Shown one piece after another: positions 1 to 48,282 of a stretch of DNA of 48,282 bases. Made by a program: the position numbers and the translations under genes. This stretch comes from Rhodospirillaceae bacterium (GTDB taxonomy: Bacteria; Pseudomonadota; Alphaproteobacteria; Rhodospirillales; Magnetospirillaceae), in the NCBI GenBank assembly GCA_013349665.1, contig DUZF01000001.1, positions 1-48,282 of the forward strand, given 5' to 3'. Position 1 is the first letter of the stretch, and the number at the start of each line of letters is the position of its first letter. Below the pieces are notes generated by a model. The model saw only the letters and a program-made list of their open reading frames with translations, was not told where the DNA came from and made no database searches.

Positions 1-2
1 CG

Positions 3-395
3 GTGCTGACGGTGACGGTGGAGCATCTGCTGCCTGACACGCCGCCCGCCGTGGTCTCCTACATCTTCGGGTTCCGCTCGCAGAAACTGATCCAGGTCAG
101 CGTCCTGTGGGCGGCGGAAAAGCCCGATGGTCTGCCCGAGGCGGCGCTGACGCTGCGCAATTATTTCGACCATCTGCAGTTTCAGGACGGCAAATCCGCC
201 ACCGACGGCGTATTGGTCGACGGCAGCCGGGTGGTGTTCCGCGGCATCGACCGCAACGGCCATGCGGTGCTGGTCAATTTTCTGACCCCGTCGCCGGAGA
301 AGAAAGTGGCGGGCGCCCTCAGCCTGTTGCGCGTCACCTATGCCGAGCGGACGGAAAACCCCGATGTCTACGTCCTCGAGTCGGGGAAGTTTTAA
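3..395 (+). CDS. hypothetical protein, C-terminal part (5' end outside window)
   Basis: Frame is open from the window edge (130 aa) with GC-rich third positions like neighbouring genes. No family recognised. Its stop overlaps the convergent phoR-like stop in TTAA (392-395). Confidence 0.4.
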   Translation: MLTVTVEHLLPDTPPAVVSYIFGFRSQKLIQVSVLWAAEKPDGLPEAALTLRNYFDHLQFQDGKSATDGVLVDGSRVVFRGIDRNGHAVLVNFLTPSPEKKVAGALSLLRVTYAERTENPDVYVLESGKF

Positions 396-1819
396 TTGAT
401 CTTCGCCGGCAGGCTGACGGTGAAGCTGCTGCCCACCCCTTCACGACTGTCGATCGACAGCTGGCCACGATGGCGGTTGACCAGATGCTTGACGATGGCC
501 AGGCCCAGGCCGGTGCCGCCGAGGCGCCGCGACCGCGCCGTGTCGACGCGGAAAAACCGTTCGGTCAGACGCGGCAGATGCTGTCGGGCGATCCCCTCGC
601 CCTGGTCGATGACGGCGACGGCCACCATCGGCCGGCCGTCGAGGGATTGCGGCTCGGCCGGCCTGGCCGAGATGGTCACCGATGTGCCGTCGCGACCGTA
701 TTTCAGCGCGTTGTCCACCAGGTTCTGGAAAATCTGTTCGAGATCCTCCTCCTGCCCGTAGAGCGGCGGCAGCGGCTCGGCAATGTCGAGGACCAGCTCC
801 ATCCGGCGTTGAACGGCAGCCAGTTGCTGGGAGGAGACGACCCGTTTGAGCACCGCTGCGATGTCGGCATGGCCTTCGGGACGGGCATATTCCTGCAGCT
901 CGATGCGCGACAGGGTCAGCAGGTCGGCGATCAGGCGGGACATCCGTTCGCCCTGCTCCTGCATGATTGCCAGAAAGCGGTCGCGCGCCTCGGCGTCGTC
1001 GCGGGCGGGACCCCGCAGGGTCTCGATAAATCCCAGCAGGGCGGCCAGCGGCGTGCGCAATTCATGGCTGGCATTGGCGACGAAATCGGCGCGCATCTGC
1101 TCGATACGTTTCATGGCGCTGATGTCGTGCAGCGCCAGGATCGCCACGGTACCGTCGGCGCCGGGGCTGGCGAGACGGCGGATCATCGCCCGGAATTGCC
1201 GGTCGTCGGGGCTCGGCTGGCTGAATTCGACCTCGTCGCCGGAGCCTTCGGCGAGGACCCGGTCGAGGGTTTCCAACAGGTCGGGCACCCTGAGCGAGCC
1301 GGTAAGATCGCGGCCCGGCGGCTGCCGGCCGAAGATCTCCTCGGCCGCCCGGTTGCAGCGGACCACCCGTCGCTGGGCATCGATCAGAAAGATCGGGCTG
1401 GGCAGGTCGTCGAACAGCGCCTCGTGAAACTTCAACGCCGCCGAAAGTTCGTCTCTCTGGTCGTGCCAGGCCCGCACCACCTGGCGCAGCGCCACCATCA
1501 TGTCGCTGCCGGTGCCGGTGATCGGCTGCGGCTGCGGTGGCGGCTCACCGCGCCCGAGGACGCGGGCATAGCGTGCGATCTCGGCTAGTTCGCGCAATGT
1601 CGGGCGCAGGGCGACGGCCAGCAGCGAGACGGTAACGGCGCAGCCGGCCAGCGCCGGGCCGACGTCCAGCCAGCCTTGCGTCGCCAGCACCAGGAGGACG
1701 ACGACGGTCGGCAGGGAGAGAACGGCGACCACCGGCAGCAAGCGGCGGCCGATATGGACGGGATCGGCGAGCATCGACGACTGATACACCGACTGCCGAT
1801 GGATGTCATGCGGTGTCAT
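392..1819 (-). CDS. phoR: PhoR-type sensor histidine kinase (TM hairpin, PAS, HisKA, HATPase_c)
   Basis: 475-aa ORF. H-box MRADFVANASHELRTPL, N box QNLVDNALKY, G boxes DQGEGI and GGTGLGLAIVKH. Hydrophobic N-terminal hairpin followed by a PAS-like segment. GGAAGG RBS lies 5 nt before ATG 1819. Confidence 0.75.
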   Translation of the reverse strand: MTPHDIHRQSVYQSSMLADPVHIGRRLLPVVAVLSLPTVVVLLVLATQGWLDVGPALAGCAVTVSLLAVALRPTLRELAEIARYARVLGRGEPPPQPQPITGTGSDMMVALRQVVRAWHDQRDELSAALKFHEALFDDLPSPIFLIDAQRRVVRCNRAAEEIFGRQPPGRDLTGSLRVPDLLETLDRVLAEGSGDEVEFSQPSPDDRQFRAMIRRLASPGADGTVAILALHDISAMKRIEQMRADFVANASHELRTPLAALLGFIETLRGPARDDAEARDRFLAIMQEQGERMSRLIADLLTLSRIELQEYARPEGHADIAAVLKRVVSSQQLAAVQRRMELVLDIAEPLPPLYGQEEDLEQIFQNLVDNALKYGRDGTSVTISARPAEPQSLDGRPMVAVAVIDQGEGIARQHLPRLTERFFRVDTARSRRLGGTGLGLAIVKHLVNRHRGQLSIDSREGVGSSFTVSLPAKIN

Positions 1820-1900
1820 TATGCCTTCCGCCCTAGCGATCTATTGCGGGCGTCGGATCGACGGCGGCCAAGCATTCCGCGCAAAGTTCCATCGATTATT

Positions 1901-3802
1901 TTGTCGCGGAGGTGGGCGACGGACAATTCCATTGATCAGGCCCTGGCGGCGTCCTCGGCCATGCAGGCGGACGGCCGCTGGCGCGAGGCCGAAGACATTT
2001 ATCGGGCCATCCTGCGAAGGTGTCCGGCCCAGCCGGATGCCAACCACAACCTCGGCATCATGGCCGCCCAGCGTGGTCTGCCGCAGCAGGCCTTGCCCTA
2101 TCTGCGGGCGGCTGTCCTGGCGGCCCCCGGCATCGCCCAATTCCGGCTGTCGCATATCCAGGCCTTGCTGGACGGCGGCCTGACGGCGGCGGCCGGCCGG
2201 GAGCTTCGGCAAAGCCGCCGGCTGGGGTTCTCCGGCACCGCCTTCGATGATCTGCAAGGCCGTCTCGACGGGGCGCGGCGCGGCCTTGCAGCGGTGGACG
2301 GAGCGTCGCTGTTCAATCTTGCCCTCGACCATCACCGGGCCGGGCGTCTGGGCAGCGCCGCCGCAGCTTACCGCCGGGTCCTGCTGCGCCGCCCCGACGA
2401 TCCGCTGCCGCTGTATTGGCTCGGCAATGCGCTGCGCGACCAGGGCTGGCTGGCGGCGGCGACCGCCTGTTACCATCGCGCCCTGGTCGGCCGGCCGGAT
2501 TTCGCCGAGGCCCTGTTCGTCCTTGCCACCTTTGACGACGACCGTCGCGGCTTTGCCCGCGTGCTGATGCTCAAGGCGGATTACCCGGCGGTCTACTGCA
2601 ACCTGGGAACGATGGCGGCGGTCGCCGCCGAGCCTCGCCGGGCGATGATCCTCTGGCGCGCCGCCCTGGCCTTCGATCCGGCCCTCGCCGAGGCCCATTT
2701 CAATCTCGGCACGGTTGATGACGCCCTCGGCGAGGACGAGATCGCCATCCGCCGCTATCGTCGTGCCAGGACCATTCTGCCCGGTTACGCCGGCGCCCAT
2801 GTCAATGAAGGCCTGTGCCGCCTGCGGATTGGCGACTATGCCGGCGGTTGGGCCGAATATGAATGGCGGTGGCATGGCGGCAGTCCTGATCTGGCGCCGC
2901 GGCGCTTCGCGGTGCCGCGATGGGACGGCGGACCGCTTCCCGGGCGCACCATCCTGCTGCATGCCGAACAGGGTTACGGCGATGCCCTGCAGTTCTGCCG
3001 TTACCTGCCGATGACGGCGGCGGCGTCCGGCGCCCGTCTGGTACTCGAGGTGCCGCCGCCGCTGAAGGCCCTATTGACCGGTTGGCCAGGGGCGGTGGAG
3101 GTCATCGCCCAGGGGGAACCGTTGCCGTCCGTCGATGCCCATTGCCCATTGCTGAGCCTGCCGGGAATTTTCCGCACCACAGCGGACACCATACCGGATG
3201 GGCCACCCTATCTGGCGGTGGCGCCCGCCCTGGTTCATCAGTGGCGGCGCCGACTGTCGGCGGAGCGACCGCAGATCGGCGTCTGCTGGGCCGGCAATCC
3301 GGGCAACCGCAGCGATCACCGGCGCTCTCTGCCGCTGGAGCAGTTGCTGCCGCTGCTGGTCAGGGGCGGCGCCACCTGGCATGTGCTGCAAAGGGATCTG
3401 CGCGACGGCGATTATCGCCTGATCTCCGCGGTGCCGTGGCTGGTCCGGCATCCCCTGGCCGATTTCGCCGATACCGCGGCGCTGGTGTCGGCGCTCGATC
3501 TGGTGGTCAGCGTCGATACCGCCGTCGCCCATCTGGCCGGGGCCCTGGGCCGGCCGACCTGGCTGCTGTTGCCCTATGTCGCGGACTGGCGGTGGTTGAG
3601 GGACGGCGAGGACAGTCCCTGGTATGCCAGCATGCGACTGTTCCGCCAACCGGCCCCCGGCGACTGGCGCCCGGTGCTGGACCGCCTGGCCGCCGCCTTG
3701 GACGATATCGCTCCCGCCCCCCGCCGTCTCCGGCGCGGGGCGGGGCATGGCGGCCAGTTCCGGCCGTTCTGCGAGGCCCGCCCGACGAAATTGTCGATCT
3801 GA
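1901..3802 (+). CDS. TPR-repeat protein with C-terminal glycosyltransferase family 9-like domain
   Basis: The N-terminal half has TPR-like repeats (EAEDIYRAILRRCPAQPDANHNLG, AAYRRVLLRRPDD, ALAFDPALAEAHFNLG). The C-terminal half carries LLHAEQGYGDALQFCRYLP and VSVDTAVAHLAGALGRPTW, typical of TPR-GT9 fusions. Start is uncertain (TTG 1901 or ATG 1961; frame open from 1676). The last ~17 codons read antisense through MCP-fragment copy A. Confidence 0.65.
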   Translation: MSRRWATDNSIDQALAASSAMQADGRWREAEDIYRAILRRCPAQPDANHNLGIMAAQRGLPQQALPYLRAAVLAAPGIAQFRLSHIQALLDGGLTAAAGRELRQSRRLGFSGTAFDDLQGRLDGARRGLAAVDGASLFNLALDHHRAGRLGSAAAAYRRVLLRRPDDPLPLYWLGNALRDQGWLAAATACYHRALVGRPDFAEALFVLATFDDDRRGFARVLMLKADYPAVYCNLGTMAAVAAEPRRAMILWRAALAFDPALAEAHFNLGTVDDALGEDEIAIRRYRRARTILPGYAGAHVNEGLCRLRIGDYAGGWAEYEWRWHGGSPDLAPRRFAVPRWDGGPLPGRTILLHAEQGYGDALQFCRYLPMTAAASGARLVLEVPPPLKALLTGWPGAVEVIAQGEPLPSVDAHCPLLSLPGIFRTTADTIPDGPPYLAVAPALVHQWRRRLSAERPQIGVCWAGNPGNRSDHRRSLPLEQLLPLLVRGGATWHVLQRDLRDGDYRLISAVPWLVRHPLADFADTAALVSALDLVVSVDTAVAHLAGALGRPTWLLLPYVADWRWLRDGEDSPWYASMRLFRQPAPGDWRPVLDRLAAALDDIAPAPRRLRRGAGHGGQFRPFCEARPTKLSI

Positions 3803-3845
3803 TCATTCATTTGTTCGGCGCGCTGGGCGAGATCGCCGACGGCCC
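3750..3845 (-). repeat. MCP 3'-end fragment, copy A (gene remnant, stop codon lost)
   Basis: Minus strand encodes [31 protein letters not shown]. Near-identical at the nucleotide level to 8244-8316 and homologous to the true MCP 3' end at 8946-9038. Has TGG where copies B and D have TGA. Confidence 0.85.
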
Positions 3846-4100
3846 CCAAGGTCCTTTTGATCCAGTCGGCTTCCATGGTTCGGCGAAGCATGGCCTGACT
3901 GTACTGGCGTGACCGCGACAGCGACGGCCGAAACGCGAGGCTTCCCAGCGCATTTCAGCCACCCACATAGACGCAACACCTCCCGAACCTGCCACAATTG
4001 CGACTGACGGGCTATTTCGTAAATGCCTGCGACGGGGAGCCCAGCACCCACGTCTCGGCGGACTTGTTCGGACATTGGAGTCTCCGGGTTCGGATAAGGG

Positions 4101-5051
4101 TCAAACGCTGTCCGGCAATGGAATGAACTCAACCTCGTCGCCCACCACCTTGGCGAAGCGGCCGGCCCTCCAATCTGCCTTGGCCTGCTCGATGCGTTCG
4201 CGGCTGGAGGAAACGAAGTTCCAGAAGATGTGGTGGGGGCCAACCATGGCGGCGCCTCCCAACAGCATCAGTCGCGCCCCTTGCGGCCCGGCGCGCAGCG
4301 CCAAACGGTCGCAGCTGCGAAAGACCAGCATTCGGCCTGACGCGAACCGGTTGCCCGATATTTCGACCTCGCCCTCCACCACGTAGGCGGCGCGTTCTTC
4401 GTGTTCCTTTCCATCGGGCAGAGGCACGGCAGCGCCGGGAGCGAGAACAGCATCGGCGTAGAACAGCGAGGAAAACACCTCAACGGGCGAGGTCAGTCCC
4501 CACCCCGTACCGGCGATCAGGCGCAGCCACAGACCGCCTTCGGCGACCAGCGGCAGGCTGGCCCCCGGATGGTGGGCGAAGCCGGGGGCCGTTTCCTCGA
4601 CCGCCTGCGGCAGCGCAACCCAGGCCTGAATCCCGGACAGGCGGTTGGCGTGGCCGCGCAAGTCTTGATCCGTGCGCTCCGAATGGGTAATGCCGCGACC
4701 GGCGGTCATCCAGTTGACGTCACCGGGGAGGATGGCCTGCCGCGAGCCCAGGCTGTCGCGATGAAGGATTTGGCCCTCGAACAGGTAGGTGACGGTTGCC
4801 AGGCCGATATGCGGGTGCGGGCGAACGTCGAGCCCTCGCCCCGCCAGGAATTCCCCGGGACCCGCCTGGTCGAAGAAGATGAACGGGCCGACCATCTGCC
4901 GCTGGCCTGCCGGCAGCGCACGGCGAACCTCGAACCCGCCGAGGTCGTGGCTCCGGGGCAGGAGCACAAGTTCGACGGTATCGGACGATGCAGAAAAGAT
5001 CGGATTTTCAGCGGGCTGCCAGCTCATCAGCATCCCCTCGCCTGTCGGCAT
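4101..5051 (-). CDS. pirin family protein
   Basis: 316-aa ORF with the bicupin pirin signature (GGFEVRRALP, MVGPFIFFD, HPHIGLATVTYLFEG, GDVNWMTAGRGITHSE). Start is ambiguous between ATG 5051 and ATG 5033. Confidence 0.8.
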   Translation of the reverse strand: MPTGEGMLMSWQPAENPIFSASSDTVELVLLPRSHDLGGFEVRRALPAGQRQMVGPFIFFDQAGPGEFLAGRGLDVRPHPHIGLATVTYLFEGQILHRDSLGSRQAILPGDVNWMTAGRGITHSERTDQDLRGHANRLSGIQAWVALPQAVEETAPGFAHHPGASLPLVAEGGLWLRLIAGTGWGLTSPVEVFSSLFYADAVLAPGAAVPLPDGKEHEERAAYVVEGEVEISGNRFASGRMLVFRSCDRLALRAGPQGARLMLLGGAAMVGPHHIFWNFVSSSRERIEQAKADWRAGRFAKVVGDEVEFIPLPDSV

Positions 5052-5082
5052 TCGCAGGAAAAATAGGTGCCCCGACCCTCGG

Positions 5083-6750
5083 TTACAAGCTTAGCCGAGG
5101 TGTTGTTTTGGTGGGAGGCGCAGGGACGAACACGGAGAACATCGAGCCCCGACCGTCTCGGGAGGCGACCGCCACATGCAATCCCAAAAGAGTGGCCAGT
5201 TCCTTGACCGTCGCCAGACCCAAACCCAGCCCGCCGCCTCCGCCCGTTGCACTATTTTGCTGCGCGGTGGCGCCGCGATGGAAGGCTAGGAAAATTGTCT
5301 CAAAGTCCTCCGGTGGGATCCCTGGTCCGGTGTCCCAAACCTCGATCCGAACGCCACCCGTGGTCCGGCGACAGCCGAATAACACCCGCCCGCGAACGGT
5401 ATAGCGTACGGCGTTAGACAGCAGATTGCGCAGGAGGCGGGCGAGCAGCTGGGCATCAGTCTGCACCGACAGCGAGGACCGAACGTAGCGGAACTCAAGA
5501 CCGTGTTGAAAACAGCTGAGACGGCATTCATCGGCAAGTTGTGCCAACACCATCTCCACCGGAAAGCTCCGGACCTCGGGGTTAACAGCGTGACATTGCA
5601 CCGCGGTGATGTCGCTCAGGGAATCCAGCGCCGCGCCCATGGCCTCGAGACAGCTCGTGGTACGATCGACCAATGTGAAATTGCTTTCCACCGACGGCAG
5701 CCGGCCCCTGAGAACGTCGAGGAATAATCGCGCCGCCTGCAGCGGCTGCTTCAGATCATGACCGACAGCGGCGACCAAACGGGTCTTGGCGACGTTGGCG
5801 GTGTCGGCGTCGTCCTTGCCGGACACGGCCTGGACGAGCGCCTGCATCAATCGATCCGCATGGCGGTCGCGCTCGGTAATGGCGCCAACCAGAATGAGTA
5901 TGACGCCGCCGGTAACGGCCATCACCATTTGCAGCATGATAAGATTGCCGATGCGACTGCCATGGGAAAACGGTCCCACGCCCCAGGCGGTATAGCAGAC
6001 CGCCAGCACCAACATCACTTCGAGGGCCAATGTCGTCCATCGAGGCTGCAGGCGCAACCCTGCCCAGACCAGAGGTGGAAAGATGAACAGGATGACCGGC
6101 ATGCGGGTCAGGCCCAGCCAGTTCCAGGCCGTTTCTCCGACGAACGGAATCGTGGTTGCCGCGGCCACCGTGACCAGCAGGATGACAGCCTCGATGTGCC
6201 TTGCGTGTCTCCCGGGACTGGCCGGTCTTCCGAACCAGGCCAGAACCAGAGGCGTCAGAAACAGCGATCCCATCCCATCGCCGACCCACCAGACGAGCCA
6301 CACGTCAGCGTAATGTCCCCAATCCGACAGCTTGGCGAAGGATAGGCTGAGCACGCCCACGGATGCCGCCACCGTCGGGACAAGCAGTGCCACCCCCAGC
6401 AGTATCAAAGCGTCACGCACATGCGCGATCTCGCCGGTAATCCCCAGTTGGCGCAGTACAACAGCCCCAAGGATCGCCTCGGCGCTATTGCCGGTGGCTA
6501 TTCCCGCCGCCACCGTCACGGGATCGCCAATGCTGTAATTGACCAGGAAAGCCCCAAGAGCGATGGCCGGACACCAACGCGGCCCGAGAATCGTCAGGGC
6601 GCCGATAGAGAGTCCCGTGGCCGGCCAAAACGGCGAGACCGTGCCATGGACGAACGCAATGAGCAAACCGGCCTTGGCCGCCACCAAATAGACGATCAGC
6701 AACGCGGCGAACATACCGAGCCTTTTGCCGGCGGTGTCCAAACTCCGCAA
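5083..6750 (-). CDS. MASE1-domain sensor histidine kinase (orphan, no receiver gene adjacent)
   Basis: 555 aa. About 290 aa of multi-TM N-terminus in MASE1 style, then an H-box region (VAAVGHDLKQPL) and an ATPase domain (LLSNAVRY, DTGPGI, GGGGLGLGLATV). TTG start has a GGGAGG RBS 6 nt upstream. Confidence 0.7.
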   Translation of the reverse strand: MRSLDTAGKRLGMFAALLIVYLVAAKAGLLIAFVHGTVSPFWPATGLSIGALTILGPRWCPAIALGAFLVNYSIGDPVTVAAGIATGNSAEAILGAVVLRQLGITGEIAHVRDALILLGVALLVPTVAASVGVLSLSFAKLSDWGHYADVWLVWWVGDGMGSLFLTPLVLAWFGRPASPGRHARHIEAVILLVTVAAATTIPFVGETAWNWLGLTRMPVILFIFPPLVWAGLRLQPRWTTLALEVMLVLAVCYTAWGVGPFSHGSRIGNLIMLQMVMAVTGGVILILVGAITERDRHADRLMQALVQAVSGKDDADTANVAKTRLVAAVGHDLKQPLQAARLFLDVLRGRLPSVESNFTLVDRTTSCLEAMGAALDSLSDITAVQCHAVNPEVRSFPVEMVLAQLADECRLSCFQHGLEFRYVRSSLSVQTDAQLLARLLRNLLSNAVRYTVRGRVLFGCRRTTGGVRIEVWDTGPGIPPEDFETIFLAFHRGATAQQNSATGGGGGLGLGLATVKELATLLGLHVAVASRDGRGSMFSVFVPAPPTKTTPRLSL

Positions 6751-7018
6751 CAGTGACCTCCCTCTACAGGAAAAGAGGGCGGATCTTGGCGGTGCCGCCG
6801 GTTTAAAGAGAAGGAAACAGACGGTCAGATGCCATGGTGCAGTGCAGCATAATAAATGTGCATTGCATGGGGTGAAGCCATAAAAAGGGCAGCTTTATAG
6901 GCTGAGCGGACAAAATAGGAGCATTGGACACAATACCGTTTGATTCGTGCCGTTCGGCCCGAAAGAGTTCTCTATTTGCCCCTGAATACCCTTATCCCTA
7001 TCGAACTATAGTCTGAAC

Positions 7019-7111
7019 CGGTCAGGTCCGGCCGCTATGCGATACCCGCTCGACGAAATTGTCGATCTGATCATTCATTTGTTCGGCGCGCTGGGCGAGA
7101 TCGCCGGCGGC
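7019..7111 (-). repeat. MCP 3'-end fragment, copy B (gene remnant, stop retained)
   Basis: Minus strand encodes [34 protein letters not shown]-stop. The frame is closed by TGA immediately upstream, so only ~32 codons remain. Closest in sequence to the native MCP end (copy D). Confidence 0.85.
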
Positions 7112-7245
7112 AACAGCCACGGCTGATCAACATTCCAATCGCGAAAGGTCCTGCTCATAGAATGATGGAATCACATGCGGATTCCTTCGTCCAGAAAGAT
7201 CAGTAATTGCAATTAGTTGAGCCCCCAAACTGGTAATTTTTCGCC

Positions 7246-7346
7246 GTCATCCCGGGCGGAGCGCAGCGCAGACCCGGGATCCATGCCAGGACAAAGTCCG
7301 TCATTTCCATGGACCCCGGCTCGCGCTGCGCTTGGCCGGGGTGACG
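7246..7346. repeat. REP/MITE-like imperfect palindrome
   Basis: The left arm is 7246-7285 (gtcatcccgggcggagcgcagcgcagacccgggatccatg). It is the imperfect reverse complement of the right arm at 7307-7346 (ccatggaccccggctcgcgctgcgcttggccggggtgacg), with a 21-nt loop between them. Same type as the gtcatcccggg...gcgcagcgc palindromes scattered in alphaproteobacterial genomes. Confidence 0.65.
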
Positions 7347-7394
7347 ATCCTACTTCACCTTTATTAGGCTGGCACCGCCGCCACTCCCATTTGT

Positions 7395-7525
7395 CCGGAA
7401 TGTCGGGGGCGCAGCCCCACGACATTTCGGAGATAGGCTCCTAGCCCGCATTTCCCGCCCTTTGGGGTCGCGTCGTGGCGGGCGTCCGGTTCGTTGTCGC
7501 CCTCGGCGTGGCGGCCAGCCACGCC
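7395..7525. repeat. two further GC-rich hairpins next to the REP-like element
   Basis: 7395-7430 folds into a ~16-bp stem (ccggaatgtcgggggc gca gcccc a cgacatttcgg; one G.U pair, one bulge). 7505-7525 is ggcgtggc ggcca gccacgcc (8-bp stem). Confidence 0.55.
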
Positions 7526-7585
7526 TTCGGCCGGACCTGACCCATAAGAGAGCGGTCCGGGGCTGCCCCTCTGATGTCCCCCTGA

Positions 7586-7624
7586 TTGACGCGCAGCCAT
7601 AATGTAGCTATATTGTTGTAGCTA
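7586..7624 (+). promoter_or_regulatory. sigma70-like promoter with putative BrnA operator repeats
   Basis: TTGACG (7586-7591), a 17-nt spacer, then TATATT (7609-7614). TGTAGCTA occurs twice (7603-7610 and 7617-7624), each containing the TAGCTA palindrome, overlapping the -10 and the predicted start site. AGGAG RBS at 7626-7630. Confidence 0.55.
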
Positions 7625-7636
7625 CAGGAGCAGGGG

Positions 7637-7918
7637 TTGACGGACTGGACGTGGAGCTCAAAAAAGGCTCGGCAAAACCTGAAAAATCACAAGGTCAGCT
7701 TCGAGCTTGCAAAGCGTGCATTAGACGATCCGTTGGCACTGACACAAGATGACCCGTATCCGTATGAGCAACGATACCAAACACTGTGCCAGCCTAGCGC
7801 CTCATCTCATCTTCTTCTTTTCGTTGTCCACACATGCGACGAAGAGACGGACACAGGCAGGATTATAAGCGCTCGGAAAGCAGATCCGAGCGAAAGGAGG
7901 GCATATGAAGGGCGGTAA
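7637..7918 (+). CDS. brnT: BrnT family (DUF497) type II toxin
   Basis: 93 aa, TTG start after an AGGAG RBS. WSSKKARQNLKNHKVSFELAKRALDDP ... RIISARKADPSERRAYE matches the BrnT/DUF497 pattern. Overlaps brnA by 14 nt. Confidence 0.8.
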   Translation: MTDWTWSSKKARQNLKNHKVSFELAKRALDDPLALTQDDPYPYEQRYQTLCQPSASSHLLLFVVHTCDEETDTGRIISARKADPSERRAYEGR

Positions 7919-8192
7919 CACGAAGCCGTTGACGCCAGAGCTTGAGGCCGAAATTCGCGCCTTGGAAGCGATGCCGGACAGCGAGATCGACACCTCGGAC
8001 ATGCCAGTGGTCACGGATTGGAGCAAAGCCAAGCGGGGGATGTTCTACCGTCCCGTCAAGGCATTGCACTCACTGCGGATCGACAATGATGTATGGTCGT
8101 GGTTCCAATCCAAGGGCCGTGGCTATCAGACCCAAATCAACGACATCCTGCGACAGCAGATGGAGCGGGAGAAAGAACAGTCCCGCGCCTGA
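7905..8192 (+). CDS. brnA: BrnA family antitoxin
   Basis: 95 aa. The C-terminal SLRIDNDVWSWFQSKGRGYQTQINDILRQQM matches the BrnA RHH-like signature. Its stop TGA lies inside the left edge of repeat copy C. Confidence 0.8.
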   Translation: MKGGNTKPLTPELEAEIRALEAMPDSEIDTSDMPVVTDWSKAKRGMFYRPVKALHSLRIDNDVWSWFQSKGRGYQTQINDILRQQMEREKEQSRA

Positions 8193-8316
8193 CGCCGACA
8201 TCCGCATGACAACAGGTTGCGCGCTCCTGCGACAGGGTTTTAGTGCGGCCAGTTCCGGCCGTTCTGCGAGGCCCGCCCGACGAAATTGTCGATCTGATCA
8301 TTTATTTGTTCGGCGC
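8186..8316 (-). repeat. MCP 3'-end fragment plus 58 nt of downstream flank, copy C
   Basis: 131 nt at about 91% identity (about 12 mismatches by eye) to 8888-9018. The coding part gives AEQINDQIDNFVGRASQNGRNW (TGG instead of stop, as in copy A). Homology stops abruptly at 8316. Confidence 0.85.
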
Positions 8317-8345
8317 TAACGTTTTGCGACAGGGCGTGTTCTCGA

Positions 8346-8648
8346 TCAGGCGCGATTTGGCATGTCCGAAGCGTCGTAATGAACCGCCGACAAAATCGGC
8401 TTCTCCCGGTCGCGAAAGGCAATCCAATAGGGCGGGAAATAGACCCAATAGGTCCCCGCTTCCTTGAGCGAAGGGTAAGGACGCGGAGCAGGAAAAACTT
8501 TAGCTGTCCCCGCAATGATCGCGTCCGAGGCTTGCCCGAGCGTCTTATAGAGGTTCCGCACCGCCTCCGGGCGCTGCTTCTGATAGAGGTAATGCGTCAC
8601 CAGCGCCTCAACATGAGACGCGGCGCGAAAGGTATAGGGGAGGATCAT
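8346..8648 (-). CDS. RelE/ParE family type II toxin
   Basis: 100 aa. The C-terminal YWIAFRDREKPILSAVHYDASD fits the ParE Y-x-I-x-Y ... I-x-x-V-x-H pattern. 4-nt overlap with the upstream small ORF. Confidence 0.65.
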   Translation of the reverse strand: MILPYTFRAASHVEALVTHYLYQKQRPEAVRNLYKTLGQASDAIIAGTAKVFPAPRPYPSLKEAGTYWVYFPPYWIAFRDREKPILSAVHYDASDMPNRA

Positions 8649-8857
8649 CGACGAGAAGTCGCCGTCGGGTAGTCGTCGGGGTACGGCTCGGCCTCGTATC
8701 GGGCAAGCGCTTCCTGGATCCGGGCAAGCACAGTTTCACCGGGCACAACGCGACCCGCCTCAATGTCGGCCTTGCTGGCCGCGAGGTCTTCCCTAAGTTG
8801 TTCGATGGTCGTCAAGGTGTGCTGAGCCATCAGCTGAATATAAGCTCTTTTCGGCAA
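8645..8857 (-). CDS. putative antitoxin of the ParE-type toxin
   Basis: Small acidic ORF (62-70 aa; TTG 8857 or ATG 8830) translationally coupled to the toxin (LTTIEQLREDLAASKADIEAGRVVPGETV). Family not recognised with certainty. Confidence 0.5.
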   Translation of the reverse strand: MPKRAYIQLMAQHTLTTIEQLREDLAASKADIEAGRVVPGETVLARIQEALARYEAEPYPDDYPTATSRR

Positions 8858-8870
8858 GAAGCCAAGAATG

Positions 8871-8887
8871 CACGCCTAACGTGCACG
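8871..8887. promoter_or_regulatory. perfect palindrome TGCACG-N5-CGTGCA upstream of the ParE-type TA operon
   Basis: tgcacgcctaacgtgca lies 14 nt upstream of the TTG at 8857, directly abutting the left edge of repeat copy D. Plausible antitoxin operator. Confidence 0.4.
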
Positions 8888-9038
8888 CCTGACGCCGACA
8901 TCCGCATGACGAGAGGTTGTGCGATTCTGCGACAGGGTTTTAGTACGGTCAGTTCCGGCCGTTGTGCGAGACCCGCTCGACGAAACTGTCGATCTGATCA
9001 TTCATTTGTTCGGCGCGGTGGGCGAGATCGCCGGCGGC
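8888..9038 (-). repeat. native MCP 3' end plus downstream flank (copy D of the repeat family)
   Basis: The only copy attached to a full-length gene. Encodes ...[30 protein letters not shown]-stop. Confidence 0.85.
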
Positions 9039-10259
9039 GATGAGAACCTGGCCGGAGGCATCGGTCGCCGTACCCGCCATTTCGGCGACGTCGCCGATGG
9101 TCTGGGCAACCAATTGAATACCCTGCGCGACGGATCGTATCGAGGCGCTGATGTCAGCCACCGCCGTGCTTTGTTGATCGGTCGATGTTGATATGACCGT
9201 TGACGAGGAATCGATCTCGCGGACCATGGAGTCGATATTCCTGATCGCCGACACCGCGGTGTCGGTCATCGACCGCATGTTTCTTATCTGTTCGTCGATC
9301 TCGTCCGTCGCCTTGGCGGTCTGGTTGGCCAGGGTCTTCACCTCATTGGCGACGACGGCGAAGCCTTTTCCCGCCTCGCCGGCGCGGGCCGCCTCGATGG
9401 TCGCATTCAACGCCAGCAGATTGGTCTGGCTGGCGATGGCGTTGATGAGACTGACCACCTCGCCGATGCGCTGGGCGGCATCCACCAGCTTCAGAATATC
9501 CTGGTTGGCCTCGGCGACCACCCGCACCGCCGACTGGGCCTTCTCCGCCGATTGCGTCACCTGCCGGGCGACTTCGCGGATCCCGGCGGCAACCTGCTCC
9601 GCCGTCGCGGCCACCGCGTCGACGCTGGACGAGGTGTCTTCGGCCACATGGACCGCCTCGGAGGAGCTGGCGCTGGTGCGGGCGGCGATTTCCGACATCT
9701 GGCGCGAGGTGGCCTCCAGCTCGGTCGCCGTCGCCGCCATCGCCTCGCTCTCGTTCTTGATGGTGCCGCCGATTTTGCCGGCCTCGGCGGCGAAACTGTC
9801 GCTGCGTTGCTGCATGGAGGCCAAGGCTTTGTTGATCAGTCTTGCATGGGCAGCGAACTCACCCACCAGACCATCGGTGAGGATGTGCCTGAAATAGAGC
9901 CCGGCCGAGGTCTTCTCCATCGCCGCGTCGGCTTCCTTGGTGAAGACTTCCGTCAAATCGAGCAGGCGGTTGACGCCGCGGTCGAGTTCCGCCAACCCGC
10001 CCCGTTCGGTGATGCCGACGATGCGGACGTCAAGGCGGCCGGCCGCCGCCTCGGTCAGCACCGTGGTGGCGCGGCTGATTTCCAGGCGTGTCTTGTGGAG
10101 AAACCACAGGGCGGCCAGGGCCACCACGGCAACCGACAGATTGCCGGCGGCGTTGAGCAGGTCGCCGCGCAGGCTCATGAGGACGATCCCGACCAGGCTG
10201 AGGGCGGCGGCGATGCCGCAGGCCGCATAGGCTTTAGAGAGAGAAGACAAATTCATCAT
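8949..10259 (-). CDS. methyl-accepting chemotaxis protein (TM hairpin, no periplasmic domain)
   Basis: Start taken at ATGATG 10259/10256 (MMNLSSLS...). Two N-terminal TM segments. Conserved signalling hairpin [34 protein letters not shown]. The ORF track extends to 10334, but that part overlaps the PAS gene. Confidence 0.85.
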
Positions 10260-10758
10260 AGGAAATCCCCGCCGCCTGCAACTTGCTGAGCACCGCCTGG
10301 AAGCCGGCCTCCATTCCCGCCTTGCGATCGGCATGGGATTTTTCGATGGCCAGAAGTTCCTTGTAAAGGGCGTCCGCCTTGGCCACCGCCTCGGGCCGCG
10401 GCGAGCGGCGGTTGGAATGATAGCTGACGATCCGCCCGGTCTCGTCGAAGGTCGGCGTCACATGCGCAAGAACCCAGTAATGATCGCCGTTCTTGGCCCG
10501 ATTAAGTACATAGGCGAAGATCTCTTTCCCCGATTCGATGGTGTCCCAAAGCAGTTTGAAGACACAGCGGGGCATGGCGGGATGGCGGACGATGCTGTGC
10601 GGTTGCCCCAGCATTTCCTTCTCGCTGTAACCCGCCAAGCGCAGAAAGACCTCGTTCCCATAGATGATGTGACCCTTGGGATTGGTCTTGCTGACAATGA
10701 TTTCATTGGTACCGAACTTTCGCTCGACCCCGGATAGGAACACGCCGTCTTTCGCCAT
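10234..10758 (-). CDS. stand-alone Aer-like PAS domain protein
   Basis: 174 aa. [44 protein letters not shown] ... [17 protein letters not shown] resembles the FAD-binding PAS of Aer. Its 3' end overlaps the MCP start by 26 nt. Confidence 0.75.
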
Positions 10759-10899
10759 ATTTACCCCGATTGCCGCCTACGTTCCCCCGCCCGGGGGCAA
10801 CCCGGCGCGACCGCCCACTCTTAAGGCCTGTCTCGGGCAAGGAAGGCAAGTGGGTGTTAGTATGGTAAACCAAACGTTTATATTTTGTATAATACCTTT

Positions 10900-10925
10900 G
10901 TGCCCGGGCGCTGTCGCCCGGGCAC
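10900..10925 (-). terminator. hairpin downstream of maeB
   Basis: gtgcccgggcg ctgt cgcccgggcac, a perfect 11-bp stem 10 nt after the maeB stop. No clear U-tract on either strand. Confidence 0.4.
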
Positions 10926-10935
10926 CGAAGGCCGG

Positions 10936-13233
<2,298 letters not shown>

Positions 13234-13294
13234 GAGTGGATCCTTCTTCATTGTTTTTGTTCATGTAACGGATAACGGACGCGAAAATCCGGGG

Positions 13295-13783
13295 TCAGGC
13301 GGATCGCTGATTGGCGTGGACATTGGCTCCGCCGGCGGCGGTCAGAATGTCGATCGCCTGGGGCCGTCGTGCCGGGTCGGCGATGTCGACCCACAGCAAC
13401 AGGCTGCCGGCCTCCAACGCCCGGACGAAATCCTCCGAATGCGGCTTGGCGGTCACCTCGTCGAGGAATTCCTTGACGGCGGCGCCGCCGACCCCGGCGG
13501 CGATGAGCGCGGCGATGGCGGCGCCCACCGGACCGGTGGCCAGGGCGATGAGCCCGGCGGTGATCAGCGGACCCTCGTATTTGAGCTCGCCGACCAGGGC
13601 GACCAGGCGTTCTTTCCAGCCGGCGACCGCCGTCTGGGCGGCGTCGATGCTGTCATGGGAGGCCAGGACCGAAATGTCGCTGCGCTGGAATCCGGCCGCC
13701 AGCAGGCTTTGCACGGCGCAATCAAAATCGCGGCGGGTGGAAAATATGCCGACCACTTCGCTGCGGGTGCGAGAACTGCTCAA
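13295..13783 (-). CDS. hypothetical membrane-associated protein
   Basis: 162-aa ORF with good GC3 bias and a central Gly/Ala-rich hydrophobic segment (LITAGLIALATGPVGAAIAALIAAGVGGAAV). No confident family assignment. Confidence 0.5.
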   Translation of the reverse strand: MSSSRTRSEVVGIFSTRRDFDCAVQSLLAAGFQRSDISVLASHDSIDAAQTAVAGWKERLVALVGELKYEGPLITAGLIALATGPVGAAIAALIAAGVGGAAVKEFLDEVTAKPHSEDFVRALEAGSLLLWVDIADPARRPQAIDILTAAGGANVHANQRSA

Positions 13784-13859
13784 CGGATGCCATCCTCTAT
13801 CCAGACGACCCTCATTGTGCCGTATGCGCGTCGGGTTTCATAGCCCCCCCTGACCGATC

Positions 13860-16544
13860 ATGGTAAGTTTCCCGCCTTCCAACAGGGACCGTCATATCTT
13901 GAACGACACATCCTACGGCGAAGAGACTATCCGCCCGCCGGCGGCCGACGAGGGGACGCCGATGATGGTGCAATACCTCGCCATCAAGGCTGCCCATCCC
14001 GACTGCCTGCTGTTCTATCGCATGGGCGATTTCTACGAGATGTTCTTCGCCGACGCCGAACGGGCGGCGGCGGCGCTGGACATCACGCTGACCCGGCGCG
14101 GCAAGCATGGCGGCGAGGATATTCCCATGTGCGGGGTGCCGGTGCACAGCCATGAGGGCTATCTGTCGCGCCTGATCCGCAAGGGCTTCAAGGTTGCCGT
14201 CTGCGAACAGACCGAGGATCCGGCGGCGGCCAGGAAGCGCGGCGCCAAATCGGTGGTCGAGCGGGCGGTGATCCGTGTCGTCACCCCCGGCACCCTGACC
14301 GAGGAGGCGCTGCTCGACGCCCGCCGCCACAACTATCTGGCCGCCCTGGCCGAGGTGCATGGCGGCCTCGGCCTGGCCTGGCTGGACATGTCCACCGGCG
14401 ATTTCCAGACCCAGGCGCTGGGCCCCGGGTCGCTGGGCGCCGCCCTCGCCCGCCTGATGCCGGGCGAACTGCTGCTGTCGGAACGCCTCCTCGACCAGCC
14501 GGGCCTGGTCGACTGGAAGGCGGTGCTCTGTCCGCTGCCGGCCGTGCGCTTCGATTCGGAAAACGCCCGCCGCCGCCTGGAGGCGCTTTACGGGGTCAGG
14601 GCGCTGGATGCTTTCGGCAGTTTCGGACGGGCGGAACTGGCCGCCGCCGGAGCGCTGGTCGACTATCTCGAACTGACCCAGAAGGGCCGCCTGCCGCGCC
14701 TGCCGGCGCCGCGCCGCCTGGCCGAGGGGGCGGTGATGGAGATCGACGCCGCCACCAGGCGCAATCTCGAACTGACCGAGACGCTGACCGGCCAGCGCGG
14801 CGGCAGTCTGCTGGCGGTGATCGACCGCACCGTCAGCGGCGCCGGCGGACGCCTGCTGGCCGGCCATCTGGGGGCGCCGCTGACCGATGTGGCGGCCATC
14901 GAGGGGCGTCTGGACATGGTGGCCTTTTTCGCCGGTCCGCATGGCCTGAGGGCCGATATCCGCCAATTGCTGGGCCGCTGTCCGGATGTCGAGCGGGCCC
15001 TGTCCCGCCTGACGCTGGGCCGCGGCGGACCGCGCGATCTGGCGGCGATCGCCGAGGCCCTCGGCCAGGTCCCGGCGCTGCGGACCCGGCTGGCCGGCGA
15101 GGATTGCCTGCGGCCGCCGCCCCCCGGCGTCGACGCTGCCGCCGCCGATCTCGGCGACCATGGCGCGCTGGTCGACCATCTGCGCCGGGCGCTGGCCGAG
15201 GACCTGCCGAATACCGTCAAGGACGGCGGCTTCATCGCCGCCGGCTACGATGCCGATCTCGACGAGCTGCGCTCCCTGCGCGACGAAAGCCGCCGCCTCA
15301 TCGCGGCGCTGCAGGCCCGCTATGCCGAGGAGGCCGGGGTGGCGGCGCTGAAGGTCCGCCACAACAATGTGCTGGGCTATTATGTCGAGGTGCCGGCGAA
15401 GCAGGCCGAACGCATGGGGCCGCCGTTCATCCACCGCCAGACCGTCGCCTCGGCGATGCGCTATGCCACGGTGGAACTGGGCGAGTTGGAGGACCGCATC
15501 CGCAGCGCCGCCGAAAAGGCGCTGGCGGTGGAACTCGATCTGTTCAACCGCCTGCTCGCTTTGGTGATCGGCGACGCCGACGCCATCGCCCGGGCGGCCG
15601 GCGGGCTGGCCCGTCTCGACGTCGCCGCCGCTCTCGCCGAACTGGCGGTGGAGCGGCGTTATTGTCGCCCGCAGCTGGAGGACGGCACCGCCTTTTGCAT
15701 CACCGGCGGCCGTCATCCGGTGGTCGAGGCGGCGCTGGAGGGAAGTTTCGTCGGCAATGACTGCGACCTTGCCGACAGCCGCCGACTGTGGCTGCTGACC
15801 GGACCCAACATGGCCGGCAAGTCCACCTTTCTACGGCAGAACGCGCTGATCGCGGTGCTCGCCCAGATGGGCAGCTTCGTCCCCGCCGAGGAGGCCCGCA
15901 TCGGCATCGTCGACCGCCTGTTCAGCCGTGTCGGCGCCGCCGACGACCTCGCCCGCGGCCGCTCCACCTTCATGGTGGAAATGGTCGAGACGGCGGCCAT
16001 TCTCAACCAGGCCGGCGCGCGGGCGCTGGTCATCCTCGACGAGATCGGCCGCGGCACCGCCACCTTCGACGGCCTGTCCATCGCCTGGGCGGTGGTCGAG
16101 CATCTGCATGACGTCACCCGCTGCCGCGCCCTGTTTGCCACCCATTACCACGAGCTGACGGCGCTCGCCGCCAAACTGCCGGCGCTGTCCTGCCACGCCA
16201 TGCGGGTCAAGGAATGGCAAAACGAGGTGGTGTTCCTGCATGAGGTCGGGCCGGGGGCCGCCGACCGCTCCTACGGCATTCATGTGGCGCGGCTGGCGGG
16301 CTTGCCGGCTGCCGTCCTCGGGCGCGCCGAAACCATTCTGCACAGCCTGGAGAAGGGCCAGCAGTCGTCGTCCCTGGCCAAACTGGCCGATGACCTGCCG
16401 TTGTTCGCCGCCGCCCCGCGCCCCGCCCCGGCCGCCGCGCCGCCGTCGCCGGTGCTGGCCGAGCTGGCCGGCATCAACCCCGACCTGTTGAGTCCGCGCG
16501 ATGCGCTGGATGTCCTGTACCGTCTCAAGAACCTGCTGATATAG
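13860..16544 (+). CDS. mutS: DNA mismatch repair protein MutS
   Basis: [30 protein letters not shown] at the N-terminus, Walker [26 protein letters not shown]. An alternative start at ATG 13962 has a GAGGGG RBS. Confidence 0.9.
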
Positions 16545-16547
16545 TGA

Positions 16548-19343
16548 ATGGCCATGGCACAGAAAATCAGCAATCAGCGGGCCATCATCGACCGGGCGGC
16601 GGTCACAGCCGAACTGGCGGCGGTGGTCGGTGAGGGACTGCCCAAGCAGAAGCGCCGCGCCCGCGTCCTCGAGGTCTTCAAGCAGGTCCTGCAGGACGGC
16701 CATGGCGAAGTGCGCCGGCGGTTCGAAAAGGACGGCCGCGGCGCCGCCGCGGTCGCCGAGAACTGCTTCCTGATGGATCAGCTGATCCGTCTCGTCCATG
16801 ACTTCGCCAGCCTGCACGAATACCCCACCGGGGTCGCCACCACCGGCCAGGTGATGAGCATCGCCGCCGTCGGCGGCTACGGCCGCGGCGAACTGGCGCC
16901 GCAATCGGACCTCGATCTGCTGTTCCTGCTGCCCTACAAGCGCACCTCGCATGCCGAGCAGGTCGTCGAATACATGCTGTATCTGCTCTGGGACCTGGGT
17001 CTCAAGGTCGGCCATTCGACCCGCTCGGTGGATGAATGCATCCGCCACGCCAAGGCCGACATGACCATCCGCACGGCACTGCTGGAGACCCGGTGGCTGT
17101 GGGGCGACCAGACGCTGTTCGGCGAATTGAAGAAGCGCTACCGCTCGGAAGTGGTGGCCGGTTCGACCGAATTGTTCGTCGAGGCGAAAATGGCCGAACG
17201 CAACGAGCGGCACGCCCGCCTCGGCGAGGCCCGCTACGTGCTGGAACCCAATATCAAGGAGGGCAAGGGCGGCCTGCGCGACCTCCATACGCTGTTCTGG
17301 ATCGCCAAATATCTTTATGTCATCAACGACGTCAGGGATCTGGTGGGGCTCGGCGCACTGTCCGAGGATGCCGCCAGCCGCTTCGCCAAAGCCCAGGACT
17401 TCCTGTGGACGGTGCGCTGCCACCTGCATTACCTGACCGGCCGCCAGGAAGACCGCCTGACCTTCGACATCCAGCAGGAAATCGCCTCGCGCATGGGCTA
17501 TACCGACCATGGCGGCACGCTGGGCGTCGAGCGCTTCATGAAGCATTACTTCCTGATCGCCAAGGATGTCGGCGACCTGACCCGCATTTTCTGCGCGCTG
17601 CTGGAAAGCACGCACAAGAAAAAGCCTCTGTTGCGCATGCCGACGATCCTGCGCCAGAAGAAGATCGACGGCTTCCAGGTCGAGGGCAACCGTCTCGACA
17701 TCCTCGACCAGGCCGATCTGGAAAAGGATCCGGTGAAGATGGTGCGCCTCTTCGCCACCGCGCTCAGCCTCGACCTCGATATCCATCCCCATGCGCTGTC
17801 CCTGGTCACCCAGAACCTGAAGCGCATCGACAATCGGATGCGCAACGACCCCGAGCCCAATCGCCTGTTCATGAACATGCTGACCTCGGGCAAGGACCCC
17901 GAGATGGCCTTGCGTCATATGAACGAGGCCGGTGTGCTGGGCCGCTTCATCCCCGATTTCGGGCGGGTGGTGGCGCAGATGCAGTACGACATGTACCATG
18001 TCTACACGGTGGACGAGCATACCATTCAGGCGCTCGGCATCCTGCACCGCATCGAGCAGGGCCGGCTGGCTGAGGAACTTCCCACCTCGACCGAGGTGAT
18101 GCGCACCATCCAGTCGCGCCGCGCGCTCTATCTGGCTTTGTTCCTGCACGACATCGCTAAGGGGCGCAACGGCGACCATTCCGAGCTGGGCGCCGAGGTG
18201 GCGCTGAAGCTGGGGCCACGCCTCGGCCTGACCGACGAGGAGACGGAAACCGCCAGCTGGCTGGTGCGCCACCATCTGCTGATGACCCGCACCGCCTTCA
18301 AGCGCGACATCGACGACCCGCAAACCCTCGCCGGCTTCGTCGCCGTCGTGCAAAGCCCGGAACGGCTGAAGCTGCTGCTGCTGCTGACGGTGGCCGATGT
18401 GCGGGCGGTGGGTCCCAATGTGTGGAACAATTGGAAGGCCGGTCTGCTGCGCGAACTGTTCGGCCGCGCCCTCGACCGCATGAGCGGCGGTATCGGCGCC
18501 GAACGCTATGGCGCGCGGGTCGAAGCGGCGCAGGCGGCCTTGCGCGCCCAGCTGGTGCCGCTATGGCCGGCGGCCGACATCGATGCCCATCTGGCCCGCG
18601 GCTATCCGTCCTATTGGGTGTCCTTCGACACCGCCTCGCAGCTGCGCCATGCCCAGCTGATCCGCGAGGCCGAGCAGGCGCGCGCGCCGTTGACCGTCGA
18701 CTGGCGCCAGGACAAAAGCCAGGGCGTCACCGAGGTCACCATCTACACCGGCGACCATGCCGGGCTGTTTTCCCAGATCGCCGGCGCCATGGCGTTGTGC
18801 GGCGCCAATATCGTCGATGCCAAGATCATCACCATGACCAACGGCATGGCGCTCGACAGCTTCGTCATCCAGGACTCCGAGGGCGAGGCCTTCGACTCCC
18901 CCAGCCGGCTGGCCAAACTGGCGGCGTCGCTGGATCAGGCGCTGACCGGCCGGTTGCGTTTCGAACGCGAGCTGGCCAAGCGCGGCAGCGCCATGGCCGC
19001 CAGCCGCACCCGGGTATTCAAGGTGCAGCCCCGGGTGGTGGTGGACAACACCGCCAGCGCCGGCCATACCCTCATCGAAGTCAACGCCCGCGACCGCATC
19101 GGCCTGCTCTATGACATCACCGCGGCGATGACCCGGCTCAACCTGCAGATCTCCTCGGCCCATATCTCGACCTATGGCGAGCGGGCGGTGGACGTGTTCT
19201 ATGTCAAGAACGTCTTCGGCCTGAAGGTCGAACATACCGGTAAAGTCAGGGAAATCCGCAAGGCCCTCGACATGGTGCTGCGCGACCCCGGACTGGCGGG
19301 AAGCCTGCCGCCGGGCGGCGGCCAGGCATCGGCCGCCCAGTGA
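16548..19343 (+). CDS. glnD: [protein-PII] uridylyltransferase/uridylyl-removing enzyme GlnD
   Basis: 931 aa. Nucleotidyltransferase motif AVGGYGRGELAPQSDLDLLFL, HD domain (FLHDIAKG), two C-terminal ACT-like segments. Starts 3 nt after the mutS stop. Confidence 0.9.
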   Translation: MAMAQKISNQRAIIDRAAVTAELAAVVGEGLPKQKRRARVLEVFKQVLQDGHGEVRRRFEKDGRGAAAVAENCFLMDQLIRLVHDFASLHEYPTGVATTGQVMSIAAVGGYGRGELAPQSDLDLLFLLPYKRTSHAEQVVEYMLYLLWDLGLKVGHSTRSVDECIRHAKADMTIRTALLETRWLWGDQTLFGELKKRYRSEVVAGSTELFVEAKMAERNERHARLGEARYVLEPNIKEGKGGLRDLHTLFWIAKYLYVINDVRDLVGLGALSEDAASRFAKAQDFLWTVRCHLHYLTGRQEDRLTFDIQQEIASRMGYTDHGGTLGVERFMKHYFLIAKDVGDLTRIFCALLESTHKKKPLLRMPTILRQKKIDGFQVEGNRLDILDQADLEKDPVKMVRLFATALSLDLDIHPHALSLVTQNLKRIDNRMRNDPEPNRLFMNMLTSGKDPEMALRHMNEAGVLGRFIPDFGRVVAQMQYDMYHVYTVDEHTIQALGILHRIEQGRLAEELPTSTEVMRTIQSRRALYLALFLHDIAKGRNGDHSELGAEVALKLGPRLGLTDEETETASWLVRHHLLMTRTAFKRDIDDPQTLAGFVAVVQSPERLKLLLLLTVADVRAVGPNVWNNWKAGLLRELFGRALDRMSGGIGAERYGARVEAAQAALRAQLVPLWPAADIDAHLARGYPSYWVSFDTASQLRHAQLIREAEQARAPLTVDWRQDKSQGVTEVTIYTGDHAGLFSQIAGAMALCGANIVDAKIITMTNGMALDSFVIQDSEGEAFDSPSRLAKLAASLDQALTGRLRFERELAKRGSAMAASRTRVFKVQPRVVVDNTASAGHTLIEVNARDRIGLLYDITAAMTRLNLQISSAHISTYGERAVDVFYVKNVFGLKVEHTGKVREIRKALDMVLRDPGLAGSLPPGGGQASAAQ

Positions 19344-19353
19344 GCCCGGCCCA

Positions 19354-20877
19354 GTGAGCCTCGGCAAGGCGATCGCCACCATCGGCGGGCTGACGGTGCT
19401 GAGCCGCATCACCGGCCTGGCGCGCGAGATGCTGGTCGCCCGCTATCTCGGCGCCGGCACGGTGGCCGACGCCTTTTTCGTCGCCTTTCGCTTTCCCAAT
19501 CTGTTCCGCAGCCTGTTCGCCGAAGGGGCCTTCAACGCCGCCTTCGTGCCGTTGTTCGCCGGCAAGCTGGAGGGCGAGGGGCGAGACGCCGCCAGGGCCT
19601 TCGCCGAGGAATGCCTGGCGGTGCTGGGCTGGTCGGTGCTGGCCTTCGTCGCGGTGATGGAAATCGTCATGCCCTGGGCGATGTACGGCCTGGCTCCCGG
19701 CTTCGACGACGTGCCCGGCAAGATGGCCCTGGCCACCGAGATGGCGCGCATCACCTTTCCCTATCTTCTGTTCATTTCCATGGTGTCGCTGCAAAGCGGC
19801 GTGCTCAATTCGCTGGGCCGTTTCGCCGCCGCCGCCGGCACGCCGATCCTGCTCAACCTGACCTCGATGGCGGTGCTGGTGGCGCTGGTCCCTTATACCG
19901 AGACCCCCGGCCATGCCATGGCCTTCGGCGTCTTCGCCTCCGGCATCGCGCAATTCCTCTGGCTGGTGTTTTCGGTGCGCTCGGCCGGAATGGTCCTGCG
20001 TCCGGTGCGCCCCCGGCTGAGCCCGGAGGTCAGGCTGATGTTGCGCCGCGTGGTGCCGGGGGCGGTGGGGGCCGGGGTGTATCAGGTCAATCTGCTGATC
20101 AACACGATGATCGCCTCATCGGTGGCCAATGGCGCCGTCAGCTACCTCAATTATGCCGATCGCGTCAACCAGCTGCCGCTGGGGGTGGTCGGCATCGCCA
20201 TCGGCACCGCCCTGCTGCCGCTGCTGTCGCGTCAGTTGCGGGCGGGCGACGAGGCGGGCGCCGTCGACAGCCAGAACCGGGCCATGGAACTGGGTCTGCT
20301 GCTGACCCTGCCGGCGGCTCTGGCGCTGGTGGTCATCGCCCTGCCGGTGGTTGTGGTGGTCTATCAGCGCGGCTCGTTCAACGCCGGGGACAGCCTGGCG
20401 GTGGCGGCGGCGCTCAAGGCCTTTGCCCTCGGCCTGCCGGCCTATGTGCTGGTCAAGGCGCTGACGCCGGCCTTCTTCGCCCGGCACGACACGCGGACGC
20501 CGGTGCGGGTGGCGATGGTGACGATGGTGGCCAATGTGGTGTTCAATCTGGCGTTGATGGGGCCGCTCAAACATGTCGGCATGGCGCTGTCGACGGCGCT
20601 GGCCGCCTGGCTGAATGTCATCCTGCTGGCCTGGTTCCTGCGCCGGCGCGGCTATTTCGTCGTCGACGCGCGGCTGCGCTCGCGGGCCCCCAGGATCCTG
20701 GCCGCCGGTCTGGTCATGGCCGGGGCGCTGTGGGCCGCCGACCGGGCGCTGCCGCCGGCGCCCTGGGCCCTGGCGGTGCTGATCGCCGCCGGCACCGCCG
20801 TCTACGCCGCCGCGGTATTGGCCTTGGGCGCGGCGCGCTGGGGCGAGGTAAAGGCGATGCTGCGCCGCAGCCGTTGA
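19354..20877 (+). CDS. murJ: lipid II flippase MurJ (MviN)
   Basis: 507 aa, polytopic. LSRITGLAREMLVARYLGAG...ADAFFVAFRFPNLFRSLFAEGAFNAAFVP is the MurJ N-terminal signature. GTG start. Confidence 0.9.
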   Translation: MSLGKAIATIGGLTVLSRITGLAREMLVARYLGAGTVADAFFVAFRFPNLFRSLFAEGAFNAAFVPLFAGKLEGEGRDAARAFAEECLAVLGWSVLAFVAVMEIVMPWAMYGLAPGFDDVPGKMALATEMARITFPYLLFISMVSLQSGVLNSLGRFAAAAGTPILLNLTSMAVLVALVPYTETPGHAMAFGVFASGIAQFLWLVFSVRSAGMVLRPVRPRLSPEVRLMLRRVVPGAVGAGVYQVNLLINTMIASSVANGAVSYLNYADRVNQLPLGVVGIAIGTALLPLLSRQLRAGDEAGAVDSQNRAMELGLLLTLPAALALVVIALPVVVVVYQRGSFNAGDSLAVAAALKAFALGLPAYVLVKALTPAFFARHDTRTPVRVAMVTMVANVVFNLALMGPLKHVGMALSTALAAWLNVILLAWFLRRRGYFVVDARLRSRAPRILAAGLVMAGALWAADRALPPAPWALAVLIAAGTAVYAAAVLALGAARWGEVKAMLRRSR

Positions 20878-20879
20878 TC

Positions 20880-20904
20880 AGCCGCCCCCCAAAGACGGGC
20901 GGCT
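20880..20904. terminator. hairpin between convergent murJ and the ATPase gene
   Basis: agccgccc cccaaagac gggcggct, an 8-bp stem. No U-tract, so possibly only a structural or insulating element. Confidence 0.35.
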
Positions 20905-20905
20905 C

Positions 20906-22069
20906 TCAACCATGGCGCCGCATGAACTCGGCAAAAAGTGGTACACTGAAGTCCAGAAAGCCGTGATCAGAGCTGAAGACCATGCCTTTTGAGAGAATGC
21001 TTGCCCGAGCCGGTCCCAAGGAATTTTGAGAGCGGCCCATCGCCTTGGCAATGTCTGCCATTGCGTAGGGGCCGTCACCAAGTTGGGCCATTGTCTTGAC
21101 AAACTGGACCTCCGCCTTCGTCAGGCGGTCGATCCGCACTTTGAAGAACCCCTCGTCCAACCGCGCCAGCGTCTCCGCATAGGAACGGTCGACATCGTCA
21201 AAAGTGATTTCCGGTCCTTGCGAATTGTCCCATATGACCGAGCCCCATTCTTGAAGAAAGAAGGGATAGCCCTTGGTGCGCTCGACTATGGTCTGTAGTG
21301 CTTCCGGCGCAATGGTGGCCCCTTCCTCAAGAAATGGTTTTTCCACGGCCTGCCCGGCAGACACCGGGTCGAGCGCTCCCACGGCTGGAAATTGAAACAG
21401 CCGCTCTGAGTATGATTTCGCCTCGCCCGCCGAACGAGCAATTTGCGGGAGCCCAGCGCCAACCATGAGAATGGGCAAGCCATCTTGTGAGATGCGATGC
21501 AGCGCAACGATCAATGCCGACAGGTCGGCTTCGGACAGATATTGCACTTCATCGACCAGAAGCAGCCAGCCACGCCCTGCAGCTTGGGCGGCCTTCCCGA
21601 TCAGGGTGAACAGGTCCGGCAGATCGTACTGGAGATCACCTGTTTCGGCCAGTCCAGGCTCAGTCTCCATACCCACCTCAACGCCGGCGATCCCGATCTT
21701 GAAGGCCGATGCAAAGTTCCGCAGCCCGTTGAGACCGCGAAATGCCAGATGCTTTGCCGCTTCCACCCCCGACAGCGATCTCATGACCTTTCGCATTTCT
21801 GGAAAAATAAGGCGGGCGAGGCTTTCCCCTTCCGGAGATTCAACCCGGGAGACAAGCAGGCTCTCCTGCTCGGCGTTCCGACCGATCTCGTTGAGCAGCA
21901 CGGTCTTTCCAACGCCGCGCAGGCCCAGCAGCATGATCGAGCGCGCATTTCTTCCCTTCACGGCACGTCCGCACGATATCCTTGCCATCTCAAGGATGGC
22001 TGATCGACCGGCGAGTTCCGGTGGGCGACTGCCCGCACCAGGTGCGAATGGATTGCGATACGGGTCCAC
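20906..22069 (-). CDS. orphan AAA+ ATPase, ORC/Cdc6-like (AAA_16/ATPase_2 type) with probable C-terminal wHTH
   Basis: 387 aa. N-terminal FAPGAGSRPPELAGRSAILE, Walker A GLRGVGKTVLLNEI, Walker B LLLVDEVQYL. The C-terminal ~90 aa (LTKAEVQFVKTMAQLGDGPYAMADIAKAMGRSQNSLGPARASILSKGMV) looks like a winged helix. GTG start after a GGAGGA RBS. Visibly lower GC than its flanks. Confidence 0.7.
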   Translation of the reverse strand: MDPYRNPFAPGAGSRPPELAGRSAILEMARISCGRAVKGRNARSIMLLGLRGVGKTVLLNEIGRNAEQESLLVSRVESPEGESLARLIFPEMRKVMRSLSGVEAAKHLAFRGLNGLRNFASAFKIGIAGVEVGMETEPGLAETGDLQYDLPDLFTLIGKAAQAAGRGWLLLVDEVQYLSEADLSALIVALHRISQDGLPILMVGAGLPQIARSAGEAKSYSERLFQFPAVGALDPVSAGQAVEKPFLEEGATIAPEALQTIVERTKGYPFFLQEWGSVIWDNSQGPEITFDDVDRSYAETLARLDEGFFKVRIDRLTKAEVQFVKTMAQLGDGPYAMADIAKAMGRSQNSLGPARASILSKGMVFSSDHGFLDFSVPLFAEFMRRHG

Positions 22070-22098
22070 CGATCCTCCGCATGGCTTGCGTTGTCTAG

Positions 22099-22490
22099 CG
22101 ATTTATAGGCAAGTCTAGCAAAAAACGCTATACTTTATTAGGTATCCCTAGGCAGGCCCTGATGGCGGAGGCACGGGCTCTGCTTGAGGCGGAAGCGCAA
22201 CTTGACGCGGGCCAGAGCGTCGAGCATGCGGAGGTGTCGGCATGGCTTGAAGAACTGGCGAAAGGCAACCGGCAACCACCGCCCAAATGCGGGTAACCAG
22301 GTCGCATAGCTCGATGAGGAGCTTGACGACCTCTCGCAAAAGATGCACCGTTCGACGCAGCAGAGAAGATGTTTGGTTCATCTTTCTTGCCTCGACAAAA
22401 GACCGGTCAGGCCTACCCTGGCCGGTTTTTGCATTTTGCATAGAGCCGATGGCGATGCAACTTTTACGATATATTCCTTTGGGCATAAGC
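22099..22490 (+). pseudogene. decayed ParD/ParE-type toxin-antitoxin module
   Basis: 22162-22296 encodes only the C-terminal half of an antitoxin (EAQLDAGQSVEHAEVSAWLEELAKGNRQPPPK); the RHH part is missing. The overlapping toxin start is ATG 22287 (MRVT..). It is followed by ParE-like pieces in three different frames (ELDDL; AKDAPFDAAEKM; FCILHRADGDATFTIYSFGH) with internal stops. Confidence 0.5.
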
Positions 22491-22512
22491 TGCCGCCGAC
22501 GCCGGTGAATTT

Positions 22513-22618
22513 GACACGGATTCAGCGGATCCCAACGGATGAGAGCGGATGGTATTTATTGCGCCTGCGGCGCATGCCCTATCCATTCTAATCCGTTGGG
22601 ATCCGATAAATCCGTGTC
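22513..22618. repeat. 106-bp palindromic (MITE-like) element
   Basis: 28-nt arms at 22513-22540 (gacacggattcagcggatcccaacggat) and 22591-22618 (atccgttgggatccgataaatccgtgtc) are 25/28 complementary. A central mini-hairpin gcgcc tgc ggcgc sits at 22561-22573. Confidence 0.7.
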
Positions 22619-22721
22619 TCTTGAATCTGGCCCCCCTCCGGCAAACCATGAACGAGGTCTTCGCTCCGTCGTGCCTTCGTGGTATGCGTTTTACCGGTCA
22701 TCAACAGGAGTTTCAGGTTCC

Positions 22722-23726
22722 ATGAACCGCATCTTTTCCGGCGTCCAGCCCACCGGCAATCTTCATCTCGGCAATTATCTGGGCGCGGTGCGCAATTGGG
22801 TGCGGCTGCAGGATCAGTACGAATGCCTGTTCTGCATGGTCGACATGCATGCCATCACCGTCTGGCAGGAACCCGGGCAGCTGCGCCAGCATACCCGCGA
22901 AGTGGCGGCGGCGATGCTGGCCGCCGGGGTGGATGCCAAGAAGAACGTGCTGTTCGTGCAAAGCCAGAACCCGAACCATGCCGAGCTGGCCTGGATCTTC
23001 AACTGCGTCGCCCGCATCGGCTGGCTGAACCGGATGACCCAGTTCAAGGAAAAGGCCGGCAAGAACCGCGAGAATGCCAGCGTCGGGTTGTATGCCTATC
23101 CCAATCTGATGAGTGCCGACATCCTGGTCTACAAGGCCACCCATGTGCCGGTCGGCGAGGATCAGAAGCAGCATCTCGAATTGGCCCGCGATACCGCGCA
23201 GAAATTCAACGCCGATTACGGCCTCGAGGTGTTTCCGCTGCCCGAGCCGCTGATCCTGGGGGCCGCCACCCGGGTGATGTCGCTGCGCGACGGCAGCAAG
23301 AAGATGAGCAAGTCGGACGAATCCGATTATTCGCGGATCAACATGACCGATGATGCCGATATGATCGATCTCAAGCTGCGCAAGGCCAAGACGGACCCCC
23401 TGCCGCTGCCGGAAAGCCCGGCCGAGCTGGAGGGCCGGCCCGAGGCGGCCAATCTGCTGGGGATCTGGGCGGCACTCGCCGATATCGGGCGCGATGAGGC
23501 GGTGGCGCGTTTCGCCGGTCAGCAGTTCTCGGCCTTCAAGAAGGAACTGACGGAGCTGGCGGTGGCGACACTGGGCCCCATCAATGCCGAGATGAAGCGC
23601 TATTTGGCCGATCCTGCCGAAATCGACGCCATTCTCGCCCAGGGCGCGCAGCGTGCGCGGGCCCTGTCGGCGCCGGTGATGGCCGAGGTGCAGGACATCG
23701 TCGGCTTTCTCAAAGCCTCCGGCTGA
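22722..23726 (+). CDS. trpS: tryptophan--tRNA ligase
   Basis: [22 protein letters not shown] (HIGH-type motif) and KMSKS (KKMSKSD). 334 aa from ATG 22722. Confidence 0.92.
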
Positions 23727-23730
23727 CGGC

Positions 23731-24651
23731 TTGGCCGCCCTGCCGCCAGCCCCGCTGCCGTCGCCGCTGCTGCGGCGTCGTCTGCCTGTGCTGGCGGGGC
23801 TGGGGGTGGCCCTGGCCCTGGCGCTTTATTATCCGGTGGGGGCCTGGCGCGCCCATGTCATCGACGACAACCCGAAATTCGACGCCGGCGCCGTCCAATC
23901 CGGCGGCAGTCGCGCCGTGGCCCAGGCGGCGGGGCTGATCCGCCGCGAAATCGACGCTCACGGCTGGACCCCCAACAAGCCCTTTTTCATGCCGGCCTCG
24001 ATCCTCACCGCCATGCCCAGCTATCAGAAGGGGGTGATGTCCGGGGTCGGTCGTTTCGCCATCATTATCAGTGGCCAGGATGCCGATCTGCAAAGGGCCG
24101 CCGAACTGCTGAAATATCCGCCGACGGTATGGATGATCGACCCGGCGGCTCCCTGGGCGAATACCCTGTCAGCCGAAAAACAGTACCGCAACGCCGCCCG
24201 TGCCTTCGAGGCCTTCAATCAGCGTCTGGCCGCCGGCAAGGCGACCTGGGAGCGCCGCGGCGAGGCGCTGGCGGTCCTGTTGGACGGCCTCGGCGCCGAT
24301 CTCGACGAACTGGCGGCCAGTCTCGACGACGCCCTGGCCGGATCGTCCGGCTGGTTCGACCGCCGCGGCGAAAAAGTCTATTACGCCGGTAAGGGTCATG
24401 CCTACGCGCTGCTGCTGGTCCTGACGGCGTTGGGCGAGGATTTCGCCCCGGTGCTGGCCGAGAACGGGCTGACGGACGCCTGGCAGGCGATGCTGGCCTC
24501 GTTGGTGCCGGCGGCGACGGCGGCACCGCTGATGGTGCAGGCGGGCGCCGCCGACGCCCTGCTGCTGCCGAACCATCCGGCGATCCAGGGCTTTCATCTG
24601 CTGCGTGCGCGTAGCCGGATGGCGGCTGTGGCCACGGTACTGCGCCGATGA
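23731..24651 (+). CDS. DUF2333-like membrane-anchored protein
   Basis: 306 aa with one N-terminal TM. The pattern (NKPFFMPASILTAMPSYQKGV, KYPPTVWMIDPAAPWA) recalls DUF2333. The assignment is from memory only. Start is uncertain (TTG 23731). Confidence 0.5.
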   Translation: MAALPPAPLPSPLLRRRLPVLAGLGVALALALYYPVGAWRAHVIDDNPKFDAGAVQSGGSRAVAQAAGLIRREIDAHGWTPNKPFFMPASILTAMPSYQKGVMSGVGRFAIIISGQDADLQRAAELLKYPPTVWMIDPAAPWANTLSAEKQYRNAARAFEAFNQRLAAGKATWERRGEALAVLLDGLGADLDELAASLDDALAGSSGWFDRRGEKVYYAGKGHAYALLLVLTALGEDFAPVLAENGLTDAWQAMLASLVPAATAAPLMVQAGAADALLLPNHPAIQGFHLLRARSRMAAVATVLRR

Positions 24652-25397
24652 TCCGCTTTTTGGCCTCCCTCCTGGCGGTGTTGCTGGTGCTGGTCCGGCC
24701 GGCGGCGGCGGCCGAGCGGCAGGAACCGCTGGTGATCGACCTTTCCGATCATCTGGTCGCCATCACCACCGGCTTTACCGGGGCGACGGTACTGCTGTTC
24801 GGCACCGCCGAGCACCGCGGCGACGTCGTCGTGGTGGTGCGGGGGCCGACGGAAACCCTCATGGTCCGCCGCAAGGAGAGGGTAATGGGCATTTGGGTAA
24901 ACCGGGCCCAGGCGGTATTCACCGACATTCCGGCCTTCTATCGGGTGGCCTCCAGCCGGCCGCTGGACGAGGTGGCGCCGGCCGCGGTGCAGGAGCGCTA
25001 TCACATCGGCGTCGGCCATCTGGAGATCCCGGTGCGCCGCAAGGATCCGTCGCGCGGCGACGGGGAATATGCCGAGGCCCTGATGCGGCTCAAGGATGGC
25101 GCCGGGCTCTACGGGGTGAAGCCGGGAGAGGTGAATTTCGTCGGCGGACGTCTGTTCCGCACCGAAATGGAGTTTCCCGCCAATGTGCCCACCGGCAGCT
25201 ATACGGTGGAGGTCTATCTGATCCAGGACGGCAAGGTGATCGGCAGCCGAACCACGCCGCTGATCGTGTCCAAGACCGGAATCGGAGCGGAAATTTTTGA
25301 TTTCGCCCATCGACGGGGGGCGCTCTACGGACTCTCGGCGATCCTGCTGGCGATTTTCGCCGGCTGGCTGGGGGCCGTCGTCTTCAGGAGGCTTTGA
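24648..25397 (+). CDS. TIGR02186 / Alph_Pro_TM family membrane protein
   Basis: 249 aa with a signal peptide (LLVLVRPAAAAE), a C-terminal TM, and motifs ITTGFTGATVLLFG and GSYTVEVYLIQDG. 4-nt overlap with the upstream gene. Confidence 0.6.
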   Translation: MIRFLASLLAVLLVLVRPAAAAERQEPLVIDLSDHLVAITTGFTGATVLLFGTAEHRGDVVVVVRGPTETLMVRRKERVMGIWVNRAQAVFTDIPAFYRVASSRPLDEVAPAAVQERYHIGVGHLEIPVRRKDPSRGDGEYAEALMRLKDGAGLYGVKPGEVNFVGGRLFRTEMEFPANVPTGSYTVEVYLIQDGKVIGSRTTPLIVSKTGIGAEIFDFAHRRGALYGLSAILLAIFAGWLGAVVFRRL

Positions 25398-25897
25398 TCG
25401 TGCAACAGGCAGAACGGCGTCATCCGCCGAAAAAGACCGGACGGACCTTTCTGGTGGTGGTCGACGACAGCGAGGAGATGCGCGCCGCGCTGCGCTACGC
25501 CTGCCGTCGCGCCCTGCATACCGGCGGTCGGGTGGCCTTGCTGCGGGTGGTCGAACCGCAGGAGGTCCAGCATTTTGCCATGATCGGCAAGATGATGGCC
25601 GAAGAGGCCAGGCAGGAGGCGGAAACCCTGCTCGAGCGCCTGGCGACCGAGGTCAACGAGACCGCCGGCGAGTTGCCGGTGCTCTATGTCCGCGAGGGCG
25701 TCCCGCGCGAGGAACTGCTGTCGCTGATCGACGAGGAACCGTTGATCTCGGTTCTCGTCCTGGCGGCCGGAACCGGGCCGGAAGGGCCGGGTCCGCTGGT
25801 GTCGGCGCTGACCGGTCGCTATGTCAACCGGCTGCGAATCCCGGTGACCATCGTGCCCGGCAGCCTGTCGGACCGGGCCATCGACGACCTTACATAA
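25394..25897 (+). CDS. universal stress protein family protein
   Basis: 167 aa with a USP-like fold pattern (FLVVVDDSEEMRAALRYA ... LLVLAAGTG ... PVTIVPG). Start is TTG 25394 or GTG 25400, overlapping the upstream stop. Confidence 0.6.
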   Translation: MIVQQAERRHPPKKTGRTFLVVVDDSEEMRAALRYACRRALHTGGRVALLRVVEPQEVQHFAMIGKMMAEEARQEAETLLERLATEVNETAGELPVLYVREGVPREELLSLIDEEPLISVLVLAAGTGPEGPGPLVSALTGRYVNRLRIPVTIVPGSLSDRAIDDLT

Positions 25898-25964
25898 CGG
25901 TAAAAAACTTGACGAATTCCGCAGCGTCGACCATTTAGCAGGAAATCGAGAAGGGATCCTTGAG

Positions 25965-26513
25965 ATGTTCATTCAGACCGAAACCACGCCCAATCCCAAT
26001 ACTTTGAAGTTTCTGCCCGGGCGCGATGTCATGGGACAGGGGACTGCCGATTTCGCCGATGCCACGGCCGCCGCCGGGTCGTCCCTGGCCGTCAGCCTGT
26101 TCGCCATCGACGGTGTCGGCCGGGTGTTTTTCGGGGCGGATTTCATCAGCGTCGGCAAAACCGCCGCTGTCGACTGGCCGGTTCTCAAGCCGCAGATTCT
26201 GGCCGCCATCATGGATCATTTCATGTCCGGCGCGCCGCTGATGGCCGCCGGCGCCGAGGCCGGCGGCACCGACGGCAAGGAGAGCGAGGTGGTCCGCCAG
26301 ATCCGCGAACTGCTCGACACCCGGGTCCGTCCGGCGGTCGCCAATGACGGCGGCGATATCGTTTTCAGGCGTTTCGAAGAGGGTATCGTCTACCTGCATA
26401 TGCAGGGGGCATGCTCCGGCTGTCCCAGCTCTACAGCCACTTTGAAGCACGGCATAGAGAATATGTTGCGGTATTATGTACCTGAGGTACAATCCGTTGT
26501 AGCCGTGGACTAA
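25965..26513 (+). CDS. NifU-family Fe-S cluster carrier (Nfu_N plus NifU C-terminal domain)
   Basis: MFIQTETTPNPNTLKFLPG (Nfu_N) and GDIVFRRFEEGIVYLHMQGACSGCPSSTATLKHGIENML (CxxC NifU domain). Confidence 0.88.
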   Translation: MFIQTETTPNPNTLKFLPGRDVMGQGTADFADATAAAGSSLAVSLFAIDGVGRVFFGADFISVGKTAAVDWPVLKPQILAAIMDHFMSGAPLMAAGAEAGGTDGKESEVVRQIRELLDTRVRPAVANDGGDIVFRRFEEGIVYLHMQGACSGCPSSTATLKHGIENMLRYYVPEVQSVVAVD

Positions 26514-26648
26514 CTTTTTCTTTTTTCCCCCGGCCTTTTGTGCAGTGCAGCATAAATGTGTTGCGCTCGATGGTAGAGATTCGTTAACGTCGGGAGTACA
26601 GCTTGCCCGAGTGGGGGCGGACGTTTTTGGGGAAAGTGCGGAAAGCTT

Positions 26649-27620
26649 TTGGGAATGCAACATAAGACTCGGACCTCGCGCCACACCGGGGCCTCGCTGG
26701 CTTTGTTAGCGTTATTGGCTTTAGTTGTGATTGGCCTGTTCGCTACGATCTGGAGCGGCTTGCCGCTGCCCAGGCTGCCGGATCGGGTTGCCGCCGCGGC
26801 GCCGGCCAACGGCGATATGCCGCTGCCGACCCTGGCCATCCGCAGCAGCGAAACCAAGAAGGCGGTGCTGATGCAGGCGGCTTTCGACCGCATCGGCTAC
26901 AGCCTCGAGGCGGTGGCTCGCGGCTATATTTCGGTGCCGCGGGTGCTGGTCGCCAATCTGCCCCCCGACATCGACAGGCTTGACGCCCTGGACGGCCGCA
27001 AGACCCTGTTCCTGCGCCTGATGCTGCCGGTGGTGCTGTTCGTCAACGAGCAGATCGGCCAGGACCGCCAGCACCTGCTGGAAATCCGCCACGCCATCGC
27101 CGGTGGCCGTCAGCTCTCCGACGCCGATGTGCAATGGGTGCTGGGCATGGCGGATGCTTATGACCAGCCGGACGCCGACATCGATTCCCTGCTGGTCAAG
27201 GTCGACGTCATTCCGCCGTCGCTGGCACTGGCCCAGGCCATCGAGGAAAGCGGCTGGGGGACGTCGCGCATCGCCCGCCAGGGCAACGCCCTGTTCGGTC
27301 AGTTCGGCATGGCCGGCAGCGGCGATCGCGATTACCGGGTGTTCGCCAGCCTGACCGAGGCCGTGGCCTCCTATGCGCGCAATCTCAACAGCCATCGCGC
27401 CTATCGCGATCTGCGGCTGATGCGGGCCCGCATGCGCAAGCGCGAAGGCGAGATCGACGGCTGGCATCTGGCCGGCGCGCTGACCAATTATTCCGAACGC
27501 GGCGGCGACTATGTCGAGACCGTCCGTTCGATCATGCAGGACAACCGGCTCGAGGATTTCGACGCGGCCCGGCTCAACCGCATGAAGGCCGCCACCATCC
27601 TTGCCAGGGCCGATCAATGA
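26649..27620 (+). CDS. Bax-like glucosaminidase-domain protein
   Basis: 323 aa with an N-terminal [28 protein letters not shown] is the mannosyl-glycoprotein endo-beta-N-acetylglucosaminidase-type motif. Start is TTG 26649 or ATG 26655. Confidence 0.7.
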
Positions 27621-28204
27621 CGGGTCTCAATGCCGCGGCGCTCGATACGATTTTCCTCGCGGCCCGCACCCATACCCGCTGGCTGCCGCGCCCGGTCGAC
27701 GAGGATGTCATCCGGCGCCTTTACGACCTGCTGCGTTTCGGGCCGACCAGCGCCAACTGCCTGCCCGGACGGTTCGTCTTCGTCCGCTCGGCGGACGCCA
27801 AGGCCCGGCTCAAGCCGGCGCTGGCTCCCGGCAATGTCGACAAGACCATGGCGGCGCCGGTGACGGCGATCATCGCCCAGGACCTCGATTTTCCCGATAC
27901 CCTGGCCAAGACCTTCCCGCAGGTCGACGCCCGTTCCTGGTTCGCCGGCAATCAGCCGCTGATCGAGACCACCGCCTTTCGCAACGGCAGCCTGCAGGGG
28001 GCCTATCTGATCATCGCCGCCCGCGCCCTGGGTCTCGATTGCGGACCGATGAGCGGCTTCGACAATGCCAAAGTCGACGCCGAATTCTTCCCCGGCGGCA
28101 GAATCAAGTCGAACTTTCTGTGCAATCTCGGCTATGGCGACCCGGCGGGACTGTACCCGCGCAATCCGCGGCTGGATTTCGACGAGGCCTGTCAGATTCT
28201 CTAA
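27617..28204 (+). CDS. nitroreductase family protein (RutE/malonic semialdehyde reductase-like)
   Basis: 195 aa. [40 protein letters not shown], and the C-terminal [12 protein letters not shown] typical of this subfamily. ATGA overlap with the upstream stop. Confidence 0.75.
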
Positions 28205-28207
28205 ATT

Positions 28208-28762
28208 TCATCTCATCATCGGCACCGGCAGGATGCTGTCCGACAATAAGGGATAGCCGTCCGCCGCGAACAGCTGGTAATGCCACCATTCGCTGGGATA
28301 GAAGTCCCAGCCGGCGGCGGTCATGATCCCCAACAGCAGGTGACGGTTGCGCTGGGCCTCGGCGCTGATGGCGGTATTGCCGTGATGCGAGCGGGCGGTG
28401 AAGGCGTCATAGGCGGTGCCCATGGGAAGGTCGTTGCCGTTGCCGTCCATCAGGGTAAGATCGATGGCCGCGCCACGCGAATGCGCCGAACCGCGGCGCG
28501 GATCGGCAAGGAATTCGGGATCAGGGGTATGGGCCCACAACACCCACTGCGCCTCTTGCGGGCGGAAGGCATCGAAGATGCGAAAGCTCAGGCCCTGGAC
28601 GGCCGCCAGGGCGATGGCGCGCCCGAGCGGCGCCAGGGCGTCGCCGTGCAGCCAGGCGGCGGGGCGGGCATAGACCGGACGGCCGGTGAAATTGTCGGCG
28701 CCGCCATAGGCCAGCGCGATCTCGACGGACAACTGAGTGGCTGAGAGCGGAACCAGAGGCAT
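28208..28762 (-). CDS. D-alanyl-D-alanine dipeptidase (M15D, VanX/DdpX family)
   Basis: 184 aa. DAFRPQEAQ, SAHSRGAAIDLTL (SxHxxGxAxD) and PSEWWHY (E-WWH) motifs. Confidence 0.8.
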   Translation of the reverse strand: MPLVPLSATQLSVEIALAYGGADNFTGRPVYARPAAWLHGDALAPLGRAIALAAVQGLSFRIFDAFRPQEAQWVLWAHTPDPEFLADPRRGSAHSRGAAIDLTLMDGNGNDLPMGTAYDAFTARSHHGNTAISAEAQRNRHLLLGIMTAAGWDFYPSEWWHYQLFAADGYPLLSDSILPVPMMR

Positions 28763-29420
28763 GGCGGCAAGTATAGCAGGAACCGTGCTGGCCTTCGACT
28801 GCGGCGGTCAGGGCTGTTCGGTGGCGGTCACCGCCGCCGGTCGCCTGCTGGGGCGGCGCCAGGCGCTGGCCGAGCGGGGTCAGGCGCAGATCCTGCTGCC
28901 GATGATCGCCGAGCTGCTGGCCGAATGCGGTCTCGGTTGGGCGGAACTGGCCCTGATCGGCGTCACTGTCGGCCCCGGCAGCTTCACCGGTTTGCGCATC
29001 GGTCTGGCGGCCGCCCGCGGTTTCGGACTGGCTGCCGGTCTGCCGGTCTGTGGCGTCGGCAGCGGTGAGGCGCTGGCCGCCGCGGTGCCGCCGGCCGAGC
29101 GGCGAGGACGGACCATCATCGCCGTCATCGACAGCCGGCGGGCCGAGCTGTTCGCCCAACCCTTCGACGAGGACCTGCGGCCACTGGCCGAACCGGCGGC
29201 AATGGTCCCGGCGGCGGTGGCCGCCCTGGCGGCCGGGCCCTTGCTGGCGGTCGGCGACGGAGTTGCCCGTCTGGGCGATCTGCCTGCCGGATCCCTGGCG
29301 GTGACGGCACTGGTCGATGCCGCCGCCGTCGCCGCCGTCGCCGCCGCCCGTTTTGCCGAGGGCCGGCCTTTGCCGTCGACGCCGCTGTATCTGCGGCCTC
29401 CGGACGTCACCCTGCGGTGA
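28761..29420 (+). CDS. tsaB: tRNA t6A37 biosynthesis protein TsaB
   Basis: VLAFDCGGQGCSVAV ... VTVGPGSFTGLRIGLAAARG. Start at ATG 28761; an alternative is GTG 28785. Confidence 0.8.
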   Translation: MAASIAGTVLAFDCGGQGCSVAVTAAGRLLGRRQALAERGQAQILLPMIAELLAECGLGWAELALIGVTVGPGSFTGLRIGLAAARGFGLAAGLPVCGVGSGEALAAAVPPAERRGRTIIAVIDSRRAELFAQPFDEDLRPLAEPAAMVPAAVAALAAGPLLAVGDGVARLGDLPAGSLAVTALVDAAAVAAVAAARFAEGRPLPSTPLYLRPPDVTLR

Positions 29421-29875
29421 GCCCGGCTCTGTCGCCCCTGGCGCCGGTGCATGCCGTCCTCATCGCCGGCATGCACCGCATCAGTTTCGCCGAGCCCTGG
29501 GACGAGGCGGCGATGGCCGGGCTGCTGGCGATGCCCGGGGCCTTCGGCCTGCTGGCGGCGGACGAGGCGCCGCTTGGGTTCATCCTGTGTCGCATGGCGG
29601 CCGACGAGGCCGAGGTGCTGACCCTGCTGGTGTTGCCGCCCTATCGGCGATCGGGATTGGGCGGCCGCCTTCTCGCGGCCGCCTGTGCGCAGGCGGCCTC
29701 GGCCGGGGCGGCGAGGATGTTTCTCGAGGTGGCGGCCGACAATGCCGCCGGCCTGGCGCTTTATGCCGCGCGTGGTTTTTTGCCGGTTGGGCGGCGCCCG
29801 CGTTACTATGGCGGACGCATCGACGCCCTGATTCTGGAAAAATACCTAGGTAATATTATTCCTGCCGCCGGCTAG
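29417..29875 (+). CDS. rimI: ribosomal-protein-alanine N-acetyltransferase RimI (GNAT)
   Basis: 152 aa. GNAT motif A region LLVLPPYRRSGLGGRLLAAA, then MFLEVAADNAAGLALYAARGF. Conserved position after tsaB with a 4-nt overlap. Confidence 0.8.
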   Translation: MSPALSPLAPVHAVLIAGMHRISFAEPWDEAAMAGLLAMPGAFGLLAADEAPLGFILCRMAADEAEVLTLLVLPPYRRSGLGGRLLAAACAQAASAGAARMFLEVAADNAAGLALYAARGFLPVGRRPRYYGGRIDALILEKYLGNIIPAAG

Positions 29876-30035
29876 ACGGCATTTGATCAGTCATCAGCGA
29901 CGGAATCTCGACAGTTTTTTGCCGAATAATTAGACACCGCGGCGCCGGTGGGAGTCGGCCCAGGTGCTGATGTCGGCGGGAGAACACCTTTAACGGTGAC
30001 AAAAATACTAGAAATACGCGCAAAAGATTTTTTTG

Positions 30036-30051
30036 TGTGACCTAAGTCACA
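30036..30051. promoter_or_regulatory. perfect CRP/FNR-superfamily-type palindrome TGTGA-N6-TCACA
   Basis: tgtgacctaagtcaca sits in a 274-bp AT-rich spacer between convergent rimI and the tusA-like gene. -10-like TATTAC/TACTAT at 30075-30083 on the plus strand. Confidence 0.4.
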
Positions 30052-30149
30052 GAACGAGAAGCAGTCATCGATGGTATTACTATCAAAACGGGATATATCG
30101 CATCTGCCGCAAAGGGTGGCACGCTATTCCCGGAGATCGGATGCCGGTG

Positions 30150-30410
30150 CTATGTCTTTCTTAAAACCAGACGATGAATGCCATCAGGACCCTCACCCGG
30201 TTCTGCTAGCAAAGAAACAATGACATGGCCCAGTTCCTTGACCGACCTTGGAACGTTACGCAGAGGTTCCGGTCCTTTAAGTCGGACCTCCAGGGTTGCT
30301 CCAGACTGCATCTTTTCAATGACCAACTTGGTCTTGACGAAGGTGAGCGGGCAAATCTCTGCCGTGATGTCGAGGAAGTAATTGATGTTCTCAGTCACAG
30401 GGGCTACCAA
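30150..30410 (-). CDS. TusA/SirA-like small sulfur-carrier family protein
   Basis: 82-86 aa. LDITAEICPLTFVKTKLVIEKMQSGATLEV resembles the LD-x-x-G-x-x-CP-x-P-x-x-K motif, although it has CPLT rather than CPxP. Start is TTG 30410 or GTG 30398. Low GC. Confidence 0.5.
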   Translation of the reverse strand: MVAPVTENINYFLDITAEICPLTFVKTKLVIEKMQSGATLEVRLKGPEPLRNVPRSVKELGHVIVSLLAEPGEGPDGIHRLVLRKT

Positions 30411-30499
30411 ACTTCTGGGGCACCAACATTGGTTATTGCGGTCCGTTCTAGAACAAACTATATATGTAACAAGATCCTGTAATCAGAGGCCACACTTCT

Positions 30500-30922
30500 A
30501 TGACCGACCAATCCAATCAAAATGAACTTCTGGCGCTGACCACCGAGATTGTGGCGGCTCATGTGGCCAACAATTCAGTTGCCGTTCATGATCTGCCGAA
30601 CCTCATCCAAGAGGTGTACCGGACGCTGTCCTCGGTCGGCACCGCCCCGGTCGTCCTCGAACGCCCGCAGCCCGCGGTGCCGGTGAAGAAGTCGGTTACC
30701 CCCGACTACATCATCTGCCTGGAGGACGGCAAGAAACTTAAGATGCTGAAGCGTCATCTGAAGACCGCTTATAACATGACTCCTGAGGAATACCGCGAAC
30801 GTTGGGGTCTGTCGGCCGACTATCCGATGGTGGCGCCGAACTATGCCCAGCATCGCAGCTCTTTGGCCAAGAAAATCGGTCTGGGCACCAAGCCGCGCAA
30901 GCGTCGGCGGGCCGCTCAGTAA
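30500..30922 (+). CDS. MucR/Ros family transcriptional regulator (non-canonical metal site)
   Basis: 140 aa. VPVKKSVTPDYIICLEDGKKLKMLKRHLKTAYNMTPEEYRERWGLSADYPMVAPNYAQHRSSLAKKIGLG aligns with the Ros/MucR DNA-binding domain. Confidence 0.85.
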   Translation: MTDQSNQNELLALTTEIVAAHVANNSVAVHDLPNLIQEVYRTLSSVGTAPVVLERPQPAVPVKKSVTPDYIICLEDGKKLKMLKRHLKTAYNMTPEEYRERWGLSADYPMVAPNYAQHRSSLAKKIGLGTKPRKRRRAAQ

Positions 30923-30943
30923 TTCTTTGCCGGTGACAGGTTG

Positions 30944-30973
30944 GCGCCGCAACCCCTGGCGGGGTGGCGGCGC
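30944..30973 (+). terminator. putative intrinsic terminator after the mucR-like gene
   Basis: gcgccgc aa cccc tggc gggg tg gcggcgc followed by ttcccgttt. Confidence 0.4.
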
Positions 30974-31022
30974 TTCCCGTTTGCCATTGCAACTCGTTTG
31001 AATTATCGGTTAAAACCCGGGA

Positions 31023-31454
31023 ATGATTTCGCGTATCGAACAGCGGTGCATCGATCGGGGGATGAAGATGACCGACCAGCGGCGGGTCATCGCCCGCGTG
31101 CTGTCGGAAGCCGCCGATCATCCTGATGTGGAAGAGGTGTATCGCCGCGCCACGGCGATCGATCCCAATATCAGCATTGCCACCGTCTACCGCACGGTCC
31201 GCCTGTTCGAGGAGGCCAACATCCTTGAACGTCATGATTTCGGCGATGGCCGCGCCCGCTATGAAGAGGCGCCGGACTCCCATCACGACCATCTGATCGA
31301 CGTTCAGAGCGGCCGCGTCATCGAATTTCAGAATCCGGAAATCGAGGCCTTGCAGCGCGAGATCGCCCGGCGCTATGGCTACCGGCTGGTTGGCCATCGG
31401 CTTGAACTTTACGCCGTGCCCATCCCCCCCGGCGAGGGCAACGAGCCCAGTTGA
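31023..31454 (+). CDS. fur: Fur family metalloregulator (alphaproteobacterial Fur/Mur type)
   Basis: 143 aa. QRRVIARVL, ISIATVYRTVRLFEEANIL, and HHDHLIDVQSGRVIEFQNPEIEALQ with no CxxC structural site, as in Fur/Mur of alphaproteobacteria. Confidence 0.85.
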   Translation: MISRIEQRCIDRGMKMTDQRRVIARVLSEAADHPDVEEVYRRATAIDPNISIATVYRTVRLFEEANILERHDFGDGRARYEEAPDSHHDHLIDVQSGRVIEFQNPEIEALQREIARRYGYRLVGHRLELYAVPIPPGEGNEPS

Positions 31455-31489
31455 CCCTCGCCACCCGTCAGGAGTCGTCGAGCCGCGGA

Positions 31490-32296
31490 ATGATGAACGC
31501 CCAGACCCGAGATGCGGACGACGCGGAAGCCGTCGGTCTGACCGTCAGGCTGGCGGCCTCGGACGCCGAGATCGAGGCCGCGCAGCGGTTGCGTTATCGG
31601 GTCTTCTATGAGGAGATGGGCGCTCGGCCGACTCCGGCGATGGCGGCCAGCGGGCGGGACTTCGATGATTTCGACGAACTCTGCGACCATCTGCTGGTCA
31701 TCGACGAACGCCTTGGCGGGGGCGGCCGGTCGGTCGTCGGCACCTATCGCCTGTTGCGCCGCGAAAGCGAGAAGTTTCAGCGTTTCTACTCGGCCGGCGA
31801 ATATGACGTGTCGACCATCGCCGCCTATCCCGGCAAAGTGCTGGAACTCGGCCGCTCCTGCGTCGATGCGGCCTATCGCACCAGGAACACCATGCAGTTT
31901 CTGTGGCGGGGGATCGCCGGTTATGTTTTTTCCCACGGTGTTGATGTGATGTTCGGTTGCGCCAGCCTGCCCGGGACCGATCCCCAGGCCCTGGCGGTGC
32001 CGCTGTCCTATCTCTATCACCATCATCTGGCCCCGCCGACGCTGCGCCCGCGGGCCTTGCCCGAGCTCTACAACCAGATGGACCTGCTGCCGCCGCAGGC
32101 GGTGGACACGCGCCGCGCCCTGGTCGCCCTGCCGCCTTTGCTCAAGGGCTATCTGCGGCTCGGCGGCTTCGTCGGCGACGGCGCGGTGATCGATCGGCAG
32201 TTCAACACCACCGATGTCTGCATCATCGTCAAGACCGACCTGATCACCGACAAATATTTCCGCCATTACGACCGCACCGCGCCGAGAAATCTTTGA
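31490..32296 (+). CDS. olsB: ornithine-acyl-ACP N-acyltransferase OlsB-like (GNAT, COG3176)
   Basis: AQRLRYRVFYEEMGA, FDDFDELCDHLLVID, VVGTYRLL, LELGRSCVDAAYR, and FGCASLPGTDP. Followed by an acyltransferase gene as in olsBA loci. Start is ATG 31490 or TTG 31451. Confidence 0.7.
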   Translation: MMNAQTRDADDAEAVGLTVRLAASDAEIEAAQRLRYRVFYEEMGARPTPAMAASGRDFDDFDELCDHLLVIDERLGGGGRSVVGTYRLLRRESEKFQRFYSAGEYDVSTIAAYPGKVLELGRSCVDAAYRTRNTMQFLWRGIAGYVFSHGVDVMFGCASLPGTDPQALAVPLSYLYHHHLAPPTLRPRALPELYNQMDLLPPQAVDTRRALVALPPLLKGYLRLGGFVGDGAVIDRQFNTTDVCIIVKTDLITDKYFRHYDRTAPRNL

Positions 32297-32300
32297 ACCG

Positions 32301-33107
32301 ATGAAGGACGTGCACAATCCCCTGGTGGCGGGTATCCGCTTCGGCGGCTGGCTGGGTCTGACCCTGTGTTTGCTGCCGGTCTACGGCGTGGCGTTGGGAT
32401 GCAAGCGCAAGGCCTGGTGCTCGGGGCTGGCGATTCTGTATTGGCGGGCACTGGTCCGCGTGGTCGGCTTCGAGGTGGTGGTCAAAGGCACCGCCAGCCC
32501 CGAGCGGCCGACCCTGTTCGTCTCCAATCATGCCTCCTATTTCGATATCGTCGTTCTCGGCAGTCTTCTGCCCGCCTATTTCGTCGCCAAGAAGGAGGTC
32601 GGCCAATGGCCGGGTATCGGCTTCCTGGCCAGAATAGCGCGCACCGTCTTCGTTGATCGCCGTCCGCGGCGCAGCCTCGACCAGCGTGACGAAATGGTCA
32701 ACCGCCTGGCGGTGATGAAGGACTCCCTGGTGCTGTTTCCCGAGGGTACCAGCAGCGACGGCAGCCGCGTGTTGCCGTTCAAGAGCGCCCTGCTGTCGGT
32801 GGCGGAAGCGCCGCTGGCCGATCCGCGCGGTCTGGCCGTGCAGCCGGTGTCGGTGGCCTATACGCGCCTTGACGGTATGCCCATGGGACGCCATCTGCGG
32901 CCCTTCTTCGCCTGGTACGGCGGCATGGAACTGGTGCCCCATCTGTGGACGGCGCTTGGCCTTGGGCGGACGACGGTGGAAGTGCGTTTCCACACGCCGG
33001 TCCGCCTGGCCGATTTCGGATCGCGCCGGGCCTTGGCCGACCATTGCCATCAGGTGGTCAATGCCGGGGTGGTGGCGGCCAATACCGGACGGGGCGGGCC
33101 GGGATGA
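32301..33107 (+). CDS. olsA: lysophospholipid (lyso-ornithine lipid) acyltransferase, PlsC family
   Basis: 268 aa. HX4D motif [10 protein letters not shown] and the FPEGTSSDG motif. Lies directly after the olsB-like gene. Confidence 0.7.
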
Positions 33108-34435
33108 GACGGCTGTTCATCAAGACCTATGGCTGCCAGATGAACGTCTATGATTCGGCGCGCATGGCCGAGGTGCTGGCGCCGCTCGGCTATGCCGTGG
33201 CGGCGGCGGCCGAGGATGCCGATCTGGTCATCCTCAACACCTGCCATATCCGCGAGCATGCCGCCGAAAAAGTGTTCTCGGAATTGGGCCGGCTGCGGAA
33301 ACTCAAGCTGCGCCGCGGCGGCGACATGGTGATCGCCGTCGCCGGCTGCGTGGCGCAGGCCGAGGGTCAGGAAATCATGGCCCGCGCGCCCCATGTCGAC
33401 ATCGTCCTCGGGCCGCAGACCTATCACCGCCTGCCGGAAATGGTGGCCCGGGCGAGCCGCGCCGGCGGCCGCGTGCTGGATACCGAATTTCCGGCCGAGC
33501 CGAAATTCGATTATCTGCCGTCGCCCACCGCCCACGGACCGGCCGCCTTCCTGTCGGTTCAGGAAGGCTGCGACAAATTCTGCACCTTCTGCGTCGTCCC
33601 CTATACCCGGGGGGGAGAGTATTCGCGCCCCGCCGGCGCCATCCTCGACGAGGCCGCCGCTCTGATCGGCCAGGGCGTGCGCGAGCTGACGCTGCTGGGG
33701 CAGAACGTCAACGCCTATCATGGCCGGGGAGCGGACGGCGCGGTCTGGGGGCTGGGCCGGCTGATCCGCGAGCTGGCCGACCGCTTCGACGGGTTGCAGG
33801 CCATCCGCTACACCACGTCGCATCCCGGCGATGTCGATGACGAACTGATTGCCGCCCATCGCGAGGTCCCCCGCCTGATGCCGTTCCTGCATCTGCCGGT
33901 GCAGTCGGGGTCTGACCGCATCCTGGCGGCGATGAACCGCCGGCACACGGCCGACGACTATCGGCGCCTGGTCGATCGCCTGCGGGCGGCGCGGCCCGAT
34001 CTGGCCCTGTCTTCGGATTTCATTCTCGGTTTTCCCGGCGAAACCGACAGGGATTACCAGGCCACCCTGGCGCTGATCGACGATATCGGCTTCGCCCAGG
34101 CCTATTCCTTCAAATACAGTCCGCGGCCCGGGACCCCGGCGGCGGGCATGGAGGGCCAGGTGCCGGAGCAGGTCAAGGAGGAGCGGCTGGCCGGACTGCA
34201 GCGGCTGGTCGCCGGTCAGGCGATGGCCTTCAACAGGGCCTGCGTCGGTCGGCGTTTCCCGGTGCTGCTGGACCGTCCCGGACGGCATCCGGGACAGCTG
34301 CTGGGCCGCAGTCCCTATATGCAGTCGGTGTTCGTCGACGCTCCCGCCGAGTTGTTGGGCTCCATGCAGGTGCTGCGGGTGACCCGGGCAAACGCCAATT
34401 CGCTGGCCGCGGTGCTCGACGGGGGTGCCTCATGA
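33104..34435 (+). CDS. miaB: tRNA-2-methylthio-N6-dimethylallyladenosine synthase MiaB
   Basis: [18 protein letters not shown], radical-SAM [15 protein letters not shown], and a TRAM-like C-terminus. ATG 33104 overlaps the olsA stop. Confidence 0.9.
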
Positions 34436-35376
34436 CGGCGAGCCGCGAATTCGACGACAATGCCCTGCTGCAGATGCTCTATGGCCCGCATAATGTTCAT
34501 CTGCAACGCATCGAGCGCGGCCTCGGGGTCAGCCTGATCGCCCGCGGCAACCGCATCGACATCGACGGTCCGGCAGAGCGGACGGCCGAGGCGGCGGCGG
34601 TGCTCGACGGGCTGTATCAGCGCCTGCAGAAGGGCCAGCCGGTGGATGCCGGCGAAATCGACGCCATGCTGCGCCTGGTTCCCGGCGGCGCCGACGAGGT
34701 GCCGGTGATCGTCACCCGCAAGCGCCATATCCAGGCCCGGTCGCCGGGCCAGGCCGACTATATGCGGGCGATGGAGGGCAGCGATCTGGTGCTTGGCCTG
34801 GGCCCGGCGGGGACCGGCAAGACCTATCTGGCGGTGGCCAAGGCGGTGTCGATGATGATCCGCGGCGAAATCGACCGCATCATCCTGTCGCGGCCGGCGG
34901 TCGAAGCCGGTGAGCGCCTGGGCTTCCTGCCCGGCGATCTGCGTGAAAAGGTCGATCCCTATCTGCGGCCGCTGTACGACGCCCTGCATGACATGCTGCC
35001 CGGCGACCAGGTGGCCAAGAAGCTGGCCGCCGGCGATATCGAGGTGGCGCCGCTGGCCTTCATGCGCGGGCGGACCCTGGCCAATTCCTTCGTCATCCTT
35101 GACGAGGCGCAGAACACCACGGCGGTGCAGATGAAGATGTTTCTCACCCGCCTGGGCGAGAATTCGCGGATGGTGGTGACCGGCGATCTGTCGCAGGTCG
35201 ATCTGCCGCAGGGGGTGCGCTCGGGTCTGGAGGACGCGCTGGAGGTCCTGGCCGGCGTCACCGAGATCGCCGTCATCCGCTTCACCGATCGCGACGTGGT
35301 CCGCCACGGGCTGGTATCGCAGATCGTCCGCGCCTATGACGCCCGCGACCAGCGGCGCCGAACGGCGAAGCCGTGA
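34432..35376 (+). CDS. phoH: PhoH family ATPase
   Basis: Walker [13 protein letters not shown], then AFMRGRTL and [13 protein letters not shown] overlap with miaB. Confidence 0.88.
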
Positions 35377-35864
35377 GCGGGCCCGACATCGCCGTCAGTC
35401 TGGCCGCCGGCGACTGGGCTACGGCCCTGCCCGAGGCCGAGGACCTGTGCCTGCGGGTGGCGGCGGTGGCGCTTGGGGTTGCCGATCTGCCGGCGGAACG
35501 CCTGGAGGTCAGCATCGTCTTGGCCGATGACGCCACCGTCCGCGATCTCAATCACCGCTATCGCGGCCAGGACCGGGCGACCAATGTGCTGTCCTTCGCC
35601 GCCCTTGACGGCGGGTCGCCGCCGCCCGAGGGACCGATCCTGCTGGGCGACGTGGTCCTGGCCTGGGAGACGGTGGCGGCCGAAGCGGTCCGCGACGGCA
35701 AGACCTTGGCGCAGCATCTGTCGCATCTCGTGGTGCATGGTGTTCTGCATTTGTTAGGATATGATCATCAAGTCGACGGCCAAGCCACCGAGATGGAAAG
35801 CCTGGAGCGCGCCCTGCTGGGGGCGCTCGGCGTTCCGGATCCCTACGCCGCCGACGAACCTTAG
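35373..35864 (+). CDS. ybeY: rRNA maturation endoribonuclease YbeY
   Basis: Metal site HLVVHGVLHLLGYDH. GTGA overlap with phoH. Confidence 0.88.
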   Translation: MSGPDIAVSLAAGDWATALPEAEDLCLRVAAVALGVADLPAERLEVSIVLADDATVRDLNHRYRGQDRATNVLSFAALDGGSPPPEGPILLGDVVLAWETVAAEAVRDGKTLAQHLSHLVVHGVLHLLGYDHQVDGQATEMESLERALLGALGVPDPYAADEP

Positions 35865-35882
35865 GAGCGCCACGACCGCCCG

Positions 35883-36785
35883 ATGAACGAAGGCAATGGT
35901 GGAAAGCCGTCCCGTGAAAACGGCGGCGGCGACGAATCGCTGGTTCATGTCCTGCTGACCCGGCTGAGGCTCATCAAGCGCGACAAGGCCGCCGAATCGG
36001 TTCGCGAAACCCTCGAGGAGCTGTTCGAGCAGCGCGAGGACGACGCCGTGCCCATCGACGAGCATGAACGCCGCCTGCTGGCCAATGTGCTGCGCCTGCG
36101 CAATGTCGCCGCCTATGACGTGATGGTGCCGAGGGCCGACATCACCGGCGTCGAGGTCAGCACCAGCCTGGAGGAACTGCTCGAGCAGATCAACGCCACC
36201 GGGCATTCGCGCTATCCGGTGTATCGCGGCAATCTCGACGACGCCGTCGGTCTGGTCCATATCAAGGACGTACTGATGCTGGTGGCCTCCGGCAAGCCGT
36301 TCGGCCTGTCGCGCATCGTCCGCAAGGTGCTGTTCGTCTCGCCGTCCATGCGGATCCTCGACCTGTTGCTGGAGATGCGGCTGAAACGCACCCATATGGC
36401 GCTGGTGGTGGACGAATTCGGCGGCATCGACGGCCTGGTGACCATCGAGGATCTGGTGGAACAGATCGTCGGCGAGATCGAAGACGAACATGACCAGGAC
36501 GCCGAACCTGATTATGTCGAGCGGCCGGACGGCGTCGCCGAGGCCGATGCCCGCATGCCGCTGGAGGAATTCGAGGCCCGCGTCGGACCCCTGCTCGATG
36601 CCGAGGAGGGCGAGGACATCGATACCCTGGGCGGGCTGGTGTCCTTCCTGGCCGGCCGGGTGCCCAGCCGCGGCGAACTGATCCCGCATCCCTCGGGCCT
36701 GGAGTTCGAGGTGGTCGACGCCGACCCCCGGCGCATCAAGCGGCTCAGGGTGCGCAATCTTCCCAAGCCGCCCGCCGACGAATGA
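35883..36785 (+). CDS. CBS-pair plus CorC_HlyC domain protein (CorC/TlyC family)
   Basis: 300 aa. VMVPRADI, HSRYPVY, ALVVDEFGGIDGLVTIEDLVEQIVGEIEDEHD, and a CorC_HlyC-like C-terminus. Confidence 0.82.
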   Translation: MNEGNGGKPSRENGGGDESLVHVLLTRLRLIKRDKAAESVRETLEELFEQREDDAVPIDEHERRLLANVLRLRNVAAYDVMVPRADITGVEVSTSLEELLEQINATGHSRYPVYRGNLDDAVGLVHIKDVLMLVASGKPFGLSRIVRKVLFVSPSMRILDLLLEMRLKRTHMALVVDEFGGIDGLVTIEDLVEQIVGEIEDEHDQDAEPDYVERPDGVAEADARMPLEEFEARVGPLLDAEEGEDIDTLGGLVSFLAGRVPSRGELIPHPSGLEFEVVDADPRRIKRLRVRNLPKPPADE

Positions 36786-36797
36786 GCGCAAGAAACA

Positions 36798-36954
36798 GTG
36801 GCACGGGCGTCCCTGCCGGACCCTTGATTCTCAGTGGGACCGGCGTCCCTGCCGGTCTTTGGCGCAAAGCGGCGGAAACATTTCGGCTTCGCCGAAACAC
36901 CGGCACGGCGGCCGGTGCCACTATTTTTTCACAGGCTCGGGACGCCCGTGCCAC
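36798..36954. repeat. four copies of a ~22-nt GC-rich motif (two direct, two inverted) forming a nested hairpin
   Basis: gtggcacgggcgtccctgccgg at 36798-36819 and gtgggaccggcgtccctgccgg at 36834-36855. Inverted copies at 36900-36921 and 36939-36954 (16/16 complementary to 36798-36813). Central 7-bp hairpin tttcggc ttc gccgaaa at 36881-36897. Confidence 0.75.
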
Positions 36955-38480
36955 TTAGTTTCATCGACCGATGCCTGTCATCCCGCCGCCGGCGCTGGGC
37001 CGCCGCCTTCGGCCTCGGCCTTGTCGCCGCCCTGGCGCTGCCGCCGGTCTATGCCGTTCCGCTGTTGTGGCTGGCCTTTCCCGGCCTGATCCTGCTGCTG
37101 GACGGGGCCGGCGGGGCGGCCGGCGCCTTCGCCGTCGCCTGGTGGTTCGGCTTCGGCCATTTCTCGCTCGGGCTTTATTGGATATCCCATGCCCTGCTGG
37201 TTGACCCCGTCCGCTTCGGATGGATGATTCCCTTCGCCGTTTTCGGCCTCGGCGGCCTGCTGGCGATGTTTACCGGCGCCGCCGGCTGGGCGGCCTGGCG
37301 CTGGGGCGCCTCGCCGGTGTCCCGCGGGCTGTGGCTGGCCATCGCCTGGGCCGCCATGGAATGGCTGCGCAGCTGGGTGCTGACCGGTTTCCCGTGGAAC
37401 CTGATGGCCAGCGTCTGGTTGCCGGTGCTGCCGATGGCCCAGGCGGTGTCGCTGGCCGGCAGCTATGGCCTGGGCCTGCTGACGGTGGCGGTGGCCTCCC
37501 TTGCGGTCGCCTGGCGGCAAAACCGGGCGGCGGTGGCGGCGGGCCATCTGCTGCTGGCCGCCGTCTTCGCCTGGGGCTGGGCGCGGCTGCCGGCCGAGGC
37601 CCTGCCGACGGTGGCCGGCCTGCGTCTGCGCCTGGTGCAGGCGAATATCGAGCAGACCCTGAAATGGCGCCCGGAACTGCGCCTTCAGCATCTGCGCCGC
37701 CAGCTCGAGCTGACCCGGTCGCCGGGCTTCGACGCGGTCACCGATGTCGTCTGGTCGGAAACCGCCGCGCCGTCCTTTCTTGATCAGGATGCCGAGGCCC
37801 GGGCCCTGGTGGCCCAGGCGGTGCCGCCGGGCGGGCTGCTGCTGGCCGGGGCGGTACGCGGCACGCCCAGCGGCGTCGAGCCGTTTCGCATCTGGAACAG
37901 CCTGCTGGCCATCGATCACCAGGGCACCATCGTCGCCGGCTATGACAAGGCCCATCTGGTCCCCTTCGGCGAATATGTGCCGTTGCGGGGAATCCTGCCG
38001 CTGGCCAACAAGCTGACCGCCGGCGAGGTGGATTTCAGCCGCGGTCCCGGCCCGACCTCCCTCGAGCTTCCCGGATTGCCGCCGGTGGGGCCGCTGATCT
38101 GCTACGAAGTCATCTTTCCCGCCGAGGTGGTCGACCCCGGGCATCGTCCGCGGTGGCTGCTGAACGTGACCAATGACGGATGGTTCGGCCTCAGCGCCGG
38201 CCCATATCAGCATTTCGCCGCGGCCAGGTTGCGGGCCATCGAACAGGGGCTGAGCCTGGTGCGGGCCGCCAATACCGGCATTTCGGCGGTGGTTGACGGC
38301 TATGGCCGGGTGGTCGCCGAACTGGGATTGGGAAGGACCGGGGTCCTTGACAGTGAATTACCTACCTCTTTGGCGGAACCTCCTTTGTATGCGCGTTGGG
38401 GAGACTGGGCGTTTTTCCTATTGCTCTTTTTGTTTGCCACATGCGCGATTGTTTGGGACAAGGTGACCAAGAGAAATTGA
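36948..38480 (+). CDS. lnt: apolipoprotein N-acyltransferase Lnt
   Basis: Polytopic N-terminus (FPWNLM motif GFPWNLMAS) and a C-terminal nitrilase-like domain (ICYEVIFP, NVTNDGWFG). Start is uncertain: GTG 36948 is chosen, and the frame is open from 36834. Confidence 0.85.
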   Translation: MPLSFIDRCLSSRRRRWAAAFGLGLVAALALPPVYAVPLLWLAFPGLILLLDGAGGAAGAFAVAWWFGFGHFSLGLYWISHALLVDPVRFGWMIPFAVFGLGGLLAMFTGAAGWAAWRWGASPVSRGLWLAIAWAAMEWLRSWVLTGFPWNLMASVWLPVLPMAQAVSLAGSYGLGLLTVAVASLAVAWRQNRAAVAAGHLLLAAVFAWGWARLPAEALPTVAGLRLRLVQANIEQTLKWRPELRLQHLRRQLELTRSPGFDAVTDVVWSETAAPSFLDQDAEARALVAQAVPPGGLLLAGAVRGTPSGVEPFRIWNSLLAIDHQGTIVAGYDKAHLVPFGEYVPLRGILPLANKLTAGEVDFSRGPGPTSLELPGLPPVGPLICYEVIFPAEVVDPGHRPRWLLNVTNDGWFGLSAGPYQHFAAARLRAIEQGLSLVRAANTGISAVVDGYGRVVAELGLGRTGVLDSELPTSLAEPPLYARWGDWAFFLLLFLFATCAIVWDKVTKRN

Positions 38481-38586
38481 CCGATTGGTCAGACCATTCC
38501 TTGTCAGGAATACGTGTATTGATTTAATTTAGGTGAATGTCTAATCTGGTTTCGTTTGGCAACTAACCGTTGCAACTCCAGCCACC

Positions 38587-38607
38587 ATCCACAATTTAGG
38601 TGTGGAT
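38587..38607. promoter_or_regulatory. inverted repeat ATCCACA-N7-TGTGGAT upstream of the XRE gene
   Basis: atccaca atttagg tgtggat lies 25 nt before ATG 38632. AATTTAGGTG also occurs at 38526-38535 and 38593-38602. Plausible autoregulatory operator. Confidence 0.4.
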
Positions 38608-38631
38608 AACAGATTTTTAGTGGGAATATCC

Positions 38632-39141
38632 ATGGCCCGACTCGCAAGCAACTCTCCTCGTTCCAAATCCGATGCCCCGGTCAGGCGTTCCGGGCGCGGG
38701 CGCACGCCCTCCGGCAAGCCGAACCCCATCGACGTCCATGTCGGCGGCCGGGTCCGTCTTCGCCGCACCTTGCTCGGCATGAGCCAGGAAAAGCTGGGCG
38801 AGGCGATCGGCCTCACCTTCCAGCAGGTGCAGAAATACGAACGGGGGGCCAATCGTATCGGCGCCTCGCGACTGTTCGACCTGTCGCGGGTGCTGGATGT
38901 CCCGGTGTCGTTCTTCTTCGACGACATGTCGGAAGGCACCTCGCAGTCGAGCCCGCGGATGATGGTCGCCGGTCTGGCCGAGGAACCGCCGGTTCTGGCC
39001 GAGAGCGATCCCCTGACCAAGCGCGAAACCCTGGAACTGGTGCGCGCCTATTACCGGATCACCGATCCGCAGGTGCGCAAGCGGGTGTTCGAACTGGCCA
39101 AGGCCCTGGCCAATGCCGGCGACCCGGCCGAAACCGCCTGA
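38632..39141 (+). CDS. XRE-family helix-turn-helix transcriptional regulator
   Basis: 169 aa. IDVHVGGRVRLRRTLLGMSQEKLGEAIGLTFQQVQKYERGANRIGASRLFDLSRVLDVPVSFFF is a canonical Cro/C1 HTH. Conserved position after lnt in alphaproteobacteria, from memory. Confidence 0.8.
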   Translation: MARLASNSPRSKSDAPVRRSGRGRTPSGKPNPIDVHVGGRVRLRRTLLGMSQEKLGEAIGLTFQQVQKYERGANRIGASRLFDLSRVLDVPVSFFFDDMSEGTSQSSPRMMVAGLAEEPPVLAESDPLTKRETLELVRAYYRITDPQVRKRVFELAKALANAGDPAETA

Positions 39142-39149
39142 CAGGACCC

Positions 39150-39178
39150 TCCTCACCCCATGGATCATGGGGTGAGGA
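39150..39178. terminator. bidirectional terminator hairpin
   Basis: tcctcaccccatg gat catggggtgagga, a perfect 13-bp stem between the convergent XRE gene (ends 39141) and DUF1244 gene (ends 39185), followed by cttt. Confidence 0.6.
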
Positions 39179-39184
39179 CTTTGG

Positions 39185-39502
39185 TCACAGCTTGATGACG
39201 GCGTGCAACGGCTTGGTCCGGTCGTAGGCGGCCTGTTGCTCGGGCGTCGCCTCCGTCTGGTAGAGGGATTTCCACTCCTCGTAGGGCATGCCGTAGACGG
39301 CCTGCTTGGCCTCGGCTTCGCTGACCTCCAGGCCCCGCTGGCGGGCGGCGGCGAGATACCATTTGCCGAGGCAGTTACGGCAGAAGCCGGCCAGCGACAT
39401 CATGTCCATATTCTGCACGTCGGTACGTTTTTGCAGATGCTCCACCAGGCCGCGAAAGGCGGCGGCCTCAAGTTCAATGCGGGTGCTGTCGTCAAGCGTC
39501 AT
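39185..39502 (-). CDS. DUF1244 family protein
   Basis: 105 aa from ATG 39502. IELEAAAFRGLVEHLQKRTDVQNMDMMSLAGFCRNCLGKWY matches my recollection of DUF1244. ATGA overlap with the upstream 4Fe-4S gene. Confidence 0.65.
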   Translation of the reverse strand: MTLDDSTRIELEAAAFRGLVEHLQKRTDVQNMDMMSLAGFCRNCLGKWYLAAARQRGLEVSEAEAKQAVYGMPYEEWKSLYQTEATPEQQAAYDRTKPLHAVIKL

Positions 39503-41475
39503 GGGTTTTCCTTGCGGTAGTCGTCGCTGGTGATCGGGCGGGGGCGCGGCGACGGATCGGCCTCGCCGCCCCATTGGACGATCACCCGGCAATCGTCGCA
39601 CATTCTGATCAGATCGAGACGGCCGGGGTCGCGATACATCGGATGGCCGGTCAGCCGCTCGACCATGCGCTCGACCATCGAGCGGACACCGAACGCCTTG
39701 CCGCAGCGGATGCAGGGATAGGGCTCCTCCTCCTTGAGGATGCGGCGCCGGCTGCCCAGGGGGCCGAAGGCCAGGCGCCGCTCCAGCTGAATGGCATGTT
39801 CCGGACAGGTGACCCGGCACAGCTGGCATTGTACGCAGGAAGCCTCATGGAAGGCCAGTTGCGGCTTGTCGGCATTGCCCGACAGGGCGGCGGTCGGGCA
39901 GACCCCGACGCAGGCCATGCACAAGGTGCATTTACCGCCGTCGAGCAACACCTGGCCGAACGGCGCCGGGCCGGCCAGCGGCAGCACTTCCGGCGGCGGC
40001 GCCGCCAGGCCGTGCAGATGCTCCAGCGCCAGCACCAGGGTCTCGCGGCTCTGTCCGAGGGCGCGGTGGGTGGCGGCGGCCGCCAGCGGCGGCGGCAAGG
40101 CGCGGCGCAGAAGAGACCCCAGGGCGGCCGGATCGCTGTCTTCGAGCAGGGACAGCCGGCCACCGCCGAGACCGAGGCCGTCGACGATTTCCTCGGCCAG
40201 CGCCATGGTCTGCCGCAGACTGTCGCCGCCGCCGCCGGGCGGCAGCAGCACCGACAGGCGCGATGCCCCATAGGCCAGCGCGGTCAAGGCGAAGTCCAGC
40301 CCCATGGCGGTCACTTCGTTCAGCTCATAGGGGATCACGGCGGCAGGCAGGCCGCGGTCGTGGCGGGCCAGCGCCTGGATCATCGCCAGGCCGTGGCGGG
40401 GGTCATGGACGAGGATTTCCGCCGCGCCGCCGCCCGCCCGCCGATAGGTGGCGAGCAGCACCCGCAGGCGTTCGAAGGCCGACAGGGCTGGCGGCATCTG
40501 ATAGGTGATGGCGGCTGTCGGGCAGACGCTGGCACAGGCGCCATGGCCCGAGCAGGCATGGGCGTCGATGCTCACATGGTCGCCGTCGGCGGTGATGGCC
40601 GAACTCGGGCAGGCGTCGAGACAGCGGGTGCAGGCCAACTGGCCGTTGCGCGAATGGGCGCAGCGGCCCGGATCGATCCTGACATAGCGGGGCTTGTCGA
40701 ACTGTCCCCTGAGCAGCGCCGCCTCGGCCAGGGCCCGTTCGACGGCCGCCGGCGCGCCGGGGTCGGCCCGCAGATAGCCATCGCGTCCGCTGAACAGCGG
40801 CGGTTGCCCCGACAGATCGAGGATCACCTCGGCGGTCAACTCGCCGCTTTCCGCCGGTTGGTCGAAGACCAGGGCGGCGCGCGACCAGGGGGCGGCGGCG
40901 GCCAGCCCGTCGACGGTCAGCTGGAAGGCGCCGAGATGGCCGCGCGCCGCCGTCACCCGTCCTTTGAGCAGGGCGAAATCACGGCGTCCCGGCGGTTCCA
41001 GCAATTCCGCCGGCGGCACCAGCAGACAGGTGACGCGGCGGTCGGCGGCCAGCCGGCGGGCGGCGTCGACGCCGACATCGTCGCCGGCATAGACCAGGGT
41101 GGCGCCGTCGGAGGACAGCGGCACGGCGGCCGGTATCGCCGGCGGCAGCAGGGCCTCGGCGATCAGCGCCGCCATCTTCGCCGCCGCCCGCCCGGCCTGG
41201 TCGGTCCAGCCGGCGCGGTCGCGGATGTCGACGAAGGCCGGCGTCGCGGCGTCGCCGGCCAGTTCGGTGAAACGCGGCGCCTCCTGGGTGCAGCAGACCA
41301 GCAGCGGCTCGCCGGCGGCCAGGTGGGCGCGGAACTTTTCCGCCTCGGCCCGGCACAGCTGGGTATGGACCTCCGGCGTCCCGGCGGCCTCCAGCGCCTC
41401 GGCGAGACGGCGGGCGTCGACGGACATGCTGCCGTTGCAGGAGCAGACCAGGACCCGGGTACCGTTCACCTTCAT
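39499..41475 (-). CDS. large multi-cluster 4Fe-4S protein (FDH-region associated, function unknown)
   Basis: 658 aa. Cys motifs CAHSRNGQLACTRCLDACP, CSGHGACASVCP, CTLCMACVGVCP, CVQCQLCRVTCP, plus N-terminal VLVCSCNGS and LLVCCTQEAP. AAGGGAG RBS before ATG 41475. Confidence 0.75.
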   Translation of the reverse strand: MKVNGTRVLVCSCNGSMSVDARRLAEALEAAGTPEVHTQLCRAEAEKFRAHLAAGEPLLVCCTQEAPRFTELAGDAATPAFVDIRDRAGWTDQAGRAAAKMAALIAEALLPPAIPAAVPLSSDGATLVYAGDDVGVDAARRLAADRRVTCLLVPPAELLEPPGRRDFALLKGRVTAARGHLGAFQLTVDGLAAAAPWSRAALVFDQPAESGELTAEVILDLSGQPPLFSGRDGYLRADPGAPAAVERALAEAALLRGQFDKPRYVRIDPGRCAHSRNGQLACTRCLDACPSSAITADGDHVSIDAHACSGHGACASVCPTAAITYQMPPALSAFERLRVLLATYRRAGGGAAEILVHDPRHGLAMIQALARHDRGLPAAVIPYELNEVTAMGLDFALTALAYGASRLSVLLPPGGGGDSLRQTMALAEEIVDGLGLGGGRLSLLEDSDPAALGSLLRRALPPPLAAAATHRALGQSRETLVLALEHLHGLAAPPPEVLPLAGPAPFGQVLLDGGKCTLCMACVGVCPTAALSGNADKPQLAFHEASCVQCQLCRVTCPEHAIQLERRLAFGPLGSRRRILKEEEPYPCIRCGKAFGVRSMVERMVERLTGHPMYRDPGRLDLIRMCDDCRVIVQWGGEADPSPRPRPITSDDYRKENP

Positions 41476-41537
41476 TCGCCGCTTCTCCCTTGTTCCAAAA
41501 CCATCCGTGCTTATTCTAGGAAATTAGGAGGCGCGGC

Positions 41538-42350
41538 ATGGAAATGAAAGAGGTACGACCCGACCCTGAGGATCGACGCCTGTACGAGGTAGTGGAAGGC
41601 ATCGACCAGGACGGCAATTCCGTCGAGGCGCCGATCATCAACGAGCGGGCGCTGACGATCTACCTCAACGGCCAGGAAATCGTCACCGCCATGACTATCG
41701 GCGATTATCCCGACTGCCTGGCCGTCGGCTATCTGCTCAACCAGAACATGCTGACCGCCGAGGATGTCATCCGTGCCATCGACCATGACGAGGAAACGGC
41801 GACGGTGGTGGTGCGCACCGACCGCCGCACCGATTTCGAAGCCAAACTGAAGAAGAAGACCCGCACCTCCGGCTGCGCCATGGGGACGGTGTTCGGCGAT
41901 GTGCTCGACAAGTTCGAAACCATCACCCTCGATCGCGAGGCGCGGCTCCGCACCAGTTGCCTGCTGTCGCTGTCGCGGCAGATCAACACCATGCCCAGCC
42001 TGTATCTGAAGACCGGGGCCATTCACGGCTGCGTGCTGTGCGAGGAGGACCGGCCGCTGATCTATATGGAGGATGTCGGCCGCCACAACGCGGTGGACAA
42101 GATCGCCGGCTATATGCATCTGCACGGCATTCCGGCGGCGGGGAAAAGTTTCTACACCACCGGCCGGCTGACCAGCGAGATGGTGATCAAGACGGTGCAG
42201 ATGGGCATCCCCATTCTGATGTCGCGTTCCGGCTTCACCGCCTGGGGGGTTTCCCTGGCCCGCCAGGCCAATCTGACCCTGATCGGTCGCGCCAAAGGCA
42301 AGCGCTTCCTGGTCCTCGCCGGGCATCAGCGGCTGATCTTCGATGAGTGA
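41538..42350 (+). CDS. fdhD: formate dehydrogenase accessory sulfurtransferase FdhD
   Basis: 270 aa. TSGCAMG catalytic loop and EDVGRHNAVDKIAG. AGGAGG RBS 7 nt before the ATG. Confidence 0.88.
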   Translation: MEMKEVRPDPEDRRLYEVVEGIDQDGNSVEAPIINERALTIYLNGQEIVTAMTIGDYPDCLAVGYLLNQNMLTAEDVIRAIDHDEETATVVVRTDRRTDFEAKLKKKTRTSGCAMGTVFGDVLDKFETITLDREARLRTSCLLSLSRQINTMPSLYLKTGAIHGCVLCEEDRPLIYMEDVGRHNAVDKIAGYMHLHGIPAAGKSFYTTGRLTSEMVIKTVQMGIPILMSRSGFTAWGVSLARQANLTLIGRAKGKRFLVLAGHQRLIFDE

Positions 42351-43530
42351 GCCCGACGAGCCCTTGGGTGAGGAGTGGCGCGTTGAGCGCCCCGGAGCGC
42401 CAGCGGAGGCAAGCCAAGTCGCCGGAGGCGACGCCCGGCGCCTGAGGGACCAAAAAAACAAAGTCGCCGGGATCCTCCTTGCCGGCGGCCTGTCGCGACG
42501 CATGGGCGGTGGCGACAAGTCGCTGCTGACGGTGGGCGGGCGCAGCCTGATGGAGCGCGTCATCGAGCGGGCGGCGCCGCAGGTCGACTGCCTGATCCTC
42601 AACGCCAACGGTGACCTGGGTCGTTTCGCCGGCTTTGGCCTGCCCGTCATGGCCGACGCCGTCGGCGGCTATGCCGGTCCCCTGGCCGGCATCCTCACCG
42701 GCCTCGAATGGCTGCGCGACAACCGGCCCGATATCCCCTGGCTGGTCAGTTTCGCCACCGACACGCCGCTGGTGCCGTCCGATCTGGTGGAACGCCTGCT
42801 GGCGGCGGTCGCCGACGGCGCCGGCGATCTGGCCTGCGCCGTCGCCGGCGGCGAGACCCAGCCGGTGTTCGGCCTGTGGCCGGTTTCCCTGGCCGGGGCG
42901 CTGCGCCATGCCCTGGTGGAGGAGAACCTTTACAAGATCACCGCCTTCACCGCCCGCTACCGCCTCGCCCATGCCGACTGGCCGGGCGGCGTCGACGGTC
43001 CGTTTTTCAACGTCAACACCGCCGAGGATCTGGCGCGGCTGTCGCTGGTGCTCGACGGCGGTCTGGCGGCCGAGGCGCCGCTGTCGGAAAGCCTTGCCGT
43101 GGCGGTGGTGATCGAGCGCCGGGACAGCGGCAATCCGTGGCGCCGCGATTCCTGGCGGCCCCTGCAGGTGATCCCCGACATGCCGGAGAGCGCGCCCTGG
43201 CGGCTGCTGAGAAAGGGCGACGGCTGGGAACACTATCTCGCCGGCGGGCAGACCGTCGCCCTGCATCGCTCGGATCTGGCGAGTTACCGCTATAACCTGG
43301 CGGGGGCCGAACCCAGGCTTTATGTCGCCGTCCGATTGGCTGGCGGCGAGGTCCCGGCCAGGGTGGTGATGGTCACCGCCGCCGCCGACGAGGCCGAGAC
43401 CCTGCTGGAAAGCGGCGAGGACCTGGTCGAGCCGGTGCCCATGCCGGAGGCGGTGGAGTCATGGATCATCGGTTTCGCCGCCCGCCATCCGCCGGATGCG
43501 CCGATGATCAAACGGCGACGGGGTGCATGA
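42343..43530 (+). CDS. mobA: molybdenum cofactor guanylyltransferase MobA fused to a DUF3305 domain
   Basis: Residues ~40-235 carry AGILLAGGLSRRMGGGDKSLL and DAVGGYAGPLAGILTG (MobA). Residues ~245-395 carry VAVVIERRDSGNPWRRDSWRP...YRYNLAGAEPRLYVAV...VTAAADEAETLLESGEDLVEPVPMP, which matches my recollection of DUF3305. One uninterrupted 395-aa frame. Confidence 0.75.
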   Translation: MSEPDEPLGEEWRVERPGAPAEASQVAGGDARRLRDQKNKVAGILLAGGLSRRMGGGDKSLLTVGGRSLMERVIERAAPQVDCLILNANGDLGRFAGFGLPVMADAVGGYAGPLAGILTGLEWLRDNRPDIPWLVSFATDTPLVPSDLVERLLAAVADGAGDLACAVAGGETQPVFGLWPVSLAGALRHALVEENLYKITAFTARYRLAHADWPGGVDGPFFNVNTAEDLARLSLVLDGGLAAEAPLSESLAVAVVIERRDSGNPWRRDSWRPLQVIPDMPESAPWRLLRKGDGWEHYLAGGQTVALHRSDLASYRYNLAGAEPRLYVAVRLAGGEVPARVVMVTAAADEAETLLESGEDLVEPVPMPEAVESWIIGFAARHPPDAPMIKRRRGA

Positions 43531-43751
43531 TGAGCAAGAATCCCTGGTGGCATCTGTGGGCCGATGATCCGGCGCTGGCCGGACCCGATCCGCTGGATCT
43601 GCATAACATCGACTATGGGCTGGCCGATCTTGCCGAGGATGTCGCCTCGGCGTGGAAAAACGGCCTCGGTTATGTCCTGCGGGAAGACCCATCCGAAGGA
43701 CCTATTGACGCAAAGGTGGAGGAGGCCCAACTATCGGAAGAGGAGTTGTGA
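43527..43751 (+). CDS. small acidic protein, DUF3306-like C-terminal region
   Basis: 74 aa with an ATGA overlap with the mobA fusion. WHLWADDPALAGPDPLDLHNIDY resembles the LW-x-x-DP ... D-Y segment of DUF3306. It lacks the basic N-terminus I associate with that family. Confidence 0.45.
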   Translation: MMSKNPWWHLWADDPALAGPDPLDLHNIDYGLADLAEDVASAWKNGLGYVLREDPSEGPIDAKVEEAQLSEEEL

Positions 43752-43788
43752 AAAGAGACATATAAAATGTCCTTTCGGAGGAACGCTC

Positions 43789-44382
43789 TTGGACGCCATC
43801 TGCGTCGATGACGAAGATCGTCAGCGCGGCGGGATTTATGGTCTTCTCGCATCGCTGCTGACCGCCCCGCCGGATCAGCGGCAACTGCTGGCCTTGCGCG
43901 CCCTGTCTGGCGACGCCTCCCCCCTGGGCCGGGCCGTCGCCGATCTGGCCGCCGTCGCCGCCGAGGTGACGCCGGAGCAGGCGAGCGCCGAATTTGACGA
44001 TCTTTTCATCGGTCTCGGCCGTGGCCAGGTGGTCCCTTACGCATCCTCCTATCTGACCGGATTTCTTAATGAAAAGCCGCTGGCGCTGCTGCGGGCGGAC
44101 CTCGCCCGGCTGGGCATCGCGCGGGCCGAGGGCATCGGCGAACCCGAGGATCATGCCGGCATTCTCTGCGAGGTGATGCAAGGACTCATCGACGGGTCCT
44201 TCGGCAGCCCGGCGGCGCTGACCCGGCAGAGGGACTTCCTCGGCGCCCATCTGGCGTCCTGGTGGGAGCATTTCTTTACCGATCTGGAAGCGGCGCCGGC
44301 GGCGCATCTGTACCGGCCGCTGGGGCGGATCGGCCGCCTGTTCGCCGGCATCGAGGCGGAAGCCTTCGCCATGCTTGACTGA
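43789..44382 (+). CDS. TorD/DmsD-family redox enzyme maturation chaperone
   Basis: AEFDDLFIGLGRGQVVPYASSYL and GEPEDHAGILCEVM motifs. TTG 43789 was chosen because a GGAGGA RBS lies 6 nt upstream. The frame is open from 43564. Confidence 0.7.
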   Translation: MDAICVDDEDRQRGGIYGLLASLLTAPPDQRQLLALRALSGDASPLGRAVADLAAVAAEVTPEQASAEFDDLFIGLGRGQVVPYASSYLTGFLNEKPLALLRADLARLGIARAEGIGEPEDHAGILCEVMQGLIDGSFGSPAALTRQRDFLGAHLASWWEHFFTDLEAAPAAHLYRPLGRIGRLFAGIEAEAFAMLD

Positions 44383-44399
44383 TCAAACCGGAGGGCACC

Positions 44400-44594
<195 letters not shown>

Positions 44595-44610
44595 TCGACG
44601 GGGGTCTCAG

Positions 44611-47373
44611 ATGCTGCTGAAAAAGAACACCGGCGCCGTCATCGACCGCCGCACCTTTCTTCGCCGCTCCGGCCTTGCCGTCGGCGGCCTGGGTCTCGCC
44701 GCCGGCGCCCGTGTCGCCACCGTCAGGCCGGCCGATGCCGCCGTCGCTCAGCCGGCTGTCGGCGCCGAGGTGAAAAAGACGGTCTGCACCCATTGCTCGG
44801 TCGGCTGCACGGTGGAGGCCGAGGTGGTCAACGGCGTCTGGACGCGCCAGGCGCCGGCCTTCGACAGCCCGTTCAATCTCGGCGCCCATTGCGCCAAAGG
44901 CGCCTCGGTGCGCGAGCACGCCCATGGCGACAAGCGGGTCAAATACCCCATGAAGCTGGAAGGCGGCCGCTGGAAGCGCCTGTCCTGGGAGCAGGCGATC
45001 GAAGAGGTGGGCGACCGGCTGCTGAAGATCCGCGAATCCTCGGGCGCCGATTCGGTCTATTGGCTGGGCTCGGCGAAATTCAGCAACGAGCAGGCCTATC
45101 TGCTGCGCAAATTCGCCGCCCTGTGGGGCACCAACAACGTCGACCACCAGGCCCGCATCTGCCATTCCACCACCGTCGCCGGCGTCGCCCAGACCTGGGG
45201 CTACGGCGCCATGACCAACAGCTATAACGACATCCATAACTCCAAGTTGATGTTCTTCATCGGCTCCAACGCCGCCGAGGCGCATCCGGTGGCGATGATG
45301 CATGTGCTGAAAGCCAAGGAGGAGAACCACGCCCCGCTGATCGTCTGCGACCCCCGCTTTACCCGCACCGCCGCCCATGCCACCGAATATGTGCGGCTGC
45401 GTCCGGGCACCGACGTGCCGCTGATCTGGGGCCTGCTCAATGTCATCTTCGCCAATGGCTGGGAGGACAAGGAGTATATCCGCCGCCGCGTCTGGGGGAT
45501 GGAGCAGATCAAGGCGGAAACCGCGAAATGGACGCCCGAGGAAACCGAACGGGTGACCGGCGTGCCGGCCGCGCAGGTGAGGAAGGTGGCCGAGATGCTG
45601 GCCACCCACAAGCCGGCGACGGTGGTGTGGTGCATGGGCGGCACCCAGCACACGGTGGGCAACAACAACACCCGGGCCTATTGCGTGCTGCAGCTGGCGC
45701 TGGGCAATATCGGCGTCGCCGGCGGCGGCACCAACATCTTTCGCGGCCATGACAACGTCCAGGGCGCCACCGACATGGGCCTCGACGTCACCACCCTGCC
45801 GGCCTATTACGGCCTGGTCGAAGGGGCATGGAAGCATTGGGCGCGGGTCTGGGACCTTGACTACGACTGGCTGCTGTCGCGCTTCAAGGACAAGACCTTC
45901 ATGGAGACCAAGGGCATCCCGGTGTCCCGCTGGTTCGACGCGGTGCTCGAGGACAAGGCCAATATCGCCCAGCCCGACGCCATCCGGGCGATGATCTATT
46001 GGGGCCATGCGCCCAATTCCCAGACCCGCCAGGGCGACCTCAAGAAGGCCATGGAAAAGCTGGACCTGATGGTGGTCATCGACCCCTATCCGACGGTCAG
46101 CGCGGTGTTGCCGGACCGCACCGACGGCATCTATCTGCTGCCGGCGGCGACCCAGTACGAGGTCGACGGTTCGCGCACCGCCTCCAACCGCTCGCTGCAA
46201 TGGGGCGAGGCGATCATCAAGCCCTTGTTCGAAAGCAAGGCCGACCACGAGATCATGTACCGCTTCGCCCGCAAGTTCGGCTTCGCCGAGCAATTGTGCA
46301 AGCACATCACCGTCGACGGCATGGTGCCCGAGCCGGAGTCCATTCTGCGCGAAATCAACCGCGGCTGCTGGACCATCGGCTATAGCGGCCAGTCGCCCGA
46401 GCGCCTCAAGCTGCATATGAAGCACCAGGAGACCTTCGACCGCACGACCCTGCGGGCGGTGGGCGGGCCCTGCGACGGCGACTATTATGGCCTGCCCTGG
46501 CCGTGCTGGGGGACGCCAGAGATGAAACATCCCGGCACCGCCAACCTCTATGACAATTCCCTGCCGGTAAAGGACGGCGGCCTGGCCTTCCGCAATCTGT
46601 TCGGGGTCGAGCGCAACGGTGACAATCTGCTGGCGGAAGGGGCCTATCCGCTGGGCTCGGAGATCCAGGACGGCTATCCGCAGATGACCTACGGGCTGCT
46701 GAAAAAGCTTGGCTGGGACGGCGACCTGACGCCGGAGGAACTGGCGGTGATCCAGAAGATCGGCGGCGCCAAGGCCGATGACGTGGCGTGGAGCGTCGAT
46801 CTGTCGGGCGGCCTGATCCGCGTCGCCATCAAGCATGGCCTGGCGCCTTTCGGCAATGCCAAGGCCCGGGCGGTGGCATGGAACTTCCCCGATCCGGTGC
46901 CGCTGCATCGCGAACCGCTGTACACGCCCCGGCGCGACCTGGTGGAGAAATATCCGACCTGGCCGGACAAGAAGGACTACCGCCTGCCGTTTCTTTTCAA
47001 GAGCATCCAGGACAAGGACTTTTCCAGGGACTTCCCGATCATCCTGACCTCCGGGCGGCTGGTGGAATACGAAGGCGGCGGCGACGAGACCCGCTCCAAT
47101 CCCTGGCTGGCCGAATTGCAGCCGGAGATGTTCTGCGAAATCAACCCCTATGACGCCAACAACGCCGCCATCCGCGACGGCCAGGATGTCTGGGTGCATG
47201 GCCCGGAAGGCGGCAAGGTCAGGGTCAAGGCGCTGATCACCGAACGGGTGGGGCGCGGCGTCGCCTTCATGCCCTTCCATTTCGGCGGCAGTTTCCAGGG
47301 CCAGAGCCGTCGCGACCGCTATCCCGAGGGCACGGCGCCGTTCGTCTCCGGCGAAAGAGACCTACGGCTATGA
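44611..47373 (+). CDS. fdhA: formate dehydrogenase catalytic (alpha) subunit, Tat-exported, Cys-type; apparent frameshift near the 3' end
   Basis: Tat signal DRRTFLRRSG, FS0 cluster CTHCSVGCTV, Mo-ligand region HQARICHSTTV (Cys, not Sec). The frame stops at TGA 47371. A conserved-looking tail TYGYDAVTAMQETKVTLCRIEKA-stop continues in the +1 frame (47360-47431). Confidence 0.85.
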   Translation: MLLKKNTGAVIDRRTFLRRSGLAVGGLGLAAGARVATVRPADAAVAQPAVGAEVKKTVCTHCSVGCTVEAEVVNGVWTRQAPAFDSPFNLGAHCAKGASVREHAHGDKRVKYPMKLEGGRWKRLSWEQAIEEVGDRLLKIRESSGADSVYWLGSAKFSNEQAYLLRKFAALWGTNNVDHQARICHSTTVAGVAQTWGYGAMTNSYNDIHNSKLMFFIGSNAAEAHPVAMMHVLKAKEENHAPLIVCDPRFTRTAAHATEYVRLRPGTDVPLIWGLLNVIFANGWEDKEYIRRRVWGMEQIKAETAKWTPEETERVTGVPAAQVRKVAEMLATHKPATVVWCMGGTQHTVGNNNTRAYCVLQLALGNIGVAGGGTNIFRGHDNVQGATDMGLDVTTLPAYYGLVEGAWKHWARVWDLDYDWLLSRFKDKTFMETKGIPVSRWFDAVLEDKANIAQPDAIRAMIYWGHAPNSQTRQGDLKKAMEKLDLMVVIDPYPTVSAVLPDRTDGIYLLPAATQYEVDGSRTASNRSLQWGEAIIKPLFESKADHEIMYRFARKFGFAEQLCKHITVDGMVPEPESILREINRGCWTIGYSGQSPERLKLHMKHQETFDRTTLRAVGGPCDGDYYGLPWPCWGTPEMKHPGTANLYDNSLPVKDGGLAFRNLFGVERNGDNLLAEGAYPLGSEIQDGYPQMTYGLLKKLGWDGDLTPEELAVIQKIGGAKADDVAWSVDLSGGLIRVAIKHGLAPFGNAKARAVAWNFPDPVPLHREPLYTPRRDLVEKYPTWPDKKDYRLPFLFKSIQDKDFSRDFPIILTSGRLVEYEGGGDETRSNPWLAELQPEMFCEINPYDANNAAIRDGQDVWVHGPEGGKVRVKALITERVGRGVAFMPFHFGGSFQGQSRRDRYPEGTAPFVSGERDLRL

Positions 47374-47443
47374 CGCGGTGACGGCGATGCAGGAGACCAA
47401 GGTCACCCTGTGCCGCATCGAGAAAGCGTGAGGAGGACTCATC

Positions 47444-48034
47444 ATGGCCAGAATGAAATTCCTCTGCGACAGCGAACGCTGCATCGAATGCAACGGCTGC
47501 GTCACCGCCTGCAAGAACGAGCATGAGGTGCCCTGGGGCATCAACCGGCGCCGCGTCGTCACCGTCAACGACGGCAAGCCGGGTGAGCGCTCGATCTCGG
47601 TGGCCTGTATGCATTGCTCGGACGCGCCCTGCATGGCGGTCTGTCCGGTCGACTGCTTTTACCAGACCGCCGACGGCATCGTGCTGCACAACAAGGATAT
47701 GTGCATTGGCTGCGGCTATTGCTTTTTCGCCTGTCCGTTCGGTGCCCCGCAATATCCCCAGGGCAGCAATTTCGGCGGCCGCGGCAAGATGGACAAATGC
47801 ACCTTCTGCGCCGGCGGCCCAGAGGCCCATAACTCGGACAGCGAATTCCGCAAATACGGCCGCAACCGCATCGCCGAGGGCAAATTGCCGCTCTGCGCCG
47901 AGATGTGCGCCACCAAGGCGCTGCTGGCCGGCGACGGCGACAAGGTGTCGGCGATCTTCCGCCAGCGGGTGATGTCGCGCGGCTTCGGCGCCAGGGCGCC
48001 GGGCTGGGACGCCGCCTACGGATCGAAGGGATGA
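47444..48034 (+). CDS. fdhB: formate dehydrogenase iron-sulfur (beta) subunit
   Basis: 196 aa. Ferredoxin motifs CIECNGCVTAC, CMHCSDAPCMAVCP, CIGCGYCFFACP, CTFC...CAEMC. AGGAGG RBS. Confidence 0.88.
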   Translation: MARMKFLCDSERCIECNGCVTACKNEHEVPWGINRRRVVTVNDGKPGERSISVACMHCSDAPCMAVCPVDCFYQTADGIVLHNKDMCIGCGYCFFACPFGAPQYPQGSNFGGRGKMDKCTFCAGGPEAHNSDSEFRKYGRNRIAEGKLPLCAEMCATKALLAGDGDKVSAIFRQRVMSRGFGARAPGWDAAYGSKG

Positions 48035-48282
48035 GGCGCCTCCTTTTCGTCGCCGCCCTGCTGGCCGCCGTCGTCATGCTGACGGCGGCGGCGGCGGCGA
48101 CCGAGCCGCCGCTGGCCGACAGCTGGCGGGCGGTGCGCCAGGGCGAGGCGGGCACCGTCAACAATGTCCCCGACCCCCTGCGCGGACGCCTGATCCAGGC
48201 GGAGGGCGAGGTCTGGCGGCGTCTGCACAATGGCTGGCTGGTGCCCGGGGACGGCATCGCCCTGATCGCCGTCGCCGTGGCG
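48031..48282 (+). CDS. formate dehydrogenase gamma (cytochrome b) subunit, N-terminal part (runs off the window)
   Basis: My own translation from ATG 48031, which has an ATGA overlap with the fdhB stop. It reads MRRLLFVAALLAAVVMLTAAAAA (signal) ...SWRAVRQGEAGTV...GRLIQAEGEVWRRLHNGW. This resembles the periplasmic N-terminus of FDH gamma subunits. Not in the ORF track because no stop is reached. Confidence 0.6.
   Translation, partial: MRRLLFVAALLAAVVMLTAAAAATEPPLADSWRAVRQGEAGTVNNVPDPLRGRLIQAEGEVWRRLHNGWLVPGDGIALIAVAVA

Follow-up and report, generated by a model that had tools for sequence, protein, structure and literature searches.

How did the 3' end of one chemoreceptor (MCP) gene come to be present four times at a single locus, with unrelated gene modules between the copies? 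The window analyzed here is a 48,282-nt stretch of a Rhodospirillaceae bacterium contig (DUZF01000001.1). A repeat search across these 48 kb located the MCP 3' end four times in direct orientation, always on the minus strand, delimiting three intervals that total 5.3 kb. This confirmed the first-pass annotation, which had described four same-orientation copies with copy D alone on a full gene and whose translations of the four tails were correct. A 38-nt tail core gave four matches versus zero expected, and no others in the whole 48 kb. Copies A, B, and C are detached from any MCP body; no remnants of one were found upstream of them, where similarity breaks off abruptly. The copies and the receptor genes are as follows:

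3747–3843, minus strand: copy A, 93-nt tail with TGG at the stop position, plus 4 nt; both edges as in B
7015–7111, minus strand: copy B, 93-nt tail ending in its own TGA, followed by 4 nt; flanks unrelated on both sides
8186–8316, minus strand: copy C, tail from codon AEQ (72 nt), TGG for the stop, plus a 60-nt 3' flank
8886–9038, minus strand: copy D, tail of the live MCP gene (final 90 nt and stop, 8949–9038), plus the 60-nt flank shared with C (8886–8948)
8928–8937, minus strand: 10-mer CCCTGTCGCA, 11 nt past the MCP stop
8949–10259, minus strand: MCP gene (436 aa; MCPsignal, E = 5e-32)
10234–10758, minus strand: PAS-domain gene (174 aa; L001 gene table), overlapping the MCP start

Copies A and B represent one discrete unit of ~97 nt, with a 5' edge at GCCGYCGGCGATC and a 3' edge 4 nt past the stop position. 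Their edges are common to within 1 nt; given their unrelated flanks and 8/93 differences, they are not recent copies of each other. The element-side flanks of these two copies revealed no convincing common arm sequence. Copy C differs at its 5' edge, beginning at an arbitrary codon after GTTAG (joint GTTAG/CGCC, with AGCG microhomology possible), and is 91% identical to D over 131 nt, including 60 nt past the stop. Pairwise identities were 71/72 (A-C), 87/93 (B-D), 86/93 (A-D), and 85/93 (A-B). The near-identity of A and C thus agrees with the two sequence classes proposed earlier, but the grouping of B with D does not hold, as B-D, A-D, and A-B are about equidistant. Both A and C were also said to have lost the stop. 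TGG does occupy the stop position in each, but simple loss does not describe C: a C-type tail on the gene would end three codons later (..NGRNWPH, then stop), and an A-type tail would read through ~60 more codons. Exact copies of CCCTGTCGCA are also found at 8228–8237, in copy C, and at 8325–8334, 11 nt past the ParE-like stop described below, and a copy with one mismatch lies near copy A (4028–4037).

The PAS gene and the MCP form a conserved operon, and the pair is also present in L003 and L004. Orthologs of the MCP (435–438 aa) with a homologous C-terminus were identified in relatives from Magnetospirillum, Telmatospirillum, and Azospirillum. No tail duplication was found at the orthologous loci of other genera, which points to a lineage-specific acquisition. 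The arrangement recurs in three further assemblies of the same species, each from other samples and compared only over the parts covered: L001 (99.9%, whole locus), L016 (99.0%), and L005 (96.8%). It is therefore not an artefact. Relatives with an empty site and strains differing in cassette number had been suggested as things to look for; neither these nor an intermediate site was found, as the same-species assemblies all carry the array and all four agree where they overlap. The arrangement is stable across the strains examined. Strain differences at the locus are clustered in tracts, indicating frequent homologous recombination, and the D flank varies among 99%-identical strains at positions where other strains match C, indicating conversion among copies. 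These clear signs of gene conversion and allelic recombination weaken the earlier argument for at least two donors.

The interval between A and B holds the pirin and MASE1 kinase genes that were reported previously, and their domains were confirmed; a further gene converges on the locus:

1961–3802, plus strand: TPR-containing gene (613 aa; L001 gene table and translation)
4101–5027, minus strand: Pirin (308 aa; Pirin and Pirin_C domains; L001 gene table)
5083–6750, minus strand: MASE1-HisKA-HATPase histidine kinase (555 aa; Pfam)
6849–6876, minus strand: kinase promoter-like site (consensus promoter match)

A "TPR-GT" gene had been placed beside the locus; it is present, but it lies on the plus strand, and its last 17 codons are copy A in antisense. 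The best outside relatives of the kinase are just 57–63% identical, and with these matches and a GC of 0.62, the kinase/pirin interval showed no sign of recent transfer. The description of all modules as lower in GC holds for the TA intervals (0.57–0.58) against the MCP (0.645), but is weak for the kinase/pirin interval, and the PAS gene itself has a GC of 0.57.

In the interval between B and C, REP/MITE-like hairpins and a brnTA pair with its own promoter were found as annotated, except that this gene pair is encoded on the plus strand, opposite the MCP:

7251–7341, unstranded: pair of REP/MITE-like GC hairpins (inverted repeat)
7528–8187, plus strand: horizontally shared BrnTA segment, 93.8% nucleotide identity to L011 over 660 nt
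7586–7614, plus strand: brnTA promoter (consensus promoter match before brnT)
7637–7918, plus strand: brnT (Pfam BrnT, E = 3e-19)
7905–8192, plus strand: brnA (Pfam BrnA, E = 4e-13)

The hairpins gave ~40-nt matches of 95–97% to Bosea and Pannonibacter plasmids. Outside the BrnTA segment, L011 showed no similarity; the edges are sharp, the homology ends exactly at copy C, and the L011 context is an unrelated, different TA islet. Judged on these sequence comparisons, the BrnTA cargo is foreign, modular, and mobile. At the copy C joint, BrnA is missing its last four codons, and the microhomology there is only 2 nt.

The interval between C and D contains a short two-gene cassette:

8346–8648, minus strand: ParE-like toxin (100 aa), a rare family, weak fold match only
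8645–8830, minus strand: ParD-like antitoxin (61 aa), overlapping the toxin start; weak RelB/ParD C-terminus match (E = 0.049)
8837–8865, minus strand: cassette promoter-like site, TTGGCT-17-TATATT

This had been called a ParE-type TA pair with its own regulatory site. A consensus promoter match does precede the ParD-like gene, which is also called as a 61-aa ORF in L016, but the ParE label finds no Pfam or NCBIfam match; the AF2 model of the toxin (pLDDT 76) gave the ParE, PrpT, and PfiT toxins as top PDB folds, with TM values of 0.5–0.59. Only 5+3 relatives were identified. Homology among the ParE-like cassettes begins at the −35 box (compared with L007, L008, and L009), and L008 carries CTCTGTCGCA at an offset matching that of CCCTGTCGCA. 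In L007, the cassette sits between ~60-nt direct repeats (90% identical) of a LysE-family gene's 3' end, with repeat identity stopping 1 nt beyond that gene's stop codon. In L019, L020, and L021, 80–165 nt separate the cassette from the tRNA-Arg(CCG) 3' end. We counted this recurrence, at a second duplicated gene tail and beside a tRNA gene, in favor of the integrative-element reading given below.

The small foreign modules between the tail copies, two of them TA pairs, are most likely the scars of decayed mobile elements. Each incoming element would have brought along a copy of the gene's final ~93 nt, and a crossover within this block would have left the MCP intact while displacing the older tail downstream as a promoterless fragment. 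Integrase and excision genes, along with most cargo, would have been deleted afterwards to give CIME-like units. The survivors (the ParD/ParE-like pair, BrnTA with the REP hairpins, and the kinase with pirin) may resist loss or be harmless, and later recombination between tail copies may have homogenized some of them. We infer that the joints were made by a site-specific recombinase, that the elements formerly bore integrases, and in what order the insertions occurred. The anatomy fits serial 3'-end insertion, because the A/B edges are common and identity ends just past the stop, as in icd/icdC. Identity ending right after the stop, as in A, B, and L007, is a hallmark of gene-end-regenerating att blocks, and the 60-nt C/D flank and the recurrent CCCTGTCGCA are compatible with conserved element arms. 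The proposal of serial integration made from the first reading thus gains from the A/B edges, an e14-like design, and mobile cargo. Against it, no empty site was found, and no intact tail-bearing element or extra tail copy was found in the genome, metagenome, viral, phage, and plasmid collections. Two junctions, the BrnA end and the 5' point of copy C, look like illegitimate or deletion joints rather than precise cassette edges, and the BrnA truncation means that additional deletion events would be needed. The statement that the window lacks an integrase or transposase was borne out by domain searches over 48 kb, which identified no integrase, transposase, or recombinase domain in ORFs of at least 180 aa or in small interval ORFs. 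This absence, the missing common arm beside A and B, and the lack of transfer signs in the kinase/pirin interval also weigh against decayed elements.

Comparable architectures are known. In E. coli K-12, e14 starts within icd, and the displaced icdC (165 nt, ~92% identical) loses identity 1 nt past the stop. As at the MCP locus, e14 and phage 21 (tyrosine integrase) duplicate a protein-coding 3' end, with the element-borne tail on the live gene and the old one, now without a promoter, left at the far end, and the sharp 5' edge, the block ending just past the stop, and the level of copy identity are alike. However, e14 is 15 kb long and encodes intE and xisE, whereas the MCP-locus units are 0.6–3.2 kb without integrase, with three displaced tails in series and an MCP gene as the target. 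Islands at tRNA and tmRNA genes likewise regenerate their target with an element-borne RNA 3' end. Tandem repeat arrays in which some units lack integration genes have been documented for CIMEs and ICE-IME accretion, as for ICESt1-type elements at fda and streptococcal tRNA-Lys arrays (PMC5704250). These also resemble the MCP locus in having lost integration genes while keeping attL and attR, and in placing several tandem units in one orientation at a single target gene end (PMC5704250). They differ in that autonomous elements with cognate integrases coexist or are traceable, whereas none was found here, and their att repeats are usually 15–30 bp versus 93–131 nt. The ssrA islands of Dehalococcoides are also tandem repeat arrays, in which many direct 3'-end repeats of a single-copy gene delimit downstream islands, and some units, which may be fixed, have no integration module (PMC3146451). 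However, that repeat is 20 bp of the tmRNA gene, the islands are much larger, and most retain a serine-recombinase module.

The main rival, which we regard as clearly less probable yet a serious contender, is homology-anchored import of related strains' DNA without a dedicated recombinase. The donor DNA, in which an orthologous MCP end precedes a different module, would recombine at one end through its MCP sequence; its other end would join by an illegitimate (microhomology) event or, for a circular fragment, by a Campbell-type single crossover, with the recipient's old tail left as a truncated fragment after each import. Such a process would account for the BrnA truncation, the arbitrary start of copy C, and the tract-clustered strain differences; a non-coding flank common to C and D is expected if both came from real MCP loci, and the copy divergence of 6–9% resembles that of L010, a 92.3%-identical relative. 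However, A/B edges matching within 1 nt despite unrelated flanks are very unlikely for independent illegitimate joins, identity halts just past the stop as in att blocks, and no donor strain with the MCP directly followed by any of the modules was found. An origin as debris of tandem or paralogous MCPs, wrecked by deletions and later insertions and kept alike by gene conversion, is improbable. The near-identity of the distant copies A and C and the C-like variants in the D flank would suit it, but no MCP body lies upstream of A, B, or C, no further tail core occurs in the window, and random deletions are not expected to give common A/B edges. A 5.8-billion-protein collection that includes this genome's proteins contained no close paralog of the MCP, and the next-best match was 74% identical and from another organism.

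The suggestion that A, B, and C are silent tail cassettes able to convert the receptor's C-terminus, in the style of pilE/pilS, fared poorly, and we consider it very unlikely. Promoterless, same-orientation partial 3' ends near an expressed gene and apparent conversion among copies do recall such systems, but there are just three cassettes with a handful of differing residues, the tail is cytoplasmic with no known reason to diversify, an A-type tail on the gene would cause the read-through noted above, and the intervals hold unrelated selfish modules with associated recombination machinery absent. To an integron-like cassette array or a DGR acting on the MCP tail we give almost no credence. 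Single promoter-bearing TA modules between conserved repeats superficially resemble the TA cassette arrays of chromosomal integrons, and a gene 3' end repeated over ~93 nt resembles a template/variable repeat pair. However, IntI, attI, and reverse transcriptase were all absent from the window, the repeats consist of the tail of a coding gene, and the inverted brnTA makes module orientation mixed. The integron reading was rejected, as the tail repeats do not fold like attC (z = +0.4 to −0.9 against shuffled sequence; 42–124 of 200 shuffles fold as well), and so was a DGR, as the putative template carries A at only one of seven A-versus-D differences.

In favoring decayed elements inserted serially at the MCP tail, we note that this type of scar is already known and that the target gene, an MCP 3' end, is new. 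At roughly even chances, the locus would represent integrative elements that have decayed and become fixed as a tandem array, formed by CIME-like accretion at this new target, in which addictive TA modules have outlasted the decay of the elements that carried them.

A repeat search of the window returned a 93-nt family with four members, all on the minus strand, and the complete MCP gene is attached to copy D only:

3751–3843, minus strand, copy A of the MCP gene 3′ end
7019–7111, minus strand, copy B
8246–8338, minus strand, member in register at copy C
8946–9038, minus strand, copy D, the end of the complete gene

A second repeat family, 131 nt in length, pairs 8186–8316 (copy C) with 8886–9016 at 91% identity. 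The 38-nt tail core occurred four times in the 48-kb window and zero times in 100 shuffles, with no further window copies. Together with the 93-nt family, this count bears out the claim of the first-pass annotation that four MCP 3′ ends lie in the same orientation.

Copies A and B are one discrete unit that starts at GCCGYCGGCGATC and ends 4 nt past the stop position, and their flanks are unrelated on both sides. The two therefore share both edges of a block of 93 nt plus the stop plus 4 nt; C and D run 60 nt further, and these 60 nt beyond the stop are common to both. The 5′ start of copy C, at AEQ, lies 21 nt later than in A and B. Judging from the sequence, the two shared edges of A and B would not be expected from two independent random breaks. 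Because A and B differ at 8 of 93 positions, A is not a recent copy of B, nor the reverse. Copy C had been described as lacking its stop, and TGG does replace TGA there, but a stop comes three codons later. The proposed division into two sequence classes holds for A and C, which are alike (71/72), but B–D (87/93), A–D (86/93), and A–B (85/93) are about equidistant. Likewise, a lower GC content is found in the two TA intervals (0.57–0.58), but is unclear for the kinase/pirin interval (0.62) relative to the MCP gene (0.645) and the PAS gene (0.57).

The gene attached to copy D encodes a 436-aa MCP (8949–10259; MCPsignal, E=5e-32) and overlaps the upstream PAS gene. The repeat peptide is the true C-terminus of this receptor family, as seen in MCP orthologues of 435–438 aa; those of Magnetospirillum, Telmatospirillum, and Azospirillum relatives end in homologous ..AAGDLAxRxxxMNDxIDxFVxRV.. 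sequence. Since orthologous MCPs terminate in a homologous peptide, the 97-nt unit was rejected as a MITE in itself. The PAS–MCP pair is kept in the orthologous loci of other genera (L002, L003/4, and L017) with different downstream genes, and neither tail duplication nor conserved downstream synteny was seen at L002, L003, L004, or L017. In L010, a 92.3%-identical relative, homology stops within the PAS gene (L010 9780–9914, window ~10414) and foreign DNA begins, so that the PAS–MCP operon appears disrupted. This foreign DNA carries a repeated CCCCACAAAT motif, possibly an insertion-sequence end.

On the other side of the array, the TPR-containing gene (1961–3802) lies on the plus strand and converges on the tail array, as a correction to the earlier account of this "TPR-GT" gene. 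Its ORF passes a GC-rich hairpin (~3700–3745) and terminates within copy A antisense (overlap 3751–3802), with the last 17 codons (..GQFRPFCEARPTKLSI*) being antisense MCP tail. The native C-terminus of the TPR gene was probably altered by the insertion history. The A–B interval holds a MASE1 histidine kinase and pirin (4101–6750, minus strand). Relatives of the kinase elsewhere reach only 57–63%, and there is therefore no sign of its recent transfer. Promoter consensus matches lie ahead of the kinase, brnT, and the ParD-like gene.

The brnT–brnA pair (7637–8192) reads from the plus strand, opposite to the MCP gene, and shares its interval with REP-like hairpins. The two genes are adjacent and score above the Pfam gathering cut-offs (BrnT 69.7 bits against 34.5, BrnA 50 bits against 26.1), as in a type II TA system. 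Positions 7528–8187 were 93.8% identical over 660 nt to contig L011, with no similarity outside the cassette. In L011, carboxylase genes and a MalT-like gene enclose a different islet, where the cassette is accompanied by VapBC and Phd-type modules. L011 3600–6300 contains three TA modules (PSK_trans_fac/PIN, a Phd-type pair, and BrnTA) with no tail repeats separating them. The comparison indicates a cargo that is foreign and modular. The match to L011 stops at 8187, precisely where copy C has its edge (8186), and there BrnA has lost its last four codons (..SRDLT* to ..SRA*) with a 2-nt microhomology at the joint. Because these codons are missing, the BrnA/copy C joint is a deletion or an illegitimate junction. 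The hairpins at 7251–7341 are two inverted GC-rich repeats of the CCCGGG..GCGCAGCGC..CCCGGG type; stretches of ~40 nt match Bosea and Pannonibacter plasmids at 95–97%, and the element is of a REP/MITE-like type widespread in Alphaproteobacteria.

The ParD/ParE-like pair (8346–8830, minus strand) consists of genes overlapping by 4 nt behind their own promoter-like site. The label "ParE-type" stands as a weak fold likeness only: the toxin has no Pfam or NCBIfam match, and its AlphaFold (AF2) model (pLDDT 76) found ParE, PrpT, and PfiT as the best, weak PDB matches (TM 0.5–0.59, E 0.08–0.6). The antitoxin weakly matches the RelB/ParD C-terminus (E=0.049). The toxin family is rare: one search gave five relatives and another gave three more loci. 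Cassette homology within the family begins at the −35 box. In L016, whose strain is 99% identical, loss of 2 nt at window 8422–8423 frameshifts the toxin to a 114-aa product, and the toxin is thus decaying in at least one lineage.

In the unrelated contig L007, direct repeats of ~60 nt and 90% identity (33–92 and 785–845) flank a homologous ParD/ParE-like cassette. They represent the 3′ terminus of a LysE-family exporter gene, with identity that stops one base past the stop codon, giving the same topology of gene, insert, and displaced tail as at the MCP locus. Three other ParE-like cassettes are found near a tRNA-Arg(CCG) gene, with 80–165 nt separating them from its 3′ end:

L019 594–670, tRNA-Arg(CCG)-linked site
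L020 1254–1330, tRNA-Arg(CCG)-linked site
L021 4463–4539, tRNA-Arg(CCG)-linked site

Short direct repeats were sought around these cassettes in L019, L020, and L021, and none were found.

The 10-mer CCCTGTCGCA has exactly three copies in the window, all at the MCP-tail locus:

8928–8937, minus strand, after MCP copy D
8325–8334, minus strand, after the ParE-like toxin
8228–8237, minus strand, copy C

The distance from the preceding stop or pseudo-stop is 11 nt in all three. A copy with one mismatch lies at 4028–4037 (minus strand), ~185 nt before copy A. At the same 11-nt offset, L008, a contig from another sample with a 62%-identical ParE-like cassette, has CTCTGTCGCA (933–947). Candidate identities for the 10-mer are a small hairpin terminator, an arm-type site, and a relic of recombination; like the 60-nt C/D flank, it may be a conserved element arm.

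Genes were surveyed using the gene table of L001, another assembly of the same species, and Pfam scans of window ORFs of at least 180 aa, on both strands where overlapping. No integrase, resolvase, transposase, or reverse transcriptase was detected in these ORFs or in interval ORFs, in agreement with the initial reading of the window. The window otherwise encodes housekeeping functions, among them MurJ, GlnD, MutS, malic enzyme, TyrRS, MiaB-like, PhoH, Lnt, and molybdopterin oxidoreductase. An AAA_16/AAA_22 ATPase of 387 aa (20906–22069, minus strand), lacking a recombinase domain, is the sole accessory-looking gene outside the tail locus. Small interval ORFs, including an HTH-looking 90-aa ORF (3806–4075), had no family matches. 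The window contained no tRNA or tmRNA, and an Rfam search returned nothing relevant. An integron array was rejected, as there is no IntI integrase in the window and the repeats are not attC-like; folded as ssDNA, they gave z-scores of +0.36 to −0.86 and no attC-like structure. A diversity-generating retroelement was also rejected given the lack of an RT domain in the window and mismatches that are not adenine-specific (1/7 A-vs-D differences at template A).

Searches of larger collections were also negative. The degenerate tail pattern had 0 matches in genome_contigs, and the exact tail core had 0 in viral_contigs and metagenome_contigs, collections that do not hold this species. With the MCP protein as query, genome_contigs returned a closest relative at 63% identity and nothing else. 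The MCP tail peptide alignment, the ParE-like alignment, and BrnT had no matches in viral_contigs; the tail peptide was not found in phages, nor the ParE-like toxin in plasmids. For the 7100–9040 DNA, the REP hairpins were the sole match in plasmids. As to a related autonomous element with a cognate integrase at the same att site, genome_contigs, metagenome_contigs, viral_contigs, and phages, none of which includes this species, contained neither the tail core nor the tail peptide.

Comparison with same-species assemblies showed that the tail array is not an assembly artefact and is not polymorphic where visible. L001, another ENA assembly, was 99.89% identical over 20.2 kb with the whole arrangement present. 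The order of D flank, ParDE, copy C, and BrnA was unchanged in L016 (JGI sample, 99.0%) and L005 (ENA sample, 96.8%), and the C/D duplication is thus older than about 3% divergence. Where L001, L016, and L005 gave coverage, none of them had gained or lost an interval. An empty or intermediate site, suggested earlier as a check, was not found: same-species assemblies agree, and the next relatives lose the locus (L010) or differ in genus. The L005 and L016 contigs both begin 4–5 nt past the MCP stop, the point where the tail copies diverge. L001 differed from the window at 22 positions, with 13 in 3304–3425, 8 in 12753–13768, and a 1-nt deletion in copy C (8272). Such clustering in two tracts is typical of recombination tracts and not of point mutation. 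All 13 differences in L016 fell within the ParDE/D-flank segment, with 8 common to L005, and at three positions where both assemblies depart from the window, their D flank has the C-flank base. Taken together, the clustered differences, the D-flank/C-flank matches, and the close agreement of A with C show that the copies undergo gene conversion or allelic recombination. Conclusions on donors or on the order of events that are drawn from how alike the copies are lose force accordingly, including the earlier claim that at least two donor sequences were involved.

We give roughly even chances to the view that the locus is a tandem array, now fixed, of integrative elements that decayed at the MCP 3′ end. 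Each incoming element would have brought a replacement MCP tail, and later deletions would have removed integrases and most cargo, leaving the odd joints at C and BrnA. Type II TA systems show addiction behaviour, and for this reason the TA modules may have persisted, their loss being penalised. The serial insertion with a regenerated gene end proposed at first pass fits the A/B edges and the end near the stop, but there was no integrase in the window, no intact element in the collections searched, and no empty site among the relatives compared. An identity block running from a fixed internal point to just past the stop is, by analogy, that of gene-3′-end-targeting integrative elements. In E. 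coli K-12, the e14 prophage starts inside icd, and the displaced icdC (165 nt) is ~92% identical to the live icd tail, with identity ending one base after the stop. This duplicated 3′ end resembles A and B, whereas e14/icd-type elements need their own integrase within the repeats and the MCP intervals have none. CIMEs and accretion products are att-flanked units without integration or transfer genes that line up in tandem, all facing the same way, at a single target gene (PMC5704250). The MCP array, with three intervals, four same-strand bounding copies, and no recombinase, can be likened to these as a fixed, decayed tandem state. A similar tandem state occurs downstream of ssrA in Dehalococcoides (PMC3146451), the same decayed-array state as proposed for the MCP tail. 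The array is best filed as a known kind of structure (tandem, decayed gene-end-targeting elements) with a new target gene.

Less probable, though the main rival, is import from related strains that is anchored by homology and completed by an illegitimate or Campbell-type join; it would account for the irregular joints and the non-coding flank common to C and D, yet leaves the identical A/B edges unexplained. Local duplication or paralog debris is improbable: the copies have abrupt edges, no remnant of an MCP body is present, and close MCP paralogs are lacking. The idea raised earlier of silent tail cassettes for programmed switching seems very remote, having neither supporting diversity nor machinery. 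We are doubtful that the MCP tail is a standing docking site where some recombination function of the chromosome or host, acting in trans, captures and stacks minimal cassettes that lack a recombinase. Each cassette would, improbably, comprise a promoter, a TA pair, and the short conserved 3′ motif 11 nt past the stop. An integron-like accretion platform with a coding gene 3′ end as its attachment site is likewise doubtful, as is the same cassette family docking at the LysE tail of L007 and beside tRNA-Arg.

The MCP locus alone opens no new mechanism and would do so only in the improbable case that recombinase-less cassette docking is true; the 10-mer common to the MCP and ParE-like cassette 3′ flanks is the only possible element of that kind. 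As an example, the locus is moderately interesting, a genuine and tidy structure. For metagenomes, it is a warning that promoterless gene-tail fragments, and short contigs breaking at them, are signatures of such arrays; L005 and L016 are contigs of this type, both starting right after the tail. If the reading as decayed integrative elements is right, the locus would compactly illustrate element decay that leaves only att scars and addictive TA modules, and a chemoreceptor gene tail would join icd, fda, guaA-type, and tRNA/tmRNA genes as a target of integrative elements.
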